Origin: a bacterium
GTDB lineage: Bacteria; SAR324; XYD2-FULL-50-16
Assembly: GCA_032250835.1 (NCBI GenBank)
Contig: JAVVEA010000018.1
Location: 12,428 to 76,427, forward strand
Reading direction: 5' to 3'
DNA length: 64,000 nt
Under the pieces are notes generated by a model. It saw only the letters and a list, made by a program, of their open reading frames with translations. It was not told where the DNA came from and did not search any database. Both the position numbers and the translations under genes were made by a program. How positions within the stretch are numbered: the stretch's first letter is position 1; each line of letters opens with the position of its first letter. This document shows, one piece after another, positions 1 through 64,000 of this stretch.

Positions 1-681
1 GTTGGTGCGGTATAAAACATCTAACAACGCAAAGAGCAGCAACGCCCCTGTTAGGGTTCCGTATAGCCGCCTTGGACTCGTCATCACCCCTTGTTGATAA
101 AAAACCCCCAGCAGCACCACCAGCAGGACATAGCTGACCGCCCCAGCGAGCACAAAAACTTCGTGCCCCATTTTTCGGAACAAAATGGGGAAGAAGAAGG
201 CCAAAAAGCTATGGCTGACCAAATAAAATAGGATCAGCTGTAGCCGGTGGTCCCCCAGATGGTGTTTGAGCGCTTCGACCGCAAACATCATCGACACCAG
301 CAAACCCACGAAGACTAGGTTTTTGGAAAAACTGGCACTTTGGAAGTAGTAGATCACATAAGCGCTAAAGAGGCCCCCCAAAAAGAACTGGATACCCAGC
401 GAGTAAAGCTGGTCATATTTCATCAGCCTGGGGTTTTTCAGCTTGCCGGCTTCGCTTAGATTACTCAGCAATAAGCAGGTCATCAAAGCACACAGATAGG
501 CCAACAGGATCAAGTTATCGATCAGGCGGTCGATCCGCGTGAGGGTCAAGCTATCCCAGGCAAAACCCGCCACGAAGGAAAGCAACGGGGCGTACCGCTG
601 ATTTCGTCGATAAAATTGGTCGACCTGGGCGATCAGTTGGTTTTCTTCGCGTAGTTGGCCCCAGCGTTCTTTAATATCCAT
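1..681 (-). CDS. DUF2914-like multi-pass membrane protein (5' part; runs off window start)
   Basis: Not in the ORF track. Read manually from ATG at 681: MDIKERWGQLREENQ...FVAGFAWDSLTLTRIDRLIDNLILLAYL, a motif I associate with DUF2914 proteins. Confidence 0.7.
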   Translation of the reverse strand, partial: MDIKERWGQLREENQLIAQVDQFYRRNQRYAPLLSFVAGFAWDSLTLTRIDRLIDNLILLAYLCALMTCLLLSNLSEAGKLKNPRLMKYDQLYSLGIQFFLGGLFSAYVIYYFQSASFSKNLVFVGLLVSMMFAVEALKHHLGDHRLQLILFYLVSHSFLAFFFPILFRKMGHEVFVLAGAVSYVLLVVLLGVFYQQGVMTSPRRLYGTLTGALLLFALLDVLYRTN

Positions 682-839
682 AGGTCTCGGTTATTGAGTT
701 AGAATCCATCATAGGGACGCTAGGCCCACAAGGCAAGTATAGCGGCGAACTCTCTTACAGACCCGTCATGAACATAGGACTAAAATCAAGCTGGACTAGT
801 TCTTCTAGTAGTCCTCTGGGGCCTGAAATATGCACCAAA

Positions 840-853
840 AATAGGTACCTATT
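840..853. promoter_or_regulatory. Perfect 14-bp palindrome AATAGGTACCTATT in a divergent intergenic region (possible operator)
   Basis: Self-complementary sequence between divergent genes; function inferred. Confidence 0.25.
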
Positions 854-970
854 GTAGGCTAGGCAAAGGCCGCCACACCCCTGCTTACCACCCCTTTGGT
901 CAGAGTTGGAGTGGGATTTTTTTTAAATACAGCCATTGCCGAGAACCTTTGGTTTGCAGGTCAGGGAGAC

Positions 971-999
971 TTGCAAAGATAGGTTTATTTATATATTAT
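971..999 (+). promoter_or_regulatory. Sigma70-like promoter
   Basis: TTGCAA-17 bp-TATTAT upstream of the 1062 ORF. Confidence 0.5.
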
Positions 1000-1061
1000 A
1001 GCTGCCATCCGAACCCGCAGTGGAGGAACTGTCTGGTTCACTATCGACTCTGGAGACTACC

Positions 1062-1517
1062 ATGCACTACGAAGACTTGATCTCTGATGCACCTGGCGCG
1101 AGACGCGAGTTAGTTTGGTTCGTCTTGGTATTAGGTGCTTTGACGGCCCTCAATGTAGGCGCATTGTTTTACCGCCAACAACCGTTAATCGAACACCGTC
1201 AGTATGACTTTGCTTCTCCCTTTGAGTTCAAGCAAATCTTACATAACGGAGACATGCGTTTTAAGGCCTGTTTCCACAAAAACGTCCAGGGTGGGTTCTA
1301 CCTCTGCTTCTTGTTCCCACCGCCAAAGCGATTGGCCCTGCACGAAGGCTTTTTTGATACCGATGCCTTTGAGCGGGTCTTTATTGATTCTGAGTATATG
1401 CGAAAGTACATCAACAAATTCAAAGAAAAAAAGTGGGACACCGGCCACCACATTGCTGGCTTCCAGATCCAACGACTCAAGGACTCTTACAAGGTCACCC
1501 CGACTTTCGCAAAGTAA
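1062..1517 (+). CDS. Hypothetical protein with N-terminal TM anchor
   Basis: ORF (alternative start 1020) with hydrophobic segment LVWFVLVLGALTALNVGALF, followed by a terminator. Confidence 0.65.
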   Translation: MHYEDLISDAPGARRELVWFVLVLGALTALNVGALFYRQQPLIEHRQYDFASPFEFKQILHNGDMRFKACFHKNVQGGFYLCFLFPPPKRLALHEGFFDTDAFERVFIDSEYMRKYINKFKEKKWDTGHHIAGFQIQRLKDSYKVTPTFAK

Positions 1518-1530
1518 CCGCTCTCCCGGG

Positions 1531-1551
1531 GGGCTCTGCGGAGCCCTTTTT
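1531..1551 (+). terminator. Rho-independent terminator
   Basis: GGGCTC-TGCG-GAGCCC-TTTTT. Confidence 0.65.
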
Positions 1552-1818
1552 CCTTGCTCTAAGCGCCCCCCACATTGACCTCTTTTCTCTTGCCCTGGGT
1601 GCTTGCCTCAAGGCCCTTGCGCAAAGCCCCGGCTCCCAGAGCGGGCCAGATCGTCCCCCTAGCTCCGCCACCCTTCGCCAGGGCGGAGGTCTAGTTGCCT
1701 AGAACCCCAAACTACCCCTAAGGCATCCCAGCCTGATAGGTTCTGGTTTGTCTATGGATTGGTTGTCAAGTCCGGGTCAAATAGGCAATACTGGAGCGAC
1801 ACCCTCAGAAATCTACGG

Positions 1819-4800
1819 ATGAACCTATTTGGCCTCTTGCTGCTTTGTATTTATCTAGTTCCGGGAAACCTTTGGGCCGCACCGGAAGTACCGCCAGTGA
1901 CCCTAGCTTGGCCCCTTTGGGTGGCCTTCTGTTTGGTGGGACTGGGCTTAGGCTGGCTGATCGGACGCCGAACCCGGACGATCAAACAGCCAACCCCCTT
2001 AGATGCGAGCCAACGCCGCTTATTGGATGGGATTCTAGAGCATTCAAGCCTCCCCATTTATACTAAAAACCTCCAAGGGCGCTACCAGTCGGCCAATCTC
2101 GCCTTCACCAGCCTCGTCCAAAAGTCCTCTGACGACATCATTGGGAAGACGGCCTTTGATCTCTTTAACCAAGAGAACGCCGCCACGATCCAAGCCCAGG
2201 ACCAAAGCGTCTTGCACTCCGGCGAACTGATGTTCTTTGCCGCCCCCTTGGTGATCCAGGGCAAAACCCATCATTTAGAATACCGCATATTCCCGCTCCA
2301 TGACAAGCAGGGTAAGGTAGTGGGTCTATGTGGTATCGCACGCGACACAACGGACCACAAAGAATTGTTGTCGGCCTTATCGGCCAGCGAAGACAGCTTC
2401 CGCCAGCTCTTTGAACGACATGGGTCTTATTTTTGGCTGGTTGATCCCGCCACGCGCTTGATCGTCCGGGCCAATCCTTCTTGTGCGAAATTCCACGGTC
2501 TGACGCCCGAAGAGATGGCCGGGCTCCCGCTAAGCCACTTCAGCAAGCTAGACCCGAGCAAAGCCCTCGAACGCATCGAAAAGATTAAAACCGAAGGCAA
2601 GGCCCGCTTCTTAAGCCCTCACCTGCTCGCCGACGGAAGCCTGAGAACCGTCGAAGTCCATTCTAGCATGGTCCTGTTTGACGGACGGGAACTCATCTTT
2701 TCGGTGATGCACGACATGACCGAACAATTAGAAGCCCAAAGGCAACAAAAAGAAAGCGAAGCTCGATTCGAGCTACTGGCCGAAGCAGCCCAAGAGCCGA
2801 TCTTGATTTTAGACGGGGACCACCTTTTTGATGCCAACCGGGCCGCACAGCGCCATTTTGGCTTAAGTCACCGGGAACTGATCGAAAAACCCTTAGAGGA
2901 TCTCCTGCCCGGTTTGGGCTCCATGAAGCCCGCAACCCACCGGCGGCTACATGGCCAAAAAAATGGGCGGGTTTTTCATTGGGAGATCAACGCCGCGGCA
3001 CTTCCCTTTCAGGGTAAAGAACACTTAGCCCTAGCCATCAACGACCAAAGCCAGTTGTGGCAGCAGCAAGAAGACCTCAAGGAAAACCACCGGCTCATGC
3101 AAGCGGTGATCGATGCGGTCCCGGCCCCCGTTTTGCTTTGCGACCCTAACGGCAAAGTGAAGACAGGGAACTTTTCTTTCCTCCAGCTATTAAATCTCCC
3201 CGTCGAATCTGCCGAAGGCCAGCCACTAAGCCAACTTTTAGAGCCCCACTTGGCCAAGCGGTTAACTGAATCGATCCACGGCCCCAGAGACTTTGAGGTG
3301 AGTTTTGCGGACGCCCAGGGGTGCCGGTTGAGCTTTTTCTGCTCCCAGGCTCCCCTGCTCGATTTAGGCGGTAGCCTTCAAGGCGTAGTGACCGTGCTGT
3401 TCGACATCACCCAACGCAAGACGGCGCTCAAGAACCTAGAAAAAACCCGAGAGCAACTCAACCGAATTTTGGCCGGTAGCCGGGACGGCTACTGGGAGTT
3501 GGAACCGGCCAGTGGGCAGCTCTTTTTGTCGGAACAAGCTAAAACCCTATTGGGCCGTAGCGGGAACGCGCGCATCGCTCCTTGGGGCCTGCCGCAAGCC
3601 GAACAAGACCAACTTAAAGCCCAAATCAATCAGCTCTTGGAGAGCAAAGACAAAGAGCTCCAATGGCTGGTCCAGTTAACGGACCGAGAAGGAACGCCTC
3701 AATGGTTGCTCTTTAAGGCTTTGGCCTTTTACGAACAAGGCAAACCCCGCTTTCTTTCTGGGGTGGTTAGTGATCTTACGCTGTACAAAAAAACGGAATC
3801 TCAACTTGCCGAAAGCAAACAACGGCTAGATCTCGCCTTAGAAGCGGGGCGTTTGGGCTTTTGGGATTGGCTCCCCCAAAGCGACCATTTAAGCGTCAAC
3901 CAGCGGTGGGCCGAGATGTTAGGCTACGGCTTGCTGGAATTGCCCCCTAAAGGCTCCTTTTGGTTTTCCCGGCTTAATGCCAAAGACCTGCGCTTGATCC
4001 AAGCAGAACTGACCAAGCTAAATCGAGGTGAATCCCAGCGTTTTGCCCTCAAAGTCCAATTAAAGCACAAAGAGGGACAGCAAATTTGGGCACTCATCCA
4101 AGGGCAGGTAATGTCTCGCGACGATCAGGGGCAACCGTTACGATTAGTCGGCACCCAACAAGACATCACCGAAGAGGTCGAAACCAACGAGGGGCTAACG
4201 CAGGCCAAAGCCGCAGCGGAAGTGGCGGTACGGGCCAAGGCAGAGTTCCTAGCCAACATGAGCCACGAAATCCGCACCCCCATGAATGCGGTATTGGGCT
4301 TTGCTGAATTGTTACGAGGGCAAATCCACGATCCCCTAGGGCGTAGCTATTTAGAATCGATCCAACGGGGCGGCAAGAGTCTGCTCCGGTTGATCAACGA
4401 CCTCTTGGACCTGTCCAAGATCGAATCCGGTAAAATGGCGATCAATCGTGAGCCCACCAACTTAGTTCAACTATTTGAAGAGGTGAACGAAATCTTTAGC
4501 CCCCGCTTCGAACAAAAAGGCGTGGAATTGGCGCTGGACATGGCTGAAGAAGTGCCCCGTTTTGTCCTGATCGATGACCTTAGACTGCGGCAAGTCTTAT
4601 TCAACCTCATTGGCAACGCCGTCAAATTCACCGAAGCCGGTCGCGTCACGGTGCGGGTGCGGGCGACCCATATCGACTCAACCTTATTGCGCTTTGATCT
4701 GAATATCGACGTGATCGATACCGGGATCGGCATCTCGGCCGAACGGATCTATGGCTTGTTTGACCTCTTCAACACCGCCCAAGCCCCAGCCAGCAGCACC

Positions 4801-5649
4801 CAAGGCACCGGTCTGGGGTTAGCGATTACCTCGCGTCTGATCCAGGCGATGCACGGAACCCTAAAGGTGGACAGCCAACCGGGCAAGGGTTCTAGGTTCA
4901 CCATCGAGCTGCCTGAAGTCAGCCTGATCAAGCGCATGGATAGTTCTTTAGGCGCAGAAGCCCCCGTCGGCCAAAATATACGCTACCGGCAGGGCACCGT
5001 CCTGGTGGTCGACGATGTCGAATCCAACCGGTCGTTGGTACGAGAAGCGCTGCGCAATACCGGGCTTTCGGTACGAGAAGCCGAAGACGGGCAACAGGCC
5101 TTAATCCTGGCTGAAGCAATCTTGCCGGACCTGATTTTGATGGACCTCCGCATGCCGGTTTTGGGCGGTGTCGAGGCGACCAAACAACTGCGAGACCTGC
5201 CGATGTTAAAGAAAACGCCGGTGATCGCCATGACCGCTTCGGTGGCCACTCCCCAGAGGTTTGTGGATTCCGGGCTGTTTGATGCGCTGTTAATCAAACC
5301 AGTCCGCATCGAGCGGCTCTATGAATTAGTGGCCCGCTTTTTGGCCCACCACGAACCCAAAGCATCCCCAGCCGCCATCCCCGCATTCGCCGCCTTTGAA
5401 CAAGTAAAAGGCGATGATTGGGGCCTACTGGTGGCCCAGTACCAACAAACCATAGAAAGCCGAAATTTTGACCAGATAACCTCCTTTGCCGACAAACTAA
5501 TGGAAGTCGGCCAAGCCCAAGATAATGAGACCCTAAAAAACTACGCTGAACGGATGCATTTTCTAGCCGGAAACTTCGACATCGAAAAGCTTCAAGTGCT
5601 GTTGGCCCAATTTCATGACCTCCCCCACCCTCCCAAAAACGCAACATGA
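1819..5649 (+). CDS. Multi-PAS hybrid sensor histidine kinase/response regulator
   Basis: Several PAS/PAC repeats, H-box [45 protein letters not shown] track start is 1759. Confidence 0.93.
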   Translation: MNLFGLLLLCIYLVPGNLWAAPEVPPVTLAWPLWVAFCLVGLGLGWLIGRRTRTIKQPTPLDASQRRLLDGILEHSSLPIYTKNLQGRYQSANLAFTSLVQKSSDDIIGKTAFDLFNQENAATIQAQDQSVLHSGELMFFAAPLVIQGKTHHLEYRIFPLHDKQGKVVGLCGIARDTTDHKELLSALSASEDSFRQLFERHGSYFWLVDPATRLIVRANPSCAKFHGLTPEEMAGLPLSHFSKLDPSKALERIEKIKTEGKARFLSPHLLADGSLRTVEVHSSMVLFDGRELIFSVMHDMTEQLEAQRQQKESEARFELLAEAAQEPILILDGDHLFDANRAAQRHFGLSHRELIEKPLEDLLPGLGSMKPATHRRLHGQKNGRVFHWEINAAALPFQGKEHLALAINDQSQLWQQQEDLKENHRLMQAVIDAVPAPVLLCDPNGKVKTGNFSFLQLLNLPVESAEGQPLSQLLEPHLAKRLTESIHGPRDFEVSFADAQGCRLSFFCSQAPLLDLGGSLQGVVTVLFDITQRKTALKNLEKTREQLNRILAGSRDGYWELEPASGQLFLSEQAKTLLGRSGNARIAPWGLPQAEQDQLKAQINQLLESKDKELQWLVQLTDREGTPQWLLFKALAFYEQGKPRFLSGVVSDLTLYKKTESQLAESKQRLDLALEAGRLGFWDWLPQSDHLSVNQRWAEMLGYGLLELPPKGSFWFSRLNAKDLRLIQAELTKLNRGESQRFALKVQLKHKEGQQIWALIQGQVMSRDDQGQPLRLVGTQQDITEEVETNEGLTQAKAAAEVAVRAKAEFLANMSHEIRTPMNAVLGFAELLRGQIHDPLGRSYLESIQRGGKSLLRLINDLLDLSKIESGKMAINREPTNLVQLFEEVNEIFSPRFEQKGVELALDMAEEVPRFVLIDDLRLRQVLFNLIGNAVKFTEAGRVTVRVRATHIDSTLLRFDLNIDVIDTGIGISAERIYGLFDLFNTAQAPASSTQGTGLGLAITSRLIQAMHGTLKVDSQPGKGSRFTIELPEVSLIKRMDSSLGAEAPVGQNIRYRQGTVLVVDDVESNRSLVREALRNTGLSVREAEDGQQALILAEAILPDLILMDLRMPVLGGVEATKQLRDLPMLKKTPVIAMTASVATPQRFVDSGLFDALLIKPVRIERLYELVARFLAHHEPKASPAAIPAFAAFEQVKGDDWGLLVAQYQQTIESRNFDQITSFADKLMEVGQAQDNETLKNYAERMHFLAGNFDIEKLQVLLAQFHDLPHPPKNAT

Positions 5650-6770
5650 CCCTGCTTGATCCGAGCGCCCAACCCGGTCGTCTGCTGATCGTTGACGACG
5701 TGGCCAGAAACATCCAATTGGTGGCTTTAGCACTCAAGAAAGAAGGCCATTCGATCAGCTATGCCAGCAGCGGTGCCGAGGCGCTACAGATGGCGGTCAA
5801 GCAGGAATATGACTTGATCTTGTTAGACATCATGATGCCCGAGATGGACGGTTTTGAAGTCTGCCGCCAGCTCAAGGCCAACCCAGCCACCCAAGAGACG
5901 CCAGTGATCTTTTTGACCGCCAAGACCGATGCGGAAAGTATCATTGAAGCCTTTCAGCTAGGGGCGGTAGACTATATTTCCAAACCCTTCTTAGGGGTGG
6001 AGCTAAAATTACGGATCCGCAACCATTTAGAACTGCGCCGCATCCGCCGCGAGTTGAGCGAAAACAACAAATTAAAAGACAAGTTTTTTAGCATCCTGGC
6101 CCATGACCTCCGGTCTCCTTTTAATGCCTTACTAGGCCTCTCAGAGGTGCTTAAGGACGAAGCCGAAGAACTACCTCGGGCCGAATTGGCCAATCTGGCC
6201 CAGAAGGTTTTTGATTCAGGCGTGAAGGTTAACGACTTGATGGAACAGCTGCTTTCCTGGTCGCGCAGCCAACGCGGAAAAATCCCCTACGAACCCAGCC
6301 AATTGGTTCTAGCGGAAATGGCCCAAGAAACGATAGAATTACTCAGCGCCACCGCAGAGCGTAAAAATATTCAGCTACAGCAACTAGTCGACCCTCAGGT
6401 TCAAGTCTGGGCGGACCGATACGCCCTCCTGACGATCCTGCGCAATCTGGTGGGGAATGCCATCAAATTCACCCCCCGGGGCGGCTCTGTGCGTATTGAA
6501 GCGAGTCAGGGAGAAGACTGGACCCAGGTGGCGGTGGTCGATAGCGGCATGGGGATTGGGGCAAAAGATTTGACCGATCTTTTTCGTATTGACCGCAACC
6601 GGAACAGCCGAGGCACCGAGGGAGAATCAGGTACCGGGCTAGGTTTGATTTTATGTAAAGAGTTGGCTGAACAAAATCAGGGGTCCATCAGCGTTTCTAG
6701 TAAACCCGACCAGGGCAGCCGCTTTGCCCTAGAGTTGCCCCGGCACCCTCACCGTGAGAATCCGCCATGA
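5646..6770 (+). CDS. Response regulator-histidine kinase (REC-HisKA-HATPase)
   Basis: LILLDIMMP, SILAHDLRSPF, NAIKFT, GTGLGL. Confidence 0.93.
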   Translation: MTLLDPSAQPGRLLIVDDVARNIQLVALALKKEGHSISYASSGAEALQMAVKQEYDLILLDIMMPEMDGFEVCRQLKANPATQETPVIFLTAKTDAESIIEAFQLGAVDYISKPFLGVELKLRIRNHLELRRIRRELSENNKLKDKFFSILAHDLRSPFNALLGLSEVLKDEAEELPRAELANLAQKVFDSGVKVNDLMEQLLSWSRSQRGKIPYEPSQLVLAEMAQETIELLSATAERKNIQLQQLVDPQVQVWADRYALLTILRNLVGNAIKFTPRGGSVRIEASQGEDWTQVAVVDSGMGIGAKDLTDLFRIDRNRNSRGTEGESGTGLGLILCKELAEQNQGSISVSSKPDQGSRFALELPRHPHRENPP

Positions 6771-7189
6771 AAACACCCAGAATCTTAATCGCCGATGATG
6801 TCCCCTACAACCGGACCTTGTTACATCATCTAGTGAAAAAGTTCGGTGACTGCGACTTTGCCGCCAACGGGATTGAAGTGTTAGCCGCCGTCGAGGCCGC
6901 CGCCGCCGAGGGCAGGCCCTACGACTTAATCCTACTCGACATCATGATGCCCGAAATGGACGGTCAAGAGGCCTTAAGTGAGTTACGCAAACGCGAAGCC
7001 CAGGCAGGGGTACGCTTAAAGGACGAAACCAAAGTGGTGATGGTTACGTCTTTAGGGGACTGGGACAATGTATTGCAGGGATTTAAAAAAGGGGTGGTGG
7101 AGTATTTGGTCAAACCCATTCGAGACGACAACCTACGCGAGTTACTCGCCCAGATGGGCTTTCAGCCCTTAACCGCCGCAGGCAAGTAG
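6767..7189 (+). CDS. Single-domain response regulator (CheY-like)
   Basis: ILIADD, LILLDIMMP, YLVKP. Confidence 0.9.
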   Translation: MKTPRILIADDVPYNRTLLHHLVKKFGDCDFAANGIEVLAAVEAAAAEGRPYDLILLDIMMPEMDGQEALSELRKREAQAGVRLKDETKVVMVTSLGDWDNVLQGFKKGVVEYLVKPIRDDNLRELLAQMGFQPLTAAGK

Positions 7190-8271
7190 ACACAGACTCG
7201 GGTGCCTGATTGCGCCCCTGAGGTCATTGAGTTGATTTCAATGCGCCCGCCGTAACGCTCCACAAATTTTGCCACCAACGGCAACCCGAATCCCGTGCCG
7301 ACCTCACCCTCGGTACCCAAACGGCTTGCCGATTTGTTGACGTCAAACAGATGCCGCTGCACCGCTTCGGGGATGCCAATCCCCTGGTCGCCGACACACA
7401 AACAAATTTCCTGACCCGCTGCTTGGGCCGTGATGGTGACCGAACTACCGGAGGGTGAAAATTTGACCGCATTGGTCAGCAGATTATTGAGCACCGAGTT
7501 GACAAAAGAAATCTCTTCGACCTCTACCCACAGCCCACGGGACACCTCAATCTGCACCTCAATCCGCTTGGCCTCAAAGCGCCGATCCAGCAGGCTCATC
7601 GACCGATCGACCATATCCCGCAGGCAATGAATCTGAGGTTTTAGCGCAATTTTTCCTTCATCTAAGGCGCGCATCTGCCGCACCATGCCGATCAGGTCTA
7701 GACCATTTTGGGCAGAAGAGACCATCAAGGGCTTAAAAACCGGCAGGTTTTCGGCCAATTCTTCGTCTTCGATGCTCAAAAAGCTCATAATCGAAGAAAA
7801 GCTATTAGCTAAGTCGTGGCAGAGGATATGTAGCAGTTCCCGGCGTTCATCATTCTGCTCGACAATTTTACGCTGGCCTAGCGTTCTTTCTAGGTGGTTT
7901 CGGACCCGAACCAGCAATTCTGTGGCATTAAAGGGCTTGGTGATATAGTCCACCGCGCCTAGCTCCAAGCCGCGCACAATGTCTTCAGCTTGGACCTTAG
8001 CGGTCAAAAAAATCACCGGTATGTCTCGGGTCGCTTCACGGGCCTTTAACTCTCGGCAAGCAGTGAAGCCGTCCATCTCGGGCATCATCACATCCAAAAG
8101 GATCAAATCCGGTTTGAGCTTCTCAGCGAGCACTAAGGCCTGCTTACCTGTTTGGGCTACACTGACCTGTAGCTTTGCGTTACGCAGTACCGAACCGAGC
8201 ACCTGTATATTTTGCAGCGTATCGTCCACAATCAAGACCAGGGACCCTTCTATCGCTATGACTCCGTTCAT
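7162..8271 (-). CDS. Response regulator-histidine kinase
   Basis: LILLDVMMP, HILCHDLAN H-box, NAVKFS, GTGFGL. Confidence 0.92.
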   Translation of the reverse strand: MNGVIAIEGSLVLIVDDTLQNIQVLGSVLRNAKLQVSVAQTGKQALVLAEKLKPDLILLDVMMPEMDGFTACRELKAREATRDIPVIFLTAKVQAEDIVRGLELGAVDYITKPFNATELLVRVRNHLERTLGQRKIVEQNDERRELLHILCHDLANSFSSIMSFLSIEDEELAENLPVFKPLMVSSAQNGLDLIGMVRQMRALDEGKIALKPQIHCLRDMVDRSMSLLDRRFEAKRIEVQIEVSRGLWVEVEEISFVNSVLNNLLTNAVKFSPSGSSVTITAQAAGQEICLCVGDQGIGIPEAVQRHLFDVNKSASRLGTEGEVGTGFGLPLVAKFVERYGGRIEINSMTSGAQSGTRVCVYLPAAVKG

Positions 8272-9281
8272 TCTGGCTCCCGGATAGGTGCCACCTCAAT
8301 CCGGTTGCGGCCATTTTGCTTGGCACGGTAGAGCGCTTGGTCCGCCTCTTCGATCAGACGGTCGGCCTCGCCTGGCACCCCTTTGGGCCAAAGATCGGCT
8401 ACGCCCATACTCAGGGTGACCCGCTGGGTGTTGCTGCCGGTGTCTTCATGGGGAATATCCAGCTCGATCAAGCGCTGGGCAACTTCTTCGGCAATCCGCA
8501 ACCCTTCTCGGATGGTGGCGTGAGGCAACAGCACCAAGAACTCCTCGCCGCCATAGCGGGCCACCATATCGATAGGGCGCTTCTTAGCCGAGCGGATCGC
8601 CTCGCTTACCTTAACCAAACACTGATCGCCCTGCTGGTGGCCGTAGTGGTCGTTGTAGCGTTTGAAGTGGTCTACATCGCACATGATCGCCGCCAAGGGA
8701 GACTGGTCGGCGGCTAAGCGGTCCAGCATCTCGCCTATATATTCATTCATCCCCCGCCGGTTGCTGATCTGGCAAAGGTCGTCCAGGTTTACCTTTTCTT
8801 CTAGTTCCTTTTCGTAGCGGATCAGTTCGTCTTCAAAGCGCCTGCGTTCGACCAATTCCTGATTGAGGTGACGGTTATCGCGTTTTAGGGCCTCTTTGGC
8901 AAACTTAAGTTCCAAGTGGTTGCGGATGCGCATCATCAGCTCCACCTCTTTAAAAGGTTTAGACACGTAGTCCACCCCGCCGGCGTCAAAACCCTTAACA
9001 ATCGAATCTGTATCGTGCAGCGCCGTCAAAAAGATCACCGGAATTTCTGCAGTGCGCGGCCCCATTTTCAGCTGCCGGCAGGTCTCAATGCCGTCCATAT
9101 CGGGCATCATGATGTCCAACAAGATCAGGTCGGGCGATTGGGCGCGCGCCAAGTCTAGGGCCTCTGCGCCAGATTGGGCCGAAAGGTAGCGGTAGCCCTG
9201 CATCTCCAACAAACGGCTCAACAGCTGTAAGTTGATCGGCATATCGTCGACAATTAAGATTAGAGCTTCAGGTTCGATCAT
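8268..9281 (-). CDS. REC-GGDEF diguanylate cyclase (PleD/WspR-like)
   Basis: REC domain, DVDHFKRYND, RPID I-site, YGGEEF. Confidence 0.93.
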   Translation of the reverse strand: MIEPEALILIVDDMPINLQLLSRLLEMQGYRYLSAQSGAEALDLARAQSPDLILLDIMMPDMDGIETCRQLKMGPRTAEIPVIFLTALHDTDSIVKGFDAGGVDYVSKPFKEVELMMRIRNHLELKFAKEALKRDNRHLNQELVERRRFEDELIRYEKELEEKVNLDDLCQISNRRGMNEYIGEMLDRLAADQSPLAAIMCDVDHFKRYNDHYGHQQGDQCLVKVSEAIRSAKKRPIDMVARYGGEEFLVLLPHATIREGLRIAEEVAQRLIELDIPHEDTGSNTQRVTLSMGVADLWPKGVPGEADRLIEEADQALYRAKQNGRNRIEVAPIREPE

Positions 9282-9287
9282 TCATTC

Positions 9288-12134
9288 CTACCGGATCAAT
9301 TCTCTTATATTTTTCACCCACTGAGGAAACTCTTCCAACATTTTTGGCAAGCGCTGCAAATCAAATAATTGAGCCGCCACCTCCAATTGTTGCCCCCATT
9401 CGCTCAAGCCGCTACAACCGGCCGCTTCACCCAATTCGGCTACCCCTCGGGCAAAGTCTTCAACTTGGTTGATCACGCTTAAGTCGCGTACCGCTTCGAA
9501 GCGCCCCATAAACTCCCCTTCTAGCTGCTGGGCCAGCCACTCGGCCTGTTGCGGGTTGCTGAGCAATCCAGCGGCCTGGGGCTTGGGCGCTACCCGAGCC
9601 GCAGCCCCACGATCCGGCTCCAGGGCCTCTAATTCCACATAATCCAGATAACCCATCAGCTGAAAGAAGAGAGCTTGCTTAGAAAGCGGCTTGTGTAAAT
9701 AGTCACTAAAGTGCTTTCGGATCTGTTCTTCTGTTGAACGCATTACCGAAGCGGTCACACAGATAACCGGAATATCCTGGGTGCTCGCGTCTTCTTTGAG
9801 TTCTATGGCCGCGCTCATTCCGTCCAAGTGGGGCATTTTATAGTCCATCAGCACCAAGTCGGGCAATTGTTCTTTACAGATAGTTACCGCTTCTTGGCCA
9901 TTGTTGGCTTCAAAAAAGGTGATCGGTTGGCCTTCTAAAAAGCCTCGGATCAAGTCTCGATTCACCTTAATGTCGTCTGCAATCAGGATTTTAGCCGGTT
10001 CAAATCGGATTTCTTCAAGCCCCTCAACCTCCTGTGAGGTTTGCAGTTCCGCTTCTTCAGCGATGACCACCCGGGGCAACATGACGTAAAAATCACAACC
10101 CCGGCCCCGGTCGCTTTCAACCCAAATCCGTCCCCCCATCAACCGAACCAACCGCCGGCAGATGGCGAGCCCCAAGCCGGTGCCCCCAAACTTGGCGTGA
10201 CTTTGGCCGGGTTGCTGTTCAAAGGCTCCGAAGACGGTCTCGCAGTGTTCCTTGGCAATCCCCTGGCCCGTATCGGCCACCAAAATCTTAAGGTCCACCT
10301 GGCCTTCGGCTTTACCGGTTACCTCGACAGCGATCCGGATCTCGCCTGCCTCAGTGAATTTGATGGCGTTGCCCACCAAGTTCAATAACAGCTGGCGGAT
10401 TCGTCCCTCGTCTAGCAACAAAGCAGGCGGCAACGCGGGATCTAGCTCGTAGGAAAACTCCAACCCCTTCTCTGCAACCTTGTGAGCGAAGAGTTGCTTG
10501 AGGTCCTCGATCACCTGCCCCAAACTAACCGCCGAATGAACCAAGTTCAGCTTCCCAGCCTCAACCTTCGATAGGTCTAATATATCGCTGATCAATTCCA
10601 ATAGTGCCTTGCCTGCTTTGGTGATGCTCTGTAGGTAGGCCCGATTGTGCGGGTCTGTGACCCGACGGCTCAAGATTTCCGAAAAGCCCAGAATTGCGTT
10701 CATGGGGGTGCGGATTTCGTGGCTCATGTTGGCCAAAAACTCTGATTTAGCTTGAGTCGCTTCTTCGGCCTTTTCCTTGGCCCGGATCAATTCTATTTCC
10801 TGGGCCTCGCGTTGCAGCCAAATATTGATGGCCATAAAGATCACCGCACCTAGCCCTAATACCAACACCCCAAAGAAGATGAAGGTTTTTAGGCGCAGTT
10901 GCAACACTTGGTGGTCCAAATAGGCTTGCGGAACCCAAGCGATTAAAACCAGTCCTTTCGCCCCCCCGGTTTTCGCAGTGTGTTGGGCTTCTAAACCCAT
11001 ATAACGCTGGTAGGCGAGATCATAGTCTAGGCGGTCCACAAAAAACCAACCCTCGGCGGTTTCGATAAACTGCTGGTGAGCTCCATGGGAAAAAAGTTCG
11101 CGGGAAGCCTCAGGAAAGGGCTCGGCAAAATCCTGGCGGATGCTGAGCGCGTGGTCCGCCTTGTTCAACTCGATTTCATTATTGCCTGGGGCCCTTAAAA
11201 TCAGCTGATTTCGCTCGTCGAGCAGGATCAACTCCCCGACGCTTTGCTTTTGGAGTTGGTTAATCCCATGCACCAACCGGTTGGCCAGAAAATCAACCAG
11301 CAATACGCCCAAAAACCGGTCCCCCTCCCCCACGGCACTACGCCCGACCCGGATTGCATAATAAGAACCCTCTTCGTTTTTTCGTTGGAATTCTTTCAGC
11401 GAAGAAACATAAACCGCCGGGGCCTTGAGCTTGCGGATTTCTTGGAACGTCGCGTCCTGCGATAAATTGAGTAGCTCTTGAGGACTTCTCAACCGAGGAA
11501 GGTTATCTACATAGTCGATATGCAGCTTTTCTTGGCCCTGGGGATCAATGAAGCTCAGTTTTCCATAGCGGCGCGTGGCCGACAAAAAGGTGGAAAAGTC
11601 GCCAGATAGATAGGGGTATAACCCCTCATTGGTATCCTTAAAGACCTCAAAATGGCTGCTAAGATAGCTAATATCCGCAAAGGTCATGTCTATCTGATGG
11701 CGCAGATTACGCAGTTGGATTTCGTGGATTCTTTGGGTAGAGGTCTTCAATCCCTTTTGGACCTCTTCGAGTGCGCTGCGATAGTATCCCCCCATGACCA
11801 ACGCCACCACCAGGACCACCAAACCAAAGGGCGGAAGGAAAAGCTTGGTCATCCGTAGCCCATAATTGGCCACCTCGGCGCTGCCGATGTCAGGCATCTC
11901 TAGCAAGACACTGCTGCGGTCTTTTTTGACCACCAAGAAATAGGCGATAGGGGTCACCACCAAGGCCAGCAGACTAGAATCCAGCAGGGCCTCTAAAAGA
12001 GGGGTGCGGAACTCGCCGAACAGGGGGATGAATAACATGATCGCCATTTCGATGCTAAAGACCAACAGGCCAAGCTTGAGCATCATGGGGAGCAGATGAT
12101 TCGCTAGATCACGAACGTTTTTTTCCAGCGACAT
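9288..12134 (-). CDS. Membrane hybrid sensor histidine kinase (periplasmic Cache-like domain, HisKA, HATPase, REC)
   Basis: TM segments, [36 protein letters not shown]. Confidence 0.93.
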
Positions 12135-12314
12135 GCCGATACCAGAGGGGGGTTCTCGGTTAGAGGAGGGTCCATACTATCAAAGGACCTGACGCTTGTC
12201 CATTTGCCAAGTATCGCTGGACTCAATTTATTCCATGGCCAAACCGTTTCTCTGCTTTACCAAAAGGCCTTGGGGGCTTCAGAGTAGAGTCCGTACCCTC
12301 CCATAGATCTATTT

Positions 12315-13673
12315 ATGCAAGCCCGACTCACTACCGGCCCCGTCTTACCCAGTTTGCTTAAAATGGCGGCCCCCATGAGCCTGGGGATTGTGGCGATGAT
12401 CGCCTTCAATCTGGCCGATACTTGGTTTATTGCCCAATTAGGCCCGGTGCCGCTAGCGGCGGTGAGCTTTACCTTCCCGGTGGTTTTCAGTTTCGCCAGC
12501 CTAGCCATGGGCCTAGGTCAAGGCACCACCTCGGTGATCAGCCGCGCCATCGGTGAGTCGGACCCCGAAAAGGTGCGGCGGCTGACTACCGACGCCTTGC
12601 TGCTGGCGCTAATGGTGGTCGGGGCCAGCATGCTGTTGGGTTACGCAACCCTGGGGCCCCTGTTCCGTTTGCTCGGAGCCAACGAAAAGATCCGCCCCTT
12701 GGTGTTGCAATACATGCATATTTGGTATGGGGGCCTCTTTTTCACCATTGTGCCCATGGTTGGCAACAGCGCCATCCGCGCCAGCGGCGACATGAAATAT
12801 CCGGCTTTGATCATGACCCTAGCGGCCTTGGGTAACGTGGTCTTAGACCCCATCCTGATCTTCGGGCTCTTTGGTTTTCCTCCCCTGGGCTTAGCTGGCG
12901 CAGCCTGGGCCACACTGATTTCCAGGGCGGCCACGCTGGTCGCCTCGGTCAGTCTGTTGCATTTTAAGTATGGCATGCTCGATTGGAGTCGGCCCAACCT
13001 GGACCGCCTTTGGACCAGTTGGAAGCCTATACTCAAGGTGGGGCTTCCCGCAGCGGGTTCAAACCTGCTACAGCCCTTAAGTATCGGCGTGATCACGGCG
13101 CTAGTGGCCCATGAAGGGGTGGGGGCCGTGGCCGGATATGGGATCGCCGGGCGCATCGAGGCCTTGGCCCTGGTCCCTTTAATGGGTCTGGGCGCAGCCT
13201 TAGGGCCCTTTGCGGGACAAAATTGGGGGGCCAACCAGCGCGGTCGGGTCGCCCAAGGGGTCTATCTCGGGTTTGGGATCGCTCTGGTTTGGGGTTTGGT
13301 TTGGGGCTTGGTGGGCTTTTCTGCGGGCCCTTGGCTGGTCCGGTTATTTCAGAGTGACCCGGCGGTGGTCTCCGTGGGGGCCCAGTATTTGGCCTTGGTC
13401 CCCTTCGGGATGGGATTTTTTGGGGTCAGGGCGCTGACGGCCAGCTATTTTAATGCTCTCGGCCGACCTTTGGCCCCCACGCTGTTGGTGGGGATCCAAT
13501 TTTTGGTCTTGCAACTTCCCTTGGCCTTTTTGCTCCAAAGCAGCTTTGGCCTGATCGGGTTGTTCGGTTCGACCCTGATCGCCTACGTAGGCACGGGTAC
13601 ACTCGCGGCCCTTTGGACGCGGCGTTCGCTTAACTTGGCCCTGAGCCAATCTCAACCTGGAGTCACCTCATGA
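12315..13673 (+). CDS. MATE family efflux transporter
   Basis: 452 aa, about 12 TM, FNLADTWFIAQLG, GNVVLDPILIFG. Confidence 0.93.
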   Translation: MQARLTTGPVLPSLLKMAAPMSLGIVAMIAFNLADTWFIAQLGPVPLAAVSFTFPVVFSFASLAMGLGQGTTSVISRAIGESDPEKVRRLTTDALLLALMVVGASMLLGYATLGPLFRLLGANEKIRPLVLQYMHIWYGGLFFTIVPMVGNSAIRASGDMKYPALIMTLAALGNVVLDPILIFGLFGFPPLGLAGAAWATLISRAATLVASVSLLHFKYGMLDWSRPNLDRLWTSWKPILKVGLPAAGSNLLQPLSIGVITALVAHEGVGAVAGYGIAGRIEALALVPLMGLGAALGPFAGQNWGANQRGRVAQGVYLGFGIALVWGLVWGLVGFSAGPWLVRLFQSDPAVVSVGAQYLALVPFGMGFFGVRALTASYFNALGRPLAPTLLVGIQFLVLQLPLAFLLQSSFGLIGLFGSTLIAYVGTGTLAALWTRRSLNLALSQSQPGVTS

Positions 13674-14137
13674 AGACCCTGACTTGGACCCTCTTTGCCT
13701 TATTTTTAACCCTACCCGCCCAAGCGTTAGAACCGCCGCAATCAGTCGGCAGTTGGCACCTGGGCGGCTTGGTGATGCGCAAATATGCCACCGTGCGCGC
13801 CATCAAGGACCCCAAGGTAGAAGGGGTGATTTGCCACTACCTCTTTGTAGATAAAAAGTTATCCTTTGAAGACCCCTCGGACGCGGCTATAGCTTGCCGC
13901 CGTTCCGGTCCAATCCGCTTTTTGGAGCCTTTGGACCTAAGCGACGAAGGGGAGGTGATCAGCCAGGAAGGACGCGATCTTTTCTTTAAAACCTTCCGCA
14001 TCCGCCGCTTGGTAGACCCAAAAAATCGCACCTTGGTCTACGCCACCTATACCCAAGAATTGATTGATGGTTCCAATAAAGTGTCTTTAAGCACCGTGGT
14101 ATTAGACCCAAGCGAGGCATTGCCGCAGTCCAAATAA
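13670..14137 (+). CDS. creA: CreA family protein
   Basis: Signal peptide, DPKVEGVICH, EDPSDAAIACRRSGPI. Confidence 0.85.
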   Translation: MKTLTWTLFALFLTLPAQALEPPQSVGSWHLGGLVMRKYATVRAIKDPKVEGVICHYLFVDKKLSFEDPSDAAIACRRSGPIRFLEPLDLSDEGEVISQEGRDLFFKTFRIRRLVDPKNRTLVYATYTQELIDGSNKVSLSTVVLDPSEALPQSK

Positions 14138-14214
14138 ACGCTTGGGGCTTCGGATTTCCTATGTTAACGTTAGGTTATGGCTGTTGTCTTTGTGATTAAC
14201 TCTGGAGCACCCTA

Positions 14215-16167
14215 ATGCCGCGTATCATGCTCGTCGATGACGACCCCAACATCCACCTAATTTACCAAAAGCAATTTGAGGCGGAATTTGCGCCGGGCAC
14301 CTACCAATTGATCCATTGCGACAACGGGGAAGAGGCGCTGGCTCAGCTAGAGCAGCAGCCCGTTGAGTTGCTGTTGACCGACCTACACATGCCGGTCATG
14401 GACGGTTTGCAATTACTCAAAAAGGTCCGTCTGAGTTATCCCGAAACACTCACCCTGGTGGTATCGGGCTTTGATGAGATGGACAACCTGCGCGCGGCCA
14501 TGAACGCGGGAGCCTTCGACTTTCTGACCAAACCCGTCGACTTTGCCGATCTGGCCCTGACCGTGCGGCGCGCTCTTGAGGCCCACAAAGAGCGGCACCA
14601 GATGGTGTTTGAGAAGAGCCGGGCCGAAGCGGGCCTCAAACGGTTCGCCAAAACCCTGGACCTCAGCCGAAACGGCCTTTTCCTGGCCACCCCAGAAGGC
14701 TATCAAGTCATTTACGCCAACCGAGGCGGGCTCGATATGCTGGGTCTGAGCGCAGAAGTAGCCTTAAAGACCGATCTATTCGGCCTTTTAAAGGGGCTCT
14801 CGCGCAGTTGGTTGACCGAACAGCTCAAAGCGCTCAGCTCCGGGCGTCTGCCCAAAGCTGAGTTTGAATGGACCCCGCCGGGCGGGCCCCCAATCGAAGG
14901 GACCTTGCAGTTTGTTCAACTAGGACCCAAGGAAGGTCGTTTTCTGATCAACCTGTTAGACATCTCAAAACGCCAAGCCTTTAAATCCCAGCACCAAATG
15001 CTTGCCAAGGCGGTAGAGCAGGTAGGTGATTTGGTCCTGATCACCGATAAAGAGGGGCATATCCTCTATGTAAACCCCGCCTTTGAGCAGACCACCGGCT
15101 ACAGCGCGGCTGAGGTAATCGGCAAGACGCCGAGCCTGCTAAAAAGCGGAAGACACTCCGCAGAGTTTTACGATGAAATATGGAAAACCCTGCTTTCGGG
15201 GGCTTCTTGGCAAGGCGAGTTTATCGACAAGAAAAAAAACGGAAAATTCTTTTGGGCCGAGGCGACCCTCTCGCCGGTGACCGATGAAAAGGGCGAAATC
15301 CAGCAGTTCTTCAGCGTCAGCCGCGACAAAACCCAGGAGCGCAAGGTACAAGCCCAGATGCTGCAATCCCAAAAGATGGAAAGCATCGGCACCTTAGCCG
15401 GCGGAATCGCCCACGAGATCAACAACCCCATCGGCTTTGTCTATTCTAACGTCAACAGCCTACAAGGCTATTTAGCCGACTTTTTGGGCCTGCTGAAACT
15501 TTACCACGACCTAGAAGTCTTCATCGAGCCGAGCGACGAAAAGACCAAGGCCTTGCTGCGCGAAATAGAAGCCCGGAAAAAGAAAATCGACCTAGACTTC
15601 CTGATCAGCGACCTGCCGGGCCTCGTTAAAGACACCCTCGACGGGGCCGAGCGGGTCAAGGGGATCGTCAGCAACCTACGCGAATTCAGCCACACAGGCT
15701 CCGGGCAAATGACCCGCAGCGACCTCAACGAAGGGATCAAAAAGACCCTAAGACTACTCTCTAACGAGCTGAAATACAAAACCGACCTCCACTTAGACTT
15801 AGGTAAGCTGGAGCCGGTTCTCTGTTACCCCCAAGAGATCAATCAGGTTTTTTTGAACTTGATCCTCAATGCCATACAAGCCATTGAAGACCATGGTAAA
15901 CTCACCATCCGCAGTTCACAAGATGGCGACTGGGCGGTGATCAAGATCAAAGACACGGGCTGTGGCATTGCCGAAGAGAACCTCCCGCGTCTCTTTGAGC
16001 CCTTTTATACCACCAAAGGCGTGGGCCAAGGGACCGGCCTGGGGCTTTCGGTTTCTTATAATATCGTCAAAAAACACAAGGGGAAGATCTTGGTGGAAAG
16101 CAAATTGGGTATTGGGACCCAGTTTACGGTCCGGCTCCCGCTGAATCCGGAAAAGGTAGAAAACTAA
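14215..16167 (+). CDS. REC-PAS-PAS histidine kinase (NtrB-like)
   Basis: N-terminal REC, PAS, GGIAHEINNP, FEPFYTTK, GTGLGL. Confidence 0.92.
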   Translation: MPRIMLVDDDPNIHLIYQKQFEAEFAPGTYQLIHCDNGEEALAQLEQQPVELLLTDLHMPVMDGLQLLKKVRLSYPETLTLVVSGFDEMDNLRAAMNAGAFDFLTKPVDFADLALTVRRALEAHKERHQMVFEKSRAEAGLKRFAKTLDLSRNGLFLATPEGYQVIYANRGGLDMLGLSAEVALKTDLFGLLKGLSRSWLTEQLKALSSGRLPKAEFEWTPPGGPPIEGTLQFVQLGPKEGRFLINLLDISKRQAFKSQHQMLAKAVEQVGDLVLITDKEGHILYVNPAFEQTTGYSAAEVIGKTPSLLKSGRHSAEFYDEIWKTLLSGASWQGEFIDKKKNGKFFWAEATLSPVTDEKGEIQQFFSVSRDKTQERKVQAQMLQSQKMESIGTLAGGIAHEINNPIGFVYSNVNSLQGYLADFLGLLKLYHDLEVFIEPSDEKTKALLREIEARKKKIDLDFLISDLPGLVKDTLDGAERVKGIVSNLREFSHTGSGQMTRSDLNEGIKKTLRLLSNELKYKTDLHLDLGKLEPVLCYPQEINQVFLNLILNAIQAIEDHGKLTIRSSQDGDWAVIKIKDTGCGIAEENLPRLFEPFYTTKGVGQGTGLGLSVSYNIVKKHKGKILVESKLGIGTQFTVRLPLNPEKVEN

Positions 16168-16180
16168 TCTTCAGGTACCT

Positions 16181-17563
16181 ATGGAGCTTTTGAGCCAGCT
16201 TAAAACAGAACTTTCCAAGGACCTCAAGGTCTTGGTGGTCGATGACGAACCCCAAATCCTTTCAGCGCTGCGGCGCGAACTGCGCGGCCAGGACTTTGAG
16301 GTCCTCTGCATCGGCGACCCTTTTGATGCGCTTGAAGCAGTGCACAACCAAGAATTTGCGGTCATTCTTTCGGACAACATGATGCCCGGCATGACGGGCC
16401 TTGAGTTCCTAGCTAAGGCCAAGACCATCGCCCCGGCAACCAAGCGCATTTTACTGACCGGCAAGACCGACCAAACAGCAGCCATCGACGCCTTCAACCA
16501 AGGGGTGATCCACCGATTTTTAGACAAACCCTGGTCCAAGGAACACCTTTTAGCGATCCTCAAAGAGGATTTGGACAACTACTTGGTCGGCAAGATGGAA
16601 AAGCGGCTGGACCAACTGAAAACCCAAACGATCCAACGGCGCACCGACGAGCTAGAGGCCATGCGGCGCGAATTAGCCGAGGCCCGCACCGAGCTGGGCC
16701 TGGAAAAGGACGGACAGAAGACCTTGGTAATGCCGGGGCCGCTGGCCCAACTCCGCTACTTGATTGTGGACCCGCACCAGGGCACCGCAGAGGGATTGCA
16801 AAAGATCCTCAAGGCCTCGGGCGTAAAGCAGGTGGATGTGGCCACCAACGGCTTAGAGGGGCTGCAAAAGGCGACGGCCGAAGACTCTGCTTATGACGTG
16901 GTCTTAAGCGAATGGGAATTGGGCAAGATCAGCGGGTTGACGCTGCTGAAGGCGTTGCGCGAACGGACCGAGTTGCCGGTGCAGCCCTTTTTTATTTTCA
17001 TCACCAGCTTGGTCAACCGGGCTTCGGTGGAATATGCGCACGTGGCCCACGCCGACGGATACCTACTCAAGCCCTTTGAGTTAGAGCGGCTGATCCAGCA
17101 ATTAAGCCTCTTGACCGCCGAGACCGGTCGTCCCCGCCGCACGGTGCACAGCCTCAAACATTTAACGGTCTTAGTAGCCAACAAAGAGGCGGGCAAACGG
17201 CTGTTCATCCAAAAGTGCTTGGGTGATGTGGAGGTAAAAAAATATGTACTCGCCGATTCGGGCAATAAGGCCCTAAAGCTGTTGATCCATGAAAAAATCG
17301 ACGTGATCCTCTACGATGCCACCATCACGGATCCTTCTTGGGAGCAGTTGCAGGGCAAGCTAGCCAATATCGGAGCCGACCATGGCCAGCCCATGGTGAT
17401 CACCGGATACGACCCGCCGGAGCCCAAGCTCCCAGTTGGCAGCGAAAAAACACTCCCTCCAGATGCCAAGCCTCAGCTTTTTTTGCCACCGGGCTTTTCC
17501 CAAGAAGACTTCAATCGGGCTCTGTTAGCGGCGCTCGAGAAGCTGAGCGGGGATAAGGGCTAG
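16181..17563 (+). CDS. Multi-receiver response regulator (three REC-like domains)
   Basis: VLVVDDE..ILSDNMMP; second REC YLIVDP..VLSEW..YLLKP; third degenerate REC. Confidence 0.82.
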   Translation: MELLSQLKTELSKDLKVLVVDDEPQILSALRRELRGQDFEVLCIGDPFDALEAVHNQEFAVILSDNMMPGMTGLEFLAKAKTIAPATKRILLTGKTDQTAAIDAFNQGVIHRFLDKPWSKEHLLAILKEDLDNYLVGKMEKRLDQLKTQTIQRRTDELEAMRRELAEARTELGLEKDGQKTLVMPGPLAQLRYLIVDPHQGTAEGLQKILKASGVKQVDVATNGLEGLQKATAEDSAYDVVLSEWELGKISGLTLLKALRERTELPVQPFFIFITSLVNRASVEYAHVAHADGYLLKPFELERLIQQLSLLTAETGRPRRTVHSLKHLTVLVANKEAGKRLFIQKCLGDVEVKKYVLADSGNKALKLLIHEKIDVILYDATITDPSWEQLQGKLANIGADHGQPMVITGYDPPEPKLPVGSEKTLPPDAKPQLFLPPGFSQEDFNRALLAALEKLSGDKG

Positions 17564-17663
17564 CGTGCTTTGTTGCCATAGCTCTCAAGCCAAATGAGCC
17601 CCATTGGGTCACTCGCAACGACCCGCAGAAAAAAGCCACAGCATAAGACTTAAGAGCTTCTAA

Positions 17664-17699
17664 TTCCCTAGCCCTCTCCAATCGGACTGGGCTAGGGAA
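17664..17699. terminator. 11-bp inverted repeat hairpin (terminator-like)
   Basis: TTCCCTAGCCC...GGGCTAGGGAA. Confidence 0.5.
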
Positions 17700-17778
17700 A
17701 TGGTTCTTGAATTCACCCTATTTTAGGAATACTCTTAAACTTAAAATAACAAGCTCCACTATTTTAGGTTAGGTCGGG

Positions 17779-18942
17779 ATGAAAAGAGAACGCCAAGGCA
17801 GGTTGCACACCACGCTCACCTTAGGGGAAGCCGTTGAGGCTTTTGTCCCTTCGCCTCTGCCCCCAAGCCCATCAATCGATTGGACAACGGAGCTTCAGGT
17901 ACAATTTGCCAAAGCCAATCGTGCTCTTGGCGGGTTAGATCAGGTCTCCTCTCTCTTGCCCAATCCGGCCTTATTTATTTATACCTACATCCGCAAAGAG
18001 GCGGTTCTTTCTTCGCAAATTGAAGGCACCCAGTCCTCACTTTCAGACCTTTTGAGCTACGAAGCCGGTGGGCACCCTGGTGTACCTCTGGATGACGTCG
18101 AGGAAGTTAGTTGTTATGTGGCAGCCCTTAACCACGGACTGGAGCGAATTCGCTCGGGCTTCCCGCTCTCTAACCGACTGTTCAAGGAAATCCATCGGAA
18201 GCTGCTGGGTTCTGGCCGGGGTAGCAACAAATTACCCGGTGAATTTCGAAGGAGTCAAAATTGGATCGGAGGCACTCGCCCCGGCAATGCCCACTTTGTG
18301 CCACCGCCGCCGGAAGCTCTGGCGGAATGTATGGGGGGATTGGAGAAGTTCCTTCACGGCGAGCCCGCCCAAACACCTACACTGGTAAAAGCGGCCTTGG
18401 TGCATCTTCAGTTTGAAACAATCCACCCCTTTTTAGATGGAAACGGTCGGTTGGGCCGGTTGCTCATCACGCTTCTCTTGTGCGCTGAAGGAGTGTTAAA
18501 GGAGCCCCTTCTTTACCTTAGTCTGTTCTTCAAGACCCACCGAACAACCTACTACCAAATGCTGGACCAAGTCCGACAAGATGGCGATTGGGAGGCCTGG
18601 TTATCCTTCTTTGCCGAAGCGGTCACGTCAACGGCAGAGCAAGCAACCACAACGGCAAGAGCGCTATTCATGCTCGTGGATAAGCACCAGGAGCAAATAC
18701 TGCTGGCCCGACCCAAGATGAAAAACAGCCTTTCTCTCCTCTTTCCAATCATCGCTCGAAAGCTGGTGGTGACTTCGGAGAGCTTAGTAAATGACTCGGA
18801 GTTAACGCCCGCAACGGTCAACGCTTGTTTAAGGGCGCTGACGGAACAAGGCATCATCGAAGAAACAACGGGCAAGAAAAGAGGTCGGGTGTTTTGCTAC
18901 ACCGCTTGTTTGGAGTTGCTGGATCGTGGGCTAGAAAAGTAA
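17779..18942 (+). CDS. Fic family protein (class II, N-terminal inhibitory motif, C-terminal HTH)
   Basis: HPFLDGNGRLGR catalytic motif; EAVLSSQIEGT. Confidence 0.93.
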   Translation: MKRERQGRLHTTLTLGEAVEAFVPSPLPPSPSIDWTTELQVQFAKANRALGGLDQVSSLLPNPALFIYTYIRKEAVLSSQIEGTQSSLSDLLSYEAGGHPGVPLDDVEEVSCYVAALNHGLERIRSGFPLSNRLFKEIHRKLLGSGRGSNKLPGEFRRSQNWIGGTRPGNAHFVPPPPEALAECMGGLEKFLHGEPAQTPTLVKAALVHLQFETIHPFLDGNGRLGRLLITLLLCAEGVLKEPLLYLSLFFKTHRTTYYQMLDQVRQDGDWEAWLSFFAEAVTSTAEQATTTARALFMLVDKHQEQILLARPKMKNSLSLLFPIIARKLVVTSESLVNDSELTPATVNACLRALTEQGIIEETTGKKRGRVFCYTACLELLDRGLEK

Positions 18943-19038
18943 TGGGTAGGGTCCAGTATATCAGGTGACAAATTGGTGTACTGTCACCGGATTTTATAAT
19001 CCAGCTTCTTGACAACGGGTTTTTAAAGTATGCAGGCC

Positions 19039-19359
19039 CTATTTAAGTCGCCAAGGCCCCTGGGCTTCTATTTGTTCAACCTTACCTTCGGCTTCTAGGG
19101 CATGAAGTATGGCAACAACGTAATATTGCTGCTGGGTAGAATTGGCTTTGGGGAGGTCGCCGAAGTCGAATCCACAGGCTCTGAAAATTTTCGCCTGCCG
19201 AATACCCTCTCTTCCGGCTTTACAATCTTCGTTGGCCAGCATGAATTCCAAAACCAATCGTTTTGCAGCACTACGCAATTCTTCACCGCGCTTTTCAAAT
19301 TCAGTCATCATTTTGTTGCAATCATGTTGTTTAACAATAGGCCACCTAAGATTGATCAT
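19039..19359 (-). CDS. Small hypothetical protein (possible winged helix)
   Basis: 106-aa ORF ending ILHALEAEGKVEQIEAQGPWRLK; start uncertain. Confidence 0.6.
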   Translation of the reverse strand: MINLRWPIVKQHDCNKMMTEFEKRGEELRSAAKRLVLEFMLANEDCKAGREGIRQAKIFRACGFDFGDLPKANSTQQQYYVVAILHALEAEGKVEQIEAQGPWRLK

Positions 19360-19494
19360 TATCCATAGGTTTTAATATGGCTATATGGAAACCTAGTGGC
19401 TAATTCCGAAAAAACCCTGTGACAGTTAGTCCATTTTCCTAATTCCGGTTCCCTGTCATCGGGCTTAGATATCCGGCAAAACCCGCTGGCCGCT

Positions 19495-20193
19495 CTAAAA
19501 CCCAACCAAGTGCGTGATCGCTCGTGCTATGCTGGTGATCTTGGTTTTGGAGGTATTGAAGCAGGCGTGGTAATGCTGGTGGTCGCTTAGGTCTGCGTTG
19601 AGGAATTCCCGAAAGAAGAGGGAGCTGGATTCTTGGGCTTCTAATACCGCAGCGGAGGCCTCATCTTTGCTGCATCCGGTGCGTAACATGTAGCTATTGA
19701 CTCGGTGCCATTCGGGCGCGTGGAGCCGAAAGTGGAAGCAATGGGGCAGGTCTTCGCAGATCACTGAGCCGCCGCGGCCCACGATGATCGCATGCCCGGC
19801 GCTGGCAATCGAAAAGATGGTGTCCGCAATCTTGCGGAAGTTGCCTTCTTGTTCTTCGCTCCAATTCCGGCTGAGCATCGCCTTCAGCCGATCTACCGCA
19901 CTGGCTTTATCGCCCAGGTGATCCAAAAACTCTTTGGTCATGTCGTATTCCGTTTCGAGCTTTTCGATCAGGCTCCGGTCAAAGATGGTCCATTGGTCGC
20001 CCGAGGCGTCTTCAAGCAGTTCCTTGAGCGCCACCGCCAAAGGGTAGCCTTCACAGCCATACTCGCGCGAAATGGTGATCGAGCGGCTGGACATAATCCG
20101 GTTTTCGGTTTCCGCTTCTTTAAGCGCCTTGGCCCGTTGCTGTTCTAGCCAGGCGGCAATCTTGCGGTCTAGTTCGTGGATTTCTCGGCTCAT
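19495..20193 (-). CDS. Cytidylate kinase-like family protein
   Basis: ITISREYGCEG, AIIVGRGG, HFRLHAP. Confidence 0.88.
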   Translation of the reverse strand: MSREIHELDRKIAAWLEQQRAKALKEAETENRIMSSRSITISREYGCEGYPLAVALKELLEDASGDQWTIFDRSLIEKLETEYDMTKEFLDHLGDKASAVDRLKAMLSRNWSEEQEGNFRKIADTIFSIASAGHAIIVGRGGSVICEDLPHCFHFRLHAPEWHRVNSYMLRTGCSKDEASAAVLEAQESSSLFFREFLNADLSDHQHYHACFNTSKTKITSIARAITHLVGF

Positions 20194-20330
20194 CTACCAC
20201 CCCCTGGTTGGTTCAATTGATTTCCGACGCCGAAAAAAGCAGCCAGAAAAAATTATTCACAGGAACTGGATAGTAGAATACCATGGCCTTATTGATTCGC
20301 AAAGACCTTTGATTCACCTTCAGGCACTGC

Positions 20331-20978
20331 ATGAAAGACGAGTTGATCCGATCTACCAATCTAGAACGCTTGCTCCAGCTGATCCACGCTGAAGGCATGG
20401 AAAAGGCGCAGACCGAAGCCAACCATTTGCTGGCCTCGGCCAAGGAAGAGGCCCAACGGCTATTAGACAACGCCAAACAAGAAGCACGCAAAATGCACCA
20501 AGAGGCGGAGCTGCATCTCAAGCGCTCCGAAGCCGCCCAGACCGAGCGTCTTTCCATGGCCGCCCGAGACCTCTTACTGCAATTAAGCGAGCAGTTAACC
20601 CAAGGTTTTAAGCGCTTTGTCCAGACCGAGGTAGAGGCCCGCCTAACGCCGGAGTTGATCGCTAGCTTCTTAACCTCCCTGGCCCAAGCGCCGCAAAGCC
20701 AAAAACCCTTAGACCTGCTGGTTCCCCACAAAGACCTAGAGGCTATAGAAGCAGCGCTGCAAAAAGCCTTTGGCGAAAAGCTCGTCGAGGAAGTGCGTCT
20801 ACAAGGGAGCGACAAGGTGAGCGCCGGGTTGTTGGTGCAAGAAGAGGGAGCCGATGCCTTTTTGGACTTTAGCGCCGCCGCCTTGGCCCAGCGCATGACC
20901 CGCTACTTAAGCCCGCGCCTTCGCGACCTTTGGGAAGAAGCCACCGCCCCGTTGGAGGGCAGCGGAGGTCGGCCATGA
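20331..20978 (+). CDS. ntpE: V/A-type ATP synthase subunit E
   Basis: LLQLIHAEGMEKA coiled coil; first gene of the operon. Confidence 0.8.
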   Translation: MKDELIRSTNLERLLQLIHAEGMEKAQTEANHLLASAKEEAQRLLDNAKQEARKMHQEAELHLKRSEAAQTERLSMAARDLLLQLSEQLTQGFKRFVQTEVEARLTPELIASFLTSLAQAPQSQKPLDLLVPHKDLEAIEAALQKAFGEKLVEEVRLQGSDKVSAGLLVQEEGADAFLDFSAAALAQRMTRYLSPRLRDLWEEATAPLEGSGGRP

Positions 20979-21529
20979 GTTATCCTTACCTACTCGCCAC
21001 GCTACCCCCGCTAGATTTCAGACAAAAGCCTGAGATTACCTCAGACCAGCTGATTGAACTATGCCGGGGCCACCTAAGCGAAGCCGAACAGTCCCAGCTA
21101 GAGGGGGTCTTCGCCAACCCGCCCCTAGAAGAGGGGCCTCAGGTGTTGCAAGAATATTTGGGCTTTCGCCGCAGCCTAGACCACGAATTAGCCCAACTAC
21201 GGGCCCAGGAACTCCAAAGCAAGGCGGACTTGAGTACCGATTTAATGCCCGAAGCCCCCAAACCCCTGGCCGAAGAAGCCAAACATGCCCACAATCCCTT
21301 AGAGTCCGAAATGATCCGTTTGTACCATCTTTGGGATCGTTTGCGGCAGCTTGAGGCCAACCACTTCCTCAACTTTTCGGCACTGTTGATCTACGCCTTG
21401 CAATTGCGGTTGTTAGAACGCAAAAATCAATTTGATGCCGAAAAGGGGCGGGCGAAGCTCAAACAACTGGCCCACGAACTTCTGCCCAATCGCTTCATTG
21501 CACCAACGATGGAAGAGGAGGCCTCATGA
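20975..21529 (+). CDS. DUF2764 protein (V-type ATPase subunit C-like)
   Basis: MSYPYLLATLPPL start, ATGA overlap with E, lies between E and A. Confidence 0.78.
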   Translation: MSYPYLLATLPPLDFRQKPEITSDQLIELCRGHLSEAEQSQLEGVFANPPLEEGPQVLQEYLGFRRSLDHELAQLRAQELQSKADLSTDLMPEAPKPLAEEAKHAHNPLESEMIRLYHLWDRLRQLEANHFLNFSALLIYALQLRLLERKNQFDAEKGRAKLKQLAHELLPNRFIAPTMEEEAS

Positions 21530-23251
21530 GCAGTTTGGCTACAGTGGTGGGCGTCAACGGCAACCTCGTTAAGGTGCGGTTCACCGGCCAGATCATGCAA
21601 AACGAAATTGCCTTGGTCCATTTAGGGGATCAACGCCTTAAAGGCGAGGTGATCCGCATCCGAGGCAACGAGGCAGAGCTACAGATCTTTGAGGATTGCA
21701 AGGACGTAGGCCAAGGGGACTCGGTGGAGTTTACCGGGGACCTGCTTTCGGTCCAGCTGGGGCCGGGCTTATTGGGGATGCTCTTTGACGGGCTGCAAAA
21801 CCCACTCAACCGGATGGCCGCCGAACAGGGATTTTTTACCCCCCGAGGCAGCCAAATCCCCTCTTTAGACCCAGAACAACGCTGGGCCTTCACGCCCAAA
21901 GCCCAGGTCGGGGACCGGCTGATGCCCGGTGATTTACTCGGGACGGTCCCCGAAGGTAGATTTGAGCACCGCATCATGGTCCCCTTTTACCTTAAGGGTC
22001 CTTTGGAGCTTAAAGAGCTGGCGGCGGCCGGGGAATTTGACTTACAAAGGCCTATCGGGCGGGCGGTTGACGTTGACGGCAAGAGCCATGAACTAAAGTT
22101 GGGCTTCCGCTGGCCGGTCAAGAAGCCGGTCAAAATCTACCAAGAGCGATTGATGCCCACCGAACCGATGGTCACCCAGGTGCGGATTGTGGACGCCCTG
22201 TTTCCGGTGGCTAAGGGGGGTACCTACTGCATCCCCGGTCCCTTTGGCGCAGGCAAGACCGTGTTGCAGCAGATCACCAGCCGCTACGCCGAGGTAGACA
22301 TCGTGATCATCGCCGCCTGCGGCGAGCGGGCCAACGAGGTGGTGGAGACCATCAAAGAATTCCCTGAATTGATCGACCCAAAGACCGGCAAAAGCCTGAT
22401 GGAGCGCACCATCATCATCTGCAACACCAGCAGCATGCCGGTGGCGGCGCGCGAATCTTCGGTATACACCGCCGTAACCCTAGGCGAATATTACCGCCAA
22501 ATGGGTCTGGATGTGTTGATGCTGGCCGACTCGACCAGCCGCTGGGCCCAGGCGTTACGCGAGCGCAGCGGACGGCTAGAAGAAATCCCCGGAGAGGAAG
22601 CCTTTCCGGCCTATCTAGAAAGCACCATTGCCAGTTTTTACGAACGGGCCGGCCGGGTCCGGTTTAAAAGCGGAGACATCGGCAGCCTAACGATCGGCGG
22701 CACCGTCAGTCCCGCTGGCGGCAACTTTGAAGAGCCCGTCACCAAGGCTACTTTAAAGGTAGTCGGTGCCTTCCATGGCCTTTCACGCGAGCGCTCCGAT
22801 GCGCGCCGCTATCCCTCTATCGACCCTTTGGAATCCTGGAGTAAATACCCCGGTGTGATCAGCGCGCCACGCCGCCAGAAGGTGTCCAAGCTATTGCACC
22901 AAGTCTTTGAAATCAATCAGATGATGAAAGTGATCGGCGATGAAGGCACCAGCACCAAAGATTACACCACCTACCTTAAGGGTGAATTCTTTGATTCCGT
23001 CTTTTTGCAGCAAAACGCCTTCGACGAGGTGGACGCCGCCACCCCTAAAGAGCGCCAAGAAACCTCTTTTTCTATGGTCGAGCTGTTGGTCGAAGCAGAC
23101 CTGAATTTTGAGGATAAAGATTCGGCCCGTAAGTTTTTTACCGGCCTGCGCCAGCGGTTTATTGACTGGAACAGCTTACCTTCTGATTCTCAGGGTTACC
23201 AAAAGAAAGCCGAAGAAATCGTCTGGTTGATCCAAAAGCAAGGGGGTGCTC

Positions 23252-23259
<8 letters not shown>
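21526..23259 (+). CDS. ntpA: V/A-type ATP synthase subunit A (atpA/ntpA)
   Basis: P-loop [36 protein letters not shown]. Confidence 0.96.
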
Positions 23260-24547
<1,288 letters not shown>

Positions 24548-24550
24548 GTT

Positions 24551-25165
24551 ATGGCCCAAATCCGACTCACCCAGACGGCACTGAAGCAGCAGAAGGATCA
24601 GCTCAAGACCTTCCGCCGCTTCTTGCCCACCCTATTGGTCAAGAAACAGCTGCTGCAACGCGAATTGCTCGCCTGCCGGGCGCGGATCGAAGCGTTAGAA
24701 GAGCGGGTGCGCCAGCTTTGGCTTGAGTTAGACGAATGGGTGGGTCTCTTTGCCGAAGAGATCGGCTTAGATCAGTTGGTCCAGATTGAGTCCATCGAAA
24801 CGGATTTAGAACCCGTTGCGGGGTTGGAGTTGCCTCGTTTTAAGGGCCTGACCCTTAAGACCATCCCTTATGACCTCTACAAAACCCCTCTTTGGACCGA
24901 ACGGGGGATCGACGCGCTCCAGCGGTTGGCTAGCATTGAGGCCGAAGTATCCTTAGAGTTCGAGGCCGAAGAACTCATCGCCCATGAACTACGCATCACC
25001 GGACAGCGGGTCAACCTCTTTGAGAAAGTCAAAATCCCACAAACCCAAGAAAATATCCGCCGCATCCGTACCCACCTGGACGATCAAGCGGTTGCCGCCG
25101 TGGGCTGGGCTCGGGGAGCCAAGAAGAAGCTGGCCCAGCGGCCTTTAGTCAAGGGGGTTTTATGA
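24551..25165 (+). CDS. ntpD: V/A-type ATP synthase subunit D
   Basis: RFLPTLLVKKQLL, QRVNLFEKVKIP. Confidence 0.94.
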   Translation: MAQIRLTQTALKQQKDQLKTFRRFLPTLLVKKQLLQRELLACRARIEALEERVRQLWLELDEWVGLFAEEIGLDQLVQIESIETDLEPVAGLELPRFKGLTLKTIPYDLYKTPLWTERGIDALQRLASIEAEVSLEFEAEELIAHELRITGQRVNLFEKVKIPQTQENIRRIRTHLDDQAVAAVGWARGAKKKLAQRPLVKGVL

Positions 25166-26979
25166 TTGAGCCCATGACCCGCGCCACCTTATTGTTTCAA
25201 ACAAGCTGCCAAGACATCGCGCTGCGCGCCCTGGGTGAGGCCGGGGTGATCATGTTAGACGAGCCTAAAGAAATCCATTTGGAGGCCTTAGGCGAACAAC
25301 GCCGCCGGGCCGAAGCGCTACGGAACTGGCTCGCGGGACAACCGGCAGAACCCTACGGCGAGCCGGAATTGGGCAAAGAGCGTTTTGAAACCATCGAAGC
25401 CCTAAAATCCGAGCAAGACCGGCTAACCCGCCAAATCACCCACCAGCGGGCCCAGGCCCGGCGCTGGACGGAGTTGGGCGACTTTGATTCTGGTATTTTG
25501 CGCCACTTGCGTGACGCGGGCTGGACCTTAAATCTTTACGAATTGCAATCTAAAGAGTTCGAAGCCTTAGGTCCCCGTGTATTCTGGTTCCCCCTCTTTG
25601 AGCGGCACCACCGCTGGGTAGTGGCGCTGGTATCTAAAGACCCCGAACCTGTCGAGGGGTTGCGCCGCGCCGAGTGGCCTGAGCACAACCCCAGCGAACT
25701 GCGCGCCATGGCCTTTGCCAATGCCCAACGGTTGGCTCAGGTGCAAGCGGAGTTGGACTTCCTGCTCGAAGACAGCGCCCCGCTCTTTGCGTACCTCTTA
25801 AAACTAGAAAACAACCGGCAATTTGAAGAAGCCCAGGCGAGCCTAGAGGACTACGGTCCCTTATCTTACACCTGCGGTTACCTTCCCAGCAAGGAGTTGG
25901 ACGGCCTGCGCCAGTTGGTCAGCGAACGGGGGATGGTGCTGCTCGAAGAACCTGCCGAACCCGGCGAATCGGACCGAGTGCCGACGTTGCTCAAGCAAAA
26001 CCAATGGAGCCGGCTGTTTAACCCGGTGCTTAAGTTTATCGGTGTGCTTCCGGGCTACCACGAACCCGATGCCAACGGTCTCTTTTTAATATTCTTCAGC
26101 CTCTTCTTCGCGCTCTTGGTCGGTGATGCGGGCTATGGTTTGATCATGCTGGTCGGCACCGCCGGGGCCCAGTGGAAGGTCAAAGGCGGCAACCGCCGCA
26201 TCTACGGGCTGTTTTACCTGTTAGGGGCTTCAACGCTCGTTTGGGGGGCGCTCACCGGGCTTTGGTTTGGGATGGAATCGGCCTTAGACTGGCCGCTGTT
26301 GAGTTACCTAGTGGTGCCCCAGATCAATGCTTGGGCCGAAGACTCGGGCCCCTTTTTGATCCGGCTGACCTTTATCATCGGCTTAGTCCAGCTATCTATT
26401 GCCCATCTCTGGCGGATTCTACGCGCCGGCGACCTCTGGACGCGGCTCAGCGAAGCCGGGTGGCTGTTGTTGCTTTTTGGGCTTTATCAGTTGGCGCTAT
26501 TTTTCGTGTTGCGTGAGCCCTTGTCGGACTTAACGGTACCGGTGATCGGCGCGGCGCTGGGCCTAGTTTTATGTTTTAGCGAGCAAAAGCCCCAACAATC
26601 CTTCGCCAAAGGCTTACTCCAGGGTCTGGCCAATTTCCCGCTGAACCTGCTCGATGCGGTGGGCAACTTCTCGGATCTGGTCTCTTATATCCGTCTCTTT
26701 GCGGTAGGGCTCGCCACCAAAGAGATGGCCGTGACCTTCAACCACTTGGCCCTAGGCGTAGGGTTCGACAGCTGGTTGGCTGGTCTGGGCGCGGTGGTGG
26801 TCTTGCTCTTGGGCCATTGGATCAACCTGATGCTGGCGGGCATTGCCGTGATGGTTCATGGCATCCGTCTGAACTTCTTAGAATTTTCTAAACACCTCAG
26901 TCTAGAATGGACGGGACGGCCTTTCCGCCCCTTCAAGCTACAACCTGAAACCAAAGGGAGCTATGGAACTGATCAATAG
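25162..26979 (+). CDS. ntpI: V/A-type ATP synthase subunit I (a)
   Basis: GDAGYG, SDLVSYIRLFAVGL, VHGIRLNFLEF. Confidence 0.95.
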   Translation: MIEPMTRATLLFQTSCQDIALRALGEAGVIMLDEPKEIHLEALGEQRRRAEALRNWLAGQPAEPYGEPELGKERFETIEALKSEQDRLTRQITHQRAQARRWTELGDFDSGILRHLRDAGWTLNLYELQSKEFEALGPRVFWFPLFERHHRWVVALVSKDPEPVEGLRRAEWPEHNPSELRAMAFANAQRLAQVQAELDFLLEDSAPLFAYLLKLENNRQFEEAQASLEDYGPLSYTCGYLPSKELDGLRQLVSERGMVLLEEPAEPGESDRVPTLLKQNQWSRLFNPVLKFIGVLPGYHEPDANGLFLIFFSLFFALLVGDAGYGLIMLVGTAGAQWKVKGGNRRIYGLFYLLGASTLVWGALTGLWFGMESALDWPLLSYLVVPQINAWAEDSGPFLIRLTFIIGLVQLSIAHLWRILRAGDLWTRLSEAGWLLLLFGLYQLALFFVLREPLSDLTVPVIGAALGLVLCFSEQKPQQSFAKGLLQGLANFPLNLLDAVGNFSDLVSYIRLFAVGLATKEMAVTFNHLALGVGFDSWLAGLGAVVVLLLGHWINLMLAGIAVMVHGIRLNFLEFSKHLSLEWTGRPFRPFKLQPETKGSYGTDQ

Positions 26980-27403
26980 TCTAGGCAACGGCGGCTATGT
27001 GCTCGCCCTCAGCTTGGCCGCCGCCGGTTCGGCGCTGGGCACCGGCACCACGGGCATGGCGGCGGTGGGTGCTTGGCGCAAGGCTTTTTTAAAAGGTAAG
27101 TCCGCGCCCTTTATCCTGGTCGCCTTTGCTTCGGCCCCCTTAAGCCAGACCATCTACGGGATGATCTTGATGAATGCGCTGGTCGCCGCACCGGACGCCG
27201 ACCCCTTGGCCCGCTTGTTTACCGGCTTCTTCGGCGGGCTGGCGATGGGCATGTCGGCTTGGTATCAAGGCAAAGCTGGCGCCGTCGCTTGTGATGCTTT
27301 GGTCGACACCGGCAAGGGCCTGGGTAATTATATCATGGTCTTAGGGATTGTGGAGACGGTGGCGCTGTTTGTGATGGTCTTTTTGATGACCAATTTAGGT
27401 TAA
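26963..27403 (+). CDS. ntpK: V/A-type ATP synthase subunit K (c)
   Basis: 4-TM proteolipid, APLSQTIYG, GIVETVALF. Confidence 0.95.
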   Translation: MELINSLGNGGYVLALSLAAAGSALGTGTTGMAAVGAWRKAFLKGKSAPFILVAFASAPLSQTIYGMILMNALVAAPDADPLARLFTGFFGGLAMGMSAWYQGKAGAVACDALVDTGKGLGNYIMVLGIVETVALFVMVFLMTNLG

Positions 27404-27421
27404 AATCCAGCCCCTGTAGAC

Positions 27422-28447
27422 ATGAAACAATTGCTTTGGTTGCTGCTGGGCCTGTTCGTTGCTGCTTGCAGTAACTCAGAGCCGGATTCGCCCCAATGGC
27501 GCAATGGCTCGTTCCATAACCTAAGCAACGACGAGATCTTAAACCAGAATATACTCGACTACCTCTGGGCCCGCTTCACTGCCGAAGAATACCATGCTTG
27601 GCCCGAATCCATCCCCTACCAGCAAGTAGCCCCTGCGTGGGAGCCGGTCCCGCCAGGGGAGGTGCAGGTGCGCCTGTTGGGCCATGCGTCGGTCTTGGTG
27701 CGTTTGCCGCAGCTAAACCTCCTGATTGATCCCCATTGGTCGCCAAGGGCCAGCCCCTTTTCTTTTATGGGCCCCAAGCGGGTACGGCCCCCGGCGGTCC
27801 GGTTTGAGGACTTACCGCCCATCGACCTCGTCTTGATCAGCCACAACCACTACGACCACTTAGACCTTCCCACGCTCAAGCGACTACAAAAAGCCTTTAA
27901 CCCCCTGTTTTTAGTTCCCCTAGAAGCAGATAGGCTGCTCAAGTCAGAGGGCATCTTGCGGACCCAAGGAATGGACTGGTGGCAGTCTGAGGACCTCAAA
28001 AACCTAAAGGTCACCTTTGTTCCAGCCCAGCATTTTTCCGCCCGTGGCCTCTTTGACCGAGCCCAGACCCTGTGGGGCAGTTGGCACCTAAAAACCCAGG
28101 GCTTGAGCCTTTACCACGCAGGCGATACGGCGATGGCCGAACATTTTGCCTTGATCGCCCAAAAGATGGGCCCGGTAGATTTGGCGGTCTTGCCCATTGG
28201 GGCCTATGTGCCTTGGGATTTCATGCAAAAGGTCCACCTCAACCCGGAGCAGGCCGTCGAGGCCCACCTGCAACTTCAGTCCAAACAAAGTCTGGCCATG
28301 CATTACGGCTACTTTCAGCTCACCGGCGAGCCCATTGAAGAGCCCCCGATCCGACTAAAAGCTGAGTTAGCCAGAAGAGGCTTGGATGAGCGTGATTTTT
28401 CCACCCCCGCCTATGGGGACTTGATCCTTTTGGAAAACCCGCCCTAA
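27422..28447 (+). CDS. MBL-fold metallo-hydrolase (NAPE-PLD/RomA-like), probable lipoprotein
   Basis: SHNHYDHLD, PAQHFS, AGDT, LPIGAY; lipobox VAAC. Confidence 0.9.
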   Translation: MKQLLWLLLGLFVAACSNSEPDSPQWRNGSFHNLSNDEILNQNILDYLWARFTAEEYHAWPESIPYQQVAPAWEPVPPGEVQVRLLGHASVLVRLPQLNLLIDPHWSPRASPFSFMGPKRVRPPAVRFEDLPPIDLVLISHNHYDHLDLPTLKRLQKAFNPLFLVPLEADRLLKSEGILRTQGMDWWQSEDLKNLKVTFVPAQHFSARGLFDRAQTLWGSWHLKTQGLSLYHAGDTAMAEHFALIAQKMGPVDLAVLPIGAYVPWDFMQKVHLNPEQAVEAHLQLQSKQSLAMHYGYFQLTGEPIEEPPIRLKAELARRGLDERDFSTPAYGDLILLENPP

Positions 28448-28586
28448 AAGAGGCTAGTAGCGCGTTTATCGCCTTATTTTTTTAGCTTCTGTGCTGGGCC
28501 AAATGAAAATAATCAGGTAAAAGAGGCCAAGCCAAAAAACGTCTTTGTTGAGAGACCTTTGGCGCAACCCTATCTGAACCAGACTT

Positions 28587-31274
28587 TTGCAGTTGTTCCG
28601 CCTACCCATTTTGTGGATGCTTTTAGGTTTCCTCTTTTGCGGAACCTTAAGTAGCTACGCCCAAAATGCGGTAGAGGTAACACCCGAATTCCTTCGCTGG
28701 GAGAAGCGCGACCACCGCCTGTACTTGGCCTTAACGCTCAGCAACCTTTCGGAAAAAGCCACGCAGGTCTACGGCGAAGTCGATCTTTCCACCAGCCAAT
28801 ACCGCAAACGCATCCGCTTTGAATACCCCCTAGCCTTCCAGGGCGAACGCAGCCTTGAAGTCCGTGGCCCGGAGATGGACTTCTTAGACGAGGACTTCTT
28901 GGTGGTGTCGGTCCAAATATTCGATGCCAACAGCAAAAAAGCTTTAGACCAAACCGACAAGTTCAGCGTCCCCCTGCCCCGCGATCCGGAAACTTTACTG
29001 CGCTCTCAAGGGGCTCTACTCCTGCTTTTTGCCGCAACCGAAGACAAGGCCACCGAGCTTGCGGAGCGCACCACCAAACCCACCCGGATGGTGCCTACGG
29101 TTAAAGCAGAGCGACACGGAGAGGTCCTGTGGCAGACCGAAGGGGTAACCAGCAACTGGGGCCAGGAATTGGTCGAAGGCCTAAACCTGCGCGAAAACGC
29201 CGTTGAGGTGGTCTTAAAACCCCAACTGGTGGTTCGTATGTCGCAGCCCGTAGTGGCGCGTAGCTTCCGCCCCTCTTTGGTCAGTCTGGTCGGCGTCGAA
29301 GGGGAAGGGGAAGGGGTTGAGGTTGCGCTCACCACCAAACTTGAGAACGACCACCTGCTCATTACGCCGGACCAAGACTTGCAGCGCGGTACCCGCTATG
29401 AATTGAGTTTAAGCCCCGGCATGATCGGCAATAAGGGGCTCAAACAAACGACGGCCCGCAAATGGAAGTTTTCGACTATCGGCGGTGTCGCTGGAAAATT
29501 CGAGGTGCTCGAAAGCAAGCCCCAGAACTTAGAGACCAAGGTCTCGATCTCCGGTCCGGTCCGTCTTTTGTTTACCGACCTGCCCGATGCCCGCAGCGTC
29601 GAGCCCACCACGGTCCAGCTATTCAAAGGCGAGGTCCAGGTGCCGGTCCGGTTGCGCTTAAGGGGCAAACAATTGCTTTTCCAGCCCATCAAACCGCTTG
29701 AGTTCTCGACAGCCTACCGATTCCAAGTTCAGGGCATCAGCGACCATCAAGGACGCGAAGTGCTGCCCTTCGGTGCCAGTTTCACTACCGAAGACAAGGA
29801 AACCCGAGCGAAGACTTTAGCTTTAAAAGGCATGTTCCCAGGCCCCAAAACCTCGGGCCTGTCGCCAGAGACCGAAATTTGGGTGCAGTTCGACCAAAAA
29901 GTCGAGCCCGCTACGGTAGCAGAAGGGGCGGGGCTCTTCGAGGGGGACAACCGAGTTGAGGGTAGTTGGGTGGCCGAAGGGGACCGGATTCGCTTTACGC
30001 CCACTGCGCCGTTGCAGTATAATAAAGTCTATGTGGTACGCCTGAACGAAGGCCTAAAAAGCAAAGAAGGCGGTGGCCTACGCGAGGATGTGGCTTGGCC
30101 CTTTGCCACCAAAAAAGACCTGGGCTACCCTGAGCAAATAGACCCCAACGTTTTGATCTTTAGTTCCAGCCACGAGCTGGTTAGTTATTTGCCCCAACGT
30201 AAAGGCACCCTAAAGATCGGGATAACGGCCTTTGGCCAGATCAAACAAGTAGACGTCAACGGTAAGCTCCTCCCGATCAAACCGGACACGCAAGTGGAGT
30301 TTAACTTGGACTACTACCTACGCCAACGGACCACCAAATTCCAGGTGTCGGTGGTCACCGAGGCGGGATTGGGCCAAAAGACGTTCACCATCAACCTAGG
30401 GTCCAAGGAAGAGGGCTTCAGTTCACGCTTAATCAGCATTGCTTCGGTGCAGAATATTGACAACGTAAACAGCGAAGCGGCGGACCAAACCGCCGATGCG
30501 GCGACCAAATCGTCGATCACCTTGGTCCCACAGCTACAATATCGTTTCTCTAAAAACCAAGCAGTGGCTCTCAAGGGTGTTATCCTGAGGGAAAAGTACT
30601 CAAATTCTAGTTTCCAAGCCCTAGAAGCGGCCTTTACCCAAGTGGCCTTAGAGTGGGAGGCCAAACAAACTTGGGTCGGTACGGCAGTCACCAACCTAGG
30701 TTGGAACGATATTCGCACTGATAACAGCAGTCCTGCGCTGGGCAAGTCCAAATTATTGGCCGAAACCTATCTGAACTTTGAAGCGACCCAGAGCTTGAGC
30801 AAAGAGACCCAGTTCAAGGAAAAATTGGAAGGAAAGTATTCCAACACCATTGCGGAGGCCGCATCGGTAGACGACGAAGCCGATGCCACCGTTTCAACCT
30901 TAACGCTGCAAGCGAAGACCAAGTTCTTCGAGGTAGGCCACCAATTTGACTTCAGCTACGAGATCAACGACGCTGTGGGGAAATACCAAGACCAGACCGC
31001 CTACAAACTGGGCGTTAAGTTTTCTAAAAAGCTCGGGCCCCTGTCGCCGAGCCTAAATATTTACCAGAAGACCACCGAATATGGGGTTTTAAACCCCACC
31101 TACGGGGTTGCCTTAAAAAACGTATCTAGTCAGGCAGATTTAAAAGTAAGCTGGTCGATCTTGCCCAAGTTGCAGTTGGGCGGAGAATATAAATACAAAA
31201 GCCAGCAGTCAAACTATGCAGCCAAGACCTTTACGGTCAGCACTTACGGACTTAGCTTGACCCACATTTGGTAA
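28587..31274 (+). CDS. Secreted protein with three Ig-like (Big_5/SbsA-like) domains and a probable C-terminal outer-membrane beta-barrel
   Basis: Signal peptide, repeated P..L....Y....W.F.T units, amphipathic strands, terminal LSLTHIW; start may be slightly later. Confidence 0.7.
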   Translation: MQLFRLPILWMLLGFLFCGTLSSYAQNAVEVTPEFLRWEKRDHRLYLALTLSNLSEKATQVYGEVDLSTSQYRKRIRFEYPLAFQGERSLEVRGPEMDFLDEDFLVVSVQIFDANSKKALDQTDKFSVPLPRDPETLLRSQGALLLLFAATEDKATELAERTTKPTRMVPTVKAERHGEVLWQTEGVTSNWGQELVEGLNLRENAVEVVLKPQLVVRMSQPVVARSFRPSLVSLVGVEGEGEGVEVALTTKLENDHLLITPDQDLQRGTRYELSLSPGMIGNKGLKQTTARKWKFSTIGGVAGKFEVLESKPQNLETKVSISGPVRLLFTDLPDARSVEPTTVQLFKGEVQVPVRLRLRGKQLLFQPIKPLEFSTAYRFQVQGISDHQGREVLPFGASFTTEDKETRAKTLALKGMFPGPKTSGLSPETEIWVQFDQKVEPATVAEGAGLFEGDNRVEGSWVAEGDRIRFTPTAPLQYNKVYVVRLNEGLKSKEGGGLREDVAWPFATKKDLGYPEQIDPNVLIFSSSHELVSYLPQRKGTLKIGITAFGQIKQVDVNGKLLPIKPDTQVEFNLDYYLRQRTTKFQVSVVTEAGLGQKTFTINLGSKEEGFSSRLISIASVQNIDNVNSEAADQTADAATKSSITLVPQLQYRFSKNQAVALKGVILREKYSNSSFQALEAAFTQVALEWEAKQTWVGTAVTNLGWNDIRTDNSSPALGKSKLLAETYLNFEATQSLSKETQFKEKLEGKYSNTIAEAASVDDEADATVSTLTLQAKTKFFEVGHQFDFSYEINDAVGKYQDQTAYKLGVKFSKKLGPLSPSLNIYQKTTEYGVLNPTYGVALKNVSSQADLKVSWSILPKLQLGGEYKYKSQQSNYAAKTFTVSTYGLSLTHIW

Positions 31275-31291
31275 AAAGACCGGTAATTCTC

Positions 31292-32701
31292 ATGAAGCAG
31301 CCCAAACTCCTCCTGATCCTTTTGACTTTCTGTCTCGCCTTGCCCATCCCCGGCTGGGTGCCGGATCTGGCGGCGGCGGAGGTCGTAGCGCGGATGACTC
31401 TGGTCGAAGGGACCATCAAGGTCCGCCGGGGCGGTAAAGACCTCATCTACCGCCGTAAGGGAGAAAAGATTGAGCTTTCGAACGGCGACAGCATCCAAAC
31501 CGGTGCTAACACCAAAGCCCAGGTTGTCTTGCTGGCTAAAGAGGACACCATTGATCTGGCTTCGAACAGCTTCTTGAACGTCAACAACGTCTCGGGCGAT
31601 ACCCGCGAATTAGGCATGCCCATCGGCAAGGCGCAATTTAAGGTCAAGCCCCTGACCAGCCCCTTGGCCCCCGGTGCAGTCCGCCCCTTCCGCATCCGCA
31701 CCGTCAACGCCTTGGTGGGGGTCAAAGGGACCGAGTTTGTCTTGGGCACCGGTGCCGAACAAACCAGCCTCTTGACCTTAGAAGGTAACGTAACCATTGC
31801 CAACATCAAGACCCCTGATGTGGAAGTGGAGGTCAAACAAAACCAAGTGGCCCAAATCACCAAGGCCGCTCCGCCGACCCAGCCGGTAGCGGTCTCACCA
31901 CAACAGGCCCAAAACATCGTTACCGCCGATAGCCCCAAGGCCTTCTCTACCGTCCAGTTCGGCGAGCCCGTCTCCTCAACTAAAGACTCGAAGAAGAAAG
32001 AAGAGAAGAAAGACGAGAAGAAAGAAGAAAAGAAAGACGAGAAGAAGGAAGAGAAGAAAGAAGAAAAGAAAGACGAGAAGAAGGAAGACGCCAAGAAGGG
32101 CGGACCTGCCGCTAAAGACGAAAAGGCCGACAAAGACCCCAAGGCTGGCGACAAAGCAGGCAAGGATGAAGGACCCAAGTCCGCCGCTAAGGCTGGTGGA
32201 ACGGGCGGTGAAGGTGGTCCTAGTGGACCCGGTGCCGGTGGTCCTGCGGCTCCGGGAGCGGCCGGTGGCCCCGGTGAAGGAGCGGGTCCTGGCGGCCTAG
32301 CGGGCCCCGAAGGAGCCGGTCCGGGCGGTGAAGGTGCGGCGGTGTTAGCGGGCGGTCCTGATGGAGCCCCTGGGCCCGAAGGCCTAAGCGGTCCTGACGG
32401 AGCTGGTCCTGCCTTGGATGCCCCTGGCGGCTTGGATACCCCCGGTGCCGAGGTCGCAACCCTTAACTTTGAGTCCGGAGACGATTTCGGCGACTTTGGT
32501 GCCGAGTTTGAAGAGGACGGACTTGGGGACTTGCCGCTCTTAGAAGACGACTTTTTTGTCGAAGTCCCCACCGATGAATTGGTCCAAACCATCATTGATC
32601 AAGTGACTGAGCAGGTAAATACAGCAACCGAAACAGTGATCGATCAGATCCAAACCACAGCGGCCCAGCCCGCTCCGGTAACCATCCAGATCAATCACTA
32701 G
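31292..32701 (+). CDS. FecR-domain protein with long low-complexity C-terminal tail
   Basis: Signal peptide, GDSIQTG, FRIRTVNALVGVKGTEF, LEGNV; KEEK repeats, Gly/Pro-rich and acidic tail. Confidence 0.85.
   Translation: MKQPKLLLILLTFCLALPIPGWVPDLAAAEVVARMTLVEGTIKVRRGGKDLIYRRKGEKIELSNGDSIQTGANTKAQVVLLAKEDTIDLASNSFLNVNNVSGDTRELGMPIGKAQFKVKPLTSPLAPGAVRPFRIRTVNALVGVKGTEFVLGTGAEQTSLLTLEGNVTIANIKTPDVEVEVKQNQVAQITKAAPPTQPVAVSPQQAQNIVTADSPKAFSTVQFGEPVSSTKDSKKKEEKKDEKKEEKKDEKKEEKKEEKKDEKKEDAKKGGPAAKDEKADKDPKAGDKAGKDEGPKSAAKAGGTGGEGGPSGPGAGGPAAPGAAGGPGEGAGPGGLAGPEGAGPGGEGAAVLAGGPDGAPGPEGLSGPDGAGPALDAPGGLDTPGAEVATLNFESGDDFGDFGAEFEEDGLGDLPLLEDDFFVEVPTDELVQTIIDQVTEQVNTATETVIDQIQTTAAQPAPVTIQINH
31991..32098 (+). 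repeat. 12-nt-period purine-rich tandem repeat encoding (K-K-E/D-E)n
   Basis: AAGAAAGAAGAG/AAGAAAGACGAG units. Confidence 0.85.
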
Positions 32702-32710
32702 GAGGCCAAA

Positions 32711-35700
32711 ATGAAAAGCAATTTCAGCTGGTTAAACTGGGTAGTTCTCCTGAGCGGAACGCTGGCTTTACTGGGCCTGGGCTCTTGCAACAAGCCCAAG
32801 GACCGCAGCCAATATAAAGGCCATACCGAGTATGTTAGCGTTTCGGTCAACTTAAACAAACCAGCCGGTAAAAGCTTTAACCACGGGAGCCTGCGGGCCA
32901 AAGAATCCAGCCTCCCACCGGACACCCAAACTTCCTTGATTTTGGCGGTACCGGGCGCCGAAAACTTCCAGGGAAATTACTTAGGCCTGACGCAGGTGAT
33001 CGATGCGGCTTTGTTGGACCTGAACACCCATCAGGTGACCTTGACGCTGCCCAAAGATACGCCGATGCGGCTCTTTGAGTACACCTTCTCTAGCCGTTGG
33101 CCCAGCCCCGATGCCATCCGCACCGCCAACCCTCCGGCCATCGCCGGGGCGGACCTGGGGCCCATCACCATCGGGACCGGAACGGTCAACTTAGTGCTGA
33201 ATTCGACGTTGGTCCCCTTGACCCGACCGAGTAGGCTAGAAATCATCACCACCGACCATTTCTTGGCTATCGGCGGCACCAAACAACTCTTTGCCATCGG
33301 CTCATACCCCGACGGCTCGGCTCAGGACTTAACGACCCTGGTCAATTGGACTTCGGGCTCGCCCACCATCGCTTCGGTAAGCAATGATTTGGCCACTTCC
33401 AAAGGCTTAGTGACGGGCCTGACCAAAGGCGGCGTCTTGATCAACGCTTCGGTCTTGGGCACTGAAGCGCTTTATCAGATCAACGTCAGCAACCTGAACC
33501 TTTCGACCTACTATTCGACTATGGTCACCTCGGGAAGCTATGCCTTTGATGCCAATGACGATGGGTTTGGAGGTTTGGAATATTACGCCCAGCACACCAC
33601 TTGGCAGCCCTCTTATAGCGAAGATTTTCTGGTGGTCACCGACGCCAACCGGACACCGACCCCGGCGGTACGCACCAAGGTTCGGTACGTCTTAGAAGGT
33701 CCCAACTGGGTGCCTGACAACTTTGTCCCTACCGCCATCAGCTCGGACGCCATCAACAGCAAACTGAGCTTCGGTAGTCCCGCTGGCTATATTCAGTTGG
33801 TCGGGGCCCGCGAACTTGGCGGGCAGGTGGAGCAAGTGGACACCAACCAAGTTACCCTTAGCGTGCCCATGGGCCCAGGAGCGGTGGCCTACGAAATTGA
33901 ATACCTGCTGGACTACGGAGCCCCACAATATACCATTGAGCGCCCCGAAGTGCCCAAAAACGGAACCACCGCCTACGCAACCTTAGAAGAATTCCTTACC
34001 GCTGGAGCGACTGACCCCTTTGATTGCACCAACAACGTGCCCAACTTCTGCCTGATGTTTGACTATGTGGCTGGGCAGACTGCCGGGAATCTAATTGAAT
34101 TTGAATTAGACGCCAACTACAACCCTGTGGGGACCACCAGTGTGGGAGGCACCTGGAGCCTAAGCACCGTCAATGGGCAGCCTATTTTAACGGCCATACC
34201 CTATAACCCCGCCTTCAGCCAGAACCACGGCCCTCCCGGTGACCCCATCTGGGGTATTTACAATGGGCAGGTTATGCGCGGCCAAATCAGAGCCCCACAG
34301 GAATATGGGTTTTTCACCGAATACAACGCCGCGGCGGCCAACTCGGTCTTGGCCTTCCTCGGGAGCGCCCCGCCCGAACTTTTTGTCTCCCCCTGGTATA
34401 ACCCAGGCGGCAGCACAGGCGGCGTAACTACGTCGATCCCCCAAGGTTTGGGCTTTAATGGCGCTCAAGCGATTAAAAACAGTACCGCTTCCCTTTTGGG
34501 GATCACCAACAGCTTCACCATCGGCGTTTGGTTTAAAGCCAGTTCGTTGGGCCCTGCCTCGTTAGTGGAGATCCAGCAGCCCGGTGGCGTGGTCGAAAAC
34601 GCCATCACCCTGAGTACCGACGCATCGGGTTTCCTCGCGGCAACGATCCAAGACAGTGTTAACGCAGCCTCCAACTACGCGATTACCCCGACCACCATGC
34701 CCATCACCGTTGGGGAACCTCATTTCGCCACCCTCAGCTGGGACGGTTCGGTCCTCTCCGTCACGCTAGATAGCGTAGACATCAGCAGCACGCCCACGGT
34801 AGTCGGGACTCCGGTGTTAACGGACATCGAGCGGATCGTTACCATTGGCAACGACAGCGTCAGCACCGGATTTTCCGGGCAAATCCACTCGGTGGCGGTC
34901 TGGAATTCGACCCTGAATCTCAGCGGTCTGACCGAATTGTCCGACATGGGCACCCGCGCCTTTAAAGACAATATCTCCTTTAATATGACCACCTATAACG
35001 AGTCGGCCAACTTGATGCACTGGTGGAAATTCGACGACCAGACCTTTGGCTTTGGCGGGGACCTGGGCAATGGGGTCGCTCTAATGCTCGATTTGGGCAG
35101 CACCGGCCCGGCAGATTTAGCGCCCTATACCTGGGTGGACCCGACCAAATTGGTCCCGGCGGCGATCACCGCACCGATCGGTTCGGACAACCTAATCAGC
35201 GGGCAGTCCTTTAATATCACCTGGAACCAGACCAATATTTCAGGCAACATAGTCCGAGTTTTCTTGATGCCCGTCCCGTTGGATCCCACCTGGTTGGACC
35301 AGACCGCCGCAGATATTGACGCCCGCGTGGCGGCGGCTGAATGGTACGACCTGACCGGCGGCGGCACCAGCAACCTAGGGGGCAGCTATGCCTTCGACCC
35401 CTCGGGCTGGGGCTATTCGGGGCATTATTATCACTTGATGGTGATCGACGAATTGGGCAATTGGGACATCACCGACGCCCCCTTCGGCATCAACGACCCC
35501 AATGCGCCCATCAACGTGCCCATGGGCCTTAGCTTCAACGGGACGACCGAACATTTACTCAGTGCGTCGCTCACCAATGTCTTTGACACGGCAGCGAGCT
35601 TCAGCATCGCGGTGTGGTTTAACCCCGCCGTGGGCAACACGGGCCAGCAGATGTTAGTGCAAGTCTCGGATGGCTCGGTGGTCAACCGAATCAATCTGAT

Positions 35701-36580
35701 GCTCGACGGGGCTACCAATCAAGTGATTTTGCATATGCAAGACGGCACCAGCATCACCGAATACCAAAGCAACGTCACCTACGTTCCAGGTCAAGAGAAC
35801 TTTGTGGCCATCGCTTGGGACAACGCGACCCCGGCCTTGACGATGGTCTTAAACCAATCGGTCAACCCACAGACTACCACCGGTACCCATACAGGCAACG
35901 TGTCGCTGTTCGATACGGCCCGCCAGGTTTCCATCGGCGGTGACATTACCGGGGCCACACCCTTCCAAGGAGAAATCCTGGGCGTGGGTATGTGGTCTAC
36001 GGTATTGATAAGTAGCGAGATGACCGGCTTGGCTAGCGAACACCTGGGCCACCAGCTCGATCTGGCGACCAGCACCACCAGCTACTACTCTGGGGGTACC
36101 CTGTCCCACTGGTGGCAATTCGATTGGGACCCGGTCAATCAGTTGGCAGATATGGGTCTAGGCACCTACCCCGCCCCGGTCGACATTGGAGTTACCAACG
36201 GCATCCTCAACCCCTTCTTAGTGGTCAATCCTACGGCCTACGTCGACGGTGCCTTCACTGCGCCCTTGGGAGGCGAGACTTATACCAGCGGTGTACCGAC
36301 CAACGTCACCTGGAATCCCGCCTCCTTTACGGGCACCAACCTGAATATCTATATGCTGGGTATTGCGGCCAATGCGCCAATGTCGCCTACCGACCCCAAC
36401 TTAGCCGAGCAGATTTCCTCGGTCACGAAAAGGTACTTGAGCAGCGCCACCGTAGCCTCCGGCAGTTTCTCCTTTGACCCGAGTACTTACGGGATGCCCT
36501 CTAGTAGCCAGTTCCGGTTCTTGATCATCGACGATGCCGGTAACTGGGACTTAGTGGACGGGGATGTCTTCACCTTCTAA
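32711..36580 (+). CDS. Large surface lipoprotein with a Big_2 Ig-like domain and two LamG/concanavalin-like modules
   Basis: Lipobox LGSC; QLFAIGSYPDGSAQDLT..VNWTS; FTIGVWF/FSIAVWF and HWWKFD/HWWQFD. Confidence 0.8.
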   Translation: MKSNFSWLNWVVLLSGTLALLGLGSCNKPKDRSQYKGHTEYVSVSVNLNKPAGKSFNHGSLRAKESSLPPDTQTSLILAVPGAENFQGNYLGLTQVIDAALLDLNTHQVTLTLPKDTPMRLFEYTFSSRWPSPDAIRTANPPAIAGADLGPITIGTGTVNLVLNSTLVPLTRPSRLEIITTDHFLAIGGTKQLFAIGSYPDGSAQDLTTLVNWTSGSPTIASVSNDLATSKGLVTGLTKGGVLINASVLGTEALYQINVSNLNLSTYYSTMVTSGSYAFDANDDGFGGLEYYAQHTTWQPSYSEDFLVVTDANRTPTPAVRTKVRYVLEGPNWVPDNFVPTAISSDAINSKLSFGSPAGYIQLVGARELGGQVEQVDTNQVTLSVPMGPGAVAYEIEYLLDYGAPQYTIERPEVPKNGTTAYATLEEFLTAGATDPFDCTNNVPNFCLMFDYVAGQTAGNLIEFELDANYNPVGTTSVGGTWSLSTVNGQPILTAIPYNPAFSQNHGPPGDPIWGIYNGQVMRGQIRAPQEYGFFTEYNAAAANSVLAFLGSAPPELFVSPWYNPGGSTGGVTTSIPQGLGFNGAQAIKNSTASLLGITNSFTIGVWFKASSLGPASLVEIQQPGGVVENAITLSTDASGFLAATIQDSVNAASNYAITPTTMPITVGEPHFATLSWDGSVLSVTLDSVDISSTPTVVGTPVLTDIERIVTIGNDSVSTGFSGQIHSVAVWNSTLNLSGLTELSDMGTRAFKDNISFNMTTYNESANLMHWWKFDDQTFGFGGDLGNGVALMLDLGSTGPADLAPYTWVDPTKLVPAAITAPIGSDNLISGQSFNITWNQTNISGNIVRVFLMPVPLDPTWLDQTAADIDARVAAAEWYDLTGGGTSNLGGSYAFDPSGWGYSGHYYHLMVIDELGNWDITDAPFGINDPNAPINVPMGLSFNGTTEHLLSASLTNVFDTAASFSIAVWFNPAVGNTGQQMLVQVSDGSVVNRINLMLDGATNQVILHMQDGTSITEYQSNVTYVPGQENFVAIAWDNATPALTMVLNQSVNPQTTTGTHTGNVSLFDTARQVSIGGDITGATPFQGEILGVGMWSTVLISSEMTGLASEHLGHQLDLATSTTSYYSGGTLSHWWQFDWDPVNQLADMGLGTYPAPVDIGVTNGILNPFLVVNPTAYVDGAFTAPLGGETYTSGVPTNVTWNPASFTGTNLNIYMLGIAANAPMSPTDPNLAEQISSVTKRYLSSATVASGSFSFDPSTYGMPSSSQFRFLIIDDAGNWDLVDGDVFTF

Positions 36581-36585
36581 CCCTG

Positions 36586-36614
36586 CCAGCCTGCAGACGA
36601 AAATTGCAGGCTGG
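36586..36614. terminator. 10-bp hairpin after the lipoprotein gene
   Basis: CCAGCCTGCA...TGCAGGCTGG; no U-tract. Confidence 0.45.
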
Positions 36615-36640
36615 ACGCCATTTATGAACCCAAGGGTCCC

Positions 36641-38719
36641 TTGTACTTTGTGCCCAATCGCCTCCTTTTATCCACCTTGTTCATCTGGGGATATCTCCTG
36701 GGGGCCAGCGCCGCCAGCGCACAATCCACGCTGATCCTCACCGACCAAACTCGGTCGGTGGCCAGCAACCCCTTCTTGGAATTACTCGGCTCTACTGACG
36801 CCGAACTGAAACTAGTCCAAGCCCAACAGCTCGATCCCGTCCCCTGGCCGGACCCGTTAGACTTGGGCACGGTGTCTTTAGGTTACCGGAGCAGACCCGT
36901 TTGGTTGCATCTGAGGGTTAATAACCAGGGAACCCGACGCCATTGGCTGTTCGAGCAGGCCCATTGGACCACCTCCACCCTAGACCTTTACCAAGTGGGC
37001 CCCGGAGGTGAAGTGACCCACCAGCTTTCCGGCTCGTCGTTGCCCTATGACCAGCGGCCCTTTGACCACCGGCATCTGGTCTTCCCCTTGAGCTTTGAAG
37101 CCGGCACGACCTACGACCTCTATTTTAGGGCTCAGTCTTTATATCCCCTAGAATTCCAGACCTTTATCTGGAACCCTAAATCCTTTGTGAGTCATGTAGG
37201 CGTTACCGAAGGCCTGTTGATGCTGTTCTTCGGTATGTTGCTGGCTATGTTGGCCTTTAACCTATTGGTGCAGTTGGTGGTCCCTGACCGGGTTTACCTG
37301 CTATACGTGGCCTATGTAGCCAATATGGGGCTGTTTTTGGCGGTTTTGGACGGCGTTGCGTTACAATACCTCTGGCCCAAGTGGCCGGTTTGGAACCTCT
37401 GGGCCATGCCTTTTTTTGTGTCCACTGCTTCGACTGCCGCCATCCTCTTTGCCCAGCGGTTCTTGAGGACCCTTGAACGTGCCCCTAAGCTGCATTGGGC
37501 CTTATTCATCTTTCCGGTTTGGTCTTGGTCGATCTTTGCGGCTATGTTGCTCTTTGGGTATCAGTTTGAGTTTCTTTTCGGGCTCTTCGGGCTGGCCATC
37601 GCCCCCTTCTTATTGGGCACCAGCCTGTACCTGCTTTTTCAGGGGCACAAAGAAGCCCTGGTGTTTAGCATCGCCTGGCTCAGCCCCATGGTCGGTGTGG
37701 CTATCTTGGCCATGACGCTGTTGGGCTGGGTGCCCAATAACCGTTATACGCTTTATTTGATCAATGTGGGGCTTTTGGCCGATGTGGTTTTGCTGTCGGT
37801 GGCCATGTCCCACCGGATCAATTTGGCCCGGCGCGAGCAGGGGGCCGCGCAGGCGAAGTTATATGAACTGGAACTAAGACATAGCCAGCAACTTGAAAGT
37901 GAGGTCCAAAAACGCACCGAGCAGTTGCGGCAAAGCGAATCGGAGTTGTTGCGCACCAACCGCGCCAAAGACCGGCTCTTTTCGATCATCGGTCATGACC
38001 TACGCGGTCCGATGGGCGCACTCTACGGCACCTTGGCCCTGCTGGATAAAAACCATCTGGAGATGGAAACCGAAGACCGGGCCGACTTTTTGGCGACCAC
38101 CCACCGAGCCAGCCGGTTTTTGTTTGACCTGCTCTGCAACTTGCTGGATTGGGCCAAGACCCAGACCCAAGACATTGAGGTCAACGCCCAGGCCTTTGAC
38201 TGGGTCCATCAGGCCCAAGAAATCGCGTCGGTCTACCAACCGCTCGCCCAAGGCAAGCAGGTCGAATTGAAGCTGGACCTACCCCCATCCGCCTGGGTGG
38301 TGACCGACCCGGCCCTCAGCGCGACGATCTTGCGCAACTTGGTCCACAACGCCCTTAAATTCACCCCCAAGGGGGGTGAGGTGGTGGTCGGTGGCCGCTG
38401 GACCGAGGCCAAGGATTGGGAAGTAGAGGTCCGCGACCAAGGGGTGGGCATGGACGCGGCACGCCTGCGTTCGGTCTTGGGCGCGGCCCAATTGGAACCC
38501 GGCGAAGATACAGACGAAGAAACCAGCAGCGGGCTGGGTTTAGTGCTCTGCCGCCAACTGGGCCAACTGTTAGGCACCCAGTTGCAGGCCGAAAGCGAGC
38601 CCGGCCAGGGCAGTCGGTTCTGGTTTCAGCTTCCTGGCGCTGGTCACCCGCCAAGGAGCTTCGAGCGAAGCGAGGGCGACGGGCGTAGCGACGCGAGCCG
38701 GCGAGCGTTGCCAACATAA
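36641..38719 (+). CDS. 7TM-DISM sensor histidine kinase (7TMR-DISMED2, 7TM, HisKA, HATPase)
   Basis: LGYRSRPVWL, seven TM segments, IIGHDLRGP, NALKFT. Confidence 0.9.
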   Translation: MYFVPNRLLLSTLFIWGYLLGASAASAQSTLILTDQTRSVASNPFLELLGSTDAELKLVQAQQLDPVPWPDPLDLGTVSLGYRSRPVWLHLRVNNQGTRRHWLFEQAHWTTSTLDLYQVGPGGEVTHQLSGSSLPYDQRPFDHRHLVFPLSFEAGTTYDLYFRAQSLYPLEFQTFIWNPKSFVSHVGVTEGLLMLFFGMLLAMLAFNLLVQLVVPDRVYLLYVAYVANMGLFLAVLDGVALQYLWPKWPVWNLWAMPFFVSTASTAAILFAQRFLRTLERAPKLHWALFIFPVWSWSIFAAMLLFGYQFEFLFGLFGLAIAPFLLGTSLYLLFQGHKEALVFSIAWLSPMVGVAILAMTLLGWVPNNRYTLYLINVGLLADVVLLSVAMSHRINLARREQGAAQAKLYELELRHSQQLESEVQKRTEQLRQSESELLRTNRAKDRLFSIIGHDLRGPMGALYGTLALLDKNHLEMETEDRADFLATTHRASRFLFDLLCNLLDWAKTQTQDIEVNAQAFDWVHQAQEIASVYQPLAQGKQVELKLDLPPSAWVVTDPALSATILRNLVHNALKFTPKGGEVVVGGRWTEAKDWEVEVRDQGVGMDAARLRSVLGAAQLEPGEDTDEETSSGLGLVLCRQLGQLLGTQLQAESEPGQGSRFWFQLPGAGHPPRSFERSEGDGRSDASRRALPT

Positions 38720-38902
38720 AACCGTTGGCGCAGCCAACATCCCGTTAGACAACATGACCGCCGCAGGCCGAGGGCGACGGGCGTAGCGACGCGAGCCGGC
38801 GAGCGTTGCCCATATAAACCATCGGCGCAGCCGACTCCCCATAGGGACTTTAGACCAAAGTTAATCCAGCAAGGGCGGTGGGCGTAGCACGTGAGTATTG
38901 CC
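38671..38902. repeat. About 98-100-bp-period direct repeat (REP-like): two identical 42-bp cores plus a decayed third
   Basis: CGAGGGCGACGGGCGTAGCGACGCGAGCCGGCGAGCGTTGCC at 38671 and 38769; degenerate copy near 38872. Confidence 0.85.
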
Positions 38903-39053
38903 CAAAAACAGCATCGACGGACCCGATCCAGCCAAAACACTTGAAAAGGAAGTGAAACCTTCAAGGTTTGCCAAGTTCAGTAAAATTTCGGACTTGGAAG
39001 CTGGGGCCAACTGGGGTATAGTGAACTCAAAATGTTCAAAAGAGGAGTTGATT

Positions 39054-39170
39054 ATGTTTGGTCTATTGGGTTTGCTTTTTGGCGGGAGGCGGTTGGTTCG
39101 CCCCCTGAAGCAGCGCGAGGAAAGAAGAGTAGGGGCCGCCGGGCGGCGGCCCGATCGGCTCAATAATTAA
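39054..39170 (+). CDS. Candidate 38-aa small protein
   Basis: TTGGAA-17-TATAGT promoter (38994-39022), SD GAGGAG, MFGLLGLLFGGRRLVRPLKQREERR... Confidence 0.4.
   Translation: MFGLLGLLFGGRRLVRPLKQREERRVGAAGRRPDRLNN
39133..39152 (-). terminator. Hairpin terminator of the porin-like gene
   Basis: GGGCCGCC-GGGC-GGCGGCCC just past the stop at 39160. Confidence 0.55.
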
Positions 39171-40182
39171 CGTACATACCTAAGACCCAGCCGGACTCTT
39201 TGTCGTCTTGTTGGCTGTCGTCGTCTTTGGTGGACTGGGAAAACAACATCCAGGCCAGCTTTAAATCCCCAAATAGATGGGCATAGCCCAACTCGCTTCG
39301 GTTCGTTAACGTGGCGTTGGTGCTGCCATCGGTGTCGCTCTTAGAAGTGCCCGAGAAGCTAACGCCCGCCCGATCCCCAATCGGAAAATCAAGCGATAGG
39401 TTAGCGCGGGTCGAAACCTCGGCGTCCGCTGCTTTTTCGGCTTTGCTGCTGATTTGTTCAGCCTGCAAGGCTAAAAGCATCATATCCATATTAAAGCCCA
39501 TCCCGAAGGTCACTACTTGCTCGGTATAGTTGCCCTGGGCCAAGGCCTCTGCGCTGGGGTCTTTGTTCTCATCGATCTGGTTGCTAACCACGACCGCGGC
39601 AAAACTGAGCTGCAACCAGTCAAATTCATTGTTGTAGTAGGTGGCAAAAACAGTGCGGTCCACCGATTCCGTTGCTTCTGGGTTGTCCTCGTCGGCACGG
39701 TGAGCCGCAGTGCGTGCCCCGAAGTTGATGTTTAGGCCCAATTCCTCAAACTCGGCACCCATATAGCGATCCTGGGCCGAGTAGACCCCAAAGTAGTTGT
39801 CATCGGATTTAAAGGGGAGGTACTCCATCCCTAAAGAAACATCACTAGGGTCGTAAAATCCCATCTTATACATTATCCCCTTGCGAGCCAAAGAGCCGTA
39901 CAACTGGTAGACGGCAAGGTCGGCATCGCTCACTTCAAAAGCCAAGGTCACGGCCGTATTATAACGTTCGAAAGGCTTGCCGACCTGTAATCCGAACAGG
40001 CCATATTGGGACTGATTGAGGCTGGAAACCTTGCTGTCGCCTGATTCGCTGGTCGTCGAGTTTAGGCTGAGGAAATATTCGGCTTCGGGTGTGATGCTGA
40101 TTTCTTCTTCAGCGGCCCAAGCCACCTGAGTGAAGCATAAAAAACAGCCCAAAGCGAAGGCGAAGCGTTTTAGCGGCGTCAT
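39160..40182 (-). CDS. Porin-like outer membrane beta-barrel protein
   Basis: Signal peptide, alternating amphipathic strands, C-terminal GMYVNY. Confidence 0.65.
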   Translation of the reverse strand: MTPLKRFAFALGCFLCFTQVAWAAEEEISITPEAEYFLSLNSTTSESGDSKVSSLNQSQYGLFGLQVGKPFERYNTAVTLAFEVSDADLAVYQLYGSLARKGIMYKMGFYDPSDVSLGMEYLPFKSDDNYFGVYSAQDRYMGAEFEELGLNINFGARTAAHRADEDNPEATESVDRTVFATYYNNEFDWLQLSFAAVVVSNQIDENKDPSAEALAQGNYTEQVVTFGMGFNMDMMLLALQAEQISSKAEKAADAEVSTRANLSLDFPIGDRAGVSFSGTSKSDTDGSTNATLTNRSELGYAHLFGDLKLAWMLFSQSTKDDDSQQDDKESGWVLGMYVNY

Positions 40183-40365
40183 GGGAATCTCTCTTTAGGG
40201 ATAGGCTTAAGTCATCCGTTATTTTGCCTGGGGAATGTAACATTCTTTATCCGTTAAGCCAAGCCTTTGGGTGTTATTACATCCCTCGATTGACAGGCAC
40301 CTTGGTTGTTGAAAGAATCTTCCCAAAATTCAAATGTTCAGATTTAACTCAGGCAACTCTTGATC

Positions 40366-41340
40366 ATGAAAAGATTCTTGGCAGCTTTGGTCGGTTGTTT
40401 CTTGGGTTTTTCACTTTCGGCGCAAACGCCCCTATTCAGTACGCCCCCGCGCGATTTGGTCTTCGAGCAGGCAAATCAGCCCTTAATCGATTTAGGGCGG
40501 CAGCTGTTTTTTGATCCTCGGCTTTCAGGCAACGATCAACTTGCTTGCGCCAGTTGCCATGTGCCCGAATTGGGCTTTGGCGACGGCCAAGCCAAGAGCC
40601 GCGGAGTTGCCGGGACGCTACTGGGCCGCCACACGCCCCACCTAAACAATCTGGAGCCTCAGGGGTTGATGTTTTGGGATGGAAGGGTCAAGGGGCTGGC
40701 GGAACAGGCGCTAGGACCGATTTCGAACCCGCAGGAAATGGGGATGCCACTAGACCAACTGGTGCCTAAATTGATGAAGGTGCCGGGCTACCAAAAGCAA
40801 TTTGACGCTCTCTTTGGTTCTGGTACCACTCCGCAGGATATAGGGCGGGCCCTGGCGGCTTTCGAAGCGACTCTAGTCAGCCGCAATGCACCTTTAGACC
40901 GCTACTTGGCCGGAGATCCAAAGGCCCTTAGCCCCTCGGCCTTGCGGGGCCTGAAGCTCTTCGGCGGCAAGGCTGGCTGTGGTCGCTGCCATTCGGGGCC
41001 GAACTTGACAGACGGCGGGTTCCATAACATCGGCCTGATTGGGGATGACCCTGGCCGGTTTGCACTTACCTCAATCCCCGTCAACCAAGGGGCCTTTAAG
41101 ACGCCGGGCTTACGTAATGTGGCCCTGAGTGCACCTTACATGCATGATGGCTCCTTAGGTACCTTGGGCCAAGTGGTGGATTATTATAACCGCGGCGGAG
41201 ACTCTAGTCCGCACCAAAGCCCTTTGATCGAAGCCCTGCACCTAAGCGCCCGTGAACAAGCCGATTTAGTGGCTTTTTTGGAGGCGTTGAGCGACCCGAT
41301 TGCATTAAGGCGACCTAACTTACCTGGAGAACGACCATGA
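40366..41340 (+). CDS. Di-heme cytochrome c peroxidase / MauG-MbnH family protein
   Basis: CASCH and CGRCH, LGRQLFFDPRLS, FKTPGLRNV, PYMHDG. Confidence 0.92.
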   Translation: MKRFLAALVGCFLGFSLSAQTPLFSTPPRDLVFEQANQPLIDLGRQLFFDPRLSGNDQLACASCHVPELGFGDGQAKSRGVAGTLLGRHTPHLNNLEPQGLMFWDGRVKGLAEQALGPISNPQEMGMPLDQLVPKLMKVPGYQKQFDALFGSGTTPQDIGRALAAFEATLVSRNAPLDRYLAGDPKALSPSALRGLKLFGGKAGCGRCHSGPNLTDGGFHNIGLIGDDPGRFALTSIPVNQGAFKTPGLRNVALSAPYMHDGSLGTLGQVVDYYNRGGDSSPHQSPLIEALHLSAREQADLVAFLEALSDPIALRRPNLPGERP

Positions 41341-41777
41341 AAGGGCTATGGATATGCCTTGTTTGGATGCTTTGTGGCGCGCAGTCAAGTTGGGCCGCAT
41401 CCAGTCATTGGATGGATCAGCTATATCTCTATTTAGAGCACGATGCCTTCCGGATGGAAAAGTGCAAAACCCCCACCAAGGGCATTGTTTGTGGGGCCGA
41501 CAATGACAAATTGGTGTTATACGCCGAGACCGACGGGCCCGACGGGTTTATTTTGTTTATCAAAGAACGCTTTGAAGAGAATCAGCCCTTTAGACTGCAT
41601 CTGCTCCAGGTTCGCTTTACCCACCGCGACGGGATGATCTTAAGCGACGTGACGGACTTTTACGAAGACTACCCCCGCCGGATCAAGGGGGCTCAAACTC
41701 AGTTGGTAGTACGGCGGTGGCTGCAAGACATCCAAAAGGCGATCAACCCGACCTTCCCCTTCCCGCCGCTTAAATAG
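41337..41777 (+). CDS. Secreted hypothetical protein
   Basis: Signal peptide; ATGA overlap with the peroxidase gene. Confidence 0.7.
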   Translation: MKGLWICLVWMLCGAQSSWAASSHWMDQLYLYLEHDAFRMEKCKTPTKGIVCGADNDKLVLYAETDGPDGFILFIKERFEENQPFRLHLLQVRFTHRDGMILSDVTDFYEDYPRRIKGAQTQLVVRRWLQDIQKAINPTFPFPPLK

Positions 41778-41866
41778 GTCTTGGTCTTATGGCACCTAGG
41801 GGATTCCCCTGCTTGTGGAGGCCATATCAAAGTTGTTATTGTGTTTGAAAATAACCTAGTAAATTT

Positions 41867-43501
41867 TTGGTGGAACCGATGGTCCGTTTTGTCTTCCCCC
41901 TGCCGGGAGACCAACGCATAGACCTTAAGGCCGAATTGGCTTTGATGGTCCTGTTGTTGGTTGGCATGGGGCTATTTTTTTGGGTCGAAGCTCGCTGGGA
42001 CAGGGAGCGGGAGGCTCTGGCGCGGGCGCATTTTGAAGACCGCGTTTCGCAGACCCTGGATCGGTTGGAGGGAGAAGGCTTTCATTTGGACCTGTTGGCT
42101 CGATCCGGTGCCGCCTTTTTGCATTCTAGTCCCAGAGGCAACGGCTGGGACCCCTTTGTTTTGAATCTGGACCTAAAACACCAATACCCCTATCTTCGCT
42201 CGCTAGTCTATCTCACCTCGGTGGACCAACAACATTTTGTGATGTCCGCCTCGGCACCGCGCGGTCCTTTGGCGAAATTGGAAGGCACGTCGATAGGGTT
42301 ACAAAAGGCTGAAAAGGCGGCGATTTTAGAGTCTCTTAACCAAGACCAACTACGCACCAGCCCACCGAGCCCCAGCCCACTATTTCCCGGCAGCCTGCGC
42401 GGTTTTTGGTTCTTCTTGCCACATTATGGCAGCCACCAGCATATTGGTTGGATTTCCGGTTGGGTGGATTTGCAGCAATATCTTGAGGCCGCTCTGGGCA
42501 TCCAGGCCAATGAGTTGCATTTAAGCCTGAGTCTAGCAGGCGAAACCTTTTACCAAAGCGAGACGCCAACCAGCCCCGCCTTGGATTTCTTGCAAAGTCG
42601 GGCGGACATTATCTTAGGCGGGCAGGTGTGGCACCTAGTACTTAAGCCTAGCCCGCAGTTTTTTGAAGCCCATCGTCTCTTGTTGGGCAGTGGGCACGGT
42701 CGCTGGAGTGCGGCTCTGGTGTTGGGATTGGTCGGATGGTCTTTGCTGCGGTTGTTGTTGTATTCCGGCTTTGTGGTGCGCAGCCGCCGCCAGCAATTAC
42801 GAGATACGTTGCAGGCTAAGGAACAGCTTTATAGTCTGATCGCCCACGACCTTAAAAGCCCCTTCAACAGCCTATTAACCACCAGCAGCTTGTTGATGAA
42901 TGAAGGGGCTGGGTTGAGCAAAGAAGAAGTCCAACCTTTGTATCAGGGGCTCTACCACACGGCCAGCTTAGCCTATACGTTGCTGAATAACTTGATCCAG
43001 TGGGCTCAGCGGCAAGAGGGGGCCTTAGTAGCCGCACCCGAGCCGTTAAACCTCTGGGAGTTGGTCGAAGAAAACCGGCAGCTTTTAGAGGCTTCGGCGG
43101 CCCGTAAAAATATTCGGATTTCCAATAATCTCAGCCATGATTTAAGGGCCTGGGGGGACCGTAACATGGTCTTGGCAGTACTACGCAACCTACTCAGCAA
43201 TGCCGTTAAGTTTACCGGCAACTCAGGGCAGGTGTCGGTGGATTTTGAGGTAAAGGGCAATGAAGCGCTGGTGTCCGTGTCGGATACTGGGATCGGGATC
43301 GGGGCTCCACGCCTAGCCCAATTGCGCCAAGGCGAAGATGCGGGTTCTCGGCCGGGGACCGAGCAGGAAGTCGGCACGGGACTGGGTCTGTTGCTTTGCC
43401 GCGACTTTATCGCTCAACAGGGCGGACGCCTTGAAATCGATAGTCAATTAGGCCAAGGGAGCCGGTTTGCCTTTTATTTGCCGCTCTCGCCCCAGGCCTA
43501 A
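41867..43501 (+). CDS. CHASE-like domain sensor histidine kinase
   Basis: Two TM segments flanking a periplasmic domain, IAHDLKSPF, NAVKFT, GTGLGL; start may be 41879. Confidence 0.88.
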   Translation: MVEPMVRFVFPLPGDQRIDLKAELALMVLLLVGMGLFFWVEARWDREREALARAHFEDRVSQTLDRLEGEGFHLDLLARSGAAFLHSSPRGNGWDPFVLNLDLKHQYPYLRSLVYLTSVDQQHFVMSASAPRGPLAKLEGTSIGLQKAEKAAILESLNQDQLRTSPPSPSPLFPGSLRGFWFFLPHYGSHQHIGWISGWVDLQQYLEAALGIQANELHLSLSLAGETFYQSETPTSPALDFLQSRADIILGGQVWHLVLKPSPQFFEAHRLLLGSGHGRWSAALVLGLVGWSLLRLLLYSGFVVRSRRQQLRDTLQAKEQLYSLIAHDLKSPFNSLLTTSSLLMNEGAGLSKEEVQPLYQGLYHTASLAYTLLNNLIQWAQRQEGALVAAPEPLNLWELVEENRQLLEASAARKNIRISNNLSHDLRAWGDRNMVLAVLRNLLSNAVKFTGNSGQVSVDFEVKGNEALVSVSDTGIGIGAPRLAQLRQGEDAGSRPGTEQEVGTGLGLLLCRDFIAQQGGRLEIDSQLGQGSRFAFYLPLSPQA

Positions 43502-43624
43502 GTAGCTGGGGTCAGACAAATTTGCCGGTAAAGTCCTTGTTTCCAGCCGTCAAAGCGGGTACAAGGGAAAAAGAGCCAAAAGATCCCGTTGATCGAAAGA
43601 TTACCTCAGCAAGTCAAGAGTCTC

Positions 43625-43993
43625 ATGAGCAAAAAAGTGTTGGTTGTGGATGACCACCCGATCACCCGGCAGTTGACGATCAAGATTCTAAAGCAGTTAG
43701 ATATTGAAGACGTCAGCGAGGCAGGGAACGGGCGCGAAGCCTTAGACTTTTTGGCGGAAAACACCGTGGCCTTGATTTTATTGGACCTGTCCATGCCGGT
43801 TATGGATGGCACTGAGATGCTGCGCCAGATGAAGGCAGACGACCGGTTTGCGCAGATCCCCGTGGTGATGGTTACCGCCGCCGTCGAGCAGTACCGCGTC
43901 GATGAAGCTCTGGAATTGGGGGCCGCTTCTTGTCTACTTAAGCCCATCGCTAAACAACCCCTGTCCGACGTGGTTAGCCGTTTCTTGGCTTAG
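43625..43993 (+). CDS. CheY-like response regulator
   Basis: VLVVDDH, LILLDLSMP, LLKP. Confidence 0.9.
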   Translation: MSKKVLVVDDHPITRQLTIKILKQLDIEDVSEAGNGREALDFLAENTVALILLDLSMPVMDGTEMLRQMKADDRFAQIPVVMVTAAVEQYRVDEALELGAASCLLKPIAKQPLSDVVSRFLA

Positions 43994-44013
43994 TGAGCCC
44001 GCCTTCTTTGCAT

Positions 44014-44943
44014 TTATAGGGACAACGCCCCGCAGTCCCCTTGGGGACATTCCTCTTCTTCCAATTCGATTTCCAAAGTCGCGTGGTCTATGCCCAGTTG
44101 GGCAACTAGCTGTTTGATCTGGGTCTTTAGGTCTTTGTGCTCTTTTTCAGACGAGTGGTTGGGCACCACTAAATGGCAGGTAAGGACGTGGTAATTACCG
44201 TCCATGGTCCAAAGATGGGTGTCGTGTAAGGCGGTGATTCCGGGGGTAGCCAGGATTTGGCCCTGCAACTCCGCTAGGCTGATCCCTTCGGGGGTTTTCA
44301 TCAGCAAGATCCGTAAGGTTGAGCGCAGTGCACGGAAGACTTGCACCAACAAAAAGGCAGAGAAAAGGATCGAAAAGAGCGGGTCTAAGATGGGTAGGTC
44401 CCATACCATCATCACCCCACTGACGACCAGCAATGCCACCCATCCAAAGAGGTCTTCCAGCAAATGCAGGGAGACCATTTTTTGGTTGAGGCTGTCGGTA
44501 TTTTTTAGCTTAAAAAAGCCCGCTCCGTTGACCAACACCCCTAACACAGCTAGGCCCAGCATGCCCGGAGCGTAGGGTTGAACCGGGTCTTGCAGGCGTT
44601 GAAGCGCTTCAGTTAAAATCCAGATGGAACCACCTGCTAAGATCATTGCGTTGATCAGCGCCCCCAGCAAGGAGAAGCGGCGGTAGCCGTAAGAATAATG
44701 TTGGTCACTACCCTGTTTTGCCTTGCGTTCTAAAAACCAGCTCAACCCTAAGGCCAGGGCATCGCCCGCATCATGCAGCGCATCGGAGAGGATCGCCAAA
44801 CTGCCGGTCCAAAGCCCGCCGACCAACTCAACTAACGCAAAGCCCAGGTTGAGCGCTAAGGCTAAACCAATATTCCTACTGGCCGGGTCGTGGTGGTGGC
44901 TATGGTGATGATGTGGGTGCCTTGGGGGCGTAGGGTCGGACAT
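44014..44943 (-). CDS. czcD: Cation diffusion facilitator (Co/Zn/Cd efflux)
   Basis: His-rich N-terminus, SDALHDAGD, HLLED, HATLE. Confidence 0.9.
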   Translation of the reverse strand: MSDPTPPRHPHHHHSHHHDPASRNIGLALALNLGFALVELVGGLWTGSLAILSDALHDAGDALALGLSWFLERKAKQGSDQHYSYGYRRFSLLGALINAMILAGGSIWILTEALQRLQDPVQPYAPGMLGLAVLGVLVNGAGFFKLKNTDSLNQKMVSLHLLEDLFGWVALLVVSGVMMVWDLPILDPLFSILFSAFLLVQVFRALRSTLRILLMKTPEGISLAELQGQILATPGITALHDTHLWTMDGNYHVLTCHLVVPNHSSEKEHKDLKTQIKQLVAQLGIDHATLEIELEEEECPQGDCGALSL

Positions 44944-45149
44944 AAATTACCTCTTTTTTCTAGATTCGCCCGAAAGAAACCTGCGGTCAAGGACTCAAGT
45001 TTTGTCCGCAAATACCGATAGAGAAACAAAGCCCTCTATGCGCCCAATGGGTGCTCCGGCGCGTGACCTTAAAATATAGACTAAAGTTTTGAGGCCCCCG
45101 TGCCGTTAAAGAGGAAATTGGTTCAAATGGACCCCAACCGAAGGGAGAT

Positions 45150-45566
45150 ATGAGGAAACAAGCATTCCTGCTCCGATTGGTTCTGGCCTTTGTGCTGGTC
45201 TTTTTGTTTATTGGCGAGGCGAGTTATAGCCAGACCGACAAACGAGAGATGCAGGAGAACGTCTACACCACCTGGGTGAAACTAGCCATGTTGGGCAAGA
45301 ACCAGGCGGAAATTGAGTCGTACTTTCTGCGTAAGATCGGTCCCGAGGAGTTAGAACTAGTCAAAGCGCGAATCCGCAATACGGTGCTGGACAACCTGCG
45401 GCGCTCGGGCTTAGAGGCGAAGATCAATGCCTCTTATGACCTGGACGACCTCAACGTTGTGGTCAGTCGCGTCTTGATTGAGATTCGTTACGTCGGCTTG
45501 GAGCACGACGATGACTTGGTGCAAACCATTAAGGAAGAATTTGGGATCACTTTAGGACGCCTTTAG
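45150..45566 (+). CDS. Secreted hypothetical protein
   Basis: SD GGGAGA, signal peptide. Confidence 0.7.
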   Translation: MRKQAFLLRLVLAFVLVFLFIGEASYSQTDKREMQENVYTTWVKLAMLGKNQAEIESYFLRKIGPEELELVKARIRNTVLDNLRRSGLEAKINASYDLDDLNVVVSRVLIEIRYVGLEHDDDLVQTIKEEFGITLGRL

Positions 45567-45793
45567 GGTCTTAAGGAAATTTACCACCGCTGTTGTTGGG
45601 GCCGTTTATAGGGCCGCAGGAGGTTCCTTAGGCCCCAACAGAAGATGAACGCCATTTCATTTGAGCTTCAGCTTAACTTCATTTTGGGAGTGTAGCTTAG
45701 AGCCCGTACCTTGTGGTATCAAAGTCAGGTTCGAAAGCAGTCGGAACCTCGGGGTTGACCTTGCTCCGGTGGAATCGGTTGACCTACTTTGAG

Positions 45794-45834
45794 GGCCTTC
45801 TTCGGTTTCCCTGGCCGAAGGGGGCCTTTTTTTT
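45794..45834 (+). terminator. Rho-independent terminator
   Basis: GGCCTTCTTCGG...CCGAAGGGGGCC followed by T8. Confidence 0.8.
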
Positions 45835-45925
45835 GCCTCCCCTTGCCCTCTCCTTAGTTCTCTTCGGCTTGACAGTAGATTGGCGTCAACGTTAGCTTGA
45901 TGCGAACCTCAACTGCGGTAGCCCT

Positions 45926-46429
45926 TTGTCTTTTTATTTCGTCCTCTTAGGATTCACTCTCTTTATTGGTTGTTGGGTTTTGCATCTGCTGTGGTGGCGT
46001 GTGAAACGGCCAACTGGCGAGATCAAGCCGCTATTCTTGATTTTTTTGATTTTCCCTTTGCTCCTTTGTGGGGCCAGCGCCCTTTGGTGGCCCCTGTTGG
46101 AGCCCCTGGAACTGGCTTTGGCGGTGACCTTGCACCTGGCGATTGCGGTGGTCTATATCCAGACCTATCCGGCCATTGCTACCGAAATCCCCAGCTTCCG
46201 TATCCTGCGCTTAGCCGAGTCGGCCGGACCGGGCGGCGCTAGCATGGAAGAATTGATCACTCAAATGGGCCAGGGCGAATTGGTGGGCTCTCGGCAAAGT
46301 TTGATGACCGAAGACGGTCTGGTGATCGAAAGTGCCGAAGGGATGAGCTTGACCACCGCCGGTAAACTGTTGGCAGTAGCCTTCTTGACCTACCGCAAGC
46401 TCTTAGGTCTTGGTGAAGGAGGCGGTTGA
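45926..46429 (+). CDS. Hypothetical membrane protein
   Basis: Three TM segments then a soluble tail; similar layout to the next gene. Confidence 0.7.
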   Translation: MSFYFVLLGFTLFIGCWVLHLLWWRVKRPTGEIKPLFLIFLIFPLLLCGASALWWPLLEPLELALAVTLHLAIAVVYIQTYPAIATEIPSFRILRLAESAGPGGASMEELITQMGQGELVGSRQSLMTEDGLVIESAEGMSLTTAGKLLAVAFLTYRKLLGLGEGGG

Positions 46430-46950
46430 TGCAAATCAAATGGATGCTGTTGGGGTTGGCTTGGGCCAGCTTACCGCTCTTGTTGGTCGTGCACGGCCTA
46501 TTGGTGCGGGTCTTAAAGGGGAAGTCGGGCCAGAACGTGGTTTTGCTGGCGATCTTGGCGGGCAACCTCCCTTTCTTGGCACTTTCGGTTTGGTGCCTTT
46601 GGCCTATGCGGCCTCAGTTGTTGCTGCCGCTGTTAGCCTATCTGCTGGTGGTCTATCAAGGATTCGGGTACGCCTATTTCCATTTTTACAACATGAGCGA
46701 AACGGCGCGGCGGATCCGGCTGTTGATCCTGATTTATCAGGGGCGTCTGAAGCGCTCTGAGGAAGCGGCATCGGCTTATTCGCCCGAAGAGATGGTCCGC
46801 AACCGACTAGGGCGGTTAACGGCTATGGGGCAGTTGACCCAAAACGAAGTGGGGCGCTATGTGGCTAAAGGCGGCATCTTGCTATTTGCGGCGAAAATGA
46901 TAGCCGCTTATCGTCAGTTGCTCGGGCTAGATGACTGGTGTAAGTCTTAA
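46426..46950 (+). CDS. Hypothetical membrane protein
   Basis: Three TM segments, YFHFYNMSETARRIRLL. Confidence 0.72.
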   Translation: MMQIKWMLLGLAWASLPLLLVVHGLLVRVLKGKSGQNVVLLAILAGNLPFLALSVWCLWPMRPQLLLPLLAYLLVVYQGFGYAYFHFYNMSETARRIRLLILIYQGRLKRSEEAASAYSPEEMVRNRLGRLTAMGQLTQNEVGRYVAKGGILLFAAKMIAAYRQLLGLDDWCKS

Positions 46951-47072
46951 TTATATCAGTATATTGTATTTTTGTGCCCTCAGATTGGCTGAAAGCACAT
47001 CCCTGTCGGCTCTTTGTTTGAACTTAGGGCACTAAACAGAAAAAGGTACCAAAAGATATGGGCCAAATATAG

Positions 47073-48107
47073 ATGAAATTAAAAGTTTGGTTGTTGTGGG
47101 GCGTTAAGCTGGGCTTAGTGTCCTTAATTTTATATTGGCTGGGCACCAGTGGTCGCCTCGATTTGAGCAAGCTCCTCCTGCTGGTCACTCATCCGGGCCT
47201 CAGTCTAGCGGCTCTTTTGTTGATGCTCTTCGGCGGGGCACTGTTGGTTACCCTGCGTTGGAAGCTGTTGATGGACGCCCAGGGAAGTGACTTAGGGCTC
47301 GGTAGGCTCGTTTCGATCCATTGGATCAGCCTGTTTTTTGCTAGTTTCCTGCCCGGTTCGGTCAGCGGTGATGGGGTAAAGGCCTTTTATTCGCTCCGCG
47401 AATCCCAGGGAAAATTGGGTAAAACATCGGTTTTAACGAGCTTGGTAGTGGACCGGATTTTAGGGCTCGCTGGTTTGATTTTTTTAGGCCTGTTGGCCTT
47501 TTTGGCGACTTGGAAACAATCGATCCGCAACTACCAAGTAGAGATGTTAGGCCTATTGATGGCTGGGGTTTTTGTGGCGTTGGCTCTGTTTTTGGCCTTG
47601 ATCATGCGGCGCCAACGCGAAGCCGGTGACCGGGTCGGCGAGCTTTTGGCCCGCTTGCCGATGGGCGGGTTTTTGGTCAAAGTCTATCAAGGGTTTCGGG
47701 CCTACCGGCACCACCGTATGGCGTTGGTCTGGGGGTTTATCTTGTCCTTTTTGGGCCAGGGTTTTTTTGCCCTCGCCGTTTGGGTGATCACTCCTTTGTC
47801 CTGCGGCTGTGATGCCCCCGTTTCGGCGGTATTTTTGGCTACCCCGCTGGGTGAATTGAGCACCGTGATTCCGGTGGGTCCCTTGGGGATTGGCGTGGGG
47901 CATGGTGCCTTTGAATACCTCTTTGCGATCCAGGGGCTTCCCCATGGTGCGGATACCTTTAGTCTGTTGATCGCAGTTCGGGTGGTTTTGGGCTTGATTG
48001 GCGGCCTGCCCTATCTATTGTACAAAAAACGCGACGGGGCCCCCTCTGAGCTGTCGGAGCTATCCTCAGAGGAAGCTTGCACAGCCAATGGGGATGCACT
48101 AAAATAG
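47073..48107 (+). CDS. Lysylphosphatidylglycerol synthase TM / UPF0104 flippase-like protein
   Basis: LRWKLL, FFASFLPGSVSGDGVK, VVDRILG, PVGPLGIGV. Confidence 0.88.
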   Translation: MKLKVWLLWGVKLGLVSLILYWLGTSGRLDLSKLLLLVTHPGLSLAALLLMLFGGALLVTLRWKLLMDAQGSDLGLGRLVSIHWISLFFASFLPGSVSGDGVKAFYSLRESQGKLGKTSVLTSLVVDRILGLAGLIFLGLLAFLATWKQSIRNYQVEMLGLLMAGVFVALALFLALIMRRQREAGDRVGELLARLPMGGFLVKVYQGFRAYRHHRMALVWGFILSFLGQGFFALAVWVITPLSCGCDAPVSAVFLATPLGELSTVIPVGPLGIGVGHGAFEYLFAIQGLPHGADTFSLLIAVRVVLGLIGGLPYLLYKKRDGAPSELSELSSEEACTANGDALK

Positions 48108-48135
48108 GCCTTTACCGGCGAACCACCAGAGGCCC

Positions 48136-49896
48136 ATGCAGGTACACACCGAAATCATTCGGTTGATCTTACGGCACAAACTTCAGCTGTTTTTCGGCAT
48201 CCTGATGATGCTCGGTTTTGCGCTCTTTTCGGTAGCGCCTGCCAAGTACATGAAGGAGATCGTCGATGGCCTTGATTCGGGCGAGGTCCCCCAGCTTTCC
48301 AAGTTTTTATGGGTTGGTTTAGGCATCGTCTTACTGTTTGTCTTTAAGGGCCTGACCTTCTTTGGTCAAAACTACCTGATGAATAGCTTGGGGTTGAAGA
48401 TGATCCGCGACCTGCGCGATCAACTTTTCGATAAGATCGTCAAGATGCCCCTTTCCTATTTTAACCGCCAGTCTACTGGCGACCTGATCAGCCGCTTCAC
48501 CACAGACCTGAACATCATGAATGAGGCGGTCAATACCGCTATCTCGGGCCCTTTGCGGGACTTTCCTCAAATCGTGCTGCTGCTTTGGTTGATGTGGGTA
48601 CGCTCTTGGCAACTCTCGTTGCTCACCTTTTTGTTGATCCCCTTCGCCTATCTAGCGATCCGCAAATTTGGCCGTCAAAACAACCAGGTGACCACCAAGC
48701 GGCTGCAAAAGTTCAGTGACTTGACCACTCTTTTGAGCGAAGCGATCACCGGCATTCGGGTGGTCAAAGCCTTTAATATGGAAGGGTATGAGTTGCAGCG
48801 ATTCGAGAAGGAAAACCAACGGCTCTTTAAGTACTTCCTGCACAGCATCCGCATCGATTCTTATTCTTATCCGATCTTAGAGTTGATGGGGGGCATCTGC
48901 GGGGCCTTTATCCTAACCTATGGCGGGTATTTGATCATCCATGGGCAGATCACGGGCGGTGACTTTGCCAGCTTTTTGATCTCCTTTTTTATGCTCTATG
49001 AGCCCGCCAAGAAGTTTAACGGGTTCAACCTGAAGATCCAAGAGGGCCTAAGTGCTTCGGCGCGGATCTTCGAGACCCTCAACGAGAAGGACCAGATCGA
49101 AGAATTACCGAACGCTAAGCCCTTAGAGCCGCTTAAAGATTCGGTCCAGATTGATATTTCTGCCTTTGGCTATGGCGACCAGACGGTCTTAGCCGACATC
49201 CATTTGACCCTGCCCAAAGGCAGCATCACGGCGCTAGTGGGGTCTTCGGGCAGCGGCAAGAGTACCCTGGCCAATTTGCTGCCCCGTTTTTATGACCTCA
49301 AACCCGAACAGGGGCGGATTTTGATTGACGGTGTGGACGTGCGTGAGGTGACCCTTAAAAGCCTGCGCCAACAGATTGCCGTGATCACCCAAGAGATTGT
49401 GCTCTTTAATGAGCGGATTCGTAAAAATATCGCCTATGGCAAGCGGGGTGCCGAATTGGGCGAAGTGGTGGCCGCCTCGAAGGCTGGCCATGCCTTCGAG
49501 TTCATCGACCGACTGCCCAAGAAATTTGATGAAGAAGTGGGCGAGCGGGGCATGCGCTTCTCGGGCGGTCAACGCCAACGCCTGTCGATCAGCCGCGCCC
49601 TGATCAAAGACGCCTCGATTTTGATCATGGACGAAGCGACCAGCGCTTTGGACACAGAGTCAGAAAAGGAAGTCCAGTTGGCCATCGATGCCTTGATGCA
49701 AGACCGCACCAGCTTGATCATTGCCCACCGCCTCTCAACGATCCAACATGCCGATGTGATCCATGTTCTACATGAAGGGCGCATCGTTGAGTCCGGCAGC
49801 CACGCCGAATTGATCACCCAGGGAGGCGAGTACCAGCGGCTTTATGAGATGCAGTTCACCGAAGACCGTCCGCCTGTTGACTCCGAGGCTTCATGA
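48136..49896 (+). CDS. msbA: MsbA-like lipid exporter, ABC ATPase/permease
   Basis: TMD, GSSGSGKST, FSGGQRQR, ILIMDEATSALD. Confidence 0.8.
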   Translation: MQVHTEIIRLILRHKLQLFFGILMMLGFALFSVAPAKYMKEIVDGLDSGEVPQLSKFLWVGLGIVLLFVFKGLTFFGQNYLMNSLGLKMIRDLRDQLFDKIVKMPLSYFNRQSTGDLISRFTTDLNIMNEAVNTAISGPLRDFPQIVLLLWLMWVRSWQLSLLTFLLIPFAYLAIRKFGRQNNQVTTKRLQKFSDLTTLLSEAITGIRVVKAFNMEGYELQRFEKENQRLFKYFLHSIRIDSYSYPILELMGGICGAFILTYGGYLIIHGQITGGDFASFLISFFMLYEPAKKFNGFNLKIQEGLSASARIFETLNEKDQIEELPNAKPLEPLKDSVQIDISAFGYGDQTVLADIHLTLPKGSITALVGSSGSGKSTLANLLPRFYDLKPEQGRILIDGVDVREVTLKSLRQQIAVITQEIVLFNERIRKNIAYGKRGAELGEVVAASKAGHAFEFIDRLPKKFDEEVGERGMRFSGGQRQRLSISRALIKDASILIMDEATSALDTESEKEVQLAIDALMQDRTSLIIAHRLSTIQHADVIHVLHEGRIVESGSHAELITQGGEYQRLYEMQFTEDRPPVDSEAS

Positions 49897-50801
49897 TCTG
49901 GGGCTTGGGGCTGGCCGGGGTTTTGGGTTTGGTGGTTTTGGTCGGGCTGGGGCGTGAGTTGTATACCAAGGCTTGCCTAAATCCCAAGGCCAAAAGCTTC
50001 GGTGGCCATTTTGACCTAGGCGAGCCCGAGGAATTGCGGGTGCTGATCTTGGGCGACCAAGGCTCAGGGGACAAAAAACAGCAACAGGTGGCGGCGGCTA
50101 TGGAACAGGTGGCCGAGCGCGAAGGCTGTGACTTGGTTTTGTTGTTGGGCGATAACTTCATCCAAAAGGGGATCAAAGACCTAGAGGACCCCCAACTACA
50201 AAACAAGTTCGAGGCGGTCTACAGCCTAAACAAGCCCTTTTACGCCGTCTTGGGCAACCACGACTTTAAGGGGAACTGGCGCGCCCAGATTGCCTATAGT
50301 GAGAAATCAACGCGCTGGCGCATGCCTGCGGCGACCTATCGGTTGGAGGTGGGTCCGGTGTGCTTTGATGCGCTCAATACCACCTGTAGTCTCTGTAGCT
50401 TCTTTAGCCTGCGCAAAAAGACCCTGCGCCCCTGGCACATCGCTTTCGCCCACCACCCGCTGGTTTCCACCGGTAGGCACGGGCATATGCTGAAAAGTGA
50501 GCAACGATTTGTGGTCCGAAGCGGCATCGACGCATACTTAAGCGGACACCACCATTTACTCGAACATATCGAGTATGAGGGCATTGACCAGATCACCTCC
50601 GGCGGCGGCGGGACGAACCTCAACGAAAAGGCCGAACGACCCCACCCCGGCAAGCGGTTTTATCTGCTGGACCACGGCTTCGTTTGGGCTAAATACACGG
50701 CCCATACAGCGGAGTACCGATTTTATGATAAAGAGGCCCAAGAGGTTTATTCCTTTACCCGAGAAAAAGCATCGGAACCCGCTGGCGGCTTTGGGGAATA
50801 G
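49893..50801 (+). CDS. Metallophosphoesterase (purple acid phosphatase-like)
   Basis: GDQG, GDNF, GNHD, HHP, GHHH. Confidence 0.88.
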   Translation: MIWGLGLAGVLGLVVLVGLGRELYTKACLNPKAKSFGGHFDLGEPEELRVLILGDQGSGDKKQQQVAAAMEQVAEREGCDLVLLLGDNFIQKGIKDLEDPQLQNKFEAVYSLNKPFYAVLGNHDFKGNWRAQIAYSEKSTRWRMPAATYRLEVGPVCFDALNTTCSLCSFFSLRKKTLRPWHIAFAHHPLVSTGRHGHMLKSEQRFVVRSGIDAYLSGHHHLLEHIEYEGIDQITSGGGGTNLNEKAERPHPGKRFYLLDHGFVWAKYTAHTAEYRFYDKEAQEVYSFTREKASEPAGGFGE

Positions 50802-50838
50802 CGGAGTACAATAGAGTATACCCCAATCAGGAGGTAAC

Positions 50839-51234
50839 ATGAAAGGATTAATACTGGCGGCTTCAGTTCTGACCCTATTATGGACTCCCTTGGCTTTGGC
50901 CCAAGCCGGGCGCACCGATTGTCCTCAATGGAGAACCGCCCCCTGCACTCAAAACACCACTCGATTTGAACTAGTCCAGGCTTTAGCGCAGCGGTTTGGC
51001 CTGCTCGAAGCACAGGTGGCTAAATTGGACGGGCAGCACCAAGTTTTAGAGGAAATCCAGCACGGCACCGCGCCGATGCCCCGCTTGGCGGCGGCGGTTA
51101 AGGCCCTTTCGATCCGTCTGGGGGCCTTGGAAGTCGCCGCCGGTAAGCCCGCCGGGCCAGTAGAAGTTACGGGTTCGCTGGCTGATCGGCTGGATCGGTT
51201 AGAAGCTCGCATGGCCGCATTGGTGGGTCCCTAA
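50839..51234 (+). CDS. Secreted hypothetical coiled-coil protein
   Basis: SD AGGAGG, signal peptide. Confidence 0.7.
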   Translation: MKGLILAASVLTLLWTPLALAQAGRTDCPQWRTAPCTQNTTRFELVQALAQRFGLLEAQVAKLDGQHQVLEEIQHGTAPMPRLAAAVKALSIRLGALEVAAGKPAGPVEVTGSLADRLDRLEARMAALVGP

Positions 51235-51354
51235 AGGTAGATTCGGCGTTCAAGGTAAGATTCCTACTTGTCTACTTTTGGAAAATCTTCAAGGATAGGC
51301 TTTTTCCTACCTCAAGGGAAAGCCCTTTTTTGAAGACCGCGCTCCCATAAGTAC

Positions 51355-52995
51355 ATGAAGGACATCCTGGTTATTGGCCATAAAAACCCGGACACCGATT
51401 CGGTCTGTTCGGCCTATGCCTACGCCGCCCTCAAGGCACAGCTAGGCGGAGATTTGAACTTTCAGGCCGCCCGCGCCGGCAACCTGAACAAACAAACCCG
51501 CTATATTTTCGACAAATTTAAGGTCGAACCGCCGCCTTACGTCAAAGATGTATACCCCAAGGCTCAGGACGTGATGACCCGCGAGGTCAGCGCCGTTTCC
51601 CCCGAAACGCCGCTGATGCAGGTCATGCAAGCCGCCGAAATGCTAAAAATCCGTTCTACCCCGGTGGTGGACGACCAGCAGCGGCTTCAAGGCCTGATCA
51701 ACATGCTCGACATCACCCATTTCTTTCTAAAGGGCAGTGGCGAAGACCGGCCCAAGTATTTGGTCCGGCCTGAAAACTTAAAGCAAGTTTTGCGCGGAAC
51801 CTGTCTGCAAGAAGGGCAGGTTCAGGAAATGGAAGCCCACTTGATTGCTGGGGCCATGTCGGTTCAGGTCTTCGGCGAGCGCTTTGCTGAAGAAGAGGCC
51901 GAGGCTTGTGTCTTGGTGGTTGGGTTTCGGGAGCGGTTGATCAAAGACGCCTTCAAACGCCAGATTCCGGTGTTGATCCTGACCGGCGTCACCGACCAAG
52001 GGGCCGAGGCGCTGCGCCTACTCAACGGCTTTAAGGGTTGGGTTTTTCTTTCCGAAGACGACACCGCCGACACGCTGCGCAAGGTAGCTTTGGCCACGCC
52101 CGCCAAGTCCATCATGAGCGCCGCGCCCAGCCTGCGCCCCGGTGACTACCTAGAAGAAGCGGCCGCCAAGATGGAAGAGGGCGGCTATAAGAGCCTTCCG
52201 GTGGTAGACGAGGCGGGGCGCCTGATGGGCATCTTGTCGAAAAGCGATATGATGAAGAAGGAACCGCGCCGGTTGATTCTGATGGATCACAACGAAATGA
52301 CCCAGGCGGTAGACGGGGCCGAAGGGGCCGATATTTTGGAGATCGTGGACCACCACCGACTGGGCACCATCAAGACCAAAAATCCGGTTCACTTTTACGC
52401 CAAGCCCGTGGGTAGCACCTGCACGCTGGTTTATCAGCTTTATAAAATCCACGGCCAGGCGATCGACCAGACCACCGCCAGCCTGCTGCTCTGCGGCGTC
52501 TTGACCGATACGGTGATCTTAAAATCCCCGACGGCCACTGATGAAGACCGGGTGGCCATTGACGAGCTATGCCAGATTGCCGGTCAAGACTACCAGCAAC
52601 TGGGCATCGAGCTTTTCAGCGCCACCGACAGCTTGGCGAGCCGCAGCCCCTTGGATGTGATCAACACGGACTTTAAGAAGTTCGAGGAATATGGGGCCGC
52701 CTTCGGGATCGGTCAGGTTGAAGTGGTCACTTTGGGCGACTTGGCCGAATGTGAGGCTGGGTTGCACCAGACCTTAGAGGAGATCAAGCAAGAGAAAGGC
52801 TTGGTTATGGCCATGTTGCTGGTGACGGACATCATCAAGGAAACCAGCATCTTGTTGACCACAGAGCACGAAGGCTTTGCCAAGACCACGGCCTATAAAA
52901 AGCTGGGCCCCAGCAAGTTTGACCTTCCTGGCGTCCTGAGCCGCAAGAAGCAGTTACTTCCCGAGGCCTTGAGGGTCTTCGAAGAACTGGCTTAG
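51355..52995 (+). CDS. ppaC: Mn-dependent family II inorganic pyrophosphatase with CBS-DRTGG insert
   Basis: GHKNPDTDS, CBS pair, DHNE, VDHHR, SRKKQ. Confidence 0.95.
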   Translation: MKDILVIGHKNPDTDSVCSAYAYAALKAQLGGDLNFQAARAGNLNKQTRYIFDKFKVEPPPYVKDVYPKAQDVMTREVSAVSPETPLMQVMQAAEMLKIRSTPVVDDQQRLQGLINMLDITHFFLKGSGEDRPKYLVRPENLKQVLRGTCLQEGQVQEMEAHLIAGAMSVQVFGERFAEEEAEACVLVVGFRERLIKDAFKRQIPVLILTGVTDQGAEALRLLNGFKGWVFLSEDDTADTLRKVALATPAKSIMSAAPSLRPGDYLEEAAAKMEEGGYKSLPVVDEAGRLMGILSKSDMMKKEPRRLILMDHNEMTQAVDGAEGADILEIVDHHRLGTIKTKNPVHFYAKPVGSTCTLVYQLYKIHGQAIDQTTASLLLCGVLTDTVILKSPTATDEDRVAIDELCQIAGQDYQQLGIELFSATDSLASRSPLDVINTDFKKFEEYGAAFGIGQVEVVTLGDLAECEAGLHQTLEEIKQEKGLVMAMLLVTDIIKETSILLTTEHEGFAKTTAYKKLGPSKFDLPGVLSRKKQLLPEALRVFEELA

Positions 52996-53002
52996 GGCCT
53001 TT

Positions 53003-54055
53003 TTAACGGGGCCGCGCCATCGGCCAAGCCCAGAATCCCACCAAAACCGCGTAGGCTCCCCAAAGGGGGCCTAGCGGCAACTCCCAATGCCAGCCCAGCG
53101 CCAAGCACCACGCCAGCAGCATAGCACCCAATAAGGACCAGTCTGCCCGCTTTAAGGGGCGCAATGCCGCCTGGGTCTGCAAGGTGGTAGGCAGGACCAA
53201 CCCTAAGAGCAGAAAGATCCCAAAAGACAACAGTCCCGCTGGCTCAGTGACCGCTAGACCCCGACCGGTAGAAGCTAAGATCAACCCTCCCCCGGCCAAA
53301 TACCAGCCGATTTTAAGGGTCCGGACGGCCCGTACGGGCTGGTCAAAGGATCGCCCAAAGATCACTAACCCGATCCCTGAAGCCATCACGGCAAGGTCTA
53401 GGTAGAGCGGCTGTTCGGCAATCCAGCCATATAGATAGCCAGCTAAAGCCAGCCCGCCAGCGGCCCAAAGCGGCCAAGGAGTGGCCCGCCCGGTGTGGGC
53501 GTGGTAGAGCCAAGGTAAGACAAAGAAAAAAAGCGCAATCAGCGCATGGGCGGCCACCACCGAAGCGCTGAAAAAGGCATATTTGCCGCCATAAAAGCGG
53601 TCTAAGACCATCATGCCGCCCCAGTTAGCGACCACAAACAAACCGACCACTACCGGCCCCAAACCTTCGAGCCCTCCCTTACCGCGCCTGGCCCAAGCGG
53701 TCCGTGCGGCGACCAAGGAAAAGAGATAGAGGGCCATGGGGGCGGCGTAGTGACCGCCTAGATAAAAGGCCCAGCGATTTGAGCCCAGCATCCCCACCAC
53801 AAAGGCCATCAACCCGGCGCTCAACAACCAAGGCAGCGTCGCGCTCAAACGGGGCCAGACCACCGGGCCGGGGAGTTCTAGGAAGGAGGCAAAAAAGAGG
53901 GGCACCAAGAAACCCAGCGTCAGCAAATGGACCATGCTAGGCAGCAGTTGGCTCGCTGGCTGAGCCCAGAGGGGGATTCCGGAAAGGGCCCCTAAGAGCG
54001 GAGAGGCGATCAACCCGGTCCAGGCGATTTGTCGCAACAGTAGTGGTTGGTTCAT
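53003..54055 (-). CDS. Polytopic membrane protein with TM histidines (HLLTLGF motif)
   Basis: Highly hydrophobic 350 aa; MVHLLTLGFL, AAHALI. Confidence 0.65.
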   Translation of the reverse strand: MNQPLLLRQIAWTGLIASPLLGALSGIPLWAQPASQLLPSMVHLLTLGFLVPLFFASFLELPGPVVWPRLSATLPWLLSAGLMAFVVGMLGSNRWAFYLGGHYAAPMALYLFSLVAARTAWARRGKGGLEGLGPVVVGLFVVANWGGMMVLDRFYGGKYAFFSASVVAAHALIALFFFVLPWLYHAHTGRATPWPLWAAGGLALAGYLYGWIAEQPLYLDLAVMASGIGLVIFGRSFDQPVRAVRTLKIGWYLAGGGLILASTGRGLAVTEPAGLLSFGIFLLLGLVLPTTLQTQAALRPLKRADWSLLGAMLLAWCLALGWHWELPLGPLWGAYAVLVGFWAWPMARPR

Positions 54056-54261
54056 GAAGGTCTAGTTTGGGTGTGCTTCTAAGATGTCTATTAGCGGGAA
54101 TCTGGTCAAGAAAGTTGAACTAAGGAGATTGCCCTATGATGGCAATATGGAAAATATTGGCAAAAATGAGCGTAAAACAAAATATGTGAATAAATTCAAA
54201 TATATAAAATAATTATGTCTAATTTGAATGTCTCATGGGCGGAAAAAAATGCAAAAAAAGG

Positions 54262-54291
54262 TTGCCAATCGATCATATTCCGACTTATCAT
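54262..54291 (+). promoter_or_regulatory. Sigma70-like promoter with AT-rich upstream region
   Basis: TTGCCA-18-TATCAT preceded by A-tracts. Confidence 0.45.
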
Positions 54292-54347
54292 AAGGCAAAT
54301 GCCCTAGGACACTTCTTGCAGGGATTCCACTCGGAGTAGTCAAGGAA

Positions 54348-54722
54348 ATGAGAGATACCAAGGAAAGGGTTAAAGGATTTTACCAGAAATACCGGCTCGC
54401 TCGGGAGATCAACGAAATGATCCACCAACGTAACCGCGAACTAGGTGAATCGGGAGAAGAACTCTCTCGTTTGGGTTTGGGGAGCTTTTTCGATACCCAG
54501 AAGCGAGGCCCGGTATATAGCATGGCCTTGCGGCATTGGGCACCAGAGTCCTTGCTCAAACTGCGGGCTCAGTTGCAGGCCGAAACCTGCGAGCGCCGTG
54601 AAGCGCTTGATAAATTAGACTGGGGACGGCGGCAATTACGCAGCCTGTCTTCGAGCATGAATCGGAGTTATCTGTTGCAGCTGCGGGAGGTGGAGAGCCG
54701 CTTCCGCCAGCAACTTGGTTAA
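54348..54722 (+). CDS. Hypothetical basic helical protein (124 aa)
   Basis: AAGGA SD-like sequence, Arg/Glu-rich ORF, no recognisable family. Confidence 0.7.
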   Translation: MRDTKERVKGFYQKYRLAREINEMIHQRNRELGESGEELSRLGLGSFFDTQKRGPVYSMALRHWAPESLLKLRAQLQAETCERREALDKLDWGRRQLRSLSSSMNRSYLLQLREVESRFRQQLG

Positions 54723-54738
54723 ATTTTACGTATCGGTT

Positions 54739-54923
54739 CAGGACGGCCTGGCTATCAGCGCCCCCTCAGCCCCCCAGCTGGGCCGTCCTGTTTAAAAACC
54801 ACCGCTTAACGGACGGTTCTGGCTATCAGCGCCCCCTCAGCCCCCCAGCCGGGGCCGTCCGTTATCCCTTGGGTAGGTCAAGCCTATCAGCGCCCCCTCA
54901 GCCCCCAAAGCTTGGCCTACCCA
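54739..54923 (+). ncRNA. Candidate sRNA: three hairpins with an identical C-rich loop
   Basis: CTATCAGCGCCCCCTCAGCCCCC at 54752, 54823 and 54884, each closed by a different 14-18-bp stem; G-U pairs only on the + strand. Confidence 0.7.
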
Positions 54924-54929
54924 TTCAAC

Positions 54930-54958
54930 TTGCCCGCCTGTGCTACCCTTGGTAAACT
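54930..54958 (+). promoter_or_regulatory. Sigma70-like promoter of the GT2 gene (possibly leaderless)
   Basis: TTGCCC-17-TAAACT with ATG 6 nt downstream and no SD. Confidence 0.45.
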
Positions 54959-54964
54959 GGCCCC

Positions 54965-55705
54965 ATGAGCCAGCCCCAACTAAACCAGCCCGACTATTCG
55001 ATCATTATCCCAGCCTATAACGAGGCGGAGTATCTCGGCGATACTTTGGCGGCCTTGCGTTCGGCAATGGAGGCCGTTCCTTGGACCGGGGAAGTGATCC
55101 TTTGCGACAACAACTCAACGGACCAAACCGCCCAATTGGCCCAAGCAGCCGGGGCTTTGGTGGTTTTTGAGCCGCTCAATCAGATTGCCCGTGCCCGCAA
55201 CACCGGGGCCCGAGCGGCCCAGGGGCGGTTCCTGATCTTCTTAGACGCCGATACCTGGGTTCAAGCAGAGCACCTCACCGCCGCCCTGACCCGCTTAGAT
55301 AGCGATTTCGCCGGGGGAGGGGCCCTGGTGGCTTTGGACCAAGCTAGATTTGACCTAGCCTTCATATGGAACCGGTTTTCTAAGGCCGCGCAATTGGTGG
55401 CGGGCTGTTTCTTTTGGATGCGCCGTGAGGCCTTTGATGAACTCGGTGGATTTAGCGAGGCGGTCTATGCCTCCGAAGAGATCTGGTTTGCCCGCCGACT
55501 CAAAGGCTGGGCCAAGCAGCGGGGCCTGAAGTTTGGCATTTTGGAACTGCCGGTCACCACTAGCAACCGCAAAGCCCAGTGGTTTTCTCCCTGGGCCCAT
55601 TTGGGGTTGGTATTGATGCTGCTTTTGTTTCCCTGGGCGGTGCGTTATCGTTCGCTGATGGGCTTTTGGTATGATCGTCCTAAAAAGAGCTTGCCCAAAA
55701 GGTAA
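54965..55705 (+). CDS. Glycosyltransferase family 2
   Basis: SIIIPAYNE, DNNSTD, ARARNTG, FLDAD. Confidence 0.92.
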   Translation: MSQPQLNQPDYSIIIPAYNEAEYLGDTLAALRSAMEAVPWTGEVILCDNNSTDQTAQLAQAAGALVVFEPLNQIARARNTGARAAQGRFLIFLDADTWVQAEHLTAALTRLDSDFAGGGALVALDQARFDLAFIWNRFSKAAQLVAGCFFWMRREAFDELGGFSEAVYASEEIWFARRLKGWAKQRGLKFGILELPVTTSNRKAQWFSPWAHLGLVLMLLLFPWAVRYRSLMGFWYDRPKKSLPKR

Positions 55706-55763
55706 AGGGAGGCTATAAATCGAGATTCTTAAATTCGCCAATAACCTTTGCAAAGGCCGACTA

Positions 55764-55955
55764 ATGTCCATGCAATGCGAAGTTTGTGGGAAAGGACCCA
55801 GCACTGGCTTCAACGTAAGCCACGCCCACAACAAGACCAAAAAGAGATGGTTGCCCAACTTACAGACCGTTAGGGTCAAGAAGAGCAACGGTAATACGAT
55901 GAAACTTAAGGTTTGCGCCAGCTGTATCCGCAGCGGTAAAACTGTACCCAAGTAA
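55764..55955 (+). CDS. rpmB: 50S ribosomal protein L28
   Basis: [30 protein letters not shown]. Confidence 0.97.
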
Positions 55956-55977
55956 TTCGCATTATCAAAGGGGTTCT

Positions 55978-56580
55978 ATGAAGTTCGTCAATAAAAACGA
56001 GTTCGACGCCAAGGAGTTCGAGACCACGCCTGCTGAGGCATTGGAGGCGCGTCGTCAGAACCCTGCTCCGATCATCATCGACGTCCGCAGTCCCGATGAG
56101 TTCCGCGAGAGCCATCTGGCCGGTTCAAACAACCTGCCGGCTGAGTTCTTGGAAGACAACTTAATGCAGTTGCCTCCCTTTGCGCCGATCATCATCTACG
56201 GCACCGCCGACGATGCGAAGACCGCCGAATCGATCCAACTGTTGCGCGACAACGGCTTTGATGAGATCACCTTCGTGACCGGTGGCTTACCTGCACTGAT
56301 GGAAGCCCTACAAGCAGACCCCAACGAGGTCTTCTTGAAGGACATGCCTAAGTCCGAGTGGAGCCATAAGATCGAAGAGATCTTAGACGAGCGCGTCCGT
56401 CCTGCCTTGGCCGCCGACGGTGGGGGCATTGTGCTCAACAAGATCGACGAAGACAAGGTTTACATCAACTACCAAGGAGCTTGCACCGGTTGTGCTAGTT
56501 CCTCGACCGGAACGCTGCGCTTTATCCAAAATACGCTGCGTGTTTCCTTGAACCACCCCGTTGAGGTGATCTCGGTCTAA
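55978..56580 (+). CDS. Rhodanese-like domain fused to NifU/Nfu C-terminal domain
   Basis: IIDVRSPDEFRESHLAGS; VRPALAADGG..YQGACTGC. Confidence 0.85.
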   Translation: MKFVNKNEFDAKEFETTPAEALEARRQNPAPIIIDVRSPDEFRESHLAGSNNLPAEFLEDNLMQLPPFAPIIIYGTADDAKTAESIQLLRDNGFDEITFVTGGLPALMEALQADPNEVFLKDMPKSEWSHKIEEILDERVRPALAADGGGIVLNKIDEDKVYINYQGACTGCASSSTGTLRFIQNTLRVSLNHPVEVISV

Positions 56581-56587
56581 TCCCCCT

Positions 56588-57277
56588 ATGGGTCTTATCC
56601 GCCCCGCCCTTTTCGTGCTTTCAGCGCCGAGCGGTAGCGGGAAGACCTCGTTGATCAAAGAGGCCCTTGGCCGCCTAAAATTCCTCACCCTTTCGCTTTC
56701 GACGACCACCCGCCCGCCCAGGGCCGGGGAAACCGAAGGGGTGGACTACCACTTTACCGACCCAGACGATTTCAGCCGCAGCATAGACGCCGGGGAGTTC
56801 CTTGAATGGGCCTGCGTTTACGGCAACTACTACGGAACTTCGGCCAAGCGTATTGCTGAGGCCCAGGACCGTGGGCTTTCGGTTTTGCTGGACATTGACG
56901 TACAGGGCGCTATGCAGCTCAAAGAGTTGCCCGGTTTTTTGGCTCATTATGTTTTTATCAAGCCGCCCAGCATCGAAGAATTAGAAAGGCGCTTGACCGG
57001 GCGCGGTAGCGAGTCACCCGAGACGTTGGCCAAACGGTTGGGCAACGCTGTACATGAATTAACCTTCCAAGACCAATACGATTCTGTTATCCTCAATGAT
57101 GACTTAATCACCGCCGAGGACAAGTTTTTAAAGCTTCTGATCGCCCGGTCTATCAACCTAGACCTCGCTCGAAAGGAATCTAAAGAAACGCTGCTCTCTG
57201 CGCTTTGCCGCCAATCAGGGGACCTGCGGATAGCGACCTTGGTTGACCAAATATTGGAGTCCCCCGCCCCGACATGA
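56588..57277 (+). CDS. gmk: Guanylate kinase
   Basis: SAPSGSGKTS, TTRPPRAGETEGVDYHF, YYGTS, LDIDVQGA. Confidence 0.96.
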   Translation: MGLIRPALFVLSAPSGSGKTSLIKEALGRLKFLTLSLSTTTRPPRAGETEGVDYHFTDPDDFSRSIDAGEFLEWACVYGNYYGTSAKRIAEAQDRGLSVLLDIDVQGAMQLKELPGFLAHYVFIKPPSIEELERRLTGRGSESPETLAKRLGNAVHELTFQDQYDSVILNDDLITAEDKFLKLLIARSINLDLARKESKETLLSALCRQSGDLRIATLVDQILESPAPT

Positions 57278-59424
57278 TCCGGATCGAACAAATCATATCC
57301 GAGTTCAAGTCTTATAACCCCAATGCGGACGTCTCTCCGCTCCAAAAGGCCTACATCCTCGCCGCGCGCCTCTTGGCGTCTCCTTCTGGCCTGGTGGCCC
57401 AGCCGATTGCCGAACATTTGGAAGTCGCCCACATCTTGGTGGGGCTGAAACTGGATATTGAATCCATTGTTTCAGGGTTGCTCTACTCGACGATCAAAGA
57501 ACACCGTACCAGTGCCGCCGAACTTTCGGGGCATATTGGCGAAGCGACTGCGAAGATAGTAGAGGCTTTAGATGCCCTCCCCGGCTGGACCGGAGAGCGC
57601 ACCGGAAAAGACGAGATGGCCGAGGCAATGCGCGAGTTGGTCTTGGCGGCAAGTCAGGACCCAAGGGTGATCTTCATCAAACTAGCCGTTCGGTTGGTGC
57701 GGCTGCGGCATTGGAGTTCGATCTTGCGGCAAAAGTCTAAGGGCTTTGGCTCCGAGACTTTGGAAATCTTTGCTCCCTTAGCCGAGCGCTTGGGCCTGAA
57801 CCACCTTAAGGTGGAGCTAGAGGACCGCGCCTTTGCGTTGATCCACCCGAAAGAATTCCAAGCAATCCAGAAGTTTTTAGAAAGCCAACGTGAAGCCCAT
57901 TTGGCCTTTTTGCAGGCTCTTCAAGAGGAGTTACTGCGGCTGTTGGCCTTAGATCATATTGAGGCGGTGATCCACAACCGGATCAAACACAGCTTTTCGA
58001 TATACCAGAAGGCGCGGAAATATGATGTCCATTATCAGGACATCCACGACCTTCTGGGTTTGCGTATCCTGACTAAATCGAAAGACGAGGCCTATAAGGT
58101 ATTGGGCTTGGTGCATGGCCGGTTTAACCCGGTCCACGGTCGGTTTAAGGACTACATCGCTTTCCCGAAGGCCAACGGCTACCAAAGCCTGCACACTATG
58201 GTGCTTAACGACCAAGGGACCGGGTTTGAGGTGCAAATCCGTACCGAAGAGATGCACCATGTTGCCGAGTTGGGCGTGGCCGCTCATTGGTCTTATAAAG
58301 CCGCCCTGCCTAAGGCCGAAAAGTCGAATTCCAGTTTGGCTTGGTTGAACGAACTCTCCCAAAGCCTGGGAATCGCCGCAGACCCTAAGGAGTCTTTAGA
58401 GATATTCACCCGAGAACTCTATTCGGACCTAGTTTACGCCTATTCACCGAAGGGAAAGATCATCAAACTGCCTGCGGGATCAACGGTGCTTGATTTTGCC
58501 TATGCGATCCACACAGACCTGGGCAACCGCTGCATTGGAGCGAAAATCGACGGGCGGATTCTGCCGGTGCAGCACCGCTTGCACCATGGCGACCAAGTGA
58601 GCATTTTGACTAGCGAAGAGGCCCATCCGACCCAGTCCTGGCTTGCTTACGCACGCACCACCCGCGCCTTGAGCCAAATCCGCCAGGGGCTGCGCAAGCG
58701 CGAGAACAAAGAGGCGCTTAAGCTGGGGCGAGAAATCTTTGTGGAGCAAATCCAGCGCTTTGAAATTCCCTTGGACGAGTTTTCTGAGTCCGCCGAGTTC
58801 CAGGGATTTTTACTGAAGCACGGATACGAGGATGCGGCCGCCTATTGGACCCAGATGGGTTTTGGGAATGCTAGCATGAACGAGTTGAAGGCCTATTTGC
58901 TCTCAATCAACGAGCATATCCCACAGCGCCAGTCGCGCAAGTTGGTTTTGCCCTTCCAGCGCAAAGTGGACGTAGTGGAGATACCGGGCTTAGAGGACAT
59001 CCAGGTCCGCATTGCTAAATGCTGCGCCCCGATCCATGGCGATGCGATCTCTGGTTTGATGATTCAAGGCGAGGGCGTCTCGGTCCACCAAACGGACTGT
59101 AAATACCTCACCGGCATTGACCCCAAACGGCTGGTGGAGGCTCAGTGGGTTTTACGGCCCGAGGACCGTAAGACGGTTAAGGTGGTTTTGCATTTTGACG
59201 CAGACATCAAGACCCATGTGCAGATCATGCGCATCTTCGCCTCGGCCAAGGTGGTCTTGCAGGAGTGCCACCACCGCTTGGTGGAAAACCGCAGCACCCA
59301 AGAGGTCATCTGCCAAGTCGCCAGCCTCGACCAACTAGCCAAAATCCTCAAACGCCTCAACAACCTAAACCCCGTCACCGCAAGGCGCGTCTTCGACTCG
59401 CCCGAAGAAGAGGCGGTGGGGTAG
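57274..59424 (+). CDS. relA: Long RelA/SpoT homolog ((p)ppGpp synthetase, TGS, ZFD, ACT) with degenerate HD domain
   Basis: RFKDYIAFPKANGYQSLHT, EVQIRT, GVAAHWSYK, DFAYAIHT, AKCCAP; HD position reads LLYSTIKE. Confidence 0.92.
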   Translation: MIRIEQIISEFKSYNPNADVSPLQKAYILAARLLASPSGLVAQPIAEHLEVAHILVGLKLDIESIVSGLLYSTIKEHRTSAAELSGHIGEATAKIVEALDALPGWTGERTGKDEMAEAMRELVLAASQDPRVIFIKLAVRLVRLRHWSSILRQKSKGFGSETLEIFAPLAERLGLNHLKVELEDRAFALIHPKEFQAIQKFLESQREAHLAFLQALQEELLRLLALDHIEAVIHNRIKHSFSIYQKARKYDVHYQDIHDLLGLRILTKSKDEAYKVLGLVHGRFNPVHGRFKDYIAFPKANGYQSLHTMVLNDQGTGFEVQIRTEEMHHVAELGVAAHWSYKAALPKAEKSNSSLAWLNELSQSLGIAADPKESLEIFTRELYSDLVYAYSPKGKIIKLPAGSTVLDFAYAIHTDLGNRCIGAKIDGRILPVQHRLHHGDQVSILTSEEAHPTQSWLAYARTTRALSQIRQGLRKRENKEALKLGREIFVEQIQRFEIPLDEFSESAEFQGFLLKHGYEDAAAYWTQMGFGNASMNELKAYLLSINEHIPQRQSRKLVLPFQRKVDVVEIPGLEDIQVRIAKCCAPIHGDAISGLMIQGEGVSVHQTDCKYLTGIDPKRLVEAQWVLRPEDRKTVKVVLHFDADIKTHVQIMRIFASAKVVLQECHHRLVENRSTQEVICQVASLDQLAKILKRLNNLNPVTARRVFDSPEEEAVG

Positions 59425-59426
59425 TT
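59235..59426 (+). repeat. relA 3'-end repeat, copy 1 (native, coding)
   Basis: Matches 60545-60707 and 62628-62817. Confidence 0.95.
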
Positions 59427-59627
59427 GGTAATAAGGTTGAAGGCTTTTTAGCTGGGTTTGGGCTTTGTATCCCTTTTGTCAATATCTGGTATATCTGTGA
59501 CAAGGCATACTTTCCGCGTGTCGGTCAAACCAGTAAAATGGCATATAGCTGTTGAATAGGAATGCCTAACAATGTTACTTTTAGACTCTAGAGACGCATA
59601 GCGTGTTTATAACGGAGGCTTAGTATT

Positions 59628-59900
59628 ATGAGCGTAAAACTAGCGGTACGATTGGGGGCTGCCGGTCTTACCCAAGGGGTTGCCAATGACCGTTTGGGCG
59701 GCATTTCTGTGACGACCGCCATGTTCGTTGGCGCTGCCCAACTCCTTGGGCAGGTGCCCAAGGTTCGAGGGCTCAATCCAATAACCCCGGTGCAGGTTAT
59801 GTCGGATGCAGAGGCTATGCAAAACGATTGGAGCGCCGTTGGAACGGATATCGGCGAAGCCATGCACCAATTTAGCATAGAAGATGACAGATCAGCCTAA
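59628..59900 (+). CDS. Small hypothetical protein partnered with DUF2335
   Basis: SD GGAGG; C-terminal SDAEAMQNDWSAVGTDIGEAM, a motif I associate with genes upstream of DUF2335. Confidence 0.65.
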   Translation: MSVKLAVRLGAAGLTQGVANDRLGGISVTTAMFVGAAQLLGQVPKVRGLNPITPVQVMSDAEAMQNDWSAVGTDIGEAMHQFSIEDDRSA

Positions 59901-60453
59901 TCTCCCACTGGAAGAACCTGACGAGTCTTCTGATTCGTTGCCAACGATTCCGGAGCAGACGGTCCAAGAAATTGCGCGACAAGTCACTCAATCGAGCGGT
60001 GGTAAACTGACTGAGGAAGAGGCGTCGAACATCGCTCGTAAGGCCCTTCAGATGCGGGTCACGCGTAGGGTGTCGCAATCTGGTCCGTTGCCCCGTCCTG
60101 AGGTGATGGGTGGGTACGAGAAGATTTTACCTGGTGCTGCAGAGCGAATCATGGCAATGGCGGAGCGGCAAGCTGCGCACAGGCAGGAATTAGAGCGTGA
60201 GCAGGTCGTAAATCAGGTCAAATTGTTGAGTACGCGGGAGGAAAAACTTTGGGGGAACGCACGATTGGGGATTTGGTTGGCTTTTATTATCTGTTTGGTG
60301 GTGGTTAGTGTGGGAGCTTGGCTTGTTGCCTCAGGCAACGTGATAGGTGGTGGTGTGGCTTTGGGCTTGTCCTCTTTGGCTGCAGCCTTTATCTACGGTT
60401 CTCAAGGTAAACGCACCCCCGATGCGCCTCGCGAGACTTCTTCAGAAACGTAG
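59884..60453 (+). CDS. DUF2335 domain membrane protein
   Basis: SGPLPRPEVMGGYEKILPGAAERIMAMAERQAAHR plus two C-terminal TM segments. Confidence 0.88.
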   Translation: MTDQPNLPLEEPDESSDSLPTIPEQTVQEIARQVTQSSGGKLTEEEASNIARKALQMRVTRRVSQSGPLPRPEVMGGYEKILPGAAERIMAMAERQAAHRQELEREQVVNQVKLLSTREEKLWGNARLGIWLAFIICLVVVSVGAWLVASGNVIGGGVALGLSSLAAAFIYGSQGKRTPDAPRETSSET

Positions 60454-60544
60454 GGTACGACGCCCAGAGGCACCGTGTCATATCCCTATATAACACCTAC
60501 AAACCCGCTTAATCTCCATTCCCCGCTTATCCCTCACTCGATCA

Positions 60545-60707
60545 AGTGCTCCCACCGCTTGGTGGAAAACCGCAGCACCCAAGAGGTCATCTGCCAAGTC
60601 GCCAGCCTCGACCAACTAGCCAAAATCCTCAAAGGCCTCAACAACCTAAACCCCGTCACCGCAAGGCGCGTCTTCGACGCGCCCGAAGAAGAGGCGGTGG
60701 GGTAGTT
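60545..60707 (+). pseudogene. relA 3'-end copy 2 (163 bp, 4 mismatches to 59264-59426)
   Basis: Manual alignment; encodes HRLVENRSTQEV...EEEAVG*. Confidence 0.93.
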
Positions 60708-60803
60708 TTCCGCTCCCTGGTTTTTTGTACAGGTCCCTGCCTCCGCTGCATCAAGTATGATAATCCCTCACCAAACCCATATTTTTTTCTTGGAGGGGGA
60801 TCA

Positions 60804-61625
60804 TTGCACAAGTTTAACCAATACCTGGAATCTGTTTACGAACAATTTGACCATGAAGTTTTTTTGGAGTGCGAGCAGGCAAAGCAAAATTGGCAGAGTT
60901 GTGCGGACTGCCACCGGAATTCATATTTTCCAGGGGGAACGCCTCAGTACCAATGCAGTGAATTCCGTGAGATGTACCTGATGAGGTCATTGGGAGTGCA
61001 TCTAGACGAGATTTGCTCTGTTTTTACCGGACTGCAAGCAAAGGCTCCTTTTTCGGAAAGAGGGAACACAAGCTTTAAAGTCCTTTCAATCGGTGGTGGG
61101 CCTGGATCAGATGTCACTGGGTTACAGCGGTTCATCAAAGTCAATGAGTCCTTCTTTGGGCGCAAAAGTGCTAAATTTAAAGTCACACGGGTGGAAATGG
61201 AACCAACCTGGGATGACCAGTACGCCGAAGTTGTAAATTTGATCGAGAGCCCAGGATTTCAGTTTAAATTTGAAAACCACCATCTTAGTTTCGAAGGCTT
61301 TAGGCCCGAAAGCGAAGGTTATTATGATGTGATTACTCTATCATACGTGTTATCTGAACTCGATTCTTCGCAAATCGCTAATTTGACCAAATTGATAAAT
61401 GATTCTTTGGCCCCAGGCGGGTTACTCGTGATAAATGAGCGACCAGAGGAAAAGTGGGTCACGCAGGTACACAGCATGTTGGAAGCGGTAAACTTGAATC
61501 CTGCGTTTGAAACAGACAAACGGAAAAAAACGGGCCTCTTTATTCCAAACCTCATGACTATAAAGCCAAGTCCAAAAAGGTATTTAAACTCCTACCGCCT
61601 TGGAGCCATTAAGGGGGGCGGGTGA
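60804..61625 (+). CDS. Class I SAM-dependent methyltransferase-like protein with N-terminal Cys cluster
   Basis: SD GGAGGGGG then TTG at 60804; VLSIGGGPGSD, YDVITLSYVLSE, LAPGGLLVINE; CADCH..C. Confidence 0.72.
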   Translation: MHKFNQYLESVYEQFDHEVFLECEQAKQNWQSCADCHRNSYFPGGTPQYQCSEFREMYLMRSLGVHLDEICSVFTGLQAKAPFSERGNTSFKVLSIGGGPGSDVTGLQRFIKVNESFFGRKSAKFKVTRVEMEPTWDDQYAEVVNLIESPGFQFKFENHHLSFEGFRPESEGYYDVITLSYVLSELDSSQIANLTKLINDSLAPGGLLVINERPEEKWVTQVHSMLEAVNLNPAFETDKRKKTGLFIPNLMTIKPSPKRYLNSYRLGAIKGGG

Positions 61626-62569
61626 TCATCAGCGCCAGTAGGCGAACGGACATTCCGGCTTTTTATTCCGAGTGGTTTGTTAACAGGCTGCGCGCTGGGT
61701 ATCTATTGACCCGGAATCCCTTTAACGCCCATCAGGTTAGCAAGGTATCGCTGCTTCCCGAAGACGTGACGGCCATCGTGTTTTGGACCAGAAACCCGAC
61801 TCCTTTAATGAAACACCTGAAGGAGATCGACCGGAGTGGATACCGCTACTATTTTCAATACACCATCACGGGCTACCCTAAGATTCTGGAAACTTCGGTG
61901 CCTAGGCCCCACAGAGCCCTTGAAACCTTTAGCAAGTTAAGCGATTTGGTGGGGGCTAACCGGGTGATTTGGCGCTACGATCCGGTCTTGTTGTCCGCCA
62001 AAATGGATATGGACGAACACAAGCGATTGTTTGTGAAAATTGCCGATTCCTTGGCCAGCAAGACCCGCCGAGTGGTGGTCAGTTTTGCGGACCTGTACAC
62101 CAAGGTGAACCGCAACTTGGCCAAAGTAGACCAATTGCAGCCCTGGGATATTGTTGAACACCGCGATAAACTTTCAGAGCTAGCGTTCTTTTTCTCTAAA
62201 ACAGCAGGAGAGCGCGGTCTTGAAATCCAATCCTGTGCGGAAGATGTAGACCTCTCGAAAGAAGGGATCGAGCATGGGAAGTGTATTGATGACCAGCTGA
62301 TAGGGTCGGTCTTAAAGGTGGAGTCAGACCACGCAAAAGATAAAGGCCAAAGGGAGGCTTGCGGCTGTGTTAAGAGCGTCGACATCGGGATGTACAACAC
62401 CTGTTTGCACGGCTGCGCCTATTGCTACGCCACAGCCAACAAGTCTTTGGCCCTAAAAAATCACGAAAAACATGACCCCAACAGCCCCTTTTTGATCGGG
62501 CAGCCAAAAGACACGGATCAAGTGAAGACCGTTGAAGGGAAGGGCCCTATCCAAGAAACCCTTTTCTAA
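61622..62569 (+). CDS. DUF1848 family protein (radical-SAM-like Fe-S motif)
   Basis: MIISASRRTDIPAFY, VFWTRNP, WRYDP, CGCVKSVDIG, CLHGCAYCYA. Confidence 0.92.
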   Translation: MIISASRRTDIPAFYSEWFVNRLRAGYLLTRNPFNAHQVSKVSLLPEDVTAIVFWTRNPTPLMKHLKEIDRSGYRYYFQYTITGYPKILETSVPRPHRALETFSKLSDLVGANRVIWRYDPVLLSAKMDMDEHKRLFVKIADSLASKTRRVVVSFADLYTKVNRNLAKVDQLQPWDIVEHRDKLSELAFFFSKTAGERGLEIQSCAEDVDLSKEGIEHGKCIDDQLIGSVLKVESDHAKDKGQREACGCVKSVDIGMYNTCLHGCAYCYATANKSLALKNHEKHDPNSPFLIGQPKDTDQVKTVEGKGPIQETLF

Positions 62570-62627
62570 AGGGCTCAAAACCTTATTTACCCGCTCAGTC
62601 TTTATCTATCGAGCAGAACCCGCACAG

Positions 62628-62817
62628 CTTCGCTTCGGCCAAGATGGTTTTGCAGGAGTGCCACCACCGCTTGGTGGAAAATCGCAGCCGCCAAGAGGTC
62701 ATCTGCCAAGTCGCCAGCCTCGATCAATTGGCCAAAATCCTCAAAGGCCTCAACAGCCTAAACCCTGTCAGCGCAAGGCGCGTCTTCGATTCGCCGGTGT
62801 AAGAGGCGGTGGATTAG
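62628..62817 (+). pseudogene. relA 3'-end copy 3 (190 bp, about 20 mismatches to 59235-59424, premature TAA)
   Basis: Manual ungapped alignment. Confidence 0.9.
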
Positions 62818-62982
62818 GCAAGGTTTTCCCCTGCCCGTGGTTTGGTGGGCCGGTCGTTAATCATCCTTTAAAAAATATCCCCAATATCCCCCGAGCCTTA
62901 CTGTTTCGGTAAGTGGCGTGATTTAATTCTGGTCCGATTCTGGATAAGCAACAAAAATTGCTAACCTGACCTAGGACCCAAC

Positions 62983-63927
62983 GTGAAACAAGCCAGCCAA
63001 GATTTTCTAGCCCATTGCCGCCTAGAAAAGAACCTTTCCGCCCATACCCTCAAGGCCTACCAGGGCGACCTAAACAGCTTCATCCGGTTTTTGGGGCCCA
63101 AAGTTAGTCCCGAGCAGGTGGGCAAAGAGCAGTTGCGTTTGTTTTTAGGGGAGCTTAAAGACGGCCAGCAACTAAAAGCCACCAGCATCAAACGCCGCTA
63201 CGCCTGCCTGAAGGTGTTTTTTGCCTGGCTTGAAGAGGAAGAACGTATCTCGCTGACCCCTTTTCACCGCTTCCGGCTCCAGCTACGCCTGCCCCACCGA
63301 CTCCCGCGCCACCTGCACCGAACAGAGTTGAGGCAATTGTTTACCCTGGCCGCTAAAGCCGCCGGTTTGGATTGGCGGCAAGGTTACCCCGATGTCCTGA
63401 GTTACCGGGCCCAAGGGGCCGGGACCTTTGGGGCCCTGTCCCTGCTGGTGGGGATCGAGCTGATGTACTCGACGGGCATCCGGGTCGGGGAATTGGTCGA
63501 GATCGGGCTGGAAGAATTGGACCTAGAGGCCAAAGAAATCCTGATCCACGGCAAGGGGCAGCGCGAGCGCCGGGTTTATTTGATGGATAGCGAGTTGTTA
63601 CAGCTTTTGGGTCTGTACCTAGCCCAGCGCAGCCGCCTCAACCCCGACCACCCCAAGCTACTCTGCGATGCTGCGGGCCAACCTTTGGACACCGCCTGGG
63701 TCCGCCAACGCATCAAGGCCCTGAACCTAGACCGCCACGTAACCCCCCACATGCTCCGCCACAGTTGTGCTACGGGCCTCATCGAATGTGGCACCGACAT
63801 CCGCTTTGTTCAGCGCCTCCTAGGCCACCAATCCATCTCCACCACCCAACTCTACACCCACATCCAAGACCAAGCCCTCCGCCAAGCCCTAACCCTAGCC
63901 CAGCCCAGGAGGCAGATGATGGGATAA
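62983..63927 (+). CDS. Tyrosine recombinase/integrase (XerC/D-like fold)
   Basis: N-terminal LSAHTLKAY, TGIRVGEL, HGKG, TPHMLRH, LLGH, TQLYTH; all catalytic residues present. Confidence 0.93.
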   Translation: MKQASQDFLAHCRLEKNLSAHTLKAYQGDLNSFIRFLGPKVSPEQVGKEQLRLFLGELKDGQQLKATSIKRRYACLKVFFAWLEEEERISLTPFHRFRLQLRLPHRLPRHLHRTELRQLFTLAAKAAGLDWRQGYPDVLSYRAQGAGTFGALSLLVGIELMYSTGIRVGELVEIGLEELDLEAKEILIHGKGQRERRVYLMDSELLQLLGLYLAQRSRLNPDHPKLLCDAAGQPLDTAWVRQRIKALNLDRHVTPHMLRHSCATGLIECGTDIRFVQRLLGHQSISTTQLYTHIQDQALRQALTLAQPRRQMMG

Positions 63928-64000
63928 CTAGGAATTATTATGCCCTACTCTTTTAACTGGCACATGGAGCAAGCGCACAATCGTCCATTAGATGGGAATC

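Follow-up and report, generated by a model that had tools for sequence, protein, structure and literature searches.

The DNA analysed here, a stretch of 64,000 nucleotides (the window) from genome assembly G000, contains three adjacent hairpins with one common C-rich loop, located shortly behind an open reading frame for a 124-aa protein. This arrangement raises the question whether the hairpins are the product of an RNA gene of their own, one half of a protein-RNA system, a signal within the surrounding transcript or a repeat of the DNA, and how such an RNA would act. The array is composed of the following elements, for which bit scores against the covariance model R1 (see below) are given in brackets.

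54739..54790, + strand: hairpin 1, a 15-bp stem and a 22-nt loop with the invariant C-rich motif (58 bits)
54807..54864, + strand: hairpin 2, an 18-bp stem including three G-U pairs, with the 22-nt loop of hairpin 1 repeated (56.9 bits)
54870..54923, + strand: hairpin 3, a 14-bp stem with a sequence unrelated to hairpins 1 and 2 and an identical loop core (53.6 bits)

Sequence inspection and RNAfold agree on three hairpins at exactly the positions named in the initial annotation of this DNA, and the loop it described as common to them is confirmed by a 20-nt word that is identical in all three. The word occurs three times in the window, always on the + strand and without a mismatch, and it was absent from all 100 dinucleotide shuffles of the window when up to three mismatches were allowed. 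Folding of positions 54723-54940 (+) yielded exactly three hairpins with -91.9 kcal/mol (z = -6.38), and none of 200 shuffles was as stable; the minus-strand fold of the array region is less exceptional (z = -3.41). The 47 pairs of the three window stems consist of 41 Watson-Crick and 6 G-U pairs, with no A-C pair and no other combination, which bears out the earlier observation that nearly all non-Watson-Crick positions are G-U on the + strand. The annotation had also stated that the stems differ in sequence yet stay paired. This holds for the pairing and for hairpin 3, whose stem is wholly different, but hairpins 1 and 2 share the stem core GGACGG/CCGTCC. Since much of their stem sequence is common, these two hairpins are partly recent duplicates; the linker between them is AU-rich in the window. 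Dispersal of the motif as a REP-type DNA repeat, which the annotation had named as an observation that would speak against its interpretation, was not seen: at up to three mismatches, the assembly (3.66 Mb, 97% complete) contains three copies of the loop word, all of them at the array locus.

A pattern search in 61 relatives revealed a tandem pair in genome G007, where the locus comprises three hairpins with the identical loop core. In genome G003, two hairpins with the loop GCCCCCUCAGCCCCC adjoin a membrane protein gene, and hairpin 3 of the window is the ortholog of the final G003 hairpin. Matches with up to three mismatches were found in 21 of the 61 relatives and were judged to be mostly chance, since a reversed control pattern matches too. 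Covariance model R1 was built from six of the eight hairpins and recovers all eight at E <= 0.004 (three in G000, three in G007 and two in G003). Among the 19 genomes of the family it matches these three only. At class level four of 88 genomes match, and the set for the phylum consists of the identical 88 genomes; the fourth match is located inside a dehydrogenase-like coding gene and was discarded as false, which gives true RNA loci in 3 of the 88 genomes of the phylum. G007 and G003 represent two other genera of the same family as G000, and the flanking proteins are only 39-68% identical across the three genera. The pyrophosphatases of G003 and G007 are 68% and 67% identical to that of the window, those of the next relatives 52-53%. 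By this measure G003 and G007 are the closest relatives, and the RNA thus marks one subclade.

The eight hairpins are 48-58 nt long. Their loops of 17 to 26 nt contain the invariant word CCCCCUCAGCC, usually as GCCCCCUCAGCCCCC, and each presents two C5 runs flanking UCAG. All 11 positions of CCCCCUCAGCC, including the UCAG between the C-runs, are invariant in the eight loops, and CCCCCTCAGCC is likewise invariant in all eight loops of G000, G007 and G003. In alignment A6, which was fitted to the structure and contains eight hairpins from three genomes, some of them paralogs, 91.7% of the stem cells are paired and eight of the nine modelled pairs have changed on both sides. The covariation score of this alignment was reached by none of 500 shuffles, and pairing fell to 19-59% when the partner columns were slid by one to three positions. 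A count made independently of A6 over the full stems of the eight hairpins gave 107 Watson-Crick pairs, 23 G-U pairs, no A-C pair and one other combination. A G-U pair is a mismatch on the opposite strand; the presence of 23 G-U and the absence of A-C pairs therefore show that selection acts on a + strand RNA, and this part of the annotation is strengthened by the covariation of the stems.

Environmental sequences were compared in four contig runs, two of which are labelled metatranscriptomic and are flagged as probably DNA. Among the runs listed as containing the stretch, none is recorded as RNA. Contig X1 retains the order ORF, hairpin 1, hairpin 2; contig X2 retains the order hairpin 2 loop, hairpin 3 and the glycosyltransferase (GT2) gene located downstream. 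One of the eight differences listed for X2 falls within 111 nt of hairpin sequence and seven fall within the 95 nt behind it. For an environmental contig of approximately 92% identity no change is listed in hairpin 3, and the flank behind it has diverged. We are highly confident that the locus is a conserved, structured RNA gene encoded on the + strand.

To describe the occurrence of the motif in public sequence, genome contigs were scanned with a 22-base two-copy pattern, which matched at least 120 stretches, almost all in high-GC genomes. The 120 stretches listed were screened for two or more copies of the motif with flanking stems of 9 bp or longer, and four passed. Among the genome-contig matches listed, one is a relative (L096), which is identical to the G007 locus; L063, L079 and L143 were rejected as tandem direct repeats. 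A 25-base pattern matched eight loci in metagenome contigs, only two of which, L168 and L169, are real, with scores equal to that of G007. The viral contigs scanned for the pattern gave no match.

Does the array belong to a known family? Scanning with Rfam 15 (cmscan) gave no match, neither at E <= 10 on positions 53500-55500 nor at the gathering score on the whole window, and the G007 and G003 loci gave none at E <= 1; a known Rfam family, another observation that the annotation had listed against itself, was thus not found for the window or for the orthologous loci. A full-text literature search for the loop motif returned only unrelated primer sequences and no description of the motif.

Comparison with C-rich-loop RNAs from other bacteria shows both parallels and differences. 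PMC4615179 describes cuckoo RNAs as sets of two to four neighbouring hairpins whose loops carry one C-rich, anti-SD-like motif and whose stems vary, and according to PMC8034643, RNase E cuts CcsR RNAs out of the 3' UTR in the mRNA for a small Arg-rich RNA-binding protein. Like the cuckoo/CcsR RNAs of Alphaproteobacteria (RSs0680, ar14, NfeR), the array consists of adjacent hairpins with one C-rich loop and free stems, the loop lengths lie in an equal range, and the number of hairpins (three here, three in G007, two in G003) falls within the two to four without multiloops used to define the group (PMC4615179). The release of some CcsR RNAs from the 3' UTR in the mRNA of a small Arg-rich protein is paralleled by the arrangement in the window (PMC8034643). 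In contrast to these RNAs, whose loop motif is CCUCCUCCC, all eight loops here carry CCCCCUCAGCC(CCC), and the hairpins of 48-58 nt are mostly above the 24-50 nt of the cuckoo matcher (PMC4615179). Furthermore, the window locus matches no Rfam model of the family, the small DUF1127 protein adjacent to the CIN1 subgroup is absent, the constant neighbour is instead a membrane protein gene, the host belongs to another bacterial group, and each genome has one locus, whereas cuckoo/CcsR RNAs form a multi-copy family.

The C-rich loops of the actinobacterial 6C RNA (B11) bind G-rich RBS sites, apparently without RNA chaperones, according to PMC6486639. Conserved C runs in stem-loops are common to this RNA and the array; Hfq was not found in the window genome, and G-runs are depleted there. 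Unlike 6C, the array has a host that is not actinobacterial, a far narrower distribution and much longer loops with two C5 runs around UCAG, and it has no Rfam match. The 6C family is included in the Rfam library. The Firmicutes have C-rich-loop sRNAs of their own (RNAIII and UCCC-loop RNAs related to it), in which the motif has been proposed to mark RBS blockers (cited in PMC4615179); their sequences and architectures are unrelated to the array, homology having been compared by Rfam scan only. Because neither the loop motif nor an Rfam model agrees, the array falls outside both the cuckoo and the 6C family. The annotation's view of an analogous but sequence-distinct RNA is thus upheld, with a cuckoo-type architecture, a different loop motif and no Rfam match. 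The array represents a small RNA family with a narrow distribution that had not been described before, of the C-rich-loop, multi-hairpin sRNA kind.

The region upstream of the array contains the elements from which the hairpins could be expressed.

54262..54291, + strand: sigma-70-like promoter, TTGCCA, 18-nt spacer, TATCAT, with an A-tract ahead (10/12 in a consensus scan)
54292..54314, + strand: conserved transcript-start region, AAGGYA-N4-CCCTAG, predicted start near 54298
54348..54722, + strand: P0001 gene, encoding a 124-aa basic two-helix protein, located between promoter and hairpins only in the window lineage

A corresponding promoter is present in G007 (TTGCCA-18-TAGCAT, at the same position relative to that of the window) and in G003 (TTGCCA-17-TAGTCT). 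The upstream A-tract and AAGGYA-N4-CCCTAG are common to all three loci; the remaining spacer is not conserved. A regulon around this 5' motif was considered and rejected, the genome holding two matches in all (the array locus and one other). In G007 and G003 the hairpins are located directly behind the promoter, with no same-strand gene upstream. Hairpin 3 of G007 is immediately followed by a 16-bp hairpin terminator with a T-run; no intrinsic terminator was found after the last hairpin in the window or in G003.

We favour the interpretation that a lineage-restricted gene for a small RNA has its functional part in the hairpins, the product being a multi-seed base-pairing sRNA analogous to cuckoo and 6C RNAs, because of the cuckoo/6C-type anatomy, the CcsR-like arrangement, the lack of a detectable Hfq and the depletion of G6 runs; with the mechanism included, we put this reading at about even chances. 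Transcription of the + strand would start from the locus' own sigma-70-type promoter at 54262-54291. In G007 and G003 the product would be a stand-alone RNA made up of promoter-proximal short leader and two or three hairpins, which in G007 is estimated to be approximately 255 nt long and to end at the strong intrinsic terminator. In the window lineage, a small protein gene would have come to lie between promoter and hairpins, so that the hairpins would form the 3' portion of an approximately 625-nt mRNA, from which a cut in the AU-rich linker may release them. Each C-rich loop is presented by a long stable stem of free sequence. By analogy, the loops could serve as redundant seeds that pair with G-rich single-stranded stretches of mRNAs, typically the RBS, and pairing would repress translation of the putative targets without Hfq, as for cuckoo/CcsR-type and actinobacterial 6C RNAs.

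Several features of the genome bear on this mechanism. The genome, 97% complete, gave no match to Hfq (PF17209). Homopolymer counts show A5/T5 runs at approximately 4.6 times and G6/C6 runs at approximately 0.47 times the expectation; with G6 runs at 0.47 of expectation, G-rich sites are rare and pairing with them could be specific. The 3' end of the 16S rRNA was searched for with a short probe, which had no match in the G000 assembly. Perfect loop complements of at least 9 nt ending 0-20 nt before candidate starts are not enriched (14, compared to 17.6 +/- 7.4 in 40 composition-matched shuffles). Pairing of the loop with 3,681 candidate start regions was evaluated with RNAduplex, and the top match (-41.1 kcal/mol) is the strongest site in the genome. 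It is a near full-length loop complement at G000:C38:155033-155083 (-), approximately 66 nt into the coding sequence for a secreted protein, where it covers a Cys-Cys-Gly-Gly-Gly stretch just behind the signal peptide. Located within a coding sequence and made up of Gly and Cys codons, it was judged to be a chance match and not a target.

Genome sites with at least 10 nt of complementarity were listed and five were examined in context. Two sites are candidate targets: a perfect 12-nt complement of the loop core abuts the ATG of a 68-aa ORF (G000:C33:1757-1768, +), and a perfect 10-nt complement abuts the ATG of a 210-aa ORF (G000:C2:57059-57068, +), which, as read from its sequence, would encode a NeuD/PglD-like acetyltransferase. 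Counterparts of these RBS-like candidates were not visible among the 11-mer sites of G003 and G007, where no orthologous context was seen. Hence base pairing with mRNAs has to be weighed against the missing enrichment of complements at start codons, the lack of a target common with G003 and G007 and the lack of a conserved site in the mRNA of the neighbouring membrane protein. An sRNA with its own terminator would be at odds with the window and G003, where none was found after the array. In addition, invariance of 11 of 11 positions, including UCAG, is stricter than needed for generic G-rich pairing. Such strictness across the whole 11-nt word points towards one dedicated partner, either a protein or one particular RNA.

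If expressed, the RNA of this uncultured group would represent an independent reinvention of the design with several hairpins and one C-rich loop known from Alphaproteobacteria and Actinobacteria, and it would support multi-G/C loop pairing as a general form of chaperone-free riboregulation. The three loci also illustrate how an sRNA gene can gain a protein-coding insert and thereby become the 3' end of an mRNA. The wider impact is limited, with the RNA present in 3 of 88 genomes searched and no target found.

A protein partner instead of an mRNA is the subject of the first alternative, according to which the two or three loops are binding sites that titrate or assemble an RNA-binding protein. 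CsrB and RsmZ are the model for such RNA sponges. The array is multivalent, every base of CCCCCUCAGCC is kept in all eight loops across three genera with flanking proteins of 39-68% identity, and the lack of both start-codon enrichment and a conserved target is in line with a sponge. However, no candidate protein was found: the only co-occurring and co-travelling gene encodes an integral membrane protein, and the small basic protein is missing at two of the three loci. The loops also lack the GGA-type motif of the known sponge class, and we know of no bacterial protein with specificity for a CCCCCUCAGCC-type loop. We consider a sponge or scaffold of this kind unlikely, with some arguments in its favour.

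The second alternative takes the small protein and the multivalent RNA as a functional pair, in which the protein would bind or process the RNA as for CcaF1 and CcsR, or would be a toxin with an RNA antitoxin. The annotation had proposed such a small protein plus RNA system, and it gave the distance between the stop of the 124-aa ORF and hairpin 1 correctly as 16 nt. In the window genome both parts lie behind one promoter, and P0001 looks like a real gene, based on its codon bias, on synonymous-biased strain variants and on a homolog with 38% identity. The codon score is +0.17 in frame, the five remaining frames range from -0.25 to -0.86, and just 0.05% of the off-frame windows from long genes reach such a value. 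Two environmental relatives show no indels and keep frame and stop, with six listed codon changes that are synonymous or stop-keeping and four that change a residue (hand-estimated p ~0.03). Furthermore, ORF and hairpins are still joined in an environmental strain with 97% identity. The protein is basic and Arg-rich (pI 10.1, 19 Arg in 124 residues), in line with the Arg-rich small RNA-binding protein from whose mRNA 3' UTR CcsR originates (PMC8034643).

The description of P0001 as an orphan needs to be qualified. It matches no Pfam, NCBIfam or PADLOC family, and no word-index homolog was present among 5.8 billion proteins; yet an exhaustive HMMER search of 1.84 billion representatives retrieved one homolog, P0002, a colinear protein of 125 aa with 38% identity (E = 2e-13). 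P0002 is a singleton from one 5-kb public contig. Used as query, it detected a 141-aa ORF in genome G010 (E = 1e-5), which stands alone behind a promoter-like site of its own, with a neighbouring gene that is convergent and without hairpins. A DUF1127 domain was not detected in P0001, nor at E <= 1 in three aligned P0001-type homologs. The AlphaFold2 model of P0001 predicts two long helices (mean pLDDT 74). A Foldseek search against the PDB gave nothing at E <= 0.001, the best match being a lengthened Rop variant (E = 2.9), and structural scores in the Atlas were at most 0.80 with no significant match. P0002 weakly matches JetA/DUF3375 (PADLOC E = 3.5e-6, Pfam E = 0.0035) and P0001 does not; this is probably a similarity of helical regions.

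Co-occurrence of the RNA with homologs of the protein, the check suggested in the annotation, speaks against a conserved system. In the whole of the G007 and G003 assemblies no P0001 homolog was found, the ORF being absent from both RNA loci, and in G010 the homolog is served by a separate promoter, with hairpins missing from its surroundings. Since RNA without the ORF and protein without the hairpins are both observed, the pairing of the two is not conserved; judged by these sequences, RNA and protein are separable modules that are joined only in the window lineage. P0001 also lacks a DUF1127 domain and a PADLOC family. Type III antitoxin (ToxI-like) RNAs are near-identical tandem direct repeats ahead of the toxin gene. 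The units of the array, in contrast, differ in their stems, and the ORF is located upstream and is missing at two of three loci. A functional protein-RNA pair is therefore improbable in our view; at most, protein and RNA would form a secondary association specific to the window lineage.

The gene that does accompany the RNA in all three genomes lies on the opposite strand.

53003..54055, - strand: membrane protein gene, encoding a multi-pass protein of 350 aa, the constant divergent neighbour of the RNA gene

Within the 19 genomes of the family it is present in G000, G003 and G007, the same three as the RNA. Gene and RNA follow the pyrophosphatase gene in G000 and G003, and in G007 they precede it; because the divergent arrangement has been kept despite the moved position, the two behave as one cassette. 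Since the RNA marks one subclade, common descent confounds its joint presence with the membrane protein. The protein has no Pfam or NCBIfam match. Its structural neighbours in the Atlas are COX1/NnrS-like clusters (TM 0.81 by query), and the predicted fold resembles cytochrome (heme-copper) oxidase subunit I/NnrS, which we regard as a lead only. H43, H102 and H170 are kept in all three orthologs. No conserved loop pairing site was found in the membrane-protein mRNA. As a third possibility, the RNA would act not as a generic anti-RBS regulator but as a decoy or scaffold, multivalent and sequence-specific, that serves one dedicated partner. With the membrane protein it would form a two-gene cassette that stayed joined through a rearrangement, and capture of the basic protein gene in the window lineage would have turned it into a dual-function mRNA/sRNA. 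Within this cassette model the loops might be where the captured two-helix protein acts, for instance to stabilise contacts between them. We consider the cassette model doubtful.

A cis-acting role was also considered, in which the hairpins would be a 3' stabiliser or terminator of the upstream message or a leader or antiterminator of the downstream glycosyltransferase gene. Long GC-rich hairpins block 3' exonucleases, there is no T-run terminator after hairpin 3, and the GT2 start codon follows hairpin 3 at a distance of 42 nt. However, the downstream gene is different in each genome (GT2 in the window; for G007 it is a DHH-CBS pyrophosphatase and for G003 ribosomal protein L28), and in G007 a strong terminator separates it from the array. 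An upstream message on the same strand is lacking in G007 and G003, and an invariant loop sequence is needless for a stabiliser. A cis element is thus very unlikely. The remaining alternative, a DNA-level repeat such as a REP/BIME-like element, a MITE remnant or a recombination site, would fit inverted repeats that are clustered in intergenic space between lineage-specific genes (ORF and GT2), but it is already largely refuted and almost certainly wrong, given that, unlike REP/BIME repeats, the array has three copies at a single locus, that 23 G-U and no A-C pairs indicate selection on one strand and that variable stems go with fixed loops, whereas a DNA palindrome family would show the reverse.

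Some observations in the surroundings of these loci may be added. The GT2 glycosyltransferase gene (window 54965-55705, +) is specific to the window genome among the three loci, and its best NCBIfam row is the arsenosugar-type TIGR04283 with 94 bits (cut-off 182). The 63-aa ORF at 55764-55955 behind it may be the counterpart of the L28 gene of G003. Three metagenome contigs (L165 10639-10765, L171 2736-2862 and L172 14100-14226) contain an array with a period of 36 nt and the same C-rich word; flanking stems are absent and the architecture is unrelated to that of the hairpin array. On another G003 contig, the stop of a 115-aa ORF, itself unrelated, is immediately followed by a lone hairpin with the similar loop AGCGCCCCCUCGGCCCC (L163 1501-1541; G003:C40:3483-3523, +; 24 bits with R1) and then by a G-run; this hairpin may be a chance match or a solitary copy.

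Follow-up and report, generated by a model that had tools for sequence, protein, structure and literature searches.

In laboratory crosses of Acinetobacter and of pneumococcus, natural transformation is known to involve homology-facilitated illegitimate recombination, and the R64 shufflon is a site-specific inversion switch. Switches of the same site-specific kind are described for Xer1 and the vpma genes of Mycoplasma agalactiae (PMC2268961) and for the hsdS 'epigenetic invertons' (PMC7672463), and a survey of gene-altering inversions considered repeats of at least 22 bp, at least one of which lies wholly inside a coding sequence (PMC9881135). Tandem islands inserted at the 3' end of a gene, at one att site, are reported for the ssrA islands of Dehalococcoides (PMC3146451), and the accretion of ICEs and CIMEs is reported in streptococci (PMC5704250).

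The window analysed here, a stretch of 64,000 nucleotides from a metagenome-assembled SAR324 genome, contains a row of accessory-gene blocks behind relA (Table 1). The explanation that we consider the best overall, and to which we give somewhat better than an even chance, is that the interval between relA and a convergent ubiD gene is a hotspot stacked by homology-anchored and illegitimate recombination, and that the tyrosine recombinase next to the array belongs to a separate inversion switch. A preliminary description of the same DNA had proposed an integron-like system in which small cassettes, each bringing a replacement relA tail, are added at relA. That interpretation is only partly supported, since the window stops at a contig end, remnants of ubiD lie in the array and the recombinase resembles an invertase.

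Table 1. Features of the relA array and of the adjoining recombinase locus (positions in the window)
Feature	Position	Strand	Remarks
relA/spoT-type (p)ppGpp synthetase-hydrolase	57274..59424	+	716 aa, intact; Pfam HD_4, RelA_SpoT, TGS
relA tail copy 1 (working relA 3' end)	59218..59426	+	reference copy, repeat family D1
Cargo A	59628..60453	+	90-aa ORF, 59628-59900 (no family); DUF2335 membrane protein, 59884-60453 (Pfam)
ubiD 3'-end remnant	60480..60543	-	last ~17 codons and ~20 nt of 3' flank; abuts tail copy 2
relA tail copy 2 (displaced fragment)	60545..60707	+	4/163 mismatches vs 59264-59426
Cargo B	60804..62569	+	SAM methyltransferase, 60804-61625 (Pfam Methyltransf_23); DUF1848 protein, 61622-62569 (Pfam DUF1848)
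Second, weaker ubiD 3'-end remnant	62574..62606	-	abuts tail copy 3; local alignment
relA tail copy 3 (oldest, decayed)	62611..62817	+	premature in-frame TAA at 62800-62802
Xer-like tyrosine recombinase	62983..63927	+	314 aa, intact; Pfam Phage_int_SAM_1, Phage_integrase
Recombination site (predicted), GATAACTAGGAATTAT	63923..63938	+	overlaps recombinase stop TAA 63925-63927
ORF X start	63940..64000	+	cut by contig end; 109 codons readable on contig C38

The relA gene, orthologues of which are present in 18/18 genomes of the family, is followed by two further copies of its own 3' end in direct orientation, and our alignments agree with the preliminary description on their positions, on their mismatches and on the premature stop of copy 3. 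For copy 3, the alignment of 62628-62817 with 59235-59424 shows 20 mismatches in 190 nt, and the homology extends back to 59218/62611, which brings the mismatches to 26/207. A search of the whole 3.66-Mb assembly returned the two extra tails with E = 4.9e-74 and 1.6e-69, and no fourth one anywhere in it, including the far end of the recombinase block, before ubiD. The variant described as common to the two displaced copies is also there: at 59353 the native relA has a C and copies 2 and 3 have a G. Tails 1 and 2 have an exact stretch of 82 nt in common, and the longest run that is invariant across the three tails measures 33 nt. All four differences of tail 2 alter an amino acid; the mismatches of copy 3 are distributed 6/10/10 over the codon positions and result in 8 synonymous and 13 non-synonymous codon changes. 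The decay of the displaced tails with distance from relA (4/163, then 20/190 and a stop codon) fits the addition of the newest block first.

Each of the two cargos is a two-gene unit oriented like relA and devoid of any recombinase recognizable by Pfam, and the Pfam content is as previously described. The view that foreign cargo blocks stand in series behind the 3' end of relA, every block having its own relA tail, is upheld. Cargo A has no match in NCBIfam or PADLOC. In cargo B, a TTG start is proposed for the methyltransferase, the DUF1848 protein also matches the PADLOC model RTasDUF1848 (2.2e-54), and the GC content falls to 0.44 at 61001-61500, versus 0.547 for the genome. The cargo is single-copy in the genome, the contents of the three blocks show no mutual similarity when compared, and, as regards the read-through from gmk-relA suggested earlier, neither promoter-like nor convincing terminator-like sites stand out.

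An intact UbiD-family gene, convergent with relA, lies at positions 476-2287 of a second contig, C38, and the 3' end of this gene recurs inside the array. At tail 2, 38 nt of the remnant are 87% identical to C38:478-515, with a Smith-Waterman score of 51 against a shuffle maximum of 27, and the translation reads RVRDKRGMEIKRVCR where ubiD has RVMDKWGMEIERVCR and its stop. The remnant at tail 3 is not significant by itself in the shuffle test (21 vs a maximum of 25); the 13-mer type ACCCGCTYARTCT occurs four times in the genome, three of them at these joints or in ubiD itself. The remnants abut the next tail and a fourth tail is lacking, so the repeated unit consists of a relA tail, a cargo and a ubiD remnant; the tail of the first block is that of the working relA, and the last block, with the recombinase and its segment, ends at the intact ubiD. 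The joint before tail 2 corresponds to relA position 59264 and the one before tail 3 to 59218, and the two stretches of ubiD are not equally long, which argues against a single fixed att site. A ubiD gene near relA was not found in any of the four relatives (4/4) whose relA loci were compared; our searches recovered no close relative of the lineage, and consequently neither a relA-X-ubiD allele with a single cargo nor an empty site was seen.

In the model we propose, the interval between relA and the convergent ubiD would be an insertion hotspot now holding three stacked blocks of accessory genes, and the cell would repeatedly have taken up DNA from relatives with other cargo between these two genes. 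At one of its ends this DNA would recombine homologously inside relA and thereby provide a new working tail. The other end would carry a few dozen bases of ubiD, below the length needed for homologous exchange, and an illegitimate event would join it to a point within the 3' end of the resident relA. The route may have been homology-facilitated illegitimate recombination, or the single cross-over of a circularised fragment. As every such event shifts the earlier tail and its cargo outwards, the newest block would adjoin relA and the displaced tails would decay.

Four more loci of the same genome show a comparable arrangement, a gene tail of 125-241 nt being repeated behind integrase-less cargo, with each repeat ending at most 28 nt from the stop codon. 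There, the tail copies differ by 12/4/28 over the three codon positions (p = 4e-5), and this third-position excess implies that each copy had evolved at the end of a functioning gene before the two came to lie together; it points to replacement tails that would have been imported from other lineages. The earlier idea of replacement tails gains from these loci; at relA itself, the third-position bias of tail 3 (5/5/10) is not significant (p = 0.29). No remnant of the downstream gene was found at the joints of the other four loci. These two results count against the model, as do the amino-acid changes in tail 2 and the lack of a ubiD gene near relA in the relatives compared.

The alternative that survives best, although we find it rather doubtful, is that the blocks are tandem integrase-less elements, CIME-like or satellite islets, with an attP made of ubiD remnant and relA tail, which accreted by site-specific insertion into the relA 3' end through a recombinase encoded elsewhere and acting in trans. 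Direct 3'-end repeats that restore the gene are indeed the classic footprint of an island, the right ends of cargos A and B are built alike, from a ubiD remnant and a tail, which would be expected of sister elements with a single attP region, the cargo is co-oriented with relA, and tail repeats are found at five loci of the genome. Against it, the positions of the joints in relA and the extents of the remnants vary, and the far end has no fourth tail. Furthermore, the repeats are long (125-241 nt) and concern five target genes, and the genome holds only 6 tyrosine-recombinase matches, none of them on the contigs of the four analogous loci, that is, beside four of the five. Nor does the invariant run of 33 nt speak for it, as by our own estimate 20 mismatches scattered at random over 190 nt would leave a run of this length about half of the time.

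A further reading, which we hold to be unlikely as a whole, is that the tail blocks are homology-addressed, integrase-less cassettes, active at five or more genes of this lineage. Each would move as a circle whose ends meet where ubiD remnant and relA tail join, with the replacement 3' end as its integration handle, and would be inserted and stacked by the host homologous recombination, as a RecA-driven counterpart of integron accretion. Next to these cassettes would stand a member of an apparently undescribed and widespread family of switches that swap genes by inversion.

Quite unlikely, in turn, is the in-place tandem duplication of the relA-ubiD interval by unequal RecA exchange, after which the copies would have diverged and their content been replaced. 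A duplication running from inside relA to inside ubiD would yield exactly the joint of truncated ubiD and relA tail; however, the three contents are dissimilar, the two joints lie at differing positions, and third-codon differences such as those at the four analogous loci are unexpected for a silent duplicate that decays in place.

The recombinase has to be considered separately. As previously described, it is intact and follows copy 3: both domains are present, and R167, K191, H256, R259, H282 and Y291, in invariant columns of 24 sequences, form a complete catalytic set. The XerC and XerD models are its best-scoring NCBIfam models, and assignment to either was rejected, as the scores (217 vs 335 and 192 vs 330) are below both equivalog cut-offs. 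It has 1628 relatives at E <= 1e-20, the best with 61% identity, in a family spread over many phyla. Searches of 18 family genomes and of 87 from the class gave no close orthologue, the best match in the former being 47% identical over 111 residues.

The predicted site at its stop codon, which like the contig end and the ubiD remnants is absent from the preliminary description, has an inverted copy at C38:329-344, and these are the only two good copies in the genome. In 58 of the 80 loci of relatives, a site of about 17 bp is conserved at the recombinase stop codon or close to it. Among the 41 informative relatives, in which the site is present and at least 1000 nt follow downstream, 28 have an inverted partner and none a direct one, versus 1/820 in shuffled controls. 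The partner lies 0.2–5.9 kb downstream, the pair encloses two convergent genes, and the central bases, which vary between loci, are identical within each pair and so co-vary. In 20 of the 28 pairs, convergent ORFs starting in or just past the repeat meet at most 43 nt apart; the site contains AGGA, and the ATG of the next gene is included in about half of the loci. One of the enclosed genes often encodes a small-molecule enzyme, the other often a large protein of the AAA_16/TPR, NB-ARC, SIR2 or Mrr type. Contigs end within 300 nt past the recombinase gene in 22 of the 80 loci and within 300 nt before it in none, and at least 11 contigs, isolates included, end right past ...AATTAT. On these data the recombinase appears to be the invertase of the downstream segment and not a cassette integrase. 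A flip of the segment would change which of its two genes stands behind the recombinase gene, and the enzyme would have had no part in building the relA array.

The window itself stops at such a place, its final base being the final base of its contig, C9. The adjacency of C9 and C38 is probable on the basis of the site pair and the remnants, not of a spanning sequence. The terminal 77 nt of C9 are found again in the reverse complement of C38, where another sequence precedes them, and the start of ORF X is thus joined to both flanks in this genome. This would fit the presence of two orientations in the sample, and an inverted repeat of 77 to 343 nt would explain it just as well. The remainder of the invertible segment is absent from the assembly. 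ORF X has no match in Pfam; a feature match of 0.95 in the Atlas to Aminotran_1_2 clusters offers a lead, but only a lead, that it is possibly a PLP-dependent enzyme of the aminotransferase fold.

That the adjacent recombinase captures tail-bearing cassettes at relA in the manner of an integron, as originally put forward, now appears highly improbable. The intact gene does begin 166 nt past tail 3, and the divergence does grow with distance from relA. However, NCBIfam rejects the identity of an integron integrase (TIGR02249, 110 bits vs a cut-off of 265; PRK15417, 63 vs 435), and the joints do not fall at one relA position. The link between enzyme and array is disfavoured further by the site, which overlaps the stop codon of the enzyme, has an inverted partner in relatives and is missing from the cassette borders; by the 80 loci of relatives, none of which has relA or the cargo genes beside the recombinase; and by the lack of direct repeats around the modules of recombinase and segment in the 26 loci whose downstream sequence is long enough for the comparison. 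As little credit can be given to an assembly artefact that concatenated strain variants of one hotspot in this metagenome-assembled contig: the assembly, of 43 contigs at k=77, has many branch points, and the exact stretch common to tails 1 and 2 exceeds k, but variant alleles would produce a bubble between relA and ubiD, not joints of truncated ubiD with relA tails, and tail 3, like the two remnants of ubiD, is a decayed fragment and not the allele of a working gene.

The array is thus best read as the natural footprint of repeated, one-sided, homology-anchored gene acquisition at one hotspot. The repeats, the remnants and the co-varying site pairs are observed, whereas the route of recombination, the sequence of events, the inversion itself and a switch of expression are inferred. 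Accessory and defence-type genes could accumulate in this way without a dedicated mobile-element enzyme, and a recombinase that adjoins repeats may not have caused them. The inversion-switch family is the more novel and the more valuable result. Could the segment behind each of these recombinases be flipping? If so, a broadly distributed two-state switch would have been missed by repeat-based surveys, assemblies often breaking at the site.

In comparison with the known systems, the relA array resembles tandem islands and CIMEs by its cargo blocks in a row, with the target gene's 3' end repeated directly between them, an intact gene and some blocks without integrase. It differs from them by repeats of 163-207 nt joined at several positions, by a remnant of the opposite gene of the hotspot at every joint, and by the absence of a closing att copy, the cognate site of the adjacent recombinase being a different one. 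With integrons (IntI, attI, attC) it has in common a series of small, promoterless-looking cassettes near a tyrosine recombinase, the newest by the entry point; unlike theirs, its borders are formed by repeated relA coding sequence with an adjoining ubiD remnant, apparently not by attC, and its recombinase, which fails the integron-integrase model, lies at the old, far end, co-oriented with the array. Homology-facilitated illegitimate recombination likewise combines one homologous anchor with one illegitimate joint beside a conserved gene, and the anchor piece may be duplicated; we found no description in the literature of a natural stack three deep, with footprints at five loci of one genome. 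The recombinase shares the two-domain build of XerC and XerD, and the ATAA...TTAT core of its site appears to resemble the inner arms of dif. Unlike XerC/XerD, it has site pairs that are inverted and local, and the 18 genomes of its own family yielded no orthologue. The filter of the gene-altering inversion survey (repeats of the stated minimum length, at least one wholly within a coding sequence) would miss most of these loci (PMC9881135). As in the known inversion switches, a Xer-like tyrosine recombinase lies by inverted repeats, and inversion would select the coding sequence behind a fixed upstream unit. In this family, unlike the known switches, the site overlaps the stop codon of the recombinase itself, and what is swapped would be not alleles but whole unrelated genes, typically an enzyme and a large NTPase-type protein in convergent orientation.

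The 3' end of relA is present three times in direct orientation within the window, and the positions and mismatch counts given in the preliminary description proved exact, as did the premature stop of copy 3 (an in-frame TAA at 62800-62802), the variant common to copies 2 and 3 (a G where the working copy has a C, at 59353) and the intact tyrosine recombinase that follows copy 3 (62983-63927). A whole-genome search for the relA tail returned just these three, with the extra copies at E = 4.9e-74 and 1.6e-69, and neither short-word blastn nor tblastn with the last 89 residues yielded a fourth in the assembly. The four cargo genes lying between the tails are all single-copy in the genome. In cargo B, the stop of the SAM methyltransferase gene overlaps the start of the DUF1848 gene, whose product (61622-62569) matches the PADLOC model RTasDUF1848 (2.2e-54), listed under defence-associated reverse transcriptases; no reverse transcriptase lies near it. 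No promoter-like or convincing terminator-like signal was found that bears on read-through expression of the cargo.

Features of the relA array, of the contig carrying ubiD (C38) and of the other loci with repeated gene 3' ends (positions without a contig prefix refer to the window)
Feature	Position	Strand	Content	Basis
relA	57274-59424	+	HD_4, RelA_SpoT, TGS domains	Pfam
Cargo A	first interval		90-aa ORF; DUF2335 protein	Pfam
relA tail copy 2	60545-60707	+	4/163 mismatches	
Cargo B	second interval		Methyltransf_23 protein; DUF1848 protein	Pfam
relA tail copy 3	62628-62817	+	20/190 mismatches; 26/207 when extended back to 62611	
Recombination site	63923-63938		GATAACTAGGAATTAT; overlaps recombinase stop TAA 63925-63927	
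UbiD-family gene, 603 aa	C38:476-2287	-	UbiD_N, UbiD, UbiD_C domains	
Tail-repeat loci (four)	C5:77035-82059; C5:40201-46227; C43:52142-53699; C22:309302-311221			self-comparison
Tail-repeat locus			RNase_T-domain gene; cargo of carbamoyltransferase, SxtJ-family and GDSL genes	
Tail-repeat locus			NiFe-hydrogenase large subunit	
Tail-repeat loci (two)			small genes of unknown family	

The 38 nt directly left of tail copy 2 show an 87% match to C38:478-515, a stretch that codes for the final codons of the UbiD-family gene. Read on the reverse strand, this remnant gives RVRDKRGMEIKRVCR where ubiD has RVMDKWGMEIERVCR and its stop; the similarity runs about 20 nt beyond the stop codon, and the alignment reaches a local score of 51, compared with at most 27 among 200 shuffled sequences. 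A fainter ubiD remnant occupies the same relative position ahead of copy 3; its score of 21, against 25 for the shuffles, is not significant alone. The 13-mer ACCCGCTYARTCT has only four occurrences in the genome, three of which are the two joints and ubiD itself. Both remnants abut the relA tail with no spacer, and the repeating unit is composed of relA tail, cargo and ubiD remnant. At the joints, the ubiD end precedes the relA tail, whereas a simple interval between relA and ubiD would have them the other way round; the joints are therefore new. In the four relatives inspected, ubiD lies away from relA.

The pattern of the array is most likely the product expected of one homologous exchange combined with one illegitimate joint. 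The incoming DNA would originate from a relative with the order relA-cargo-ubiD, and would pair inside relA, thereby providing it with a new working tail. The far end of the incoming piece, extending into ubiD by just a few dozen bases, would be too short for a homologous exchange and would then be joined within the resident relA 3' end. Repeats of this event would stack the blocks, the newest next to relA, and the displaced tails would decay. The same product would result if the fragment were circularised and entered through a single cross-over. It is also possible that a recombinase acting in trans lies behind the tails. Under a site-specific model, every border should carry an att copy and the cross-over should always fall at one position. 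The relA tail that would be the att copy is, however, absent at the far border, and the relA position of the joint is 59264 in one case and 59218 in the other, with ubiD remnants of different lengths; moreover, the 33-nt stretch invariant across all three tails is, by our own estimate, no longer than expected by chance given 20 mismatches in 190 nt.

Self-comparison of the genome disclosed four more loci at which 125-241 nt of a gene 3' end is repeated after an integrase-less cargo, the repeat ending in each case at most 28 nt from the stop codon. The differences between the copies at these four loci are distributed as 12/4/28 over the codon positions (p = 4e-5), a pattern indicating that each copy served as the end of a working gene, in a lineage of its own; such a history speaks for imported replacement tails and against duplication in place. 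For the third relA tail by itself the distribution is 5/5/10 and not significant. The joints of the four loci showed no downstream-gene remnant. Only six tyrosine-recombinase matches are present in the genome, none of them on the contigs of these loci. The process seems to be general in this genome. ComEC and DprA are present, but are uninformative since at least 10 of 14 control genomes also have them.

No close relative of this lineage was found in the genomes, metagenome contigs and protein collection searched. The tail DNA was matched in 0 of 60 related genomes and a degenerate pattern of its invariant stretch in 0 metagenome contigs; a RelA protein scan of metagenome contigs gave nothing above 37% identity, and the best RelA among 5.8 billion proteins, with the source label Candidatus Lambdaproteobacteria, reaches 67%. 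Among five relatives, the relA C-terminus is single-copy in four and none is assembled in the fifth, G003. In the related genomes G003 (its own C38:7-1554) and G013 (C45/C249), contig ends interrupt relA at about residues 515-524, and no tail repeats were found at these breaks.

The recombinase following the array is Xer-like; its NCBIfam scores fall short of the equivalog cut-offs for XerC and XerD and far short of the integron-integrase model, so that the reading as an integron integrase was rejected, as was that of a recombinase in trio, from the Pfam content of the neighbours. Its best match in 18 genomes of the family reaches 47% over 111 residues and its one match in 87 other genomes of the class 33%, neither set containing a close orthologue. 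At E <= 1e-20, 1628 relatives were found in a large protein collection, the best at 61% identity and most of the top 120 at 41-48%; a tblastn search with an Azospirillum member of the family against plasmids gave no match. A profile search, with one genome per species, confirmed at least 567 loci, of which the best 80 were analysed, and in none of these 80 does a relA or cargo homologue lie near the recombinase. The preliminary description had proposed a serial, newest-first accretion of cassettes with replacement tails by an integron-like system. The accretion is plausible, the tails being more diverged outward; the recombinase-driven integron-like mechanism is not supported, the enzyme failing the integrase model, having a different site of its own and showing no link to relA or cargo among the 80 relatives.

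This site, of about 17 bp, is a conserved imperfect palindrome located where the recombinase gene stops (consensus GATAACTaggAATTAT, in which the invariance of ATAA and ATT is partly built in, as the search rule required them). In 58 of the best 80 of at least 567 loci, and likewise in the window, the palindrome either shares bases with the stop codon or is no more than 14 nt away from it. It supplies the recombinase stop codon and an AGGA, and in 26/52 loci also the ATG of the next gene. Among the 41 of the best 80 loci in which the site is followed by at least 1000 nt, 28 possess an inverted copy 0.19-5.9 kb downstream (at most one mismatch in 14 nt) and none a direct copy; shuffled downstream sequence gave one match in 820 trials. 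The central variable bases are identical between partners (TAAG, TAAT, TGAG, TCGG, TCAA, TTAA and others), and the paired sites thus covary. In 20 of the 28 pairs, two convergent ORFs begin in or just past the repeat and have ends no more than 43 nt apart, the extremes being an overlap of 43 nt and a gap of 29 nt. One usually codes for a small-molecule enzyme (methyltransferase, GT2 or GT4, ATP-grasp, UbiA, CDP-alcohol transferase, SHMT, class-III aminotransferase, PEP mutase or PAP2); its counterpart usually codes for a large protein of the AAA_16/TPR, NB-ARC, SIR2 or Mrr type, for one with pentapeptide repeats or for one belonging to no family.

A contig end falls within 300 nt after the recombinase gene in 22 of these best 80 loci and within 300 nt before it in none, and at least 11 contigs stop directly after ...AATTAT, including those of isolates of Pseudoalteromonas, Burkholderia, Ralstonia and Planctobacterium; contig breaks at the site are the behaviour of an assembler when two arrangements co-exist. 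No direct repeats surround the recombinase-plus-segment modules in the 26 of 28 loci whose downstream sequence is long enough, and none of the best 80 loci provides one segment in opposite orientations in two related genomes. We read this widespread recombinase family as the invertases of a two-gene switch, in which the segment would be inverted and expression thereby affected. In L051, L059 and L076, from Dechloromonas and Accumulibacter MAGs, the recombinase 3' ends are near-identical; L051 and L059 have their outer right flank in common and segments that differ in length (3698 vs 1575 nt) and content, so that segment content may be exchanged between related genomes. In a few relatives (loci L046, L048 and L085), the inverted pair is located upstream of the recombinase gene and not at its stop codon.

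The genome under study contains two good copies of the site only, one at the recombinase stop and one inverted at C38:329-344; a third site-like sequence, on C12, was rejected as a plain stop-SD-start junction. The window covers C9:12428-76427, and its last base is the last base of this contig, one of the 43 of the assembly. The final 77 nt of C9, a length equal to the assembly k-mer size, contain the site together with the ORF X start, and recur in the reverse complement of C38 with a different left flank, which reaches the ubiD stop codon after about 130 nt. From this recurrence we infer that C9 and C38 would be neighbours across a segment starting with ORF X, an adjacency that would account for the ubiD remnants inside the relA array. 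One and the same ORF X start follows both flanks, which means either that the sample contained the two orientations or that the inverted repeat here is longer, at 77 to 343 nt. For ORF X, Pfam gives no match and the only lead, from the Atlas, is to a possible enzyme of the PLP-dependent aminotransferase fold; the remainder of the segment is absent from the assembly. C8 was considered as the continuation of the island, but GC is ordinary over its first 14 kb, and the match to the relA neighbourhood of the related genome G007 is confined to its genes from 14.4 kb on; C38 was preferred.

Elsewhere in the window, the terminal 77-mer of contig C7 lies within ~38670-38840 (C9:51097-51266), an assembly-graph branch point, beside a 73-nt tandem repeat (90% identity). 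At 54748-54914, a 35-nt C-rich repeat occurs three times, spaced by 71 and 61 nt and each time within an inverted pair of the GGACGGCC...GGCCGTCC type; its appearance is that of a REP-like element between genes or of a minimal repeat array.

In conclusion, the array represents known recombination footprints in a new form. It resembles the tandem islands found at gene 3' ends, such as the Dehalococcoides ssrA islands (PMC3146451) and those arising by CIME accretion (PMC5704250), but lacks two of their defining features; it is not an integron, its recombinase failing the integrase model. Of these findings, the putative inversion-switch family most deserves further study. Its site string and architecture were not found in the literature searched, where a listing in supplementary files is possible, and a passage of the main survey of gene-altering inversions (PMC9881135) describes filters that most of these loci would fail. 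Among known inversion systems, the switch is similar to Xer1/vpma (PMC2268961) and hsdS (PMC7672463), from which it is distinguished by the exchange of whole unrelated genes and by a site placed at the stop codon of the recombinase itself.
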